This document shows, piece by piece, positions 1 to 64,000 of a stretch of 64,000 nt of DNA. Location of the stretch: positions 15,748,001 to 15,812,000 of the forward strand of contig NC_135254.1 in NCBI RefSeq assembly GCF_964204865.1, given 5' to 3'. Within the stretch, counting starts at the first letter, position 1; each line of letters opens with the position of its first letter. A program made the position numbers and the translations under genes. This DNA is from Styela clava (taxonomy: Eukaryota). The notes under the pieces were generated by a model. That model was given only the letters and a program-made list of their open reading frames with translations, did no database searches and had not been told where the DNA came from.

Positions 1-2494
1 CACACATAAACTAGATTTTGAACATGGATTTCTAGAACTAATGGAATATTTTACTTGTTTCGAAATTTATTTATATTCGATATTTTGAATTTTTATTACT
101 TATAATTCAAATGATGTTTTACATTCATAAATTCCAGTTTTATTACTTTCGCTTTATTAACGCCTTCAGAGGAGTAATTCATTTGAATTTGGCCTTGGGT
201 GATCTATGAGTGATAATTATGAAAATATTTTTTTTGTCTGTAAAAAAATGACCAAAATTTTCAACTTTCATTTAACTTATCACACAAGTGCAGTAAGACA
301 AAATTAATGACATTCCATTCACTGGCAAATGACCAAGGCAATGGGCATTGCTTTGTTAACATTTAAAACCAGCCAGACTATATTGATCCTGACAGTAAAA
401 GCAAGTCAAAATAACGCTCGAAAAATTGATCAGATCATTCAGCAGGTTGACAGCCAAAATCCTTTTCTGTTTTAAATAACGCAAAGACATTTATATAAAT
501 CGTTGGATGGAATATGTGACAAGCTCTCAATCATTTTAATGACTGAAAATTTACTAAGTCAAGAATAATAGGACCAATGGAAATTGCCGTAAACACTTTG
601 CAAGGGCAATAGCATTAAAATGAGTTACTAGTAGTCAACAATATACAGAGTGACCATAAAGTCCCTTTACAATTTCAATTTTGTTTTGAAGTCAGTTCCC
701 AATATACCTTAACCAGTTGTTTTTTTTAATCAGTAATTGTAATTTTTTTTAGGTCTTTATGGACAACTAATATAAAGCTTTTCAAAACATTGACATTAAC
801 ACTCTCCTAAAATGTGGCTTACAAGCTCAAAGGACAGCTAAATTAAAGAATTTTCTACATTTACTGTTTACAGTAATATTGGGCATTACATAATGATTCA
901 TTAATTCCGATAAGAGCCATCGAAAAAGCCTTGAACGACTTGTTGACGCCAATACTGTTTGCTCAAATTTACAACAGGTCATTTTATAAGGCATGTTCAA
1001 ATATTTTCTACATTACCACCAAACTGAACTGATCAAATATTTGTGACGGTTGCGGAATTTGAATCATTATCTTAAAATTGTGTGAGAAATACATCTTTTG
1101 AAGATCAATCTAGGTAAAATTGGTATTTAAAATCTATTCACTTATTATTAAACTTCAAGAATTTTGATGGTACCATACAAATGTTTTTAGTGTAAATATG
1201 GATGATTTTTGATTAAGTTAGTCAAAAAGCTACCACAGAAACAATTTTGTGAAATCTCTCAAGTATCGAAGGATTTAATCTAACTGGGCGAAACTTGAAA
1301 AAGCTGTTTTGAGATATTTGACATATTTTGAATTTTTGAACTGATTTCTCATTAAAATAATTCTGTAAATATTGCTTAGAACTATGATAAGATAAACAGC
1401 ATAAATAGAACCTTTTTTTGTAATATTTTCCAAAATAACAATTTCAACATTCGTCTTGAAATTCGTTATAATAAAGATAGAAAAAGAAAAGCAGACTAAC
1501 AGTACAGTAACACACTTATCTAAAATTATCTCCTATACATTTGACATTACATGTTGACATGTAATATTAATGTGCAATGATAGTCGAAAATATTGCAAAA
1601 TCACACAAAAAATAATTAGAAGGTTGCAGGACATGAATAACTATCAAAATCCAATGGATGTCTCGTTTCAAACGGGTTCGTATATCAGTATATTATGGCT
1701 AATTTTGGAATACTGATTTAGATTAAACAATGAGCAAACGCTAATACATAACCTAGCAGTAAGATTTGTTTACTGAGAGTCTCGTTCAATATGATTCATG
1801 TTGGGTTTCCTGCCTTTAAGTGAGCAGTTACATAAGGTTAATAATCAACATTCTACCACAAACCAGAACAAGATACCAATGGTAATTTCGTTGCTATTCC
1901 TTTTAGAATTTTCGTTCAAGATCGCACTTAACCTAGCTCGTTCTGTACATAATGAACTTATTGCTCTATGATGGTAAACCAACACATTAGGATGAAAGTG
2001 ATAAACTGTATACCACAGAACATAAAACATATATAAATTTTTAGGTCTCCGGTATGACGCAAGTACATCTCCCATATTTATTATAAATTTGTTATTTTTA
2101 AAAACAAGTTTAAGCTGCCAATGGACGACTTTCGTGCACAAGAACAATTACTGGACTTCGATCAGTTCTTATCAATATATCTTTTATTAATGCAACAACC
2201 TCACTTTTTAACAGATATTTAATAATTCTTTTTAACATTTTTTGCTTGTGAAAAAGTCAGTATGACACTGACATGTTAGCATTGGTTAAATACAGGTATA
2301 ATAATTATCCCTTTGACTACCGTTTATTTAACACTTGAACTCCTGTCCGTTTGTGTTCAATTTTAAGTTTCAGTAACCAAGGACGATTTGCACAAAAGTT
2401 ATATTCTCTCTAGAATATGTTCGGAATGGATTATGTTTTTTTCTTGGGTCCTGTAATTCCAATTATTGCACAGGTACCAGTTTGAATAACTTAC

Positions 2495-2630
2495 CTAGAT
2501 AATTCTTCAGTATCTGGAAGATATTTGCTTGTAATTTCAGTGAGAATACCAAATAATTGATGTTCGTGAATACATAGAGCTGCCAACAGAATAATCTCAG
2601 CCCATGTAGTGCTCAGCAAAGTGGTGTGAT
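2495..2630 (-). CDS. NR6A1: GCNF LBD helix-5 exon (DHTTLLSTTWAEIILLAALC...EELS); later exons not found in the window
   Basis: Resembles GCNF DYTCLLSSTWQELILL; TTTCAACAG acceptor, AG|GTAAGT donor; phase-consistent. Confidence 0.94.
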
Positions 2631-2922
2631 CTGTTGAAATTTAGAAAGAAATGAAAACACGACCAAATCAAAGAAAATTATTGAACGAGTGGCATAAGAT
2701 ACCATTTTCAACATTGCAAACAAGGCTTTCAACATTAAAATACAAAAAATGAAAGAAATTGAATCGAGAAATTGACTTTTCTAACGTCTCAAGCTTTCAT
2801 TGAAATACTTTGGTACAATAATACTACAAAAGGCTACAGATGACTGGGCCACACAAACGACTTAAAATGGTATAAAACAATAAATTAAGATACTTTTTAA
2901 ATAACAACAAAGAAAAACTTAC

Positions 2923-3025
2923 CCTTGATGGAAATTGAGTCGAAAAATGGTAATTTCTTTACCCACACAATTTGTCTGTAGAGCATCTCATCGGCGATTG
3001 TGCACAGGCAACTGAACAGATCATC
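2923..3025 (-). CDS. NR6A1: GCNF LBD helix-3/4 exon (DDLFSCLCTIADEMLYRQIVWVKKLPFFDSISIK)
   Basis: Matches the GCNF LBD signature (ADELLFRQIAWIKKLPFF); TTTAG acceptor and GTAAGT donor. Confidence 0.96.
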
Positions 3026-3408
3026 CTAAATTCCAAAATTTTTATTTATGAAATTTCCTACGAAAGACTCATGACTTTAATGCAATTGGAAATATTCTAC
3101 GAGCTAACTTTATTCAGTGTTATATGTTCACGGTTTTCTCAAACTTGGTCAGTGGGGCCTCGGAACGATTCATTGGGGGCCCAATGAGAAAAGACTTTTA
3201 ACAAGTTAGAATTCACAATATCTGCATTAATTTGAGGTCAATTTCATACGATTATTTCAATACTTTCAATGTAATGAATTTATTCTTTATATCAGATAAC
3301 CACAAGGAGTCTTTTGAAAAAAAAACATGAATCATGGAAATATGAGAACCATTGGTGAATCTTATATATACAAAACCCATCAAGTCCAGTAATTGAAATT
3401 TAACAAAC

Positions 3409-3538
3409 CTTGTTTATCTGTGATGTTATCAGTAATTTGCATTGAGATAAAGACACGAGATCAGAATCATCTTCTGCCTTCAATAATTGTTCGACCAGTG
3501 CACCGCTGCTCATTTCAGAAGCTGATTCTGGTGAATGT
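3409..3538 (-). CDS. NR6A1: GCNF LBD helix-1 exon (HSPESASEMSSGALVEQLLKAEDD...QINK)
   Basis: LVEQLLKAE helix-1 motif; pyrimidine-rich acceptor CTCTCGTAG; AAG|GTTTGT donor; phase-consistent. Confidence 0.9.
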
Positions 3539-4124
3539 CTACGAGAGATGAAAAAAAACATGTTTGAATACATTTCTGAAATCATTTTCAAAATGAGTGA
3601 AATTAGAATCTGTTGCTCTGTTAGTGTTAATAAAAAGTTCCAAATGACAAAATATTATTTTTTGTCAAAAGTTCAATGATTATTTTTCAGTTATCAAAAC
3701 ATCATAAGCATGTACAGAAGGACCCAAAAAAACAGAACCCAGGTCATTTGTAACTTATTGTAGAGGGAAAATAACTTTTGTGCAAAGTGTCCTAGATTAT
3801 TAAACTTATGGGTACAATCATACACAAAATTTCCCTCATTTTCGCGGAATTATAAAAATTATAGATTCTGAACATTTGGCTCACCAATTCTTTCACCTAT
3901 TTATGCACATGAATGTCTTTGCATATGATTTCAACAAAAAGGAAATTGGCTGTCAACCTGCTGACTGAATGATCTGATCAATAAAACAAGCAAGCCACTT
4001 CACTGTCGAAATCATTTGTGTTTAATACTTATTTTCAATGCGGTAAAAATCAAACTTTTGCCACAGCAAGTAAAAATTCTCAAAATGCAATTTACTCCAT
4101 GTAATATAATAGAACTGTACTTAC

Positions 4125-4199
4125 AGCCTCTGATTATGCCCGGCCAAATAAGGATTGTACTGAGATGCCTGGTTGCCAAATTGATAGGATTCATGTTCA
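4125..4199 (-). CDS. NR6A1: GCNF hinge exon (EHESYQFGNQASQYNPYLAGHNQR)
   Basis: TTTTTACAG acceptor and GTAAGT donor; 75 nt, phase 2 to phase 2, open in the required frame. Confidence 0.85.
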
Positions 4200-4368
4200 C
4201 TGTAAAAAAAAAAATATAAATTTATTGAAGACACAAAGTTGAGTGTCAAAGTTTATATGAAATCAGTAACTTTTCATCATTATCTATTTGGAACTGTTCT
4301 TACACCCCTTAGTTAGGAATTCCCTAGTTTAATAAAAGAAATAAGAAACATTTGAGTATCACCCTCAC

Positions 4369-4619
4369 CTTGTTGGGAACTGTGAGCTTAGTATTGAGGT
4401 AGCTGTGATTGAATTTTGGAAGTTGTTTGTTTGGGATGGAAGAGATGAGATAGAAGGAGATAAATTATTTGAGGTATTGTAGAACGAAATAAATGGATTC
4501 ATGGAAGATCCAGGCGAGAGGTTATTCATATTTCCATCGAGTCCCATGTGATTCTCTCTTAGACCATCTTCTTCAAATTCTTTTCCCGACATAATTCGTT
4601 CAATTTCTTCATCTGATAT
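4369..4619 (-). CDS. NR6A1: GCNF hinge exon (ISDEEIERIMSGKEFEEDG...)
   Basis: Resembles vertebrate ISEEEIERIMSGQEFEEE; TTTTTTCCAG acceptor, AG|GTGAGG donor; 251 nt, ends in phase 2. Confidence 0.95.
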
Positions 4620-4694
4620 CTGGAAAAAAATAATTCAACAATATTAAGCGCAAGGTAGACAAGTAGTAGTAGTTATTAAATCTTTAAGATCTAA

Positions 4695-4860
4695 CTGTGG
4701 TGACGTTGAGGGTTCGAATCTTGGGTTCAAATCCTTTGTCCACCACCTAACCCAGGGTGTAATAAATTGGGTAGGCAATGAATGCTGAAACAAAAAGAAT
4801 TCAGTCCCTATAAGTGGCTGCTTATGCAGAGCATTGTTCGAAGCAAAAGAACAGGTTACA
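4695..4860 (+). mobile_element. Degenerate tRNA-derived SINE-like repeat (family B), approximate boundaries
   Basis: B-box GGTTCAAATCC followed by CCCAGGGTGTAATAAATTGGGTAGG; the same block occurs inverted at about 59545-59605 and degenerate at about 61230-61260. Confidence 0.55.
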
Positions 4861-5282
4861 GATTAAAAATATCAAGCAGAATTGTCAACTATATCCTGAA
4901 ATTGATACCAGTCCATATATAGTATTTGTGAAAATAAAATGCAATTTTAAAATGATATAATACCAATAACACTATTACTATCTATAATAATACTAATATT
5001 GTTATATAGAAGCAAGTAAGCAACAGTGATAAATGACACAAAAACCATATATATTACACTTTGTTATCCTACCTAAAGTATAGAATGACATCTAAATAAG
5101 GTAAGATTCAAATAGGATTGCCTTGAGTCATGCCGAATTAGTGCAGTCATATCCATCCATATTTCATTCCAAAAACTGGCATAAAAAATGTCAGTAAAGT
5201 TACACAACTTTTTGGTGTAAAGTTGTGATTTGAACAAGACATTTCATAGGATAAATTAATATTATAAATAGATTGTTTTTAC

Positions 5283-5338
5283 CTGTACTGGACCAATGCT
5301 TTTATTTCGACCACCTGGCATTCCATCTTCCCGAATTG
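5283..5338 (-). CDS. NR6A1: GCNF C-terminal extension exon (AIREDGMPGGRNKSIGPVQ)
   Basis: Diagnostic GCNF peptide; TACAG acceptor and CAG|GTAAAA donor; 56 nt restores phase 0. Confidence 0.97.
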
Positions 5339-5856
5339 CTGTAATCAAAATAGAAAGTGGGTTGATGAAATAATATGGTACACTTAGATACAAAACAATA
5401 TTAGAATGTAATTGAGCCAAACTCATGAAAATTGAAAAATGAATTGAGAAAATGAAAAAAAAACTTTTTTTATTGAAATATTTGGTGAATATGGCTTCGG
5501 ACTTTAATTAAAACCGGCTCAAAAAAAGTTTTTCTTTGTAATTTTTTCAATGAAATTTTTTATTCTATTTCAGCATTTATACTTTTGTCTCTTGAAACCC
5601 TCAATATTAGACATTGGAAGGCTCAAAAATGTGTGGAACCACGAAATAAGCGTAGTATGGCAGAAAATCTCAGTAGTGAAGTAAGTTTCATATGTGCAGT
5701 CTTGCATGGCTAGATCCCCAAAATTAAACAGCCAGAATTTTCACACTTACCTTACTATATACTACTATTATGCCGAATACATTTTTCTATTTTGAAAGAT
5801 CTAAACAACTTCACAGCCAGAAGAGGTTATGATTATTACGCCAAAAAAAAAATTAC

Positions 5857-6087
5857 CTTTTCTATTCATTCCCATTTGTAGACATTTCAGGAGCCTACAA
5901 AATTGACATCTATTTCTTTGTTTTCTTGACATAACACAATTTTTATTTCTGGTGCAGCGATACACTCTTTTGTTGCATATACTACGTTTGAAGAAACCTT
6001 TGCAGCCCTCACATGATATGATTCCGTAGTGGAGACCAGTTGCACGATCACCGCAAATAAGGCAACTTTTGGCTTCTTTGCCATCTT
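5857..6087 (-). CDS. NR6A1: GCNF DNA-binding domain exon (both C4 zinc fingers)
   Basis: Hand translation gives (E)[76 protein letters not shown], the NR6A1-type DBD. Flanked by TTTTCTACTCCAG and GTAATT. Confidence 0.97.
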
Positions 6088-6328
6088 CTGGAGTAGAAAA
6101 AAAAAATTTAATAGTGTATATTCAATATTTTGAAACTCTACTACCAAAAATCACTGATGCATGACTGGGCAGAATAATGTAATCTTACTAATACTAAATT
6201 GTATATTCTGCACTTACATTCTAGGAAGTAGTTGAGATTGATACATAAGAGAACCTGTTATTAAATTTTTGAACCCAACAGTGTTTCTAACTGCGTGCAA
6301 TGTAAAATCATATTCAATAAAATCAAAC

Positions 6329-6626
6329 CTTTAGTAACAAAAGGCATTTGATCTTCGATCTTAAAGTTGTTTTGCATAGTAGACTTGGCCAGATTAAATA
6401 GATTTGCATTTGGAAAAAGGTTTGGAGGCATAAGCGAAGCACCAGGAGAGAAGTCATCTCTCATGTGAGCGACAGGGGAACTTTGAAAGAGTGGAGACAT
6501 CGAGAACTGGCTCGAGGGAGGTGACAGTGATGACATCATTCCACCCATCCCAATAGCCCTGGCATGGTCCATTAAAGACATGCCACTGACGTTCTCGAAA
6601 CGACGTAACGACAAGTCCAAACTCAT
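6329..6626 (-). CDS. NR6A1: GCNF/NR6A1 proximal first coding exon (N-terminal A/B region, MSLDLSLRR...PFVTK)
   Basis: ORF 6261..6626 with AAAAATG start context. Donor AAAG|GTTTGA at 6328 gives 298 nt (phase 1), which joins the DBD exon in frame. An upstream acceptor TTTCAG| at 6687 implies a spliced 5' UTR. Confidence 0.8.
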
Positions 6627-9600
6627 TTTTCTAATGGAATGCTTTTTCTACTGTGATTAAACTATTTTATATAAATACAAAAATGTCTGAAAATTAGAGA
6701 AAAAATTCATTAACTATAGTAAAATAGGCTGCCAATGAACTATAAACTTCATAGAAATAGTCAGATCTAATCTCACATACTTGAAATAATTTTTAATATA
6801 ATAAAAGTGATATAATTCTGTTCAGTTTTAATGCATTGCGCATTTTGTGTTAATTGAGTAAGATCATTACTGATATTAAAATACCATCCCTAAATGAGGG
6901 TGTCGTAACTGGTAATGTACTATAGTAGACCAAAATACACTACTTCCCACCAGTATTATACAAGACCAACCACCATATAAATACGCACTATTATATATTT
7001 ATCACCTGCACTTGTATATAAACATTATCTTCCTAAAAATTAACTTCGACTTATGCAACATTCAATATACAGTATTATACTAGTCTCTCAACAGAACTGA
7101 TGAGTATGTACTATAAAACGTAAGCCACTACGCATGTTCATGTCCGCATACCCTAATACACACAGTACTATGTGTATTCAAGCTATCTACACGAAACGGC
7201 AAAACTTTCCGACTTTTATTAACTACATGCGCTGAATACAGGATGATAAAATCAAGGCGGCATATCAACTGACACGCTACCGTTATAACAAGATTCAAAG
7301 GAATCAAAAACAAAGGCCGTGCCTTTGGACTAAAAACGATGACTAAACACTGTTGACGCGACCCTTTTTCATATCAATTAAGACAATTTCCATGAAAAGA
7401 ACGTCTTTACCGGAATAACAGACGCGTTTTATTGTTAATGATAATTATGAAAGCGCCTCGGTAATGAAATACCTGCCACAGTCTTGTAGTCGGACCGCGA
7501 ACAATCAACAGTAATTAACGATCGAGCGAATCTGTAGAATCCCATCTAGGTAAACACAAAGGTGATGGTTACAGGTACCGTTTACTGTTCATTGTTGAAC
7601 CGTATTAATTTTGATCGTCGCCTTTTTATCTATTCACCTGGCATTGTTCATGACGACGACGGCTTTCATAAGCAGCGACGAACAGCGCTAATTTTAATCT
7701 AATTTAAGTCCATTACTGATTGGAGCCGTGGGAACGCCGAAGGCTGTTTGGGGTTTGACAAATTTCTCGGAACATTACGTCAACGTTATCGCAAGGAATC
7801 CCATTCACGGAACATATTCTCCGACCTTCAGTCTCCATCAATTAGGAAAGATCAATTGAATATTGGATAACTAGACGCTATAGATATAGTGGTTCAGTAT
7901 TATTTTCATCAAAGCATTCATCGTGGTTGATATTTAATAATATTGAAATTAGGACAATACAACGAATGGTGACATGAAACTACGGAAATAGTCTTATGGC
8001 GACTGTTTCAAATGTATCGCCACACCGCAAGGATAGCTTCGTCAACTGACATAACGGGTGACGAACGTTGTGCATATAAATTCCTAGAAGTAGGTAGGCG
8101 TTTTTACAATTTAACTAATGCCATTTAAAAGCTCGAACATTTCACTTTCGAGATTTACACCACGGACTGAACAATCCAAGTTCAAACCATATTTTCGCAG
8201 ACGACGAAACAGTTTCACTCATTCTCAAAGGGGAACGAAAAATGGACCTAAGCTACCGGCATATTGAACCGGTAGTCAAGCTTCCGAATTCCGATTAACT
8301 CATAAACCTCTTCACACACGTCCATACGCCACGACGACAATTGCGCACTGTGTAGAAATGGGTCGTTTGCGGACGACTACTAGGATGAGCAACAAACCTG
8401 GCGGAAATCCACGTACCTAAACCTTCGTTATCTCGAATGAAATCAAATTTTCATTTCTATTATATTCAAGATAGTTGCGCAATGAATTGCATTACCTGTA
8501 TTCCAAGCTTTCATAAATACATAAGGTTTAATAAGGCCAAATGAAACGCTTCCTCCGATAGCCTTGTACCGCGAACGGTATATTGTTCTTAGTAAATGGC
8601 CGGTAACCATTAATGAAATCACCGGTAGTCTATTCGTTGATATTACCTTGCATGACAATTGGAATCCGGTGATAAATTAGATACAAATGCAAGTTGTGCC
8701 AATCGTGTGCTATAAAAAATCCGACGGTAAAAGACAATTTATATTTCAAGATCTGGCTTGGCAGTAATGCTAACATACAGCGAATCCTAATGAATGCGTT
8801 GCACGCATCGCGTTCAGGGCAAATGACAATTAACCTTACTCACTTATCAAATTCTAAACTGAATAAAAACGTGGGTTACTGCGATTTGCGACTGACAAGG
8901 AAGCGCAGTGCAAACTACCTATCTGGACACCGCCAATAATCAATTACTATTTCTTTTATGCGTGAATTCTATTTTTCTATTTCAGAATGACAGATAGATA
9001 GATACACTGTAATAAAATAAACTAATTTTAAATAAGGAGAAAACGAAAATATACGAGGAGAGCGCAAAATAACTTCACACCTTACTCGCGATATCATTCA
9101 AATGTTAAATTTCCGAATTTCTAATCAAGCAATGTTAAATCATATTCGGAATAGTAGATACATATATGGAAGATATTTGATTTACACGATATTTGTGTAA
9201 TTTTACAACATTCTTATTAGTGGAGTTGTTTGTTGGTCGATGGCCGGTTGGGCGTATTTACACACGGCTGCCCGGTAAACAACGCTGTCCGCTTATCATC
9301 ACTAATTCATATAAAGACTCGGTGAAGATCGCTAACGAACAACAATACACATTTATACATACTGGTCATTGAAATGCGAATTCTACCATTATTATTAAAA
9401 AGTAAATGAGAATCGCCCCGCAGTGTTACACAGCTTATGATAAATTGATAAAAAAAAATCGGCAAATGAAATGCATTTCCAAATCATCGCAACCGAATTC
9501 TATAAAAACCCGTCAGAATATGGTGTTTCGGGGATAAAACATATTATAACTGTTTCAATGTCCCACATTCGTATGGACTTGTAAACGCAAGAATATTTAA

Positions 9601-12600
9601 CCATGAACACATCTCGACTCAATTTTGCAGTTGCTATTTTGAAAAACGCAAAGTCATGTATGTTTGCGAACAACCTTCCTAATCAATCGGGTATCGTGGT
9701 ACATCAGAGCGGCCGCGTACAATAAACAACACGCATAGGTGTATTTGAGGATATTAAAATCTGGGCTATTCATAGCGTAAACCTGAATGCAAAGCGAGGA
9801 TCAAAACGGTTCGCTTAGTAAAAGTAATATACAGCATATGATAACATTTAGACAAACGTAATTAACCCAAAGTTAGCTATATTTTCATGATTTTTTTTTC
9901 CGATAAAATTCAAACATTTCCTTCTGGATATAAATATTTTCGTTCGTCGAAAATTGTTACAAAATTTCCCATATACACTGGTGATTGAGTCTCGAACCCA
10001 TTTCATTTTTTTTTCTAAAAGGATATTGGAAATCCTTTTAAAAACGCCCTATCGTTCATAGTCCATATTACAAAGCAAAATCATAGCAGACCAATCATTA
10101 TTGAAGTTGCTACATTTCAGGCAACGAAACACACCATTAAGCAAAATTTGAAAAGGTTCGTCTTTTGTTCACGTATCGTAAAATCGACGTAAAAACAAAA
10201 TAGAATGTGCCAGAAGAAATAGAGTGTTGACTGTATGACCAACCTCCACGTTTTACAACCTTGTTTTTTCTTTAATATTTCAAAATAAAATGCCTATAAT
10301 AATTTTAATACCACAGTATAGTATAGCGTATTCGCCCGTTTCCAACTTTTATGGCAATTTGAGAATAAAAATAGCGTGGGCACAAACGACAATACTCTCG
10401 CTCTCATATATTTATAAACAGCAGGATGTCGACAATTTGGTCCGAATTTCTTCATTTAAACGCATAAATTTATATTCAACTTTTATTTTTAAGAAGTTCA
10501 GAAAAAGACAGTTGTGGGATTTAAAATTGGAAGTCAAGTGCACATACCAATCAGGTCCCTGTATGATAAATTTCACCTAGGAATCTTTTGACCGATTCAG
10601 TCGTAAGAGACGACTAAGTGCAATGTATACCGGGTACCAACACCAAGGTACTTCGGGTAAAATATGGTTTACATTCGGTACCGGTACAATTAGTGTAATC
10701 TGCCCCGATCTACAATATTAATATATTTGCTATTTGCTACTCCTAGATTTATAATTCATCTTGGCTAGCTATCGTTGAAGCTAGTAATATGTGTATAGGC
10801 TGGAGCTGTCAAATTTAACTGCCTGCCTCGTGTATATTTCGTTCCTGTGGGTTACATATTGCGTAAGTTCGCTGACCCGCCCGGAGACCGTATTGCTCTG
10901 AATGCAACTCTGAGTAGCCTATAACTCTTCCGAGAAATAACATAACAAAAAATAACATTCGGCGATTGCCTTCCAATGAAAAACAGTAGCCAACAACGAC
11001 CGCGAAAGCTGTGTTCGGTCGAGTCATATTTCTATTGAAATTTCGGTTTAGAATAGTAAAGTGACACCTACGCCAATACCAAACTAATTATAAAGAGCGA
11101 GCCAAAAGGAAATAACACAACAGTATCATTAGCGTATGTCAGGGCACGAATGCTTAATTATTTTTAATTACCAAAATTTGCAGAAAAAACTGTCAAAAAT
11201 GACCTACAGGTGGGTTCAAATGTGGGCCGCAGAAAATATACTCAAAACTTTTACCCGATAAACATACTTAACTCAAACGATAACTGGCTCAATAAAAATG
11301 AAATTAGATTTGCTGGAAACAAAAACGTTACAACGCTATGACAACTATAATCGCTATGCTTGTACGAGTGCGTAATCCCTTTACACTAGTTGATATTTCA
11401 TAGCAAATAATGCACATCTAAATCGCATGATAAATAACCTGTGTATCCAAAATTAGCCATACGACCCTGACTGACTTCAACGACAATGATATGTCACCGC
11501 AATTTGGTCATATCGAGTCGCTTACCTAGGTAAAATGTAAGCGAACGAAAGGTCGCGCGAGCGCACTTCGTCGAAAATGTGACCAAATATCCTAATTTTA
11601 AACGCGAACTTTATCAAATTTTTTCAGCGACACGCATAGGATTTGTAACTTGTATTTGTTACTTTTAAAGTTGGTAAACTGGCGGATTATGTATTGCCGT
11701 CGAGTTATTTTTAATCTAACGACTAAGGAAGTTGTATATCAATATATGATTTTACAATTTTAACTTTGGCCTAACGTAGCATGTAGATAGCAAGTATAAT
11801 TGATATAAGCGTTACGTCCATCCCATATATGGCCGATACAATTTTAACAGGGTCCAATAACCATGACAAAGGATCGTGATACATAGAAATAAGCAATATA
11901 ATAAATAAATACTATGGTCATTTTGGCCGTCATTCAACACGTGAATGACCAACGAGACGTGACGTCACACCAGAAAATGACGGGTGAAATGCGGTCGAGT
12001 CCAGTCATTCCATGATTGAAAATCATATCTCAAGTATACCCAAAGCTTGTGCTAGCCAAATTAACCGCTCTTTAGTAATACATGTTGGATATATAAAAGT
12101 AAAACCGATAAATTTGGATATCAAATCTCGACTAACTTCTGATAATAATCCATAACAATAATTTGATATACTTTTTTTTTTTCATAATTTATCATGACGT
12201 GATGAAAAATATTATTTCTACCATTTTCTCTATGATATCAAATAACATTACTTAAATGGGTATCTTGAGCAATTTCAGGAGATAATTCACTCGGAAAATG
12301 GGAAATTGTGAAATAATCATAACGTTGAAAGATTCACGAGTGACCAAATCCTTCTAACCTCGTCTGAAAACCTCTATTATATCTCATTTTACTTGTTAGG
12401 TGGAATACAGTTTCTTGATATATTTTTGCAAAGTTTCTCAGATCACAGAATTTTCAAATTATAAGTTTCGTAAAGATTTTTGGGGGCTCACAGACTTTTT
12501 GCGCCACGGACGTTTCGCAACAGACTACTCTGGCCACGAGGTGTCTGTAGCTTTGGAAGTTGTTTAATTAAAATTAAAATATACAATTACATATGAATTT

Positions 12601-15600
12601 AGAGATTTTTTTCTGGATATTTATTCAACACAGTAGCAAGATAACCTGTCGATATTGTACAACCCTAACTATGCCAAAGTGTCCTTTAAATCCGCATGTA
12701 TTTGTATATTATCATTTTTAAACAACTTTCAATGCTACTAAAAATCAATATCATACCTCAAAACTGTCTTCCATACACAACAATATAATCTCCCCAGAAA
12801 AGTTTGCTCTGTACACAGAATCTACTTCCTTACGCCTGTATCAGAAAACGTGAATGACGAATTTGCTTGGACTTTAAGCGTTATTATCAGGAGTATGACT
12901 CAGGATTCAGGTTGGTTATGAAACGCTACTGTAAGTTCATTTTATAAATCAACTAGCCATATGGTTTCGGTAAAACAGGATAGGCATGTGGGTGTATTGC
13001 AATCAGCATTTGCGTTGCAATAACAATAACTGGACGTCGTAATCAGAGATGAACTCTAAGCATACGGTTAATAGCGGATACCAGATATTCCCTAACAATT
13101 ATTGTTGTAAAGCGAACATGAACCGTTGGTAGATTGCCACTTGATATATGATCTATATAAAACAATCTTGCTTGGTTGTGTATATTCCGATGAATACCAT
13201 AAATGACAGGAATATCCTAGATCAGTGTTTCCTATGTGTTCCAAGAATCTTCCTCGTTATTCTATATATTAAACTTCAAGCAATGCTAAATTTACCAACT
13301 GTTATATCTAAGTCAATTCTCCTTACCTAATTTACGCAATGTATGTCAATTTTTAATATAAGTCCGTGCAAATGGAAAACCCCGATTGTTTTATAACAAC
13401 ATTCCACAAATTGCAAAAAAAAACATTTATGCATAATGAAATTGGATATTGTTGTTGTTTGAACATCAACGACAAAATCGAATAAAAAATTCAATTTTCG
13501 CGCGTGAAGGTACTTTTGCCTTAATCGCCGCAGGGGTCGGCGGCGACTTGCCGATTCTCTCGTCGATCTAAAAAATGTCGCCAGTTCTCAGCGATCTCGG
13601 CAAACGAAAGAGAAGCAACTCATTCATAAAACTGCTCTTATACCATAGACGCACTTCCTTCGAAACGCCTTTTTCTTAGCGACAAAAACCTTGGAAAACA
13701 TCCCACGAAACTCATTTTCATACAACCTCAGTTTTGACTTCATATAAAACATTGTACATCCTATCTCGTGTGCTAGGCATTACCTATTCAAAGATGACGC
13801 AACTACTCGCTACAAATAAATGTGACAGTGAGTAAGTACCTTAAACGACTAGGCCAGGCACTCAAACTTAACATGGTTCCGAAATGACGACCAAGGCGGG
13901 TAAACACAATTGAAAAGTATGACGAAAAAGCATTTTTCGCAATAACACTATAGCGTACGAAGATCAAAACAAATTCGTCACGCGTGACTCATGGGTCAAC
14001 GTACTAAGCTAAGGGGATCTCAGTCTCTCGTTCTCGAGTTAGAGAAAGCCGTTCGAGAAGGCTCGCCCAGTCAAACATTGACCAAGGCGTTGTTGCTTTC
14101 GTTTAGACAAGCGAGGAACGTAGAAACAGATCGCCCACAAATCGTGATATACATTTCACCAAGCATGGCTGCACAATATAAAATACTTCATATCTACTTA
14201 TATACTTTGCGGACCTTGGTATGTATCATCAATAAAACCAGGTTTAAATGATAAAGTTCTTTGAAGTTGCGTTATGGGGAATTCTGGTCATGTCTTTACG
14301 ATATATGAACACAATGATGGACTTAACATTGAGTGGGGTAGGGTAGGGCGTAAACAAGTGACGCATAGGCACATTACACGATTAAATGAAAAAATCAAAA
14401 AACGTGTTTTAACATGGTTTGTTACGAAAAAAAAAATTAAATTCGAAAATTGGAAAGGGCTCCAACATAGAAGAGATGGGCGTTTCCGCTAAGCGGGTAA
14501 ACAGCCGCTCCGTACATGAACAAAAGAAACAGCAATAGACTCGATGAATACCCTTGACCGTTCGTCATTGACGTTAACGAATTTATAAATAGCAGAGCGA
14601 GAGCAACCCAGGACGTTTAAAATTGATTCAGAGATTGATTCAGAAAAACAAGTGAGAGTTGAACAACAACTATTTAATTTATGGGAATTGTGAATTCCAG
14701 GAAAGAATTAAGGTTTCTAGAAAGGTGTAAACGATAAATGGAATAAATTCATCTGCACACAATTGGCACTCTTGTCACATGGTTTTACCGTAATATTGTG
14801 AGTGGAGTATTCGATAATATAATACAAATGAAATATTTGACTAGTGTTGATTAAATTAACATTGAACAATTACCACGGCACGGTATCAACTAGATAAATA
14901 AAATTTCGATATATGGCGATTGGCGAGAGAAATTTAAAGCATGACTCTACAAAATAGACCAATTAAAACAGGAAAATAAAATAATAATGAAAACGGATCT
15001 AGCAAATTTTTTTTTTATATCTCTATGAATCACAAAAAATGTCTGAGCTGGTTTAAATTAATATCAACAAGCAATGTGACCCCGGAAGCCGTCGAGTTTC
15101 ACATCCTAGTTTTAGCAGACGAATCTCTCAATCCAATACACGCGGCACGCCAATTTCAACATTTCCAAGTCAATGTATCTTAATATATATATAGACTTAA
15201 ATTATAAAAACACGCAAAGTAAATCCACATCCGATAAAAACAATATTATAATATAATCGACACCAAACATCATGATTACGTGACTTGGGTCACTCGCTAC
15301 AATAGTCACGTCCACGGTTAAAAACAACACCATAAAAAACACGAAACAATATACGTGCAAGGTGTACCCCGATCATTAAAGTGAGACAAATAAAACGTAT
15401 AACCCACAAGGCGTTATGTATATTCACTACAACCAAAGAACAACTGAATAGGAACAAAATAGACTTGCGATAAGGATATTATAAAATAGCACATATATAC
15501 AGACGGTATTCCTGTGTATGATGACCATTAATGCATAAACCAACTACACTTCCATATATGATAACCGGTTCAGATTCTGTTCGCCTTGACTAAGTTAAAT

Positions 15601-16699
15601 TTGAATATAACCCACGCCTGCAGGTATGATACGCTAAACAATTGTACGGAAATTCTCATATAGAAGCAACTCATAAAAGATAGAAAAAAGGGATGAATAC
15701 ATGGTCCATATTCGTAGATCGCTACATTCCGTCAGATATGTAAATCGCAAATAAGTAACATTAACTGAGATTTTCGTCGAGAAATAAATTTTGCTTGTTA
15801 TGGGCAAGACGCATGATCAACAAAATTATTGGAAGTCAACAAAAATTATAAGAAAAAGCAAACTATGTCAAATCACGTATTCTAGTTCATAATTACCATG
15901 GTTAGTATATGGGCGGTCTTATAGAAACGTGATTTAAACAAGTACCACCCGTGACCATACAGATTTATAGTTATGTGCCACCTGTGATGCGCGTGGCCCA
16001 CTTCCGCGTTCAAAACTTTGCATGATGAAGAATGGCGCAAAATCAATATACGATTGGCCCACTAAATTCCCAAAATCATGACGTAAGCACAACAGACACA
16101 AAAGAGGTTGAATAAAGCACTTCACTAATGTATTTAAGCGAACTCATATGACCTCTTTTTCCATGGCGGCGTGACGTGGTGAGGGAGGTTCGAACCTGAT
16201 TCACCTCTTAAAGGCTAACCTTCAGCGAACAAAACAAGAATTTGGTATCGTTTCTTACACCAAAACAATTATATTCGCCCAGCTGAGGGTTAGATTGTCA
16301 CAAATTGCCCTACATAGAAAATCCCTAGTGGGATGAATATAAGATAAACGACAGACATGTAGGAATTTCCGGAATCTTATAATCCAACCAGCGGTAGTCG
16401 CGACGTTAAACTTACGCATACGTAGAGGGAGTGCCAACCATCTCAAATTTGGGAATATGTGATTGCTCAGAAAGACATACACAATTGCTACACAGAAAAA
16501 TAAGATGCAGATGCGATACAATATCAAATCTAAAGCATTTTAAATAAATACTGAAGAACAATAATGCTTAAGAAATGGCGTCGAACGCGCAATATTTAAT
16601 GAAAAGAGATCCAATCTAATTTAAATAGCCCAAAATGAGAATGGCGACAATTATTGTCAAGTAGACTTCGCCATGGCGCTGGATCACAAAATGTACGAT

Positions 16700-16960
16700 A
16701 TGTTATAACGAGGACTTTATCCCAAGCGGTCGAAATTTGAAATAAATTGTTTCGAGGAAATATGGAAAATCCAATTTTGACTTTCAAACTTCTCGCCCTT
16801 TTTTTTGGAAATAATTCGTTGAATAGAGCTTCAAAATTTGATTGAAAAACCAACTCAAAAAGCATTTTTTTTGTAATTTTTTTCAATTTGAACTTTTATT
16901 GAATTTCAACATTCGTCTTTTGGTGTTGAAATCCTCGATTGTCACATGGTTTTAATGATT
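16700..16960. repeat. Dispersed AT-rich interspersed repeat, with related copies at about 1270-1470 and 5470-5580
   Basis: Shared blocks such as CTCAAAAA..TTTTT.TTGTAATTTTTT.CAAT and ATTTCAACATTCGTCTT are seen by eye at the three loci. Confidence 0.5.
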
Positions 16961-17364
16961 CCTTAATTTTATGAACATTAAATAATCAACCAAGAACGGT
17001 GATTCCGCGGAAAAATATGGGGAATACACAGTTTTTATATTTACGTAATTTCATAAAAAAGCGATGTTCCATTTTATTCTTATATTTACAATAGCTGGCG
17101 TGTTAAAACATTAAACCTCGCTTTCCAGACAATAGTAAATTGCTGGACTTCCGTCTTTCCCGTCTCAAAGCCTTTCTACTACGTAAATTAGGTCAAACGC
17201 TTATTCCCGCGCCAGTGAATTAGGTCAGATGGACACACTTGAGTAATAGACGACCGCTAATGGACCTGAGAATTGATAGTAAATCATGCTAAATCAAACA
17301 TGATCCATGGGTATGTGACACAACTGGTTTGCTGTAAACAACGAACGTCAAATATATTTATATA

Positions 17365-17440
17365 CAGGGTGGGTTAAAAGTAGGTTACAGTTACTTTTTT
17401 ATTTTCTGTGTTTACTGTTACCTGCTTTTGGCCCACCCTG
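17365..17440. mobile_element. 76-bp Tc1/mariner-type MITE
   Basis: TIRs CAGGGTGGGTTAAAAGTAGGTTACAGT / ACTGTTACCTGCTTTTGGCCCACCCTG, flanked by TA on both sides. Confidence 0.85.
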
Positions 17441-20400
17441 TATATATTTATCCATCTACGATTTAAAGATGCATCTGTGGCCGGTGGGATAACAAAACGC
17501 CATTGGACAAGACAAAATGAAAAAACAGCAGGAAACCCATATAATTAAGTAATCTTTTTTCATAGTGGCTAAAGAAACCTGTATAATTTACTAATTTTTT
17601 CTGATATTGTCTAAAGTTGTTCCATCAGAAGTTCAGCGACGGATGATCGATACTACACATATGCTTACATGGACATCCAAGATACTAAGTTTTTTATTAC
17701 GACGGCTTTTCACTCTTTTTGCTCGGATCAAGGCCCTATAGCAGACAGGAATCTTTCCGATTCAGCGAATATGAAAATAGTCAAAAACGGTATAAAATTT
17801 CAATTTCGATGATCAAATCGATATTTAACAGTGAAAACGATCCTCTATGCATAAAAATCCCTATTTGATTCGTAATTTATAAGTGCAAACTTTTTGGCAA
17901 TATTCACACACAACGGTACCAACTTATATAAATAAAATCTCTGAACGGATTCGATGAGAGTTTAATTCGAGAAATCTCAAGATGAATTATGGTTTTCTAA
18001 ATACACAGCAGATATACGTTGTTTCATCGAAAAACAGCACATTGGATTGTCTCATGTCTGTATTTCAAACTAAATCCTTTCGAATACTGCATTCTCAAAT
18101 TCGGTGTTTTAAACTTAGCCTCTCGTACTACACTATCCGTAATAAATAACACAAAACAAAAAAAACACAAAAATAGCCAAGTATTCCAAAGACGTAAGTT
18201 TCGTTAAGTTAAGCAAGACGATTTGCGTTGCGTCAAAAGCCAAGAAGATTTAGTAATTATACAATGACGCAAAATTGCGCACTTCCTTATTCTCGTTGTA
18301 GTAATCACCATAAAATAACCATTACTACATTTTGACACATGTAATCGACCGTTTGTTGTAACTCAGAAATCCAAACTATTTGAAGACATGCGTATGCCAC
18401 GAGCGCATAATGATATTTAGTACATATAGGCCTACATAATTTTTTGTTTTTTTTTAATAATGCTATCTTTAGTTTTAAGTTTCAGTAATAGTGTTCCAAA
18501 AAAACATTTGACGTAGGTAGAACGAACTTTACATCTTCAACGTTGCATGAATGCGCGGTGTGTGTGACGCTGAGTTTTTAATTTTAGACCGTGGTCATCA
18601 TTATATGACGTCATAAAATATCCGCAATGTACATGTTTAAACGAATTATTATTACATCTTAAAAAAGACAAAAATTGAGATAATAAAATCTTTATTCTCC
18701 AGATAAATTGTGGCATTGTTTCGTCGCATTATATAACGAAGTTAAATTTTGCATATTTATTTTTCAAATAATAAATCTATAGTTTTACGATATAAAAAGA
18801 AAATATATAAATAGAAATAATGCAATATTGATGAAAAAAATTTCGAATATACCAATCCTCTAAAGCAGGGATACTCACCCAACTGGCTGACCGCGTTCCG
18901 AATCCAGATCTTTCGAGTATTAAATTCAACTATTTCATGACTTTGAATGAATCAAGCTGCTATGGGGGCGAGTATTTCACATTTTTCAGCAAAGTTGGCG
19001 CTTAGCTACCCAATATCGCCTGATATTGATCTTTGCTCTTGTAATTTTTCAAACGATGCATTTGGATTTTTGTTTTACATACCGGTAGTAAAAATATATT
19101 TCTTGGAATGAAATGATCCCGGAAATTTTTTAATTTTCTGTATGGACCTTTGGTGAAAACAGTTGAGTAGCCCTGCTCTAAAAAAATCCCTCTCTCCAAT
19201 AGCAAGTCTATAATCTCCGTTAGCATTACTATCTATCTATACAAGTACTACATTTCACAACTGCATAAAAATCAGCGTTCGCAAAGTATGAATGAAATAG
19301 TCTGACACGAGTTTCGATAACGAGGCGACATAATTCAAAAATCAGTTTTCCCCAAGTTTGTTAACTACTATTAGTTATATAGAAAGTGGTTATTTGTTTC
19401 CGTATTGAATAGCGACTTTCTCATTTGATTGTGTTCACAAAGTCTGCGTGGATTTTTGTTTATGAAAATCAGTTTTTATTCGTCTACTATCCATTTGAAT
19501 TTATGCATATCAGATAATAAACTCAAAGATCCGTTTTCGCCGTCATTGGATAAGAAGTGGACCTTATAAATCGTTCTGGTATTATGTTGTTGTTGTTAGA
19601 ATCTTTTTCGTGTTTCCGCGAAAAACTTTTTCTTGTTTTCTCTTCAATTACTGAACGAATTGCTTTTTTGTGGTTAAAGATTGTTGTTGTCGCTAGAAGG
19701 TTATCTATTACATTTGCTTAGTTCAAAAATTTCTGTAGACTTCACGGGATTCGTTTTTCGTGTGTGTGATGACATCTTCAAAATTAAATATTGCGCATCT
19801 TGTGGCCTTATTCGGTATTGAGAGAAATGCGATGTATAATATAATACACTGTCAGCGCTTTGCATAAGTTAACTCAATGTAACGGGGTTTGACATTGCAA
19901 GTCACACGGTGTTGATGTTGCATTACTTGCATAACTTGAAAATGAAACCACGCAATAATACCATGATTTCAATTCAGCATTTGTTTGACACTACCTGCGA
20001 TGTCCTTTTTGCCATAAGTACGATATTGTGACTCGATATTACTTATATAATAACTTCTGATCCTGACATAACCGCAGGTCATATGATTGATACAACTTCA
20101 TGGCAACAATGGATGCCATGCAGCGGTTTCATTTCCAAAAGTATTTTGCACCATTCCCGGATTTGGTGTTGGTGGTTTTGCTCCTGCGATGGAATGGGAG
20201 TGAACAACCGTTCAAATTATCAATAATTGTGTTTCAGATGAGGCCATCGCTAACCTTTTGAACATATATATAGGGCGACCAAGCACCCAACGTAGGTCGG
20301 GACTTTGTCCTGCCCGTAGCACCCGTTATGAAGCAAGCAACAAAATAAATCGACTTCGTTTCGTAAGATTCCCATCCTCGGTTACAACACATTTATCACT

Positions 20401-21599
20401 GCTGAAAAATAATGAAACTGCCGCCATTTTCTTTCGTAAATTTGAGAGATTTGGGTCAGCGATTTCGTATTCTTCGGAAGCAACGCAAGATCAAATTACA
20501 AATTCAGAATTTGGACTCGTGTTCAGCGTTTATTCATGCACGTTCAGAAACAATAGAAAATGCAAATGAAATACTAACAATAGATTGAAAGTTCATGACA
20601 GATTGTTCAGCATTAACAATAGAATATACTCAGGCGAATATACGGGATTGACACGTAGCTGTGTCACACTGATTTGAACTTCCTTATATTCAACATCCAA
20701 CGATCGACAGAACGCGAAAATTTAGAAAAAAGGGGCGTATGGTATCAAAATAACGAAGTTCAAATGAGGAGATAATCTGTTGAACCCGGAGACGCATGCA
20801 TTGTGTGAACAGTCTATATTGCAAATGCACTTTCAGAAAGTATGTATTGAAAAAAGAAATTTTAAACCGAAAAACAGTATAACAATGCAAAGTTAATACC
20901 GGTAATTTTTTTTTAAACATTGATTACGGATACACTTTCGTTACCAATTTGTTGCTATTGGTAACACTCGAACGTGTAAAACTTTTTATCAGCGTCGAAT
21001 TGCAATGCGAATAAAACCCAATGGAATTCTACCATCTACATTCATAAAAGTCGTTTCTGGCACATTTCATTCCCGCAAAACATCATTCGCACAAAAAGTC
21101 GTTCTCGCAAAACTAACATTTTTTTAAATTTCATTCCGCGTTCTGATATTTTCTGCAAAATTGATACCTCCAAATTCCACAAACTAACCAAAATTATTGA
21201 TCAAAACAGCGTTCAAAATATAACATTAGTTTACATCCTTAATATCATTATCGTATCGGATTTATTTTCGTGCACTTCGTTTTCCATACTTAAAAGAATT
21301 GCCCTTGATTTTATCGTATCTTATAACCGCTATTATTGGACACGGAGTATACACATCGATCGTTTTGGCATTACCGTACGTTGTTGTTCTTGTTGGTATT
21401 TTCTTTCTTTTTATCAAAAAATCGCTTTCCTCATTAACTATTGAACAAATTGTTTTGACATTTTAGGTAAAGACTGTGACTTTCGTAATAAGACTATTAC
21501 TTCTATTTATTTCAAAACGTTCTGTGGGCTTTATGTAGTTCGAAATTTTGTATGATGACCTTTTCAAAATTAATAAAAATTATTATTAATTAATTATAA

Positions 21600-23571
21600 T
21601 CACTGAACCAATTTCTTTAATTCCGCGAGAATTAGCCCACGGCTCTTGCTAACATACAGAAAATAACAAATTTGAGGAGTCGTATTAGGTTATTGTTTCA
21701 ATTCCTAGTTCTGCATAAAGCGCACTAACGCCGTTTCGTGAAATTAGAAATGCAAAACAAAGTAACAAGCTATTGTGCGAATTTTTTTCCTAAATTTTAC
21801 CAAGGAATTATCATTTGACTAGTAGAATTGCCATTATTGCCGATTTATTAAATCATCATTTGAACTCGAAATAACATTCAGGATTCACGCAATGACTTTG
21901 CAGGGTTTTTATTTATAATTTAATACGAAAATAAACAGGCACAAGTTCAGGCGCGCAGCCAGGATTTAAAAAAAAAAGGCGGGGTCAAAGTCGGAACTTC
22001 CCACTGCCGTCTGCAACAAGCACCGCGATTACGCGCTCAATAAAAGAGCCGCCTATTTGAGCGTATAATGATTTTTCTGCCGATCCATGACAGCCACGAG
22101 ATTCTAAAATGTCCTTATATATTAAATTGTGTGCAACCTAACTCGCGGTTGCGACTTCTTACGTCAAAATAAAAATATTACTAAACTTAAAGTACCACGG
22201 CGATATGAGGACATAAAAATATGAGATAAGCTGCCTGATGTATTCAGTTTTGATACGTATTTTTGCAATCTTCCGAACTCGTTATCGTCGTTACAAAAAT
22301 CTCGATATCTGATATAAAATCCGATATAGTTCAATTTTAATTCATACAATGAAAATAATTATAAGGTATACTAGTAAATCAAAAATACAAATACACCGCC
22401 TCGAAATCCACGCGGAACAGTCGCCGCGATTACGCCACTTGTTAATAGAGCCGACTTCATCAACGAAAAATGATTTTTCACTTGTGCAAAGTAATCAATC
22501 AAAGACCGATACGGGCATATTCAAAATGTCTTGATTTATTAATTTAATTGTCTTCAATTTAAACTGCGGTTGAGTCGACAAAACAAGGGCCACTCTAAAA
22601 CACGACGGAAAAAACCTTTCGAAAAATCCGTAAATTTTCTGTCAATTCTCACGTAGTAAAAGTTATTTCAGTATAATAAAAATACATAAATAAATACAAA
22701 AAGTGATCGAATATACTTTAATTATCTTATATATCATCACAAACCGTGGAAAAGTCGCGTTCTCAGCTTTGTTTAATGTTAACACGAAAATTTTCGACGT
22801 CAATTTTAAAGTAATGGATAAAAAGGCAAATCCCGCTCACAATTGACCGTGTTTCGATTTTAGTAACGAAATATTTTTAAAGGTCAAGCAAACATAATTT
22901 GTGCCGTTGGCACACGAAATTTTGCGATTTTCGATGCCTAGAAAAGCGTTTTTAGACTGTCGCGGGCCTCAAAACTTATATTGTTTACAGTTTTATTTTT
23001 AGTATTTTATATTGCCGCTTTTCAACTTTTCGACAAAGTAAATGCTTTGATCTTTGCCCGCAAATTATGCTGGGCCTTGCACGAAATCCATAACGTAAAA
23101 AGATACGTCCCGCGGTGAAAATTGTTTAAAACAACTTTAGATCTAGTTAATTTTTTAGCGATAATAATTAATTGTTGTAATGAAACACAGTTTGCCTCTT
23201 TCATTTCTTTCGCAAGTGCCAACAATAACACTATTGAAAGATTTTGACAATGAGAAAATCATATTAAATTGTACAAAAATGAGTTAGTTGTGCAAAACCG
23301 TGGCGCGTGATCGGCGGTGCGTTTGAAAACGGAGTATTACCCGTGCGGGCGCGCATGTTTCACGAAAATGTGAGGTGCTCCGAAGGCGCATTATTGTAAG
23401 AAAACAGTTATGATATCGGTAACTATTAACCGTTTAATGGCGCTTGACTATCGCACTTTTCGGAAATGATAATTTTGTAGGGCGGAAACAACATGTATTA
23501 AATTTTTTTGCGAAATTATTGGGGGGGCGACCGCCTCCCCTCGCCCCCCCCCCCCCGGGTGTCCGCCCCTG
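21600..23571. mobile_element. Same hAT element in duplication copy 1, with the left end deleted
   Basis: Right TIR ends at 23571, followed by TGTATAAG; the left TIR and TSD are replaced by a short AT filler at about 21585-21600. Confidence 0.85.
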
Positions 23572-23994
23572 TGTATAAGGTAAGGTAGTTGGTAGACTAC
23601 CGGTACTGCTTCGTTTTGGCTTTCGTGTCCATATATTTGAGCATCGCTGTCTTATTTCTAACAATACTCCCTATACTTGCATTCTTTAAAATTTAAACAA
23701 AGTGGTTACTCTTCACAACTAGCACACTTGAAGCTTTAAAGTGGTTTGCAGAACTTTCCCGTGGCCTGATGTACCGGTATATTTAAGAAACTTGCCGCAA
23801 CAGTTCGACAACACCAGTTTCATTTGTCAATCAACTTCCATGTGATTTCAATACAAACAATCGCGGTACCCTAACGACCCGAAAGCGAAAAACAATTCTG
23901 AATCATGAGGATGTCGGATTCACGGCAATCACATACAGATACAGGCAAATCAGGAAAAAAAATTAAATAATTTGAAATAAAATTTAACCATAAT

Positions 23995-24387
23995 AGCCAA
24001 AGACATGTGCCTCTCAATGTATTTTTAAAGTGGTATTGTGCTCACATAATTATCGTCAGGCCAGCGCAAAGCGGTTCCGCACATGTTTTTATAGCGGAAT
24101 AACAAAACCCTTGAACCCTAGCAACCAATTGAAAAGTGTGGTTCAATGACTCGTTTACTCCATCAGATATCATAACTCTCTGGAATGATATCAATTATGA
24201 CAATAAATTGGACAGTCAAAGACATGTGCCTCTCAATGTATTTTTAAAGTGGTATTGTGCTCACATAGTTATCGTCAGGCCAGCGCAAAGCGGTTCCGCA
24301 CATGTTTTCATAGCGGAATAACAAAACCCTTGAACCCTAGCAACCAATTGAAAAGTGTGGTTCAATGACTCGTTTAATCCATCAGAA
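23995..24387. repeat. 219-bp-period direct repeat (about 1.8 units); also present in copy 2 at about 29965-30356
   Basis: AGACATGTGCCTCTCAATG at 24001 and 24220; ORF pairs 24136/24355 and 30105/30324 are offset by 219. Confidence 0.9.
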
Positions 24388-24839
24388 AGGTCAGTTGTTG
24401 ACCAACGGCCAATTTTACGAAAACAAAGAATGTCCAATGTTGGACAAAGTGGACACGCTCGGTTAACAACAAAATTGAATGCCATAAATACATCTCATAG
24501 TGCTACGCACATGCAAAGTACCCTTAATATGAAAAACATACATGAAGGGTGTTTTTGACTTTACTTTGACCACCAGCTCCAGTTCCTCCTAGAGTATGGT
24601 GTTCTAAGACTAATTACCAAATAATACTAGACTGACTAGATAAAATATAAAATCTAGTGATCGAAAACTCATCACAATAAATGACTAAGTCAAGAACCAT
24701 TGAATGTTCTCTTCACACATCTGGGTACTCAACGATAAGCCCCAACAAATAAGAGGCGAACTGATATCATAAAAAACAATAGCGTTAATTATCATATTGA
24801 AGTTATTCCGCAAGATTACCGTTATCATTTACCGTTATC

Positions 24840-27800
24840 AATCTCCGTTAGCATTTCTATCTCTACAAGTACTACATTTCACAACTGCATAAAAATCAGC
24901 GTTCGCAAAGTGTTTCGATAACGAGGCGACATAATTCAAAAATCAGTTTTCCCCAAGTTTGTTAACTACTATTAGTTATATAGAAAGTGGTTATTTGTTT
25001 CCGTATTGAATAGCGACTTTCTCATTTGATTGTGTTCACAAAGTCTGCGTGGATTTTTGTTTATGAAAATCAGTTTTTATTCGTCTACTATCCATTTGAA
25101 TTTATGCATATCAGATAATAAACTCAAAGATCCGTTTTCGCCGTCATTGGATAAGAAGTGGACCTTATAAATCGTTCTGGTATTATGTTGTTAGAATCTT
25201 TTTCGTGTTTCCATGAAAAACTTTCTCTTGTTTTCTCTTCAATTACTGGACCAATTGCTTTTTTTGTGGTTAAAGATTGTTGTTGTCGCTAGTAGGCTCT
25301 CTATTACTTTTGCTTAGTTCAAAAATTTCTGTAGGCTTCACGGGATTCGTTTTCGTGTGTGTGATGACATCTTCAAAATTAAATATTGCGCACCTTGTGG
25401 CCTTATTCGGTATTGAGAGAAATGCGATGTATAATATAATACACTGTCAGCGCTTTGCATAAGTTAACTCAATGTAACGGGGTTTGACATTGCAAGTCAC
25501 ACGGTGTTGATGTTGCATTACTTGCATAACTTGAAAATGAAACCACGCAATAATACCATGATTTCAATTCAGCATTTGTTTGACACTACCTGCGATTGCC
25601 TTTTTGGCATAAGTACGATATTGTGACTCGATATTACTTATATAATAACTTCTGATCCTGACATAACCGCAGGTCAAATGATTGATATAACTTCATGGCA
25701 ACAATGAAGCTGCATTTGTTCGAAAATTACTCATGAACTACTGATCTTGATACAACCGTCACAAGCGTAGGTCAAATGATTGTTACAACTTCATGGCAAC
25801 AATGGATGCCATGCAGCGGTTTCCATTCCAAAAGTATTTTACACCATTCCCGGATTTGGTGTTGGTGGTTTTGCTCTTGCGATGGAATGGGAGTGAACAA
25901 CCGTTCAAATTATCAATAATTGTGTTTCAGATGAGGCCATCGCTAACCTTTTGAACATATATATAGGGCGGCCAAGCACCCAACGTAGGTCGGGACTTTG
26001 TCCTGCCCGTAGCACCCGTTAGAAGCAAGCAACAAAATAAATCGACTTCGTTTTCTCTACCATAGAGTGAGACATATTTAGGTAAGATTCCCATCCTCGG
26101 TTACCACACATTTATCATTGCTGAAAAATAATGAAACTGCCGCCATTTTCTTTCGTAAATTTGAGAGATTTGGGTCAGCGATTTCGTATTCTTCGGAAGC
26201 AGCGCAAGATCAAATTACAAATTCAGAATTTGGACTCGTGTTCAGCGTTCATTCATGCACGTTCAGAAACAATAGAAAATGCAAATGAAATACTAACAAT
26301 AGATTGAAAGTTCATGACAGATTGTTCAGCATTAACAATAGAATATACTCAGGCGAATATACGGGATTGACACGTAGCTGTGTCACACTGATTTGAACTT
26401 CCTTATATTCAACATCCAACGATCGACAGAGCGCGAAAATTTAGAAAAAAAGGGGCGTATGGTATAAAAATAACGAAGTTCAAATGAGGAGATAATCTGT
26501 TGAACCCGGAGACGCACTCATTGTGTGAACAGTCTATATTGCAAATGCACTTTCAGAAAGTATGTATTGAAAAAATAAATTTTAAACCGAGAAACAGTAT
26601 AACAATGCAAAGTTAATACCGGTAATTTTTTTTTTAAACAGTGATTACGGATACACTTTCGTTACCAATTTGTTGCTATTGGTAACACTCGAACGTGTAA
26701 AACTTTTTATCAGCGTCGAATTGCAATGCGAAAAAAAACCAATGGAATTCTACCATCTACATTCATAAAAGTCGTTTCTGGCACATTTCATTCCCGCAAA
26801 ACATCATTCGCACAAAAAGTCGTTCTCGCAAAACTAACATTTTTTTAAATTTCATTCCGCGTTCTGATATTTTCTGCAAAATTGATACCTCCAAATTCCA
26901 CAAACTAACCAAAATTATTGATCAAAACAGCGTTCAAAATATAACATTAGTTTACATCCTTAATATCATTATCGTATCGGATTTATTTTCGTGCACTTCG
27001 TTTTCCATACATAAAAGAATTGCCCTTGATTTTATCGTATCTTATAACCGCTATTATTGGACACGGAGTATACACATCGATCGTTTTGGCATTACCGTAC
27101 GTTGTTGTTCTTGTTGGTATTTTCTTTCTTTTTATCAAAAAATCGCTTTCCTCATTAACTATTGAACAAATTGTTTTGACATTTTAGGTAAAGACTGTGA
27201 CTTTCGTAATAAGACTATTACTTCTATTTATTTCAAAACGTTCTGTGGGCTTTATGTAGTTCGAAATTTTGTATGATGACCTTTTCAAAATTAATAAAAA
27301 TTATTTGTAGCGGTTCCGCGACCTTTCTCTTGCTACGTAAAGTGGACGTGTTTTGACCGTACCGTGCGTACAGTAGACTAGGTTAAGTACTGTATAAGCA
27401 GGGGCGGACACTTTCCATAATTTTGGGGGGGCGAACTTGGATCGCCTACCGAAAAACACCGCGCCGTGTATCGTCACGTAACAATAACCTGTCGATGTCA
27501 TTCTCTAAGTATTAGCATGTCAGTTTGCTACTCATATATCGATTACCTAGGCTGCTTTGCTCGGACACGAAACTTGCGCGTCACTGAACCAATTTCTTGA
27601 ATTCCGCGAGAATTAGCCCACGGCTCTTGCTAACATACAGAAAATAACAAATTTGAGGAGTCGTATTAGTTTCAATTCCTAGTTCTGCATAAAGCGCACT
27701 AACGCCGTTTCGTGAAATTAGAAATGCAAAACAAAGTAACAAGCTATTGTGCGAATTTTTTTCCTAAATTTTACCAAGGAATTATCATTTGACTAGTAGA

Positions 27801-30799
27801 ATTGCCATTATTGCCGATTTATTAAACCATCATTTGAACTCGAAATAACATTCAGGATTCACGCAATGACTTTGCAGGGTTTTTATTTATAATTTAATAC
27901 GAAAATAAACAGGCACAAGTTCAGGCGCGCAGCCAGGATTTAAAAAAAAAAGGCGGGGTCAAAGTCGGAACTTCCCACTGCCGTCTGCAACAAGCACCGC
28001 GATTACGCGCTCAATAAAAGAGCCGCCTATTTGAGCGTATAATGATTTTTCTGCCGATCCATGACAGCCACGAGATTCTAAAATGTCCTTATATATTAAA
28101 TTGTGTGCAACCTAACTCGCGGTTGCGACTTCTTACGTCAAAATAAAAATATTACTAAACTTAAAGTACCACGGCGATATGTGGACATAAAAATATGAGA
28201 TAAGCTGCCTGATGTATTCAATTTTGATACGTATTTTTGCAATCTTCCGAACTCGTTATCGTCGTTACAAAAATCTCGATATCTGATATAAAATCCGATA
28301 TAGTACAATTTTATTTCATACAATGAAAATAATTATAAGGTATACTAGTAAATCAAAAATACAAATACACCGCCTCGAAATCCACGCGGAACAGTCGCCG
28401 CGATTACGCCACTTGTTAATAGAGCCGACTTCATCAACGAAAAATGATTTTTCACTTGTGCAAAGTAATCAATCAAAGACCGATACGGGCATATTCAAAA
28501 TGTCTTGATTTATTAATTTAATTGTCTTCAATTTAAACTGCGGTTGAGTCGACAAAACAAGGGCCACTCTAAAACACGACGGAAAAAGCCTTTCGAAAAA
28601 TCCGTAAATTTTCTGTCAATTCTCACGTAGTAAAAGTTATTTCAGTACAATAAAAATACATAAATAAATACAAAAAGTGATCGAATATACTTTAATTATC
28701 TTATATATCATCACAAACCGTGGAAAAGTCGCGTTCTCAGCTTTGTTTAATGTTAACACGAAAATTTTCGACGTCAATTTTAAAGTAATGGATAAAAAGG
28801 CAAATCCCGCTCACAATTGACCGTGTTTCGATTTTAGTAACGAAATATTTTTAAAGGTCAAGCAAACATAATTTGTGCCGTTGGCACACGAAATTTTGCG
28901 ATTTTCGATGCCTAGAAAAGCGTTTTTAGACTGTCGCGGGCCTCAAAACTTATATTGTTTACAGTTTTATTTTTAGTATTTTATATTGCCGCTTTTCAAC
29001 TTTTCGACAAAGTAAATGCTTTGATCTTTGCCCGCAAATTATGCTGGGCCTTGCACGAAATCCATAACGTAAAAAGATACGTCCCGCGGTGAAAATTGTT
29101 TAAAACAACTTTAGATCTAGTTAATTTTTTAGCGATAATAATTAATTGTTGTAATGAAACACAGTTTGCCTCTTTCATTTCTTTCGCAAGTGCCAACAAT
29201 AACACTATTGAAAGATTTTGACAATGAGAAAATCATATTAAATTGTACAAAAATGAGTTAGTTGTGCAAAACCGTGGCGCGTGATCGGCGGTGCGTTTGA
29301 AAACGGAGTATTACCCGTGCGGGCGCGCATGTTTCACGAAAATGTGAGGTGCTCCGAAGGCGCATTATTGTAAGAAAACAGTTATGATATCGGTAACTAT
29401 TAACCGTTTAATGGCGCTTGACTATCGCACTTTTCGGAAATGATAATTTTGTAGGGCGGAAACAACATGTATTAAATTGTTTTGCGAAATTATTGGGGGG
29501 GCGACCGCCCCCCCTCGCCCCCCCCGGGTGTCCGCCCCTGTGTATAAGGTAAGGTAGTTGGTAGACTACCGGTACTGCTTCGTTTTGGCTTTCGTGTCCA
29601 TATATTTGAGCATCGCTGTCTTATTTCTAACAATACTCCCTATACTTGCATTCTTTAAAATTTAAACAAAGTGGTTACTCTTCACAACTAGCACACTTGA
29701 AGCTTTAAAGTGGTTTGCAGAACTTTCCCGTGGCCTGATGTACCGGTATATTTAAGAAACTTGCCGCAACAGTTCGACAACACCAGTTTCATTTGTCAAT
29801 CAACTTCCATGTGATTTCAATACAAACAATCGCGGTACCCTAACGACCCGAAAGCGAAAAACAATTCTGAATCATGAGGATGTCGGATTCACGGCAATCA
29901 CATACAGATACAGGCAAATCAGAAAAAAAAATTAAATAATTTGAAATAAAATTTAACAATAATAGTCAAAGACATGTGCCTCTCAATGTATTTTTAAAGT
30001 GGTATTGTGCTCACATAGTTATCGTCAGGCCAGCGCAAAGCGGTTCCGCACATGTTTTTATAGCGGAATAACAAAACCCTTGAACCCTAGCAACCAATTG
30101 AAAAGTGTGGTTCAATGACTCGTTTAATCCATCAGATATCATAACTCTCTGGAATGATATCAATTACGACAATAAATTGGACAGTCAAAGACATGTGCCT
30201 CTCAATGTATTTTTAAAGTGGTATTGTGCTCACATAGTTATCGTCAGGCCAGCGCAAAGCGGTTCCGCACATGTTGTCATAGCGGAATAACAAAACCCTT
30301 GAACCCTAGCAACCAATTGAAAAGTGTGGTTCAATGACTCGTTTAATCCATCAGAAAGGTCAGTTGTTGACCAACGGCCAATTTTACGAAAACAAAGAAT
30401 GTCCAATGTTGGACAAAGTGGACACGCTCGGTTAACAACAAAATTGAATGCCATAAATACATCTCATAGTGCTACGCACATGCAAAGTACCCTTAATATG
30501 AAAAACATACATGAAGGGTGTTTTTGACTTTACTTTGACCACCAGCTCCAGTTCCTCCTAGAGTATGGTGTTCTAAGACTAATTACCAAATAATACTAGA
30601 CTGACTAGATAAAATATAAAATCTAGTGATCGAAAACTCATCACAATAAATGACTAAGTCAAGAACCATTGAATGTTCTCTTCACACATCTGGGTACTCA
30701 ACGATAAGCCCCAACAACTAATAACAAGTAAGAGGCGAACTGATATCATAAAAATTAATAGCGTTAATTATCATATTAAAGTTATCTCGCAAGATTGCC
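24840..30799. repeat. Tandem segmental duplication, copy 2 (~5.96 kb)
   Basis: As copy 1, with extra segments at about 25700-25800, 26053-26080 and 27305-27580. Confidence 0.95.
27399..29540. mobile_element. Non-autonomous hAT-superfamily DNA transposon, 2142 bp
   Basis: 13-bp perfect TIRs CAGGGGCGGACAC / GTGTCCGCCCCTG and 8-bp TSD TGTATAAG (27391-27398 and 29541-29548); no transposase ORF. Confidence 0.9.
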
Positions 30800-33582
30800 A
30801 AACGCGAATGACATTAAGGTGAAACAATGATTCAAATGCAAATTCAATATAATACTTCCAAGAATTTTTTATTCTGTGAACAGAGTAATCTCATAAAGCT
30901 TTAATTTGCATCTTATGCAAAATTAAATTAATTATGGAATTAAAACCCAATGCTCATGATTGCTGTTTATTAAGTAGAACATGTCACTTCCTATCATAGG
31001 ATACAAAACAAACTTTGAATGTTAATAATTTTCATTTGTTTCAGATATTTATGCAAATGAAGGAAATGACTTGAATATAGAATATAATCAAACAAAACAA
31101 TTCAACTTAACTTGACATATGCTTTGTATTGAAATACCAAACAATGTCATGTAAAAATCATGAAAGGTTGACAAACGCCTTAGACTCTGAAAAATATCCT
31201 ATTTAGATGTTAATAATAACTTAATAAATAATGTCACAAAATTTTTATATCAATGATAAATGAAATTGCGATATGTTTCAAACGTGGTGCTTGTTTTGAC
31301 ATTCCAAGATTTTACCTAGAAGGAAACAAATTCAATATTAATATTATTTTTCATTCCCAAAATTGAATTTTGTATCAAACAGACTCCATAATAAATTTAA
31401 GAGAAAGATCATACTCATGTTGAATAACACTACAGCTTGTGTATTAGTAAGACAAGGCAGGAAACCACCTTTAAGACATTTATATCCCTCTTGGTATATT
31501 TCAAAATCTTTCACCATGACTCAGACCATTGAGCTCTTGAATAAATTACATATTATTTTGAAGGAAATTACGGATGAATCACACATACCCGCCAGCCACA
31601 CGCTCCCCTTCCTTTCTCTGTGTCATGGCTAATATAACGGGATAATCGTAGAGTAATTTGTTGCTTTAATGCTAGCTTTATAAAGCAGGTCACCCTCACT
31701 CTTTATTAGGCACAAAAGTTACCATGTCAAATTTGATTAGACCTCATAGCCAAAACATATGGCAGGAATAAAACACCTCTGTCGTGCTTAGAATCAAATT
31801 TTAATGATACAACGAAATATACTGGTCCATCTAGAAGTCCATAGATTCAAGCTTTGGGAAAGAATTTTAATCAAATTGATACTGAATTTTTACTGATTTC
31901 GGTTTAAGATAGATTGAATAACATTATTTCAATTATAACCTGTTTTTAAAATTACCGTACTTAATGAATGTACGTCTGACCAACATGTAAGACACATACC
32001 AAATATAATTCAATTTCAATTTATAAACTTTAAATATTTCCCAGCGTTGTCAATTGACACTTGAAAAAGTTTACCTTCAATTTGAGTCATTTATAACTTT
32101 AAGTTCTTTCAGACATGCATTTGAGAGATTTATTGCAACAAATCATTTGAATACTACAAGACAGAAATATTTGATTGTGTAGCTTGTCTGTTTGATAAAT
32201 CTATATATGACTTGAATCTCCTATGTAATATTCAAATTCAAGGCAATATTTCAACAAACTCAAATGAACTAGGTTTTTGGTCATGTCACAGATCATCTCA
32301 TCTAAAATGATTTAAATCAGACATGAAGTTCTAAATCAGTTTCGGTGTTCTTAAAATACTATTGACATATGGAACTATGCTCGTTTCTGAATACTGGTGG
32401 CAGGGAATTTTAAACTGACGTTAAGTTGAATTTTGACTGATATATAGTAAAAATCTATGCGTCAAATAAAAATATATAGAAATGAAACATTTTACAAAAT
32501 ATTTTGATCTACTGTCTTCTTGAACAAAATTCTTGCAAAATAAACAAAAAACTTGAGGTAAAGTAGATTTAAATAGAATTGCTCAGATATAATACTCAAA
32601 CACAATAGGAAATGAATCCATGGCATTGTGCATTTTCTGATACACTTGAATCCAATGACACATTCTGATGTATTTTAATTGCGCGAAAAATATCAGAATT
32701 TTGGAAACTACCCTGTCCATACAAGATTGAAATTTTACAAAAAAAAACAAAAAAAAATTGGCATTCTGAATATTCTAAAAACAGCAACCTTCAAAACTAC
32801 ATGCTTCTTTACATGATACTTTTCAAATACGCCTATCTTAAGCAAACAGAAAATTATATATATATTTTTTTTCAAATTTATCGCTATCATATCATGCTAA
32901 CTTCAGGTATAAAATTAAATCAATATTCTTACTTCTCAGATACAACAACGCAACTTTGAAGTAATAACATACAATGTTTACCTTTACATGATCAATACCG
33001 GTATATTACAAGTACACTCTGCAATACATGAAGTTGCATATGAAGCAGGAAATTCATGTGAATGACCTATATTCATTTCCTACTTTGCTGAGTATGGACT
33101 GTTGTGTGGGCTTTATTAAGCATACAGTTGAAATTGGAGTCGATGAATTTATAATAGGAATTAACAATAGCCCAAGACCAGTATTTCTTTCAGTTAGGTA
33201 TACACAATAGCCTACAATATTGTGATTAAATATCAAATAACCATTGAAATGTTATATTTAATATAATCTACAATCATACCATACAAATTAAAAAGAATTG
33301 CAATATGGTTGGTACTACCATGCTAATATTTTGAACGCCATGGTTTGAAGTACTGACAAATATGTGATTGAACAATATTTACTGAACAAACCACACCCTA
33401 AAATCATCATCGTTAAACGTGAATTAGGTTGCTTTACCTGGCCTGACATGTGTTATCGATAACTTAGTTTTGGCAGAGTATGATCTAGTAAGATGATATT
33501 ATAAGGTTGGGTATGTTTAATTTATTATATGACAATCACAGTGCTTTCTATTTATGAACTATAGATGAAAAAAGATTTTTCT

Positions 33583-33595
33583 GGGTCAAAGGTCA
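33583..33595 (+). promoter_or_regulatory. Consensus DR1 nuclear receptor response element GGGTCA-A-AGGTCA
   Basis: Perfect RGGTCA(n1)RGGTCA match inside the putative long GCNF intron; function not shown. Confidence 0.4.
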
Positions 33596-36148
33596 AATAT
33601 TAAATAAAACTGCACAATAAACCATAGATGTTGAATTATCCAAATGTCATTTTTAAATAAGTTTTGATTATTTATTGCTGTATTACAGGTTTGCAATTTT
33701 TATTATGCACAAAATAGGACAATCAGTCTGTATATGAAATTAACCACAATATGTATACAGTATGAATGAAAGCAGAAACATATTAATTGAAGCTAACAGA
33801 TGATATTTTTCATTTATGAAATCCTGAAATATATCATTATATTCAGATATAAAACAAAATTATGTTGTTGTTTTTTGTGTGAGGTAAAGTGCCTCTGGAA
33901 ATGGTAGTACTTGAATGAAGGTGGCCCATAATATGATATTATCAACCCACTGAAACTGTCTACCCATAAATTAAGCAATAATATAAAACTTTCCTAAGGT
34001 CGCAGTTGTGGGCTTTCGTCAGTGATTATTAAATACTCAATGTTTTCAAGAACATGAGGAAGAATATTTTACAACCAAATAGACATCATTTTTTATTCCT
34101 AAAAACTTTGCGGATATTGAGTTCATCATAAGGTCACTAACAATGATGATGATAGACAACAGACATCATACCCAATGTCTAAATCATGGACAAACAGCAG
34201 GTGACATTTTTTCTTTTGAATTGAGTAAGACAACTTAGGAAATGATTCAATAGTAGGAAACCCCCATTCAACTCATAAGGGAGCATTCAGCTCAGTCAGA
34301 AACAAATAAGCAGATTATCACTTAATGTGACTGATAGTTAACAGAGATGTGACTCATATTACGCAAATACTCAGTAAGCATATGTGAGGTGACACTCTAC
34401 TGCTATCTATTAAACTTTTTCTCATTTACTTCAACAGATTGTATATGAGAGAGCATTTTACATTGAAATTATTAAAGCTTTTGTAATAGAAAACTGTAAT
34501 AAGATGTTGTAATTTAAGATGAAATAAGAAAATATAACCGGTATGCAATTAGAATTATTTGTGTATATAAATATTAGTAAGATAATTATACTAAATCTTG
34601 GTAGCAAGTATTTCAATGTACCATACTCGAATTCTAGTTTGCTGGATGGAGAATTGGAGTAAAATCTTATGGCTTCTTCCAAATACTTTTTTATCATTAA
34701 TCAGACACCCTAATTGTTTTGAATACATTACTTAATAAAAATAGAAAAATATCTCAAACATGCAAATGCAACTTTCTTTTAAATCAATAACTCCAAACAT
34801 AAGATATTTGATATGAAGCAAAAATCTGATGGCAGGATAGACTGAGCAAGTCGTGAACTGTCATAAATCACTTGACAAAGTGGACAATTTCAAGTCAGAT
34901 CAATAGCTGCCATTAAAGGAAATGCAGACTGAATAGAGTTAGACCACACCCCTTACTATGCAAGGAACTATGTGATAGTTCAAAGCAATTGGAATTTCAG
35001 ATTGGCACTTTTAATGAGAGTCCTAATGAAAAAAATAGGAGTCTTAGTTGTAGTACACCAACACACAATAGTTACACTTAGTGGAGCTCTGGAACAGAGT
35101 GTGAACAAGTAGGCTGCCCTTAAAAAACCTGTAAGCTTGGCTATGAGAATCATTTTGAACCACACACAGAAATGACAAAAAAGGAAAACTATCAAAATTT
35201 GAAATGAATTCCCATTGAGAAATAGAACGTTATCAAAAAATGTAAAAGGATATTCATATTCAGGTCTCAACGGTACTGATACAATAATTCGCATTTTTAA
35301 TCAAATCAAAACCCAACATCATATTTGAGTCAGATTAACATGGCTGATAAATCATTTTATTAGGTGGCTGACGGCTGTTATTCGTTTCATACTTTGTTTC
35401 AATTAAACACAATAAAGATAAGCAGGAGTGATGCAACATTAACATATCATAACGTGCCTTTGTGCTCAACAATAAATAGCTCAAGTAATTAACAGAAAAC
35501 TTCCAGAACACTTCTTCCGAACAATCTAAATTTGAGTCAGCATCAGGAGTCCTATCTCAACCATAGGATACAGAGAATAACTGCACCAGATGTAATGATC
35601 ACAATGAAAACAAGAATTTTACTAAGGCTATATCGGCATATTAAAATCTAAAGTAGATTATGTGACACATTTTTCAGAGATAAACCTATTTTGATCTTCT
35701 GTCATTATTGATCAGGGGTCATCTTGTGATCTGGATTTCAAAGATGTATTTGTCTTAGATTTGATTTCAGGTATTGCCTTATGTTAATTTTAGGTTTAGC
35801 TGTTAGAACTTAACTATTACAAAAATGTGATTTTTTCAAACCTCAAAATATGACATACCTAAGCCAATTTGGTTCAGTGGCGATATAACAATCTCAATTT
35901 CATCAATCTTATGCAGAGTTATTCATATAGGCTAAAATGTTGATAGCAAGAAGCAATTCCAGAATATGTTCTGATTGGGTATTGTGCTTGAATTTAAACT
36001 CTCCTCTTCAATGCATCAATCACATTTGTTTGAGTATGTCGTATAAATCTATGTGAGGAATTTGAAGCTGCATTTGGGACATCAAATAAAAATAAATAAC
36101 CATGCTGATTGTATATCAAAATTCAGAAATTAGAATTAATGAATTTAC

Positions 36149-36256
36149 CCAACATTCCATCTTGCATTACTCTTGTTCCAGGAGAATGATGAAGCAATGA
36201 GGTAGATGAGATCATTTCACCGGTGCTTGATTGGATAGGTGGCCAACCGGTATAAA
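36149..36256 (-). CDS. Candidate distal second coding exon of GCNF ((V)YTGWPPIQSSTGEMISSTSLLHHSPGTRVMQDGML)
   Basis: Strong TTTTTTTATTCCAG acceptor and TTGG|GTAAAT donor. 108 nt, open in phase 1 to phase 1, compatible with both the 37112 exon and the DBD exon at 6087. Confidence 0.5.
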
Positions 36257-36339
36257 CTGGAATAAAAAAATTGTATAAATTTGACAGTTCATCTTAGCGG
36301 TTTGCCATCATGTTTAAATCGGTAGTAAGATGCTTGAGC

Positions 36340-36634
36340 TGACAATGGCAAACTATGAAGCGTGGGCCAAATCTGGCCCGCTGGATAATTCAATCTGGCC
36401 TGTCTGATGTTGCCCCAACCAAACTAAATATTTTGATGTTTTAGCCTAAAAAAATAGTAAACGAAATTTGTTGAGATTCCGATTTAATTCAGTTATTGTT
36501 AAATTTAGGGTTATTGTTCACCAGTTTTGCATTTGTAACACTGTAAATATTGTTCATAAAATGTTTTAACGTGGCCTGCCAGTCTAGGTGGGCAAGATTA
36601 TTGGCCCCTGGTCAAAAAACCTTGCCCACTTCTG
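36340..36634 (+). mobile_element. Degenerate hAT-like MITE; second copy at about 61550-61895
   Basis: Both copies share GGATAATTCAATCTGGCC, CAACCAAACTAAA, TTTTGATGTTTTAGC, TTGTAACACTGTAAATA and a CTTGCCC..(C/T)TCTG end. Confidence 0.65.
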
Positions 36635-37111
36635 TACTAGAGCATCGCTGGACTGTTCGTTTTTAATTCAGTCTATTTAGGGTTAGGTTATGATAGATTT
36701 TAAAGTCAGAAAGTGGGGGGAATACTGACTTACTCACTTATCCCAACTTAAGATAAAAAGAATCAAAGTAAACAGATCAAAAAATCATCTGAGAGGCATT
36801 GACAGAATAGAAGTTATCACTGCACACTGTGACTTGACAAGAACCATTTAACATGACAAACAAACATCAAACTAAATTAAAAAAAAAATAAATATGTTAC
36901 AACATCTAATGAGACAAAATTTACTTCTGATTCCTCATATTTTTTATTAGTAGTAGTAGTATTTTATTTCGTCAACAATGTCAAATATTTAACATACAAA
37001 ATTTCAAACGTTAGAAGGGGAAAAATCTATGAACACTGAAACATGCTGTGCTCGAGCATATTCCCGTATTCTGACATAGTAATACTGTAATGTGATAAAA
37101 TGTGACTCTAC

Positions 37112-37166
37112 CTTCATTATTCTCCTGAGCCATGGTGAAGGCTTGACCGTAAACAGCAAGGTCCAT
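37112..37166 (-). CDS. Candidate distal first coding exon of GCNF (MDLAVYGQAFTMAQENNE)
   Basis: CAAAATGG start context; 55 nt ending in phase 1 at GAAG|GTAGAG; candidate upstream acceptors at 37216 and 37312; same strand as GCNF. Confidence 0.45.
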
Positions 37167-37861
37167 TTTGTTGTCTAACCATCTAAAAACTGAGGGTTTC
37201 CACAATTTGGATCAGCTGACAGACGATAATTCGTTAGTTCAATAGTGTTATAAATTTACTGGTATTTACTAGTACCACCAGGGTAACCCTATTGTCCGGC
37301 CAAAGCCTGTACTGAGAAAAACAAAATAAAGTTGAAAAACAAAATAAAGTTGAAAATAACAGAAATAAACTATAGCCTTTGAAACAAAAACATCATAAAC
37401 AAAAAACACTGTCGTGGCACCGGCATTGTACTTCGAGGCATTGTAAACAAATCTGGGACTCTGAGAGCAAACGTCAAGTTTTAATTTCTAAAGTCACGAT
37501 AAATCATACTGAAAATATTTTCAGTACAACCGTAAATATATATATATCACTACGGGTACCACTACGGGTACAACCATGGATAAATATTGTGGTTGCTGAT
37601 GGAGGCATATGTAAAAGGTTTAGTGACTGCACCAATGATCTAATAACAAATATACTAATAAATAAATGATAATTTATTCATACTTATTGTGAGAAACTGG
37701 CAGAGATCTTTTATCACAATTTATGGGCAAAAAAGCCCATTTTGTAATAAACTTGACAAACTCATCAGCGGCATCTAAATTGTGCGAGTCATCTAAACGA
37801 AATGACATGATTTCACATCTTTGCACCCATATACATTTATATCCTTTAAACAGCATTCATC

Positions 37862-37963
37862 ACATTTGCCCCCAAAAACGTCTGCGCCCATTGACATTTG
37901 CACCCATGGATATTTGCACCTATGAACATTTGAATCCAAGAATTTGCACCTGCGGACATTTGT
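37862..37963 (+). repeat. Degenerate ~15-bp tandem repeat (GACATTTGCACCCAT-like), about 6-7 units
   Basis: Repeated CATTTGCACC/CATTTGCCCC units; resembles DNA-transposon subterminal repeats. Confidence 0.7.
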
Positions 37964-40335
37964 AAGATTAACTTATCGTATTCTCGGCGGGACGCACGTA
38001 ATTTATACCTACGATTACTGTAGGTAAACCGTAAATATATACTAATATCTCTTTTTATAAAGCTTGAAATATCATGGAAGAATTATATATGACGTTTGTC
38101 TTGTTCATCATTTGAGAATTAAAGTTAGATCTCGCTCTCTAAGAGCCAGTTTCTGTAGAACCAACGACTAACATACCGGGTTGAACCAAGGACTGATCCA
38201 AATTTTAGGGTGCATAATATGGTACCTAGAAAACAAAAAAATATATTTCCAGACGAAAACTCGCGATAAACGTAGTTTGTTCGTCAAACCAGAAAACAAT
38301 ACAAATGCTTATACAGTACATGAAAAAGATTTGAATTTTGGGTAAATGACTGGATGCTTACGATTGATCGGTAAGTTGATAAGAGTCAATCACCACCAAA
38401 TAGGTTCATGAATGCATTCGTGACCAAACGCTAGCGCTTTCAACATAAAATAAAGATGAGAAATTCATGTTTGACTTTATATTTATATACCGTTCCGACG
38501 TAGCATAAAACAATATTAGAGCGTGGCATGAACATAAAAATATATACAAATTTAAGTATTCCTAGCAAAAACGTAATCGTAGTTTTTAGTTACTACATTT
38601 GCGACCAATTTTTTTTAATGATAAAGTATTGATCGAGCTGAGCATCAATACTCATAGTACAATTTTAGAAGAATATCATCATGCTGATTGTATCTCACTG
38701 GAGCGCACGCTTATCTCCAAAATTAGTACGAATATTGCGATTTAAATTCAAAATGCGTTAAGAGCTCTCAAGCAATCAGGTTAGTCTAAGTCGACGGGGG
38801 AAGGATGTCTACATCAATGTCTACATGAATGTCTACATCAATGTCTGTCTGTCTACATCAATGTCTACATCTTAGTCTACATCAATGACCTTCCTACTAC
38901 CAGTGCGTTCGATACCACACTATTCGCTGATGATACAGCTCTGCTTGACTCTGCCACAAATATTGTAGATCTCCAACATGCAATGAATTTGAAAATAACG
39001 CAAATTGACCATTGGTTGAAACTAAATAAATTGTCGCTTAACTATTCGAAAACAAAATTCATGGTTTTTGGGTCTGGAAAAAATATAAGGTTTGATAACT
39101 TTAAATTAGAAGTTGGCACAATTAGCTTAGAAAGAACAAGTACTATAAAATATTTGGGAATAGTTTTGGAAAAATCACATAGATTACTTTTCAAAAAAAC
39201 TTTCTCAATCACTTGGAATGCTTTATAAATTAAGGAGATTTGTAAATCTTGAAACCCTTAAAATAGTTTATAATAGCCTGGCCTTTTCACATCTTCGATA
39301 TGGTATATTATGTTGGGGTAACGCGACAAAAACTGCTTTAAGACCCCTTGCCGTTTTACAAAATAAGATGATTAGATGTATGATGTACCGAGAGTCATCT
39401 AGACAAATACGTATAAATAATGCAAAACTGTATCATCATTGTGGATTTCTTCAATTGAAAGAACTCTACATAAGTGAAGTGGGAAAATTTATGTATCGTT
39501 ATGAAAATGTGCTGCTGCCAGAGTATTTTCAAAACTTTTTTGTCAAAATTTCAAATATCCATCCGTATGAGACCAGGAGTACATCAAATAAATTGTATTT
39601 CACCCCGCGATATAAATCTTCAGGCATGAAGAAATCGCTCAAGCTGGAAGGTATTAATGTATGGCAAAGTATTCCACAGAGTATGAAACAGTGTTCCCCA
39701 CAATTATTTGATCGCAAACTAAAACAACATTTATTAGCGGATTATAATGTGATGCAGTGACGTTCAAATCTCAGTGTATGCTATCAGATTCATAAAATGG
39801 ATAGGAAATCATCATTTTATAGATGTATGTCTCTGTGAAAATTATTGAAGATACTATTATATATAGTCTGAAGTGTTCATATGTACTATATAGCTTTGGA
39901 AATATGGTATTTTAAATTTTTCACCCATTCATAGAAACTGCCTTATTCTCACTATTTGATTTTTGTCGAACATAAAGTAAAATTAAATTTGAGGAAATTA
40001 TAATTAGGCTTACGCCCTTTTTAATTTTTCACTTCTTTTCGCATTTTATTTACTATTAAAAAAAGTATAACCTGCATAATCATGCGATGTTCTTTTTTCT
40101 TGTAATTTTCAATCTTTGATTGATACCACCCTATTTGCAAACTAAAACAGCATTTCAGCGGATCATAATATGATGCAATATCATGCAAATCTCAGTGTAT
40201 GCCTTCAGATTTTTAAAATGGATAGGAATTCACAATCTTATATATGGATTTTTCATATGTCTTTGTGAAAATTATTGAAGATGCTATTATATATAGCCCG
40301 AAGTCATAATTATATGTACTATATAGCTTGGGAAG

Positions 40336-40637
40336 TGTTATGACAGTTTATTTATTATAACCAAAATTATGGCTTTAAGAAACTAAAAACGCATCTTAAC
40401 CTAAACACAAGAACATGCAACATAATTACATTGAGTCACTAAGTATAGCCAAACTTAATCGGACTACCGTCTAATACTCGTAACGGCACGTAACTAATGC
40501 AGTAAGGCAAACGCAGTCCGTTGTCGCTTGACGATAATCAGTGATCACAACACAAAGAACGATAATGTAATAATGACGGAATATAAACAAAGTGTAGCAC
40601 ACTACAACAGGAATAACTGAACTTAATTCTCATAACA
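40336..40637 (-). repeat. Gypsy 3' LTR
   Basis: Direct repeat of 44296-44597, preceded in the sense direction by the polypurine tract. Confidence 0.97.
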
Positions 40638-40647
40638 TTCTCCCCGT

Positions 40648-43600
40648 CTATATTTCAAAACCATAGCGTTCTGGTGGAACACCAATGTTAGTTCGAGTTG
40701 AACGACGTGTGGCAATCCTTTCATTATTAGCATTGTCAGAGCTAATTGGAATTTCAATTTTGAACTCTTCATTTCGGTCAACGTTGCATCCATCATTTAG
40801 TGGCGACGCATTAGTACTTGTTTCACTATCTTCAGGAGAAAAGTCTTGAGACTCTCTATCGTGACTTGAAGATCGTTGGGAGACTGGACAAGGGGACAAG
40901 TCTCTTAACGATACCGTACTCTCCCGCCCATCAGAAAAACGAACTCGAGCATATGCGGGATTCACATTTTTTAGTTCCACTTGTTCAACCAAATCGTCAT
41001 TTTTGTGCGAACGAACGAATTTCCGCAGAAAAGCATGTTTTGATTCGCACAACCAGGTAGGCAATGAATGACCACTGGGAGAGCGGTGTTGGAAGTTGAA
41101 AAATAGTTCATGTGGAGTTGCATTGACTGCTGTGCAAAGCAAAGATCGGAGCGATTGAAGAGCTTTCGGTAACACATATTCCCAATGTGTGATAGGCAGA
41201 TTATATGTACGCAAGCATAAACGCACGGCTTTCCATATGATTCCATTGAATCGTTCAACTTGGGAGTTTCCAATTGGGTGATAAGGCGAGGATTGACTGG
41301 TGGCTACACCACGTTTCAGCAGAAAATCCCTTAGTTCCGCAGACATAAAAGATTTTCCTCTATCAGAGTGTATATAACCAGGTAGTCCGCACAGAGCAAA
41401 TAATTTTTCAAGGCAGCTTATTACTGAAGCGGAAGAAAGATTGGTGCATGGAAATACAAATGGAAATCTAGAATATTCATCGACAATGGTTAGCATGTAT
41501 ACGTTCTTTGTCCGCGATGGCAAAGGTCCCTTGAAGTCCATACTCAGTCTTTCAAATGGCCGTGTGGCCTTGATTAATGTGCCATACGGTGGGGAATAAA
41601 ATTTCGGTTTAAGTTCCGCACATACGCGGCATAATTTACAAGTTCTTTTAACGTCATCAGTCGAGAAAGGCAAATTTTTCGATTTGACGAAATGTAGAAG
41701 TCTTGTGACGCCCGGGTGACATAAGCCTTCGTGTATTTCTTGCAATGACGTGGGAAAAACTGATGCGCATGTAGAACGTGTTAAAGCATCAGGTGCGGCA
41801 TTTTGTTTTCCAGGTCGATATCTAACGTCGTAACTGAAAGAGGCTAGTTCCAGCCTCCAGGACTGAATTTTATTATTCTTTATTTTGGATCGACGACGGT
41901 TATCTAGCATGAAAGAAACCGATCGCTGGTCGGTCACGATAGTGAATGGACGTCTTGCCAGAAAATGGGCCCACTTTCGCACAGCTTCAATGATTGCCGT
42001 TGCCTCCTTTTCTACAGCGGGATAAAACCTCTCGCTCTTCTGTAGAACACGCGACCAAAATGCCACTGGTCGCCCTCCTTGATTCAGTGTAGCTGAAATT
42101 GCAATCTCCGATGCGTCGCATTCTACAACAAATGGAACATGCTCATCAATTGAGCTCAAAGTGGCATTTCCGATTTCTCTTTTTAGTGATTCGAAGTCTT
42201 GTACTGTAGCGCAATCTAAAGGAAATGTTTTCGCTTGGCGGAGTCGTCGCATTTTGTCTGAAAAGTTTACAATCCATTTCGAATAATACGCAAAAAGTCC
42301 AATTATTCTTTGCAGAGCGCGACTATTTGTTGGAGGTAGGAGTTCTCTTAATGGAGCTAGGCGTTCGGGATCTGGAGCTACTGAATTATTACCCACTGTA
42401 TATCCCAAAATGTTAATTTTTCGTACACTTGATACTGTTTTTGCATCATTTAATGTTAAATTGTTTTTCTTAACAGTATCGAGAAATTTCTTCACGTTAT
42501 AGTCATGCTCCTCTTTTGTATGTCCAGCTATAGTTACATTGTCGAGGTATGGAAATGTATCTTTCAGATTGCCTTTTTCCACAATTTCACCCATTAGCCG
42601 CTGAAAAGCTGGTACTCCATTGGTCACTCCAAATGGAATACGATTGAATTCCCAGAGTTTACCATTGCCTTCAAACGCAGTGAAAATTTTATCTTGCTGG
42701 CATATTGGAATCTGATGATACGCGGATTTCAGATCGTAGGTGGAAAACCAGGAATATCCAGCAAGTTCGTTAACCATATCATCAATTCGCGGCAATGGAT
42801 AGGCGTCTAGCTCTGTATAAATGTTTATCGTTTGTGAATAGTCTATGCACAATCGTCGTTTTGAGGTCAATGGGTCCTTCACAACTAAAGGCTGTGCTCT
42901 CCACGGCGAAGAACTTGGCCTGATAATTCCTTCGTTGTACATTCTCGAAACTTCTTTAGCGATGAATTCTTTGTCTAACGCGCCAAAACGGCGAGATTTG
43001 ACAGCTATCGGATGACAATTTTTCATGAGATTAGAAAATAACGAAGCCGGGGTGTAGTTTGCAGCAGCTAAACCACATACTTTTGATTCATATTGAACTA
43101 GAAGTTCAGGACGAGAGCCGTTAAAAGGGAAAATGACTCTTTCATGTTGTCTTTGAAAGTCCTGACCGAGCAATAAATCACAACAAAGACCTCGAAATAC
43201 TTTAAGAGGCACTTTGGTATATGAACGAGTACCAATTATCATATCAGTTAAACAGGATCCAATAGTCGTTCCTTGCAGATGCTGGACAGCCATCACTACA
43301 TTTTCCCGTGAAGGCAAAATTTTCAAACGTAGCATTCTCGCAGTCTTTTCGTTTATAAAAGAGAGAGAGCTTCCGGTATCTATCAACGCAGTTGTATTGC
43401 GACCAGCTATGACAACTGGAAGTGTTGCCGGCAGTAAACACCGTGGTGCTGATTGCAAATCGTGGACTGATGGATTTACTGACGCCGTTATAGATGAAGA
43501 GTCTTCAGATTTATTCATCTTTGATCGGCAAACTTTGGCAAAGTGGCCTTTTTTATCGCATTTGTAGCAATTGGCATTGCGTGCGGGACAATTTTGACGA

Positions 43601-44271
43601 TTGTGGTAATTATATCCACAGAATATACATTTTCGCCCTGTTATACGGCCAGTTACTATACCTTCATTGTCGAAAGAGGTTTCGGAAGTGGCCAATGCCG
43701 AAGGTTGCAATTCGTCGATTCGAGATGCTTCATATGCTGACGAATTACGTTGCGCCAGATCAAGTGATGAAGCTTGTGAAAACGCTAATTCAAGAGTCAA
43801 GTCCTTGTTTTCCAAAAGACGTTGTCGGATGTTATTTGACAAAATACCATTGATAAAAGAATCACGTATAAGTTCGTCGCGGTACTGCGCGGCAGAAACA
43901 TCTTTAAAATTACAATCTTTACTTAGATTACGCAGAGTTTGTAAAAATTCGTCGATGGATTGACCAGTTTGTTGCTTTGCCGTAACTAGCAGATGTCGTG
44001 CAAATATTTCATTCGGCGTCTTGACATATAAGTTATGTAGCACTTCCATAGCTTTACTATAAGCGTCCACATCTTCAATATATTCATAAACATTGTGAGA
44101 TACTGAGTTGATTAGCCTCTTGAGTTTATTCACAGACTGGCCCTCTTGTACACTCATCTCTAATTCTTCAATGTAGTTCTCAAATGTTTTTCGCCAGTGC
44201 TTCCATTCCTTTGCCGCGCTTGGAGAATTCAGATTTAGGTCAAGTCTCACTGGTTTCATCGATGCATCCAT
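40648..44271 (-). CDS. Gypsy gag-pol polyprotein (1207 aa)
   Basis: Two CCHC knuckles (CIFCGYNYHNRQNC, CYKCDKKGHFAKVC); protease LIDTGS; RT LCIDYS/DLKSAYHQ/PFG/YLDN; RNase H CDAS/EKEA/TDQ; integrase HHCC and D-D-E (MDFKG, HSDRG, VERFN). Domain order PR-RT-RH-IN; no chromodomain. Confidence 0.97.
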   Translation of the reverse strand: MDASMKPVRLDLNLNSPSAAKEWKHWRKTFENYIEELEMSVQEGQSVNKLKRLINSVSHNVYEYIEDVDAYSKAMEVLHNLYVKTPNEIFARHLLVTAKQQTGQSIDEFLQTLRNLSKDCNFKDVSAAQYRDELIRDSFINGILSNNIRQRLLENKDLTLELAFSQASSLDLAQRNSSAYEASRIDELQPSALATSETSFDNEGIVTGRITGRKCIFCGYNYHNRQNCPARNANCYKCDKKGHFAKVCRSKMNKSEDSSSITASVNPSVHDLQSAPRCLLPATLPVVIAGRNTTALIDTGSSLSFINEKTARMLRLKILPSRENVVMAVQHLQGTTIGSCLTDMIIGTRSYTKVPLKVFRGLCCDLLLGQDFQRQHERVIFPFNGSRPELLVQYESKVCGLAAANYTPASLFSNLMKNCHPIAVKSRRFGALDKEFIAKEVSRMYNEGIIRPSSSPWRAQPLVVKDPLTSKRRLCIDYSQTINIYTELDAYPLPRIDDMVNELAGYSWFSTYDLKSAYHQIPICQQDKIFTAFEGNGKLWEFNRIPFGVTNGVPAFQRLMGEIVEKGNLKDTFPYLDNVTIAGHTKEEHDYNVKKFLDTVKKNNLTLNDAKTVSSVRKINILGYTVGNNSVAPDPERLAPLRELLPPTNSRALQRIIGLFAYYSKWIVNFSDKMRRLRQAKTFPLDCATVQDFESLKREIGNATLSSIDEHVPFVVECDASEIAISATLNQGGRPVAFWSRVLQKSERFYPAVEKEATAIIEAVRKWAHFLARRPFTIVTDQRSVSFMLDNRRRSKIKNNKIQSWRLELASFSYDVRYRPGKQNAAPDALTRSTCASVFPTSLQEIHEGLCHPGVTRLLHFVKSKNLPFSTDDVKRTCKLCRVCAELKPKFYSPPYGTLIKATRPFERLSMDFKGPLPSRTKNVYMLTIVDEYSRFPFVFPCTNLSSASVISCLEKLFALCGLPGYIHSDRGKSFMSAELRDFLLKRGVATSQSSPYHPIGNSQVERFNGIIWKAVRLCLRTYNLPITHWEYVLPKALQSLRSLLCTAVNATPHELFFNFQHRSPSGHSLPTWLCESKHAFLRKFVRSHKNDDLVEQVELKNVNPAYARVRFSDGRESTVSLRDLSPCPVSQRSSSHDRESQDFSPEDSETSTNASPLNDGCNVDRNEEFKIEIPISSDNANNERIATRRSTRTNIGVPPERYGFEI

Positions 44272-44295
44272 ATTTAAGATTTTAGTTTCTTAAAT

Positions 44296-44597
44296 TGTTA
44301 TGACAGTTTATTTATTATAACCAAAATTATGGCTTTAAGAAACTAAAAACGCATCTTAACCTAAACACAAGAACATGCAACATAATTACATTGAGTCACT
44401 AAGTATAGCCAAACTTAATCGGACTACCGTCTAATACTCGTAACGGCACGTAACTAATGCAGTAAGGCAAACGCAGTCCGTTGTCGCTTGACGATAATCA
44501 GTGATCACAACACAAAGAACGATAATGTAATAATGACGGAATATAAACAAAGTGTAGCACACTACAACAGGAATAACTGAACTTAATTCTCATAACA
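44296..44597 (-). repeat. Gypsy 5' LTR
   Basis: Direct repeat of 40336-40637; AATAAA close to the sense 3' end. Confidence 0.97.
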
Positions 44598-45246
44598 GGA
44601 AGTATGGTATTTTTAATTTTTCACCTATTCATAGAAATTGCCTCATTCTCACGATTTGATTCGTGTCTAACATAAAGTATAATTAATTGTAATTAGCCCG
44701 ACGCCCTTCTTATTCTTTCTCGCATTTTCAATTACTATTAAAAACATGATCTGCGTAATCATGTGATGTTCTTGTTCCTTGTAATTTTTATTCCTATTCC
44801 AATACTTTCGGGGAATTGATTTATGGGGCCTCCTAACCGGGCTTAAAACTCAAAAATTTATATTTGTTCTATTGTAATTATGATGCCTGCCTTAGAGTGT
44901 CCTGTCTTGGTAGAATCTTACCTTAGGGGTCGGTCGACCTTGTTGACCTTGGAAGTCTTGCCCGTCCCCTTCCGTATACATTTTTTTGCTTATTGTTATT
45001 TGCTCATGCTTATTGTATTATGTACTTGTATCGGAAATAAATCATTATCTATCTATCTATGAGACGGCTTGATCATATGGCGAACCATGGCCTCTCGCCC
45101 GGTTACCAGTCCATGTCGGGTAATGTAATAATACTTTCTGGAGCAGAGTGGGGTCCGTATCTTTCGTTGATCTTATAGCAGTGAAGACTTTACCGAACCT
45201 GCAGAAATTGCAATTGTTACGTTTTGTTGACTTGGTTGAATTTGTG

Positions 45247-45454
45247 ATTGGCTCATTGCTGATCGGTTGCGATTACAGCAATGAACAAGGAAATCGATAC
45301 TCAGGGAAACAACGTCCAGACTCCATTGACGAAACGAGAAAGTCGAAGATCGTAGGATGGGGATATGGAGCAGTAGCGCCAAATTATGAATTTCTGCTGA
45401 TTGTATTGAATCTGTGAATATACATGAGCAACAAAATTGAAATATTTATTTGAA
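45247..45454 (+). promoter_or_regulatory. Candidate cell-cycle promoter of separase (CCAAT, E2F and CHR-like motifs)
   Basis: ATTGG at 45247, GCGCCAAA (reverse complement TTTGGCGC) at 45376-45383 and TTTGAA at 45449-45454, in a CpG-containing stretch about 0.9 kb upstream of the ATG. Confidence 0.35.
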
Positions 45455-45548
45455 TAAACCGAAACTATCAATTTCATAAATCCAATTTGGCAATGGATTT
45501 AAATTTGGCAAAAAAAAATATACATGAGTTATGTAAATAATACTGTAA

Positions 45549-45619
45549 TACCGGTACCGAAAAGCGTACCGGTACCGTGCGGTGCTGTAATATACCGTAC
45601 CGATACCGGTACCGTACTG
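45549..45619. repeat. (TACCGG/TACCG)n low-complexity palindromic microrepeat
   Basis: TACCGGTACCG occurs three times, plus TACCGTACCG. Confidence 0.7.
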
Positions 45620-45980
45620 AATTTTAGTGAGAATAATTTTGCCGTAATGTATGATATGTTTTTTCCGTTGTATTGAAAAATGAATATAACACTTACAATT
45701 AAATAGACCTTACCGTACTAATTATATATTTGTCTGCTTGCTGGCTCGAAAATAATGCTATCATATTACAGTATTACGCCTGTCTGTGTACTGCAATTTC
45801 TGAAGATGTAGGCTATCACTTTTAGAATATATTGCAGTGCAGTAAAGGCTCGTGATTCTAATCCAAGTATTAGTACGGTATCTAGTAGTGTACCGGTATT
45901 AATGAGAATCAGGGAAAAGCAGCATGTTTTTTGCTGACGCCAGTGCTGATATTTCTTGTTTCTCTGGTTTATGCTTTATT

Positions 45981-46163
45981 GGCGCGGCGGTGTGACTCAA
46001 CGGGCTAAGCATTAGGAATACACTCGCCACCGCACCTCTAATTACTCTGCGTGGGTTCGAATCCCTTGCAGAGGTGGTTATGTGCGAAAGGATTGCTGGA
46101 CTCCTCGCCGTTGTTGGGTGGTTCACGTAACCGCTGGTCGGTTACGGCTTCCTCCACCACCGA
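45981..46163 (+). mobile_element. tRNA(Ser/Leu-like)-derived SINE (family A)
   Basis: A-box-like TGACTCAACGGGCTAAG, B-box GGTTCGAATCC, and a SINE-type body ending GGCTTCCTCCACCA; no clean cloverleaf. Confidence 0.7.
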
Positions 46164-46296
46164 GTAATTATGGTAGAAAATGTTATTTAACATTAACAGC
46201 ATAATCGCCCCAGCATTCTACAGTACTACAGTACTACTGATTTTTTAATTTACATATATTTTCTGCTCTATTACTTCACAGCTAATTTAATAAGAA

Positions 46297-49200
46297 ATGG
46301 GAGAAATTGGCGATGTCTTGAGGGCACAGCAAAGTATTTTATCGAAAAAAGCACAAGCATATTCTAAAGTATTTCAAAACAAAGGAACTTCTGAGGAAAA
46401 GAGAATTAAAGTTATTCATGCGATTCTATATGATGTTATCGCTGAAAACAAAAATCGTTCTGGCACTAATATTTCTGAAATAGTTTTAACCTGTGTACGA
46501 TATCTTATTCAAAACTGGAAGATTATCGAAGATACAAAAGCAATACAGCTTGATGTTTTAATTAATGGAGCATTTAAGCGGGCTTTGGAGATAAAAGAAG
46601 ATAATGAATATATAAAACAACTTGTTGATTGCCTTCAGGATCTCATTCCATTACCTGGTGGATGCTCAAAAAAAGTATCTGATTGGATCGCTTATAAGTT
46701 GAAAAATTTTTACAAAAATGACATCAAATGCAGATGCCAAAAGGATTGTGAAGTGGTGAAATGTTTTGAAATGGAATTGCTTTCTTTGTGCATAAGCAGC
46801 AGCTCTGGATCAACTTCTGAATTTGAATTGATAAGTAATGTTATGATTACATCAGAAAAACATTTGAGTCGATCTAACTTCTCAGACAGTCATGTGAAAT
46901 GTGTCGCAAATACAAGTATGAATTTTCTTCTCAATTCTAAAATAAGTGAAAATAATAAGTCGAGTTCACAGTTTCAAACACTTTTGAAAATGATCGAAAA
47001 TATCATTCTTCTTAATAATGGTAAAAATGAGCAGTCTGAACGAAGAATCAGTGAACATATGGAAAATATTGAAACTTCCGTATCAACTCTACAAAGTTTA
47101 AACAAAAAGTCTGAACAATCTGATACAAATGGACATACAAAAGTGTACCTGACTATTTTTAAATGTTATTTAACAATGGTAACAAATATCGAAGGAAAAA
47201 TAAACGGTTCTTTGAAAAATATTGTGAAATGTATCAACATGTTTTCTAATTTAACAAATGGCACAAAGAGTCTTGAAGTTTTGAACAAAGTTGTGAATTT
47301 TTATTACTTTGCTTTTAAAATTACAACAACTGATTGTATGAAAATGATTTTAGAAGACCTCAACGTTCTTTTGGAAAGGAATGTGGAAATATTATCTTTA
47401 AAGGATAATATATTAGATTCAGTTCTATATTTTCTAGAAATTGTGACGAGAATATGTGCTGCTGGGATCAATTATAAAGGAACAGATAATTTTGATTCTT
47501 CCGTTGAAACCGTTGCTCAAAATTTGTTCAATTGTATTTTTGAGTATGAATTTGAAGATAGCGGTAAAACAAGTGCTTTGTTCACCAATGTTGCCATTGT
47601 TCTTGTAAAAGTAAAAAGAAAACTGTTAAAGAATTTATCGGCAATGAAAATTGTAGAAAAATCGCTCGTGAAAGTTCAATATTCTGTCGCAAAACCATTG
47701 ATAAGTCATTGGGTGAAAGCTAAACTAAGGGAAAGCAATTGCTTAGATGGAAAAAAGCTGGAGCAATTCAAAAAACGAACTATATTGCATGAAATCAAAA
47801 ATTCAATCTCAAAACAATCTATGGAAGAAATTCTTCTGGCAGAACTTGAAATATACCGTTCAATAAATAACACAGAAATGGAGCAATTATCTGTTATCAA
47901 CACGATTTCGAATCAATGTCATCTGCAAATGAGGAGAAAAGCATTATTATCGTGCAACAAAATAGAATTGGAATATGAGCTGGGGGAATGTAGTGAACAC
48001 AATTTTAAAACAATTTATCCTTTATGCAAGCCAGATTCTGAAACATGGGAATGTTATGTTCAAGTCAAATTAATTGAATTTATGGAAATGTGGAGTAAAG
48101 CAGTGCAAAACAGTTCGGACAAATCTTTATATATCAATACACAAATATTAAATGAAATTGTATTGTTGTGTGAAAAGGCAGCTGAAGAAAAATATCCATT
48201 TTCAATGCATGAGAAGACTTTCAAAGCTATACATAAAGTTTCAGCTTTGTTGCAACTATTTCAAAAACCTATCATGAATGTACGATTGATGACAGCATGT
48301 CACGTATTTCTGTCTGATTGCGATGAAACAGAAGAAACTATCGTTACGTTGTGGAATAATTGTTCTGTGCTTTGTGAGCTTGGTTTCGGTTATCTAGCAC
48401 TTCGGCAAGTAAAGCTAGCGGAAAAATATTCAAAATTGGCTTCGGTTGCGTTTAACAAATACATTGATTATATTGATGGATGTAATGATTCTGAAACAGG
48501 TTCAAAGGCGCGTAACACGCTGTTTACAAAATTTAAAATTTTGCTCGCCGAAATCAACTGTGCTCTCGGTAATGATGTAGAAGCACAAGAAGTTATAGAC
48601 GGTTGTATGAAGGAAGATTTTTTAAGCTTGGAAGTTATTCAAAGATCAATTACTGCTTTATTTTGTTCCGTCCAAGCTATGAGTTCAAATTGCAATATTT
48701 TAGGACCTGATTCAACTGAAATGCGAATTTCTAAACTGCTGGCAACATCTAGGAGGATCGCTTCTCTAAAAGTGTCCATACTTCCAAATTTACATACTGT
48801 TCAGAGCAAAAGTGGATCGGAAGAAGGAATAATATTTGATATAAAACCAAATGAGGGTTATTATGATCCATTTATACAATTAAGCGCAATGAATTATTTT
48901 TTTGAAAATTTATATAAAGTTTCAGAAGCATATTTAATCATGGGTGATCCTAAAATGGCAAATGGGTATTGCCAAATTGGATTGGTGCATTCGAAATATC
49001 TCTGTCTCAAGAATTGGTATGCTTCATTTTGTGTAGTCAAATTACAAATTGCGTCTTTATCTCAGGATGAGGAAAATTTTCCTCAGCTTTGTAAATATTT
49101 TTGTCAAGTAAATGAATGCGAATGCATGTCTGATAAAAGTGTACTCGATGATAGCGTTCTCCAATGTGAAAACGATGATTATGATGACATTGGTAAGGAC

Positions 49201-52035
49201 GTCAATGAAGTTAGGGACGTTGAGCATGATATGGTTGGATCTACAGATGATGGCGCTATTCAATTTTCTACTCCTGCAATAGATATAGATTGTTATCAAA
49301 ATCCAACAACTGATCTCTCTGCTAGTCCTTCTGTCATGAAACGAAAAAAGTTGAAACTTTTACCGATGCCGAAATTATTTCTGCAAAAGAAAGTGAAGAG
49401 TTGTTTATGCGAACCTCACTTCAATTTTCAGTCCATCAAAATGCAATTGGACTATGTCAACACAATAGCTGAATATTACGCAAGATCAAATGCATTAGAA
49501 GCAGGATTTGAAGTTTGTAAAAAGATTTTCAAAGCAATTTCCAATTTGGACACTCGATCTAATTTAATTCCGCTTATGGACGATGTCGATTTAAACGAAT
49601 TTTTTTTGCCACAAGTTGCATCTAGTCATATCGTAAATTCAAGATTACACTTGCTTAAACTCAACATTGAGGAATCTCTAAGCAGTTGCAATGAAGCAAC
49701 AAAGTCATTGGATTTGGATAATTTCACAGACATTAATTATTTTATAATAAAGTCGAGGATAAAATTTCAGCATTCCTGTATTGCTGGACCGAAATCATCG
49801 TCCAAAAATGTTTCCATTGATTCTGCATTGTTAAATGCAGTTATCGACGGACTTTCAAAATGCCATATCTCCTCTACAGAAGAGACCGAAGTACACACTC
49901 CTGTAATGGAAAGAAGAAGAAAGAAAGTATCTACTACTAAAAAAGCAAAACCTGGCTCTGTTCCAGCACGGGCGAACAGGGCAACTTCATCCAGAACTAA
50001 AAAGAAAGAACCTTCGAAAAATTTCAAAATATTCACAGAAAAAAATGAAAAAGAAAACAAGCTACCCGTACCGGAGTATATTACGTCAAGAAGTCCGTCA
50101 CCATGCAGTAAAAACGTTTATGAATTTATGTCCAGCGGTGACGATGAAAAAACTCCTGCGAAAAAATCTCTAAAAAATTCACAAAACATTATGCAAGCAC
50201 GTAAAGCCGCAACACGAAGGCATAGAAAACAATTTGGCAACATTTATTCAGATGATGATAAGGAAAGAGTGAGGGGTAGAATTGGTAAACCCAGTGTTGC
50301 CAGAAGTTTTACTAAACCTGGAAAAGGCAAACAAATTTTAAATGAAGTTCCAGATTCTAACTATTCAACTGAAATTATGCTGACTTATTTATTAGATGCA
50401 TTGTCATCTGCGAATGTGGTTGGTGATTTTTTGACAATGAAATTATGTGCTCAAGCAATCTCTGCTTGTCATCATGTTTCCGCTAAGGAAAGTGAAAGAG
50501 TACAAGATATTATCAAGGCTACTGCGTTCCATCTCTTTTCAGTTGGCGTTACCACAAGATCAGCGATGCATCTTTATGCTAAAACAATCAAAAATGTGCC
50601 ATGTTCGTCTAAAAAGTGTGTGCCTACTTGTACTTGCGTTCACAAATTAATGAAGGAGGCAAGCCCCGGTCATGCTTTGAAATCATGTACAACAGACAGT
50701 GATGGTTATATCAATAGCATTACAGATCTTCTGCCTAAGGATTGGACAATTTGTGTTATATCTCTATCACAGCAATCTGGAGGTTCCAAACTTCTTCTTT
50801 CCAGACTTAGACATGGCATTGCTCCATTACATATTCAAACTGATGGAACTTATTTAGAAGAGATCTTGGAAAAATTCAGTGATTTGATGGTAAGAAATAC
50901 TGCTGCATTGAAATCAAGGGATAGAAATTATTGGTGGACACAAAGACGTAACTTCAATACTGAACTTGGAAGCATCCTTGATACATTGGGTACCAAAGCT
51001 CTTGGCTGTAACATCGGGATTTTACGTGGCAAGCTGGTGGATGAAGCAGTAGCAAATAAATTTTATGATACTGTTAACGATATTATGGAAAAATTCAAGG
51101 TTCCAAAATACAAAGAACAGAATATTGAAGTGTTACTAAACTCTTGGGGCTTCTTGACAGCCGAACAAAAATTACAAGGCATTATTGATGTGTGTGGAAA
51201 TACAACTACGACAAAAAACATCTCAGCGATTTCTAGTGCACTAGAAACATCATCAAGTGACTTAGATCTAAACAATCAATCCAGGCATCATGTTATACTA
51301 ATACTAGATAAGGATGTCCAACTTTTGCCATGGGAGGTCACAGTTCAACTTCAGGGTGAGTCGGTAACCAGATTACCATCTGCAGATCTGTTGAAGCTCC
51401 AACTACACCTATTAAATTCTGCTGAAAACAATGTTGCAAAAAAAGGTGTGAATTTAAAAGATGTTTCTTATATTTTAAACCCAAATGGGGATTTAGTAAA
51501 ATCAGAAGAACGATATAAAGATTGGTTTCAGGGTATGAAATCATGGAAGGGAATTGTATCACGAGAACCTCGACAAAAAGAATGGATTTCAAGTATCACA
51601 GAATTTGATCTCTTCATTTTTTGTGGACACGGATCAGGGACAAAGTACGTTTCTAGCACAGATTTTCGCAACATAAAAACAAGAGCTGCTGCATTACTGA
51701 TGGGTTGTGGAAGCGCAAAATTAGACCAACCAGGTGTTTTTGAGCCTGGAGGTATTGTCATAAATTATCTTATGACGGGATCGCCGTGTATCCTAGGATG
51801 TCTTTGGAAGGTCACCGATAAGGACATCGACATGTTTTTGTGTAAACTTTTGGAAAATTGGGCAGATGGTAAAAAAGAAATGATGCCACGATGCACAGAT
51901 AAAGCTCGGAAAGCCTTGAAAATGCCTCACATCAATGGAGCTGCTTGTGTTATTTATGGACTTCCTATTCACTGCCAACTTACGATAGCAAAGTTTTTAA
52001 AAAGTATTCCCAAAGAATTCTTAAGTTCATCTTGA
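46297..52035 (+). CDS. ESPL1: Separase (peptidase C50), single-exon CDS, 1912 aa
   Basis: C-terminal separase motifs YWWTQRR, LILDKDVQLLPWE, VTRLPS, YILNPNGDL, FIFCGHGSG (His1778), LLMGCGS (Cys1804) and GCLWKVTDKDID, preceded by a long helical N-terminus. Acceptor TTCACAG ends at 46281, 15 nt before the ATG. Confidence 0.96.
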   Translation: MGEIGDVLRAQQSILSKKAQAYSKVFQNKGTSEEKRIKVIHAILYDVIAENKNRSGTNISEIVLTCVRYLIQNWKIIEDTKAIQLDVLINGAFKRALEIKEDNEYIKQLVDCLQDLIPLPGGCSKKVSDWIAYKLKNFYKNDIKCRCQKDCEVVKCFEMELLSLCISSSSGSTSEFELISNVMITSEKHLSRSNFSDSHVKCVANTSMNFLLNSKISENNKSSSQFQTLLKMIENIILLNNGKNEQSERRISEHMENIETSVSTLQSLNKKSEQSDTNGHTKVYLTIFKCYLTMVTNIEGKINGSLKNIVKCINMFSNLTNGTKSLEVLNKVVNFYYFAFKITTTDCMKMILEDLNVLLERNVEILSLKDNILDSVLYFLEIVTRICAAGINYKGTDNFDSSVETVAQNLFNCIFEYEFEDSGKTSALFTNVAIVLVKVKRKLLKNLSAMKIVEKSLVKVQYSVAKPLISHWVKAKLRESNCLDGKKLEQFKKRTILHEIKNSISKQSMEEILLAELEIYRSINNTEMEQLSVINTISNQCHLQMRRKALLSCNKIELEYELGECSEHNFKTIYPLCKPDSETWECYVQVKLIEFMEMWSKAVQNSSDKSLYINTQILNEIVLLCEKAAEEKYPFSMHEKTFKAIHKVSALLQLFQKPIMNVRLMTACHVFLSDCDETEETIVTLWNNCSVLCELGFGYLALRQVKLAEKYSKLASVAFNKYIDYIDGCNDSETGSKARNTLFTKFKILLAEINCALGNDVEAQEVIDGCMKEDFLSLEVIQRSITALFCSVQAMSSNCNILGPDSTEMRISKLLATSRRIASLKVSILPNLHTVQSKSGSEEGIIFDIKPNEGYYDPFIQLSAMNYFFENLYKVSEAYLIMGDPKMANGYCQIGLVHSKYLCLKNWYASFCVVKLQIASLSQDEENFPQLCKYFCQVNECECMSDKSVLDDSVLQCENDDYDDIGKDVNEVRDVEHDMVGSTDDGAIQFSTPAIDIDCYQNPTTDLSASPSVMKRKKLKLLPMPKLFLQKKVKSCLCEPHFNFQSIKMQLDYVNTIAEYYARSNALEAGFEVCKKIFKAISNLDTRSNLIPLMDDVDLNEFFLPQVASSHIVNSRLHLLKLNIEESLSSCNEATKSLDLDNFTDINYFIIKSRIKFQHSCIAGPKSSSKNVSIDSALLNAVIDGLSKCHISSTEETEVHTPVMERRRKKVSTTKKAKPGSVPARANRATSSRTKKKEPSKNFKIFTEKNEKENKLPVPEYITSRSPSPCSKNVYEFMSSGDDEKTPAKKSLKNSQNIMQARKAATRRHRKQFGNIYSDDDKERVRGRIGKPSVARSFTKPGKGKQILNEVPDSNYSTEIMLTYLLDALSSANVVGDFLTMKLCAQAISACHHVSAKESERVQDIIKATAFHLFSVGVTTRSAMHLYAKTIKNVPCSSKKCVPTCTCVHKLMKEASPGHALKSCTTDSDGYINSITDLLPKDWTICVISLSQQSGGSKLLLSRLRHGIAPLHIQTDGTYLEEILEKFSDLMVRNTAALKSRDRNYWWTQRRNFNTELGSILDTLGTKALGCNIGILRGKLVDEAVANKFYDTVNDIMEKFKVPKYKEQNIEVLLNSWGFLTAEQKLQGIIDVCGNTTTTKNISAISSALETSSSDLDLNNQSRHHVILILDKDVQLLPWEVTVQLQGESVTRLPSADLLKLQLHLLNSAENNVAKKGVNLKDVSYILNPNGDLVKSEERYKDWFQGMKSWKGIVSREPRQKEWISSITEFDLFIFCGHGSGTKYVSSTDFRNIKTRAAALLMGCGSAKLDQPGVFEPGGIVINYLMTGSPCILGCLWKVTDKDIDMFLCKLLENWADGKKEMMPRCTDKARKALKMPHINGAACVIYGLPIHCQLTIAKFLKSIPKEFLSSS

Positions 52036-53340
52036 AGCTTAGAGACTCTTGTAAAACACTGACAATTTCATGTTTCTGATATCGTATAGCAGTTTTATAG
52101 CATAATTTCTTGTGATATTGTATTGAATGGATTATGAAATTAATTTCACCAATGGTATATTTTAATCTTTTTCAAAGTGAAAGACTTGAACTGAATATTT
52201 CTTGATAGTTTCAAATCATTCTGGCTTGTTTTTCTTTCCATTTTTTAGGGAAAAACTGTCTTTTTATTAGTGTTTAACACGAAAATTTGTCTTCTCGTAC
52301 ATAACCCTCATTGGATTAACTTTTGATTGTTTATAGCTTGTGTTTGACGCATTGAGGATATATTCGATGGGGGACATGAAACCGTTTTTGGAGTGGTAAA
52401 ATGAGCGAACCCTATCTTATTTTTAGAGCTGTAACCTGTAAGTTTGGCATGGTTTTTCTGAAATGAAAAATATGTTGTCACTGAGTTCAATATAAAATTT
52501 TGATATCCCTCATATTGATACCTACTTTATTCTTTTCTGACTTCTGTCTATTTATGAATATTGAATCCCTTATTTGTAAGAACTTACAAATCTGTTCATG
52601 ATTGCTCCATCAGTTGTGTATGTTGCGAGTGTTTCATATCAGTTTATGTGATTGTAAGGATCATAAAAAATCATATTTTCTGTATTTTTTGTTTGAAATT
52701 GAATCGCATTGCCTTTATCACATTTCACCAATAACTGTTGTAGATCAACCAGGGCTATTTGGTCAGAGTTTAAAGGGTTTGCAGTTAGGCCAGACTTATA
52801 ATTCGTAATTCACCAGATTTGGAATTGCAGGCTTTCAATTGTGATAAAATGTCAAAACTTCCTATTAAAACTCAAATTGCAATAATTTCACTGATAATAC
52901 TCAACAATTGTCTTTTGAATAAAGCTTGCGTATGAGTTAAGAGCTGGAATCGAGTGGAAATATTCTATGTCTAAATCAAGTTTTTTAATAACCGAGGGTC
53001 TCCAGAGCCATGACACCAACATAATCATAACCAATGTTTAACCCATGCTGGATATGAAATGCTGCTATGTTCTTCTCACTGCCTGACCATTTATGATATT
53101 TTAAGTTCAGAATCTGTTCTTGTTTGAAGTTGAATTTATTTATTTTGCTTGACTTGTGTTTGTGCTCAAGTTGTATTTGCTGTTTTTGATTGTATATTTT
53201 CAAGAATTAATGAGAAATTATGTAATATATGTTTGTTTCGATTCTGTGGAAGAATCAATCGATATTGACGTTTAAGCATCTTTAAACTAGATTGGGAAAT
53301 AGTTTATGGTTTGCTTGTTATTACTGAACTAGGATACATA

Positions 53341-53489
53341 CAAGGTGACCCCGAAAACACAATCCATTAATTCTACAAAGAGGTTTCTGTATGATTGTAT
53401 CGAAAGTTTCAGACGCTTTGCGCAAAAGTTGTTTTCTGTCCAGGATATGTTGCAAATGACCTGGGTTCTGCTTTTTTGGGGTCACCGTG
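53341..53489. mobile_element. 149-bp Tc1/mariner-type MITE
   Basis: TIRs CAAGGTGACCCCGAAAA / TTTTTGGGGTCACCGTG with TA on both sides; a related end occurs at about 3715-3755. Confidence 0.75.
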
Positions 53490-54325
53490 TACTGTGAGAT
53501 TGTGGAGTTGTGAGTCTTCTTTCTAAACTGCGCGCAGCAGAAGGTTAATGTAATTGAAGCCAATAGGAAAGCATAGACTTTGACAAAGCACTTCCTACAA
53601 GCATCAAAAGCTTACTCCAGTTTTCTTACGAGCTGAAGTCAAGAATTTTGTCGACATGGGGTCTGATTCAGAGATGCCAGGACATAAATTTTTCACAACA
53701 CCGGGATGCAGGACGGTAGTCTGCCATTTGTCCCAAACGAAACCCTCTAAATTTTTATCCTAACCCGATTTTACACAACATGAATTGCAGTTTTGATCAA
53801 AACCATCCAAAAAGACAATGTATTATTAGAACTACATCGCACACTGTTTTCTCAATACAAAACTAAATGCATTGAAACATTGCTTTTCTCATAGGCGGCG
53901 CGTTGTTCATTGCTCAACACAAAGCACTGTACTTGCAAACAGTGATATCTAACAGAAAGGAGCTACAATTTTCATAAGGATCAGAATCTCTCCTGTCAGC
54001 ATTGCCTACGCAATTCATTACATCGTGGGTAAGGTGGCAGATATGGGTTCATAACCAACGATGTGTAATCTGCAAAACCAACTGCTAACTTGTTGACTAA
54101 TCTACAACTTCTGCACAAACCCAAACTCCAATATTCAAAAGAAAACACCATCGAGGCTAAAACTTTGTACACATTTATTATTATAATATCTGCGCTTGTA
54201 CTAAGTAATAGCGAAAAAACAATTTTTATAACACACAAATGAGCAACCCCCTTATATTCGTCTTTGTTCATAATAATAATATACAAAAAATTTACGATAA
54301 AAATTATACCATAGAATCAGGGGAC

Positions 54326-54427
54326 CTCCTGGAGTATGCGCACCAAGATGGCGCACAACCTGAACACAGGTTGTGTACCAGGTTAGGGTTCAGGTTGTGC
54401 AACATCGTGGTGCACATACTTCAGGAG
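54326..54427. repeat. 102-bp fold-back element (40-bp arms, GGTTAGGGTT near the loop)
   Basis: CTCCTGGAGTATGCGCACCAAGATGGCGCACAACCTGAAC pairs with GTTCAGGTTGTGCAACATCGTGGTGCACATACTTCAGGAG, with 5 mismatches. Confidence 0.8.
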
Positions 54428-55235
54428 TAATGAATTAGGTCACGAAACATCAGCTATCGATAGTTCATTTTTGGCTCGAACTCAACTGAAGCAAGTTATG
54501 AACAAGACGGACATAAGTGGAAGAAAAATAAAGTTATGTAATACAATAAGTAGGAACTCCATAGAACTCATTGGCAACAAAAAAAAGTAAAAGCTGACAT
54601 GTGCTTTTGTCATCAACGGCACTCCAATATACAGCCAATCAGAACAAGAGCTGTTAAAGTGTCATTGTTTATTAAAATGATTATGATGAACTACAGCTAA
54701 AGAATTAGTCCAGTAACTATGAGACCAGGGTTCTAGTCATTGACAATTTTTGTTACAAATTCGTTTTCTGGAATGGGAATCTTGAATGACCCAAATTGGA
54801 AGATTAAATTCGGACGTCTGATATTTGGAGACAAAATTCGCAATCGAAACAGGCAAACCTTGCCAAAAATAAAACTTTCGCAGGCAAAATTTCGTTACAG
54901 AACCCGGGATTCCAAAGTTGCGAATCGAATGTACTGAATTTGGTGTTATTGGAGTTACTTCTTTTCGACTTCACAATAGGATAGCAATCATCAGGATAGG
55001 TTAAAAAGTGCTTGTATATATTGTTAGATATTGAAAATTCATTGAAGTAGACATGTTTCTATATTAGTATATTACCAATAGTAGAACACCAGTAGACGAC
55101 ATCAAATCCTATAATGACGAGCGTCAGTGACAAGCACCAAATTCCAACAAATAATCAAGGTAGCTAGCTGCTAGTCAACTAATGAAAGCTATAGTCTTAA
55201 TTCAAACACACAAACCAAATTATTACCGCTTAGTT

Positions 55236-55717
55236 CAGGGGTCGGGAACCCATGGCTCGCGAGCCATATATGGCTCTTTTGGTGACGACATGTGGTAAGG
55301 CTAAGCTTACTATTGTTACGAGATTTCAAACTCTTTTATAAACAAATTTGGCAGAAAATTCCCAATACGTTTGAGAATGTGCGCCCAGCACATGTCTATG
55401 ATATGTAAGAAAATTTCCAAACAGGCATTGTGACAAAACTAGGGGATTCTGGAACATATTTCGTGACATCACAAAGCGATGGAGTTTTTAAAGTACTATG
55501 GAGATGACGAAACAAAAAAAGGGTGATGAGTATCGTAGATTTCAACTTGTGTCACTTGAATCATTAGTCACAATTAATGTATATTGACATTGTATGTGTT
55601 TTGAGTAAAAATTTCAGGCCTCATTCAAGTGAAAAATACTGTATGGCTCACACGGAAATGCAATTGAAAATATGTGCCTTTTATGGCTCTCTTGACCAAA
55701 AAGGTTCCCGACCCCTG
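55236..55717. mobile_element. 482-bp hAT (Charlie/Buster-like) MITE
   Basis: 15-bp perfect TIRs CAGGGGTCGGGAACC / GGTTCCCGACCCCTG and 8-bp TSD GCTTAGTT. Confidence 0.93.
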
Positions 55718-58265
55718 GCTTAGTTCATTGTAGAGCATAAAACAATGGCAGAATTTTCTGAGGGACAAATATATGAAAATAAATGTATACCTCGGGATAA
55801 CAAAATAAAACACTAAAAAGAAACAATTTATTAGCATTTATTGATCAATTGTGAGGTAGTAATACCCAGAGGCAGTTTTTGGTATACAGCAAATAGTAGA
55901 GTGAAATCCCCAAATATTTATTGAGATATCAATGGATCTCTGAATGAGGATGCCCTTATAAAATCCGAAAACAGTTTCCGATCCAATTTACAATTTCACC
56001 AATACAAAATTTTTTTCGAAGAGAGTTTGGGCTAAACTGATTAAAAATAAGTAAAATCACTGACATTAACATTTAGATTCTGTGATATGTGTGCCAAATA
56101 TGGGCGCTCCAGGCGTCAGTTTTTGCGAAAAATCCCCAATTCGCAAGGGAAGAATTTTCCCCAGACAAATATGAGAAGCACATAAAATTTCACTAAACTT
56201 ATATCATTTAATACCAATTACCATAACAAATACAAGATTACCCAAAGTGGTACCCATAAATTTCTTAATTATCTTTACGAAAATAAAGAAATTTATTTAA
56301 TATTTCAAATTATTTTTGTGTAAGATTGTACACAATATATATATTCTCTTTAAAATATGTTCCAAATGACTTGGCTGTTTTTTGGGTCAACCTGTATTAT
56401 CTGTCTGGAATTATTCTTTCAGCAATACTCAATATGAATGGGGCCTTTGATTTAGCGTCAAGAACTCTAAATATAGAGAAGCAAGAAACCATACAATTTA
56501 ATTTGAATGCACAGTAAACCAAAACTGATAATCCATGAAACTATTATGTCATCATAATATACAGTCAACTATATCATCTGTTCAAATGTAGAGTAGTAAA
56601 AGCTTAAAAACCTATGAAGTCAGGATAAGGTTAGAATGTGAAATATTAAGAGAAATTCCCAAAATCTGCTAACGGCAAGGACAAAGACCAATTATACCAT
56701 ACAATTAAAATAATAAGGAGAATACACATTCATTTTGTAGTAACTCTTTGGAATAATGTAATAGCATTCTCTTCATAATCTACCTCGTATTAGTATGAAG
56801 AAATTTATGTAACACTTCAACTTCTGTTTTTGTACGATTGTCGATTCTAACTAAAAATTTTAGTAATCTAGGACGTTTTGGACAAAAGTTAAATCATCTG
56901 TAGAATATGTTCTAAATTACCTGGGTTATGTTTTTTATAGGGCCACCCATAAGTTCAAATATTTGATATTAAAACCCGAAATAAACACAAATATAAATGT
57001 TGAAAATGCATTCAAAACAAAAAACAGCCAATAGGAAAAAAGCAATCAAACACATAACATAACGCCATTTTTTCATAAGTCACATATGTGACAATTCATA
57101 AACACAAATCATGTTAGTGAGTGTATTCAATCAAAGTGAACAATTTGATTGCTAACAACGTTACCCAAGAGTAAAACACATTTGTTGAAACTTATCAGAA
57201 ACCATTTTTTTTAATTATCCGAATTTTGAATATTTCAACAACATGATTGTGAACATTTATAAACAAATAACAATAAGTCAAGTGAAAAAAATGCTGCAAA
57301 GAGAGCACAAGATTTATATACTATACAAAGAAAAGGGTGAAAAAAAACCGTTAAATGCTGTTATTATAATTAATAATCAGGTAATAGAATTAAAAACAAA
57401 TCGTTTGGAACATGGTGGTATGTACAAAAAATAAACTGAAACTGTGAAAGTATTTATAAAATCATGTCCAAAACTATAATGACAAACCACATCCGCTAGT
57501 AGAAGAATTCGAAAAAAATTACATAAAAATTTATGTGAGTCTACTACAGCTCTTCAAATTTCTTTCAGTTTCTACACTGAAATAGGTAGTTATATTTTTG
57601 TCTTTCAAAGCTTCAATAAGCTTCTGCTATCCCTGTATTATCATTCAAAATCACTTTTGGGAAACAAATTTAAATCTGTTGTAGGCCCATCAGAAAGATA
57701 TTGCAGCTAATTTTGAAAGTACCATATTTGCCATGGATGGTAGAGAAATTTCTTACTTCAACAATTTTCTCCGTGGGATATTCCACGCAAATCTCCCATT
57801 AAGAAAATTTCTTGGGAAACTTTTCTGAGTGGACTTCCCTTGGCTAAATTTTCATGGATCGAACCATACAGATAGTGGGTTGTAAATAAATTTTTCAAGA
57901 ACTTCTGATATTTTAAATCCATTTATCACATGATTAAAATTTTTTAAAAGTATTGGCTATTTTCAAAAATTTCAGTTATTTTTGATAATTTTGGTACTTT
58001 TAAAAATTCATTTATAAATAACATGATACAGCCATACAAAGTGAGTACGGTACATATAAAATAGCAAATTTGATTTTTAGATTTCTGCAATACACCTTTC
58101 ACTTAATTTCAAATTTAGCTCCGATAAATTCCTCAACGAAGTTAGTGTCAAGTTAAAAATTCTCAGTGCACAAGTAATTTTAACTGGATGTTCACCAATA
58201 TAGTTTATGACACCAATAAAGAAAATCTCAAATAAAAATTAAAAAAAAAATCGTTTTAGTATATT

Positions 58266-58406
58266 TTAATTGTTCACTTCCAGTATTAACGGGTTCATAT
58301 CATCTTCGTTGGTGCCTTTCAGAGTCAAAATTGTGTTTGAAAATAAGACGTTTATCGTTCTTAAGACAGGGAGAAGCAGAAGAAGCTCTGAATATATGAT
58401 GCATGC
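58266..58406 (-). CDS. VDR/PXR-like receptor terminal exon (helices 10-12, AF-2)
   Basis: TTTTTCAG acceptor, then ACIIYSELLLLLPVLRTINVLFSNTILTLKGTNEDDMNPLILEVNN*; PLILEV resembles the VDR AF-2 PLVLEV; in frame with the preceding exon. Confidence 0.87.
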   Translation of the reverse strand, partial: ACIIYSELLLLLPVLRTINVLFSNTILTLKGTNEDDMNPLILEVNN

Positions 58407-59032
58407 CTGAAAAATTTTTACAGAAAGTTAAACTAACTAAAACAACTAAAATAAGTTTATTGTTGCGGTGTGAATATGTTAAAAAATCAAAACAATTTAA
58501 TACAAAGTATTTGTATGTCTTTCACACTGAAAAAGGTCCTGCATGAGCAAGTACTTGCCACTGATCTGTGCAAAATCATATTTTTTTGGAAGGTCCATGA
58601 TTTTTCCTGTCTGCCTTGCAGAGGAGACGAGTATTGTATTTTGAACTCAATGCTAACATAGTTAATTCTAACGCCTCAATCAATTGGCCAACGTGCACAA
58701 AAAAGAAATGTACTAAAATTTCACACCTATCATCTGCTAAAAAATTCATTTTCCAAAAAGTCAATCACATAGGGACCCTGAAACTATTTTGCATAGCCTT
58801 GAACCTTGAATTGAATCACTTTATATGCTTATTCTCGACACCATTGGCATCATATTATTAATTATACTGATAACAAAATTTACAAGTGGAATTTGAACAA
58901 TTGTAACGCAAAGAGATGAGTATCTTTGACTCTCTGACTATGAATATTATCATCATATTTGTTAAATGATCCAGTTTAAACTGGATTTGACATGATTGAA
59001 TTTGAAAAAGGAGCAAACAGTATAATTCTTAC

Positions 59033-59179
59033 CTTTTCAGGGTCGTTGTTTGTATATTCATAAGCACGTAAAGCTTGTGCAATTCTTTTTTGCATCAATT
59101 CTACCTTCTCGCAATTTTGAACTCCTGGTCTATCCGGTGAGAATAGCACAAGACCAATAAGAAGACAGATTTCCTCCAC
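59033..59179 (-). CDS. VDR/PXR-like (NR1I) nuclear receptor LBD exon (helices 8-9)
   Basis: VEEICLLIGLVLFSPDRPGVQNCEKVELMQKRIAQALRAYEY, containing the NR1 LFSPDRPGV signature; CAATATAG acceptor, AAG|GTAAGA donor; 147 nt. Confidence 0.88.
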
Positions 59180-59369
59180 CTATATTGAGAAGACATAAAA
59201 GGTTAGGAAATATAGAGCAGGCTACTTCTTATAAAATATAAAAATTTTGTGATTGAAATCGCTTCTTTCCGAGGTCTAAGTACCACACAGATGAAATTTT
59301 TCATGTGATACTTATTCGTGCTTTGCGGCAAACAAAGTCCTATACAATGATGCTGCTACAATTGTTTAT

Positions 59370-59650
59370 AAAAAATGGGATCTTTCCACATACACGGCCG
59401 GCCCACACATACAATCCATTTTCATACAGACCATTTCTGCACGACTTCAGCTCGAAACATGGCTCCGCACAAGGAGTCACGGATCTAACGATCTGAAAGA
59501 ATCCACTATTATTCGGGAGGACCAAAATCTTTCCTGCGTTCGACATTTCCTACCCAATTTATTACACACTGGGTGGGGTTGTGGGTATGGGATTTGAACC
59601 CAAGGTTTTGACCTGCAATGCCAACGCCGTCAAGTTAAGTCTTTAGGCCA
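59370..59650 (-). mobile_element. SINE-like repeat (family B) in the NR1I intron, approximate boundaries
   Basis: Minus strand reads GGGTTCAAATCC...CCCAGTGTGTAATAAATTGGGTAGG, matching 4720-4775. Confidence 0.55.
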
Positions 59651-62600
59651 GAAATTTTCTGCAACAGCCGCAAGGGACCTCAAACAAATCTCACTGATAA
59701 ATATTTTGAAATCTTGAAGCGAATTAATATTGACAATGACAGATATTTTTTCCCAAAGGAATATTTGAAGACAAGTAAGATATTAATAGGATAGAACGGT
59801 ATGTAGTATATTTTATGTTAGGCTTATAATTGGCATTGGAAGAATTTAAGAAAAAAAATTTTTCAACCAAGCAATAGTCTATTTGTCCCCAAAATACTCG
59901 ACAGAATTTATTCAAAATAAAACCAAACAGATGAATAAATTACGTAATTTGAAGGTTTTGTTCAGGAAATAGTCTATCCATTCCCGATATATTCAGCGGA
60001 ATTTATTCAAACCACACATATAAATAAATTACGTGATTTGACAAAATCGTTCAATTACCTTGATTCTTAAAATTTTCAATAAAAAACATCAATAATAATA
60101 AAAAAAGTATTTGTCTTTTTAATGGAAGTTTCTGATTAAATCGATTGTTACAAAAAAAATTTTTTTTTTAGAGGACACAAATAGATGAAGCAAATTATTA
60201 AAATCAAGCTTGATCCATCAAATTACGGTAAATAGGCCTATTCATTTTCTAAAAAAAAAAATACTTCACTATTTTGATCCTGTAAAACTTAATTCATAAA
60301 TATGAAAACGTGATCAGGGAAAACAAGTCAATCCAACCACAGAAAAGCCAACAGGGAATTGAAAATCCGATTTTAGGACCACAAATACATAGGCTTTACA
60401 AGAGACTCAGTGAGTCACTCCTGAGAAATAAGAATAGAAATGATGATCCGGTCACATAAATGTCAAGGCCGCAAGTTTGTTTATCATTGTTCCTCTTAAA
60501 AGCTATAAACAGAATTATTATCTTTGAATGATCGGGTTAAAAACAACATTCAGTTTAGGATGTTTATAAACATATTCAAAATAATACTAAATTTGACATA
60601 TTCTGAGATTTTTTTCTGAATTTTTGAGTGTCACGATAGCCTAGCACACGGGTGGGATTACAATAACTTTTCTGAGTGGGTTAGTTACAGATAATAGATT
60701 TGGTTACTGGCTCAAAACTCAATATGGAAAACTATGAATAAAAAAGGTTTATTTACAATAGCTAGGCTAACATTTATATAATAATAATAATAAGCACAAT
60801 GTAACAATTGAGAGCCAATATGACGGTTTTATCGATATCACTAATGAATCCATAAAAACTATAGTCGTAATTTCAGCAGAGCAGCAAAGTGGGCCAGATG
60901 AAACACTTCCGTTGGCCGGATCCAGCCAGTGGGCCATAATTGGTCCACCCCTCACCTGGCACAACGTTTCTCACCTGGGGAGGAATTTAGCACAAATATT
61001 CTTTATGACTATTACTATAGTTTTGATTTATGTGCACATAAACTACTTGAACTGTACAAAAGTGAAAATGCTACATAAAACTAGCTAAATCTCCTTCAAA
61101 GATTGAACAAATTTTAACATTTTATGCATATCGAGGGGGAAGGGTTCCAAAATGGGAGAAGGGGAAATCAACGCACTGCCCGAGCAGATAAAGTGTAAGA
61201 CTTGATTGTGTTTACATTGCAGATTACACGTCTCATGGGTGTAATAAATTGGGTCAGTAATGACGGACTGAGAAGATCCGAATGAAAGTAGCTTCTCACA
61301 TATCGATGAATATCAGTGGGCCTTGTATACCTGCTTGTACAGTGCCTTGTTCAAAGCAAAAGGTATGAATAAGCATCATATAAGAAAACGAATTTAATTG
61401 TTCATTTTAGCCTAGTAGTTGTTTGCTTATAAAAAACTTTGTTTGGAATACTGATATTTAAAAATGCCCAAATAATAAGAATTATTTTAAAAGTAAGATT
61501 TACCAATGCTGCTTTCAGACATAGTCAACCAAGAATAGTCTAACCCCTATCATGAGCAAATTACAGCCCGCAAGTCAAATCCAGGTCGGTGGATAATTCA
61601 ATCTGGCCCACCTAATGCCGTCACAACCAAACTAAAATCAAATTTTGATGTTTTAGCTCAGTGAATTTGTTAGGATTCTTAGTTTCCCAGGAAATTTTCT
61701 TAATGGGAGATTTGCGTGGAATATCTCATGGAGAAAATTTTTGAAGAAAATTTTTTTAATGGCACGAGGCTTATTGCTTTTGTAACACTGTAAATACTGT
61801 TCATAAAATGTAACTTTTTATGTCACACTTACATGGTCCGCCAATCCAAGTGGGCAAAATTTTTGAACCCTGGTCTAAAAATCTTGCCCTCCTCTGACCC
61901 AACCAATTATTCCCTTGAAAATTTATCATTTACAGCACAAAATTTCAAATAAACGAACACACATAACAAACACTCTCACGAGCATAGAGAACTAAGAACT
62001 TATATTGACATTCCTGTGTTCATCAGAAACAGATTTGAGTGACTTTCTCCCATATATGTTGTAGCCTAATTTAAAATAGCAAACAATATTTTAGATTCAA
62101 AAACATTTTTTTCAAACTTCACTCTAATATTGAATGATTCTACAGGAATAATAAATGACAGGTGCTGCTGTACATGACGTGACCCGTGGTGTTCTGTGGT
62201 ACGCCTATACAAATTTAATAATGTATGAGACGGCAAAATCCCCTAACCACTAACTATAGGGCTTCCATATGCGAATTCTATTTATGATCTGCCCTTATTT
62301 TTGAGCAAATTTGACTTATTTTTAACAATGACAACTTAAACAACTTTTTAACAACTTAAATTTCGATACCCAACAACATACCTCCCTCCCCCACCTGCAA
62401 TAGGCCACCACGCCCAGAGACGTACTTGAAGAAACAAGTTCAATGTACTCAGTAGAACTCGTTTTTACGGCTTCCCTTATTTTTGGTTCCAAACTAATGG
62501 TAGACAAGTCTACACATTTAACCCTACTATGAATAATTGTTCTCAAACAATACTTCATAGTTCAAATAATTTAGATTTTTTCATCACACACCACATCAAA

Positions 62601-63164
62601 ATAAATTTAATAAAACCAAAAAATTCTATTTAATTTCCACATGTCATAAACAAAATCTTTTCCGCAAAGCAAAAGGCTTCAGCGGAAAAGAGATACAATC
62701 TTTATTAATACTCATAATACAGACGTTCAATAATGACCCTACATGAACTATGCAAGATATTGTTTTTACAATATTATCTGATATAAATCATGACGTGCAA
62801 TTTTAGCGCATACCTGAATAACACAATTTGTGATAAATAATATATCAGGTTTCTCTGACAAAACACCTTGCAAAAACGAAAGCAAGATGTACTATAATTG
62901 AACTAGCTCTTTTTATCACATATTAGTCTTGGGAATGGTTTAGACCAGGAGTTCTCAAACTTTCGGTATTATGGAGCCTATTTGGTTATTATTTTCGACG
63001 CCCCACAATAAATATATGAAATCAAAAACAAAAAACACATTGTTATACGCAGATTAATGTTTCTGAGTAAATTAAAATTAATTGGAACTCAGAAAATAAT
63101 GTCATATCTGAATAACCCGAATTGTTTCTACAATTCAAAAATGAATTCAAATTTATTGGTATCA

Positions 63165-64000
63165 TTAATTTCATTTTTCCTATTCTCACGTGAATTAGTG
63201 AGTTAGTGAATGTGGATTTGTATATTGAATTATATTTTCATCATTCTCATATGAATGAGTGACACATTCAGTGAATGATTGAGTGAATAAATGTAAAAAA
63301 GCCTATCTTTAATTTCACTTTTCTCATTTTCATGTGGATGAGTTAGTGAAACACTGAGTGGATGAGTGAGTGAATGTGAATTGGCCTACCTTTAATTTCA
63401 TTTTTCTCATTCTCGTAGGAATGAGTGAAACACTGAGTGGATGAGTGAGTGAATAAATGTAAACTAGCCTACTTTCAATTTCATTTTTCTCATTCTCATA
63501 TGGATGAGGGAAACACTGAGTGGATGAGTGAGTGAATAAAAGTAAATTACCCTACCTTTAATTTCATTTTTCTCATTCTCACATGAATGAGTGAAACACT
63601 GAGTGGATGAGTGAGTGAATAAATGTAAACTAGCCTACTTTCAATTTCATTTTTCTCATTCTCATATGGATGAGTGAAAAACTGAGTGGATTGAGTGAGT
63701 GAATGAATGTAAATTAGCCTACCTTTAATTCCATTTTCCCCATTCTCACATGAATGAGTAAAACACTGTGTGGATTAAGTGAGTGAATGAATGTAAATTA
63801 GTCTACCTTTGATTTCATTTTTCTCATTGTCACATGAATGAGTGAAACACTGAGTGGATGAGTGAGTGAATAAATGTAAATTAGCCTACCTTCAATTCCA
63901 TTTTTCTCATTCTCACATGAATGAGTGAAACACTGAGTGGATGAGTGAGTGAATAAATGTAAATCAGCCTACCTTTAATTTCATTTTTCTCATCCTCATG
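63165..64000. repeat. 83-bp minisatellite, about 10 units, running off the window
   Basis: Unit ATGAGTGAAACACTGAGTGGATGAGTGAGTGAATAAATGTAAATTAGCCTACCTTTAATTTCATTTTTCTCATTCTCACATGA, with starts at 63421, 63504 and 63587; more degenerate at the left edge. Confidence 0.95.

What the first reader, a model, noticed from the sequence alone, without database searches (positions are those of the whole stretch)
44272..44348. Intact Gypsy element lacks a tRNA primer-binding site and has a perfect 15-bp LTR/PBS fold-back: probable self-priming retrotransposon
Seen in sequence: only 24 nt (sense ATTTAAGAAACTAAAATCTTAAAT) separate the 5' LTR from the ATG, with no TGG-initiated tRNA PBS. The PBS position (sense TTTAAGAAACTAAAA, 44280-44294, 1 nt after the LTR) is the exact reverse complement of TTTTAGTTTCTTAAA inside the LTR (44334-44348), closing a 39-nt loop. 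That LTR segment contains an Inr-like TTAGTT, and AATAAA lies just before the LTR end, so R-U5 would be only about 50 nt. The leader can also form a competing ATTTAAGA/TCTTAAAT hairpin against the start codon. Established: fission-yeast Tf1 primes from its own 5' end annealed to the PBS after RNase H cleavage. Inference: this chromodomain-less, Mag-like animal element uses a similar tRNA-independent mechanism, possibly with an RNA switch between priming and translation.
Basis: partly seen in the sequence, partly recalled or inferred. Interest (0 to 1): 0.8.

Follow-up and report, generated by a model that had tools for sequence, protein, structure and literature searches.

The report
Self-priming Gypsy retrotransposon in sea squirt
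A young, intact 4.3-kb Gypsy-type retrotransposon of the sea squirt Styela clava has no tRNA primer site; the spot where the primer should bind pairs with part of the element's own LTR, and about 25 related elements keep the same pairing with different letters, so this lineage most likely starts reverse transcription from its own RNA, as fission-yeast Tf1 does.

Summary
The element lies on the minus strand. It has identical 302-bp LTRs, a 5-bp target duplication, one 1207-aa gag-PR-RT-RH-IN ORF and a 24-nt leader without TGG. The 15 nt starting 1 nt after the LTR's CA are the exact complement of an LTR segment 39 nt upstream; 0 of 20,000 shuffles reached 14 nt.

The decisive evidence is comparative. 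In 21 related elements (37-58% protein identity, public metagenome contigs) the same two sites pair. Pairing is 94% of cells, and 11 of 15 pairs change on both sides. Slid controls give 26-51%, and 0 of 100,000 arm permutations reach the observed match.

A primer site that differs between families yet always matches its own LTR excludes a shared host tRNA. It fits Tf1-type self-priming, for which I give confidence 0.8. Not shown: the transcription start, the cleavage, and the primer itself. The public runs were fragmentary contigs.

The lineage has no chromodomain, so it lies outside the Tf1/sushi group for which self-priming is described, and I found no paper reporting it. Two other follow-ups in this scan reached the same reading on other DNA of this genome (s1-822913, s1-815931).

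The parts
44296..44597 (-). 5' LTR (302 bp, TG..CA)
   Evidence: identical to the 3' LTR; boundaries fixed by comparing the two copies and their flanks
40336..40637 (-). 3' LTR (302 bp), 100% identical to the 5' LTR
44598..44602 (-). Target-site duplication CTTCC (upstream copy)
40331..40335 (-). Target-site duplication CTTCC (downstream copy)
44334..44348 (-). Proposed self-primer: 15-nt LTR segment ending in TTAAA and followed by GCC. It is the 5' arm of the conserved duplex. The same segment in the 3' LTR lies at 40374..40388.
   Evidence: conserved and covarying in relatives
44280..44294 (-). Primer-binding site: exact complement of the LTR segment, starting 1 nt after the LTR's terminal CA (3' arm)
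   Evidence: same position and register in 21 relatives
44320..44333 (-). Small stem-loop GCCA..TGGT directly after the 5' arm, stacked on the duplex in the minimum-energy fold. A candidate counterpart of Tf1's accessory duplexes.
   Evidence: suggestive only
44307..44316 (-). Two overlapping AATAAA hexamers in the loop, 11-20 nt before the LTR end (putative poly(A) signal)
   Evidence: function inferred
44272..44295 (-). 24-nt leader between the LTR and the ATG. It contains the primer site and an 8-bp local hairpin that is not conserved in relatives.
40648..44271 (-). Single gag-PR-RT-RNase H-integrase ORF, 1207 aa. Catalytic residues of PR, RNase H and IN are invariant in the family; the RT motif reads YLDN.
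40638..40645 (-). Polypurine tract GGGGAGAA abutting the 3' LTR
   Evidence: similar G-rich tracts before the 3' LTR in relatives

Best explanation
This is a recently active, compact (4,262 bp) chromodomain-less Ty3/gypsy retrotransposon of the tunicate Styela clava. It primes minus-strand DNA synthesis with its own RNA, in the manner of Tf1. The genomic RNA starts in the LTR, at or shortly before the 15-nt segment 44348..44334. That segment folds back over a 39-nt loop and pairs with the primer-binding site 44294..44280, which begins 1 nt after the LTR's CA. The element's RNase H would cut after the duplex, between TTAAA and GCC, leaving a 3'-OH. From this end RT would copy the single spacer nucleotide and then the LTR end. 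Strand transfers and plus-strand priming from the GGGGAGAA tract would follow as in other LTR elements. Shown here: the architecture, the absence of a tRNA-type site, and deep conservation of the pairing through compensatory change. Inferred: the transcription start, the cleavage, and priming itself.
For: 1. The 15-nt perfect complement lies exactly where a PBS must lie, 1 nt after the CA. 0 of 20,000 dinucleotide-preserving shuffles reached 14 nt.
2. The element is young and apparently competent. It has identical LTRs, a TSD, an intact ORF with invariant PR/RNase H/IN catalytic residues, and at least 16 5'-LTR-plus-gag copies at 94-100% identity in the genome. 12 of those 16 keep the perfect 15-bp pairing. 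The other 4 have changes in the 5' arm that read as private post-insertion mutations; for the two checked copies (L007, L014, one duplicated insertion) the change is absent from their own 3' LTR.
3. 21 related elements from public metagenome contigs (37-58% protein identity) show the same architecture. The LTR carries [variable 8-10 nt]+TTAAA+(G/A)CC, followed by a loop of 21-70 nt, then CA + 1 nt + TTTAA + [reverse complement of the variable part]. The ATG follows 15-35 nt after the start of the PBS (77 nt in L067).
4. On alignment A2, 94% of cells pair, against 26-51% when the partner is slid by 1-3 columns. 11 of 15 pairs have changes on both sides (57 cells). 0 of 500 shuffles reach the observed covariation score.
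5. In the 8 variable positions, each element's own arms match 7.81 of 8, against 4.75 of 8 for arms of different elements. 0 of 100,000 permutations reach the observed total.
6. L036 and L037 are close relatives that differ by one compensated pair.
7. No TGG lies between the LTR and the ATG. Several relatives have only 15-18 nt from the PBS start to the ATG, which leaves no room for another site. 13 host tRNA classes sampled give at most 7 nt of complementarity.
8. Five chance matches to the fixed anchors elsewhere in the genome show no complementarity in the variable arms.
9. The minimum-energy fold of the region contains the long-range duplex, z = -3.4. 19 of the 21 family members fold the same way on their own; L046 keeps most of the duplex and L101 does not.
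10. The Tf1 mechanism and its spread in the Tf1/sushi group are described in PMC4600332, PMC5341516 and bioRxiv 10.1101/2022.12.06.519325.
Against: There is no direct evidence of priming. The public runs that hold the element are kept only as assembled contigs, broken at repeat junctions and partly continuing into flanking DNA. They show neither a 5' end nor that the element is transcribed. The duplex is 12-18 bp here, longer than the 11 nt I recall for Tf1. The other two duplexes of Tf1's three-duplex 'pretzel' are not clearly present: a short stem after the primer arm is only suggestive (4.2 bp against 2.8 bp in shuffles; 55% paired at a fixed alignment position). A strict Inr at the 5' arm is not conserved. 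Only part of the host tRNA set was sampled. The relatives were chosen because their 5' ends were available, and three loci were uninformative (L084, L091, L110).
Confidence: 0.8

Rival explanations
1. The conserved LTR-leader duplex is real but serves another purpose, and the primer is something else still unidentified. One candidate purpose is masking the poly(A) signal in the 5' copy of the LTR: the 3' arm exists only after the 5' LTR, so the same signal stays open at the 3' end. Packaging or dimerisation are others.
For: In 11 of 21 relatives the last six letters of the 5' arm are A[AT]TAAA, a canonical poly(A) hexamer. Three more, this element among them, carry such a hexamer in the loop instead, and a fourth relative (L067) carries one in both places. 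The pairing would hide it only at the 5' end. Covariation shows that the pairing matters, not what it is for.
Against: An LTR element must have a minus-strand primer. The only sequence between the LTR and the ATG in several relatives is the 3' arm itself. That arm sits exactly 1 nt after CA in all 21 relatives, which is the PBS position. 10 of 21 have no canonical hexamer in the arm. Masking and priming do not exclude each other.
Confidence: 0.12
2. A host tRNA, or an internal tRNA fragment as in copia and Ty5, primes at the leader or at the start of the ORF, and the LTR complement is incidental.
For: Only 13 tRNA classes of the host were sampled. The ATG is followed by G, which gives a TGG at 44270..44268.
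Against: No TGG lies in the leader. The letters after the ATG-embedded TGG differ between families at synonymous positions, so no conserved tRNA end can match. The primer-site letters differ between families and track the element's own LTR. The best tRNA complement found was 7 nt.
Confidence: 0.03
3. The 15-nt match is a chance product of A+T-rich, low-complexity sequence.
For: The region is A+T-rich. The fixed anchor motifs alone are common in the genome (73 matches, against 259 for the reversed control).
Against: 0 of 20,000 shuffles reach 14 nt. The same pairing occurs at the same place in 21 divergent relatives with compensatory changes. Chance anchor matches show no arm complementarity.
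Confidence: 0.01
4. One reading: the leader toggles between the priming duplex and a local hairpin (44295..44288 with 44279..44272) next to the start codon, switching the RNA between reverse transcription and translation.
For: The 8-bp hairpin exists, at -4.6 kcal/mol against -1.2 +/- 1.4 for shuffles. It overlaps the primer site, so the two folds exclude each other.
Against: It is not conserved. 7 of the 16 relatives' leaders that could be folded give 0 kcal/mol and most of the rest do not differ from shuffles. The hairpin is much weaker than the 15-bp duplex.
Confidence: 0.08

Closest known systems
Tf1/Tf2 of Schizosaccharomyces pombe and the Tf1/sushi group of chromoviruses (including Tj1, Tosmo1-3, sushi-ichi)
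   Same: There is no tRNA-type PBS, and the site just after the 5' LTR is complementary to an LTR segment near the start of the transcript. Both have a single gag-pol ORF and a compact leader. In Tf1 the self-primer pairs with the PBS and the element's RNase H cuts it off to prime (PMC4600332, PMC5341516, bioRxiv 10.1101/2022.12.06.519325).
   Different: There is no chromodomain (one search lists). The duplex is 12-18 bp with a conserved TTAAA|RCC end. The segment from the 5' arm to the LTR end is very short, 53 nt here. Tf1's full three-duplex 'pretzel' was not demonstrated. Priming is untested. The hosts are animals across several phyla.
Predicted self-primers in plant and fungal Tcn1 chromoviruses and plant Ty1/copia TAR elements
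   Same: Self-priming is inferred from the sequence architecture alone, as a lineage-wide trait (PMC6317226, PMC2864245).
   Different: They belong to different lineages. Tcn1 is chromoviral and related to Tf1/sushi, and TAR is Ty1/copia. None is an animal non-chromovirus.
Mag lineage of animal Ty3/gypsy elements (Mag, SURL/C-clade, Jule, Steamer)
   Same: These are compact single-ORF animal Gypsy elements with short LTRs. The LTR ends here (TGTTATGA ... TCATAACA) resemble the Mag A/C terminal motifs tabulated in PMC3601003.
   Different: Steamer and its relatives carry a 12-nt PBS for tRNA-Leu directly after the LTR (PMC8905726), and MchSLE1 has a putative tRNA-Asn PBS and a YxDD box (PMC11046912). 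This element has neither. The phylogenetic placement was not tested here.
Cigr-1 of Ciona intestinalis (a separate Gypsy clade in the Gypsy Database; also found in molluscs, PMC6238403)
   Same: From my memory of the original description, not checked here: a tunicate host, LTRs of about 245 bp and a single ORF of about 3.6 kb. That is nearly the size of this element.
   Different: No Cigr-1 sequence was available to compare. I do not know whether a primer site was ever assigned to it.

Membership tests
Ty3/gypsy (Metaviridae) LTR retrotransposon | Domain order PR-RT-RNase H-integrase in pol | tested here: met
   Pfam matches run in the order aspartyl protease 285-372, RVT_1 483-626, RT_RNaseH 712-812, Integrase_H2C2 843-889, rve 903-999.
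Ty3/gypsy (Metaviridae) LTR retrotransposon | Direct LTRs with TG..CA ends, a target-site duplication, and a polypurine tract before the 3' LTR | tested here: met
   302-bp identical LTRs, TSD CTTCC, GGGGAGAA abutting the 3' LTR.
Self-priming LTR retrotransposons (mechanistic class defined by Tf1) | No tRNA-complementary PBS next to the 5' LTR | tested here: met
   No TGG in the 24-nt leader. At most 7 nt of complementarity to 13 sampled host tRNA classes. The site varies between families.
Self-priming LTR retrotransposons (mechanistic class defined by Tf1) | The sequence immediately after the 5' LTR is complementary to a segment of the same LTR | tested here: met
   15 of 15 nt, starting 1 nt after CA.
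Self-priming LTR retrotransposons (mechanistic class defined by Tf1) | The complementarity is maintained in related elements by compensatory change | tested here: met
   94% paired; 11 of 15 pairs changed on both sides; slid controls 26-51%. 0 of 100,000 permutations.
Self-priming LTR retrotransposons (mechanistic class defined by Tf1) | The LTR arm is the 5' end of the genomic RNA | tested here: inconclusive
   Only assembled contigs were available. Their breaks sit 31 letters from repeat junctions and some run into flanking DNA.
Self-priming LTR retrotransposons (mechanistic class defined by Tf1) | RNase H cleavage of the duplex, and minus-strand DNA joined to the element's own RNA | not testable with these tools
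   This needs biochemistry. The RNase H catalytic residues D719, E756, D781 and D828 are invariant.
Self-priming LTR retrotransposons (mechanistic class defined by Tf1) | Accessory duplexes flanking the primer:PBS duplex ('pretzel' structure) | tested here: inconclusive
   A stem RCC(U)..(A)GGY follows the 5' arm in most members (mean 4.2 bp against 2.8 bp shuffled). It is not at a fixed position (55% paired).
Tf1/sushi group (chromoviruses) | Chromodomain at the C-terminus of integrase | tested here: not met
   No chromodomain family among the Pfam matches at E up to 0.01, and none in the precomputed Pfam lists of the 120 closest relatives. Some chromoviruses are reported to have lost it (bioRxiv 10.1101/2022.12.06.519325).
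Tf1/sushi group (chromoviruses) | Placement inside the group in an RT-RH-IN tree | not tested
   No named reference sequences (Tf1, sushi, Ty3, Mag, SURL, Cigr-1) could be obtained with the tools.
Mag lineage | Placement with Mag/SURL in an RT-RH tree | not tested
   Only the LTR terminal motifs were compared with PMC3601003 Table 3 (7 of 8 letters at each end against Mag C). The PBS type differs from Steamer (PMC8905726).

The most novel reading that the evidence does not exclude
Self-priming is the defining, ancient trait of a large chromodomain-less Ty3/gypsy clade spread across animal phyla. Named hits include tunicates, crustaceans, a sea anemone and a nematode, and there are many marine and soil metagenome contigs. 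It was either inherited from the common ancestor shared with Tf1/sushi or invented independently. In this clade the primer arm has a second role: its TTAAA end is often the poly(A) hexamer. The same duplex would therefore prime reverse transcription and hide the 5' poly(A) signal. All of this runs on a reverse transcriptase whose active-site motif is YLDN instead of YxDD.
Probability: 0.25. Interest if true: 0.7.

Novelty: new member of a known kind. Interest (0 to 1): 0.55.

Why it matters
Self-priming has been described for the Tf1/sushi chromoviruses and, by prediction, for a few plant lineages. A second large animal lineage that does without a host tRNA would show the strategy is more widespread than thought. 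It also bears on whether hairpin priming preceded tRNA priming, as discussed in PMC3601003.

There are three practical consequences. First, annotation pipelines that require a tRNA-type primer site will score these abundant elements as defective. Second, host defences that target the primer site with 3' tRNA fragments (abstract of PMC7472051) cannot act on them. Third, the covarying 13-15-bp duplex is a ready signature for finding and classifying the clade.

The Styela family is young and multi-copy, so transcript 5' ends and cDNA intermediates could be looked for in the animal itself.

Tried and rejected
1. Covariation within the host's own family. The 16 copies are 94-100% alike and the leader is invariant, so they give no information. 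The four changes in the 5' arm look like private post-insertion changes.
2. The look-up of encoding contigs, to fetch genomic loci of the closest protein relatives.
3. Mapping the transcription start with public runs. All holders are Logan contigs, 'RNA' is only a guess, depth is low, contigs break at repeat junctions and some continue into flanking DNA. No conclusion was possible.
4. A variant LTR arm seen as a loose end in the reads was traced to a diverged solo LTR without a leader, which is uninformative.
5. A full host tRNA set could not be obtained. The family search returned mostly one large gene cluster, giving 13 isoacceptor classes.
6. A genome-wide search for the fixed anchors. The pattern is no commoner than its reversed control, so it is useless as a detector, but five such hits served as negative controls.
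7. Rfam gave no match in the element.
8. A fixed-position second helix was rejected as a general feature.
9. A strict Inr at the 5' arm is not conserved.
10. A TATA box about 30 nt upstream was not seen by eye in this element or in relatives.
11. Ten literature searches found no report of self-priming in Mag-, Cigr-1- or tunicate-associated Gypsy elements. The Tf1 primary papers were not held.

Full report
**The element.** It lies on the minus strand of the window. The two LTRs (44597..44296 and 40637..40336) are 302 bp, identical, and run TG..CA. They are flanked by a 5-bp duplication, CTTCC.

Between the LTRs lie four parts:
- a 24-nt leader;
- one ORF of 1207 aa (44271..40648);
- the stop codon;
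- the purine tract GGGGAGAA, which abuts the 3' LTR.

Pfam places an aspartyl protease, RT, RNase H, integrase zinc domain and integrase core in Ty3/gypsy order. No chromodomain is found. The whole element is 4,262 bp.

**Copies and host.** The genome holds at least 16 copies of the 5' LTR plus the start of gag at 94-100% identity, and many more LTRs. Some copies share flanking sequence and are therefore duplicates of one insertion. The host is the ascidian Styela clava: the neighbouring 1912-aa separase ORF is 99% identical to a S. clava protein.

**The observation.**
- The 15 nt at 44294..44280 begin 1 nt after the LTR's terminal CA.
- They are the exact reverse complement of 44348..44334 inside the LTR, and the two sites enclose 39 nt.
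- The 15-mer occurs three times in the window, against 0.07 expected.
- No dinucleotide-preserving shuffle of the LTR, out of 20,000, gave a complement of 14 nt or more to the leader.
- The leader has no TGG.
- As RNA, the region folds with the long-range duplex in its minimum-energy structure, z = -3.4.

**Relatives.** The protein belongs to a very large family of single-ORF elements of about 1200 aa (969 proteins at E <= 1e-20).

Where both LTRs or the 5' end were present, the same architecture appeared again and again:
- Inside the LTR there is a variable stretch of 8-10 nt, followed by TTAAA and then (G/A)CC.
- A loop of 21-70 nt follows.
- Then come the LTR's CA, one nucleotide, TTTAA, and the reverse complement of the variable stretch.
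- The ATG lies only 15-35 nt after the start of this site in all but one of the 16 relatives where it could be placed (L067: 77 nt).

About 25 loci show the pairing, and they represent roughly 18 different sequences. In total:
- 21 loci, counting this element, went into alignment A2.
- L033, L035, L044, L045, L047 and L103 are further copies or variants.
- L040, L058 and L060 show it only in part, because of a contig edge or a damaged 5' LTR.
- L084, L091 and L110 were uninformative.

**Covariation.**
- On alignment A2 (21 sequences), the 15-pair helix forms standard pairs in 94% of cells. When the 3' partner is slid by 1-3 columns this falls to 26-51%.
- 11 of 15 pairs carry changes on both sides (57 cells), and no shuffle of 500 reaches the observed covariation score.
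- In my own anchored comparison, the eight variable positions match 7.81 of 8 within an element and 4.75 of 8 between elements. 0 of 100,000 permutations of the partners reach the observed total.
- L036 and L037, otherwise near-identical, differ by one compensated pair.
- In L038, L039, L046 and L086 even the 'conserved' core changes on both sides.
- The three A:U pairs at the LTR-proximal end and one central G:C pair never vary or nearly so.
- Five chance matches to the fixed anchors elsewhere in the Styela genome have no complementarity in the variable arms.

**What the pairing means.** A primer site whose letters differ from family to family, yet always match the element's own LTR, cannot be the target of a conserved host tRNA. 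In addition no member has TGG there, and in several the 3' arm is essentially the whole leader. A sample of 13 host tRNA classes gave at most 7 nt of complementarity.

The 3' arm sits exactly where minus-strand synthesis must begin, 1 nt from the CA. This is the signature used to infer Tf1-type self-priming. In Tf1 a segment at the 5' end of the RNA pairs with the PBS and is cut off by the element's RNase H to serve as primer (PMC4600332; PMC5341516; bioRxiv 10.1101/2022.12.06.519325). I therefore take self-priming as the best explanation, at 0.8.

The strict boundary between TTAAA and RCC is the natural candidate for the cut. In Tf1 the primer is reported not to be removed (title of ref. 61 in PMC6317226). 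If the plus strand copies it, that would rewrite the PBS from the primer in every cycle, which would explain both the perfect match in young copies and the ease of covariation. This last step is my inference.

**What is not shown.** I could not map the RNA's 5' end. The sixteen runs offered are all stored as assembled contigs and 'RNA' is a guess. In the four runs I laid on the element, the pieces break 31 letters from repeat junctions and some run into flanking DNA.

However, the strict consensus is present in only 2 of 21 members.

The duplex is 12-18 bp, so the start is probably at or a few nucleotides before 44344-44348.

Tf1's structure has three duplexes. Here a short stem, RCC(U)..(A)GGY, follows the primer arm in most members and stacks on the duplex in the predicted folds. 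Its position is not fixed, and the statistics are weak.

The 8-bp hairpin inside the leader exists in this family only. Most relatives' leaders have no structure at all. I do not consider it a feature of the mechanism.

**A possible second role.** In 11 of 21 members the last six letters of the primer arm read A[AT]TAAA. Three of the remaining ten, including this element, carry such a hexamer in the loop instead. Pairing with the leader would hide this poly(A) signal at the 5' end of the RNA and leave it open at the 3' end, where no leader follows. This is untested. It is compatible with priming and does not replace it.

**Classification.** The element is a Ty3/gypsy member. It fails the chromodomain test for the Tf1/sushi chromoviruses, though some chromoviruses have lost that domain. 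I could not build a tree because no named references were obtainable.

Its LTR ends resemble the Mag A/C motifs of PMC3601003. Against that, the characterised Mag-lineage elements Steamer and MchSLE1 have tRNA-type sites (PMC8905726, PMC11046912).

From memory, Cigr-1 of Ciona has nearly the same size and layout, and it is a separate clade also found in molluscs (PMC6238403). That remains a lead only.

**Prior knowledge.** Ten full-text searches found self-priming discussed only for Tf1/sushi, Tj1, Tcn1, plant TAR and Dictyostelium Skipper. None mentioned Mag, Cigr-1, tunicate or sea-urchin elements. Older subscription papers were not searchable. Two other follow-ups in this scan reached the same reading on other pieces of this genome. 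I treat them as agreement, not as evidence.

**Verdict.** The mechanism is known; the lineage is, as far as I can tell, newly assigned to it.

Noticed in passing
window 42538-42549 (minus strand; residues 575-578 of the ORF): The RT active-site motif reads YLDN, not YxDD. In the 25-sequence family alignment 19 members have YLDN or FLDN and 6 have YLDD or YQDD. All other catalytic residues (PR, RNase H, IN) are invariant. The element looks recently active, so an Asn at the second Asp position seems to be tolerated. No paper in the searchable library mentions YLDN together with reverse transcriptase.
   Followed up: partly
A2 alignment (window 44329-44334 and the equivalent places in L036-L039, L051, L055, L067, L085, L086, L095, L101): In 11 of 21 family members the last six letters of the proposed primer arm form a canonical poly(A) hexamer, A[AT]TAAA. 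The primer:PBS duplex could therefore also mask the 5' poly(A) signal.
   Followed up: partly
G000:C2:15,881,000-15,942,000 (loci L112-L141, L153): A very large cluster of tRNA genes, mostly tRNA-Lys(TTT) with tRNA-Cys(GCA) and tRNA-Trp(CCA), spaced a few hundred bases to about 5 kb apart. My counts are inflated by overlapping loci. The tRNA family search reported 33,143 first-look candidates genome-wide.
   Followed up: no
window 39218-39760 (+) and 39736-39833 / 40157-40254: A 180-aa ORF that looks like the C-terminal part of a non-LTR (LINE-type) reverse transcriptase lies just beyond the element's 3' LTR. Next to it is a 98-nt direct repeat, 81% identical, 421 bp apart.
   Followed up: no
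L007/L014 (G000:C13:173,957 and 293,808); L011/L013 (G000:C19:765,709 and 642,419); L010/L016 (G000:C3): Pairs of element copies share the same flanking sequence and, for some pairs, private deletions. Some 'copies' are therefore segmental duplicates of one insertion, and the number of independent insertions is below the copy count.
   Followed up: no
L111 (G000:C10:15,651,000 region): A diverged solo LTR of the same family with near-matching 5-bp flanks (GCCAC / GCCAT). Its primer-arm region has changed (AGTTCCTTACAGCC). It has no leader to compare.
   Followed up: yes
window 46297-52035 (+): The single-exon separase ORF (1912 aa) is 99% identical to Styela clava LOC120343948. This identifies the host species.
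   Followed up: yes
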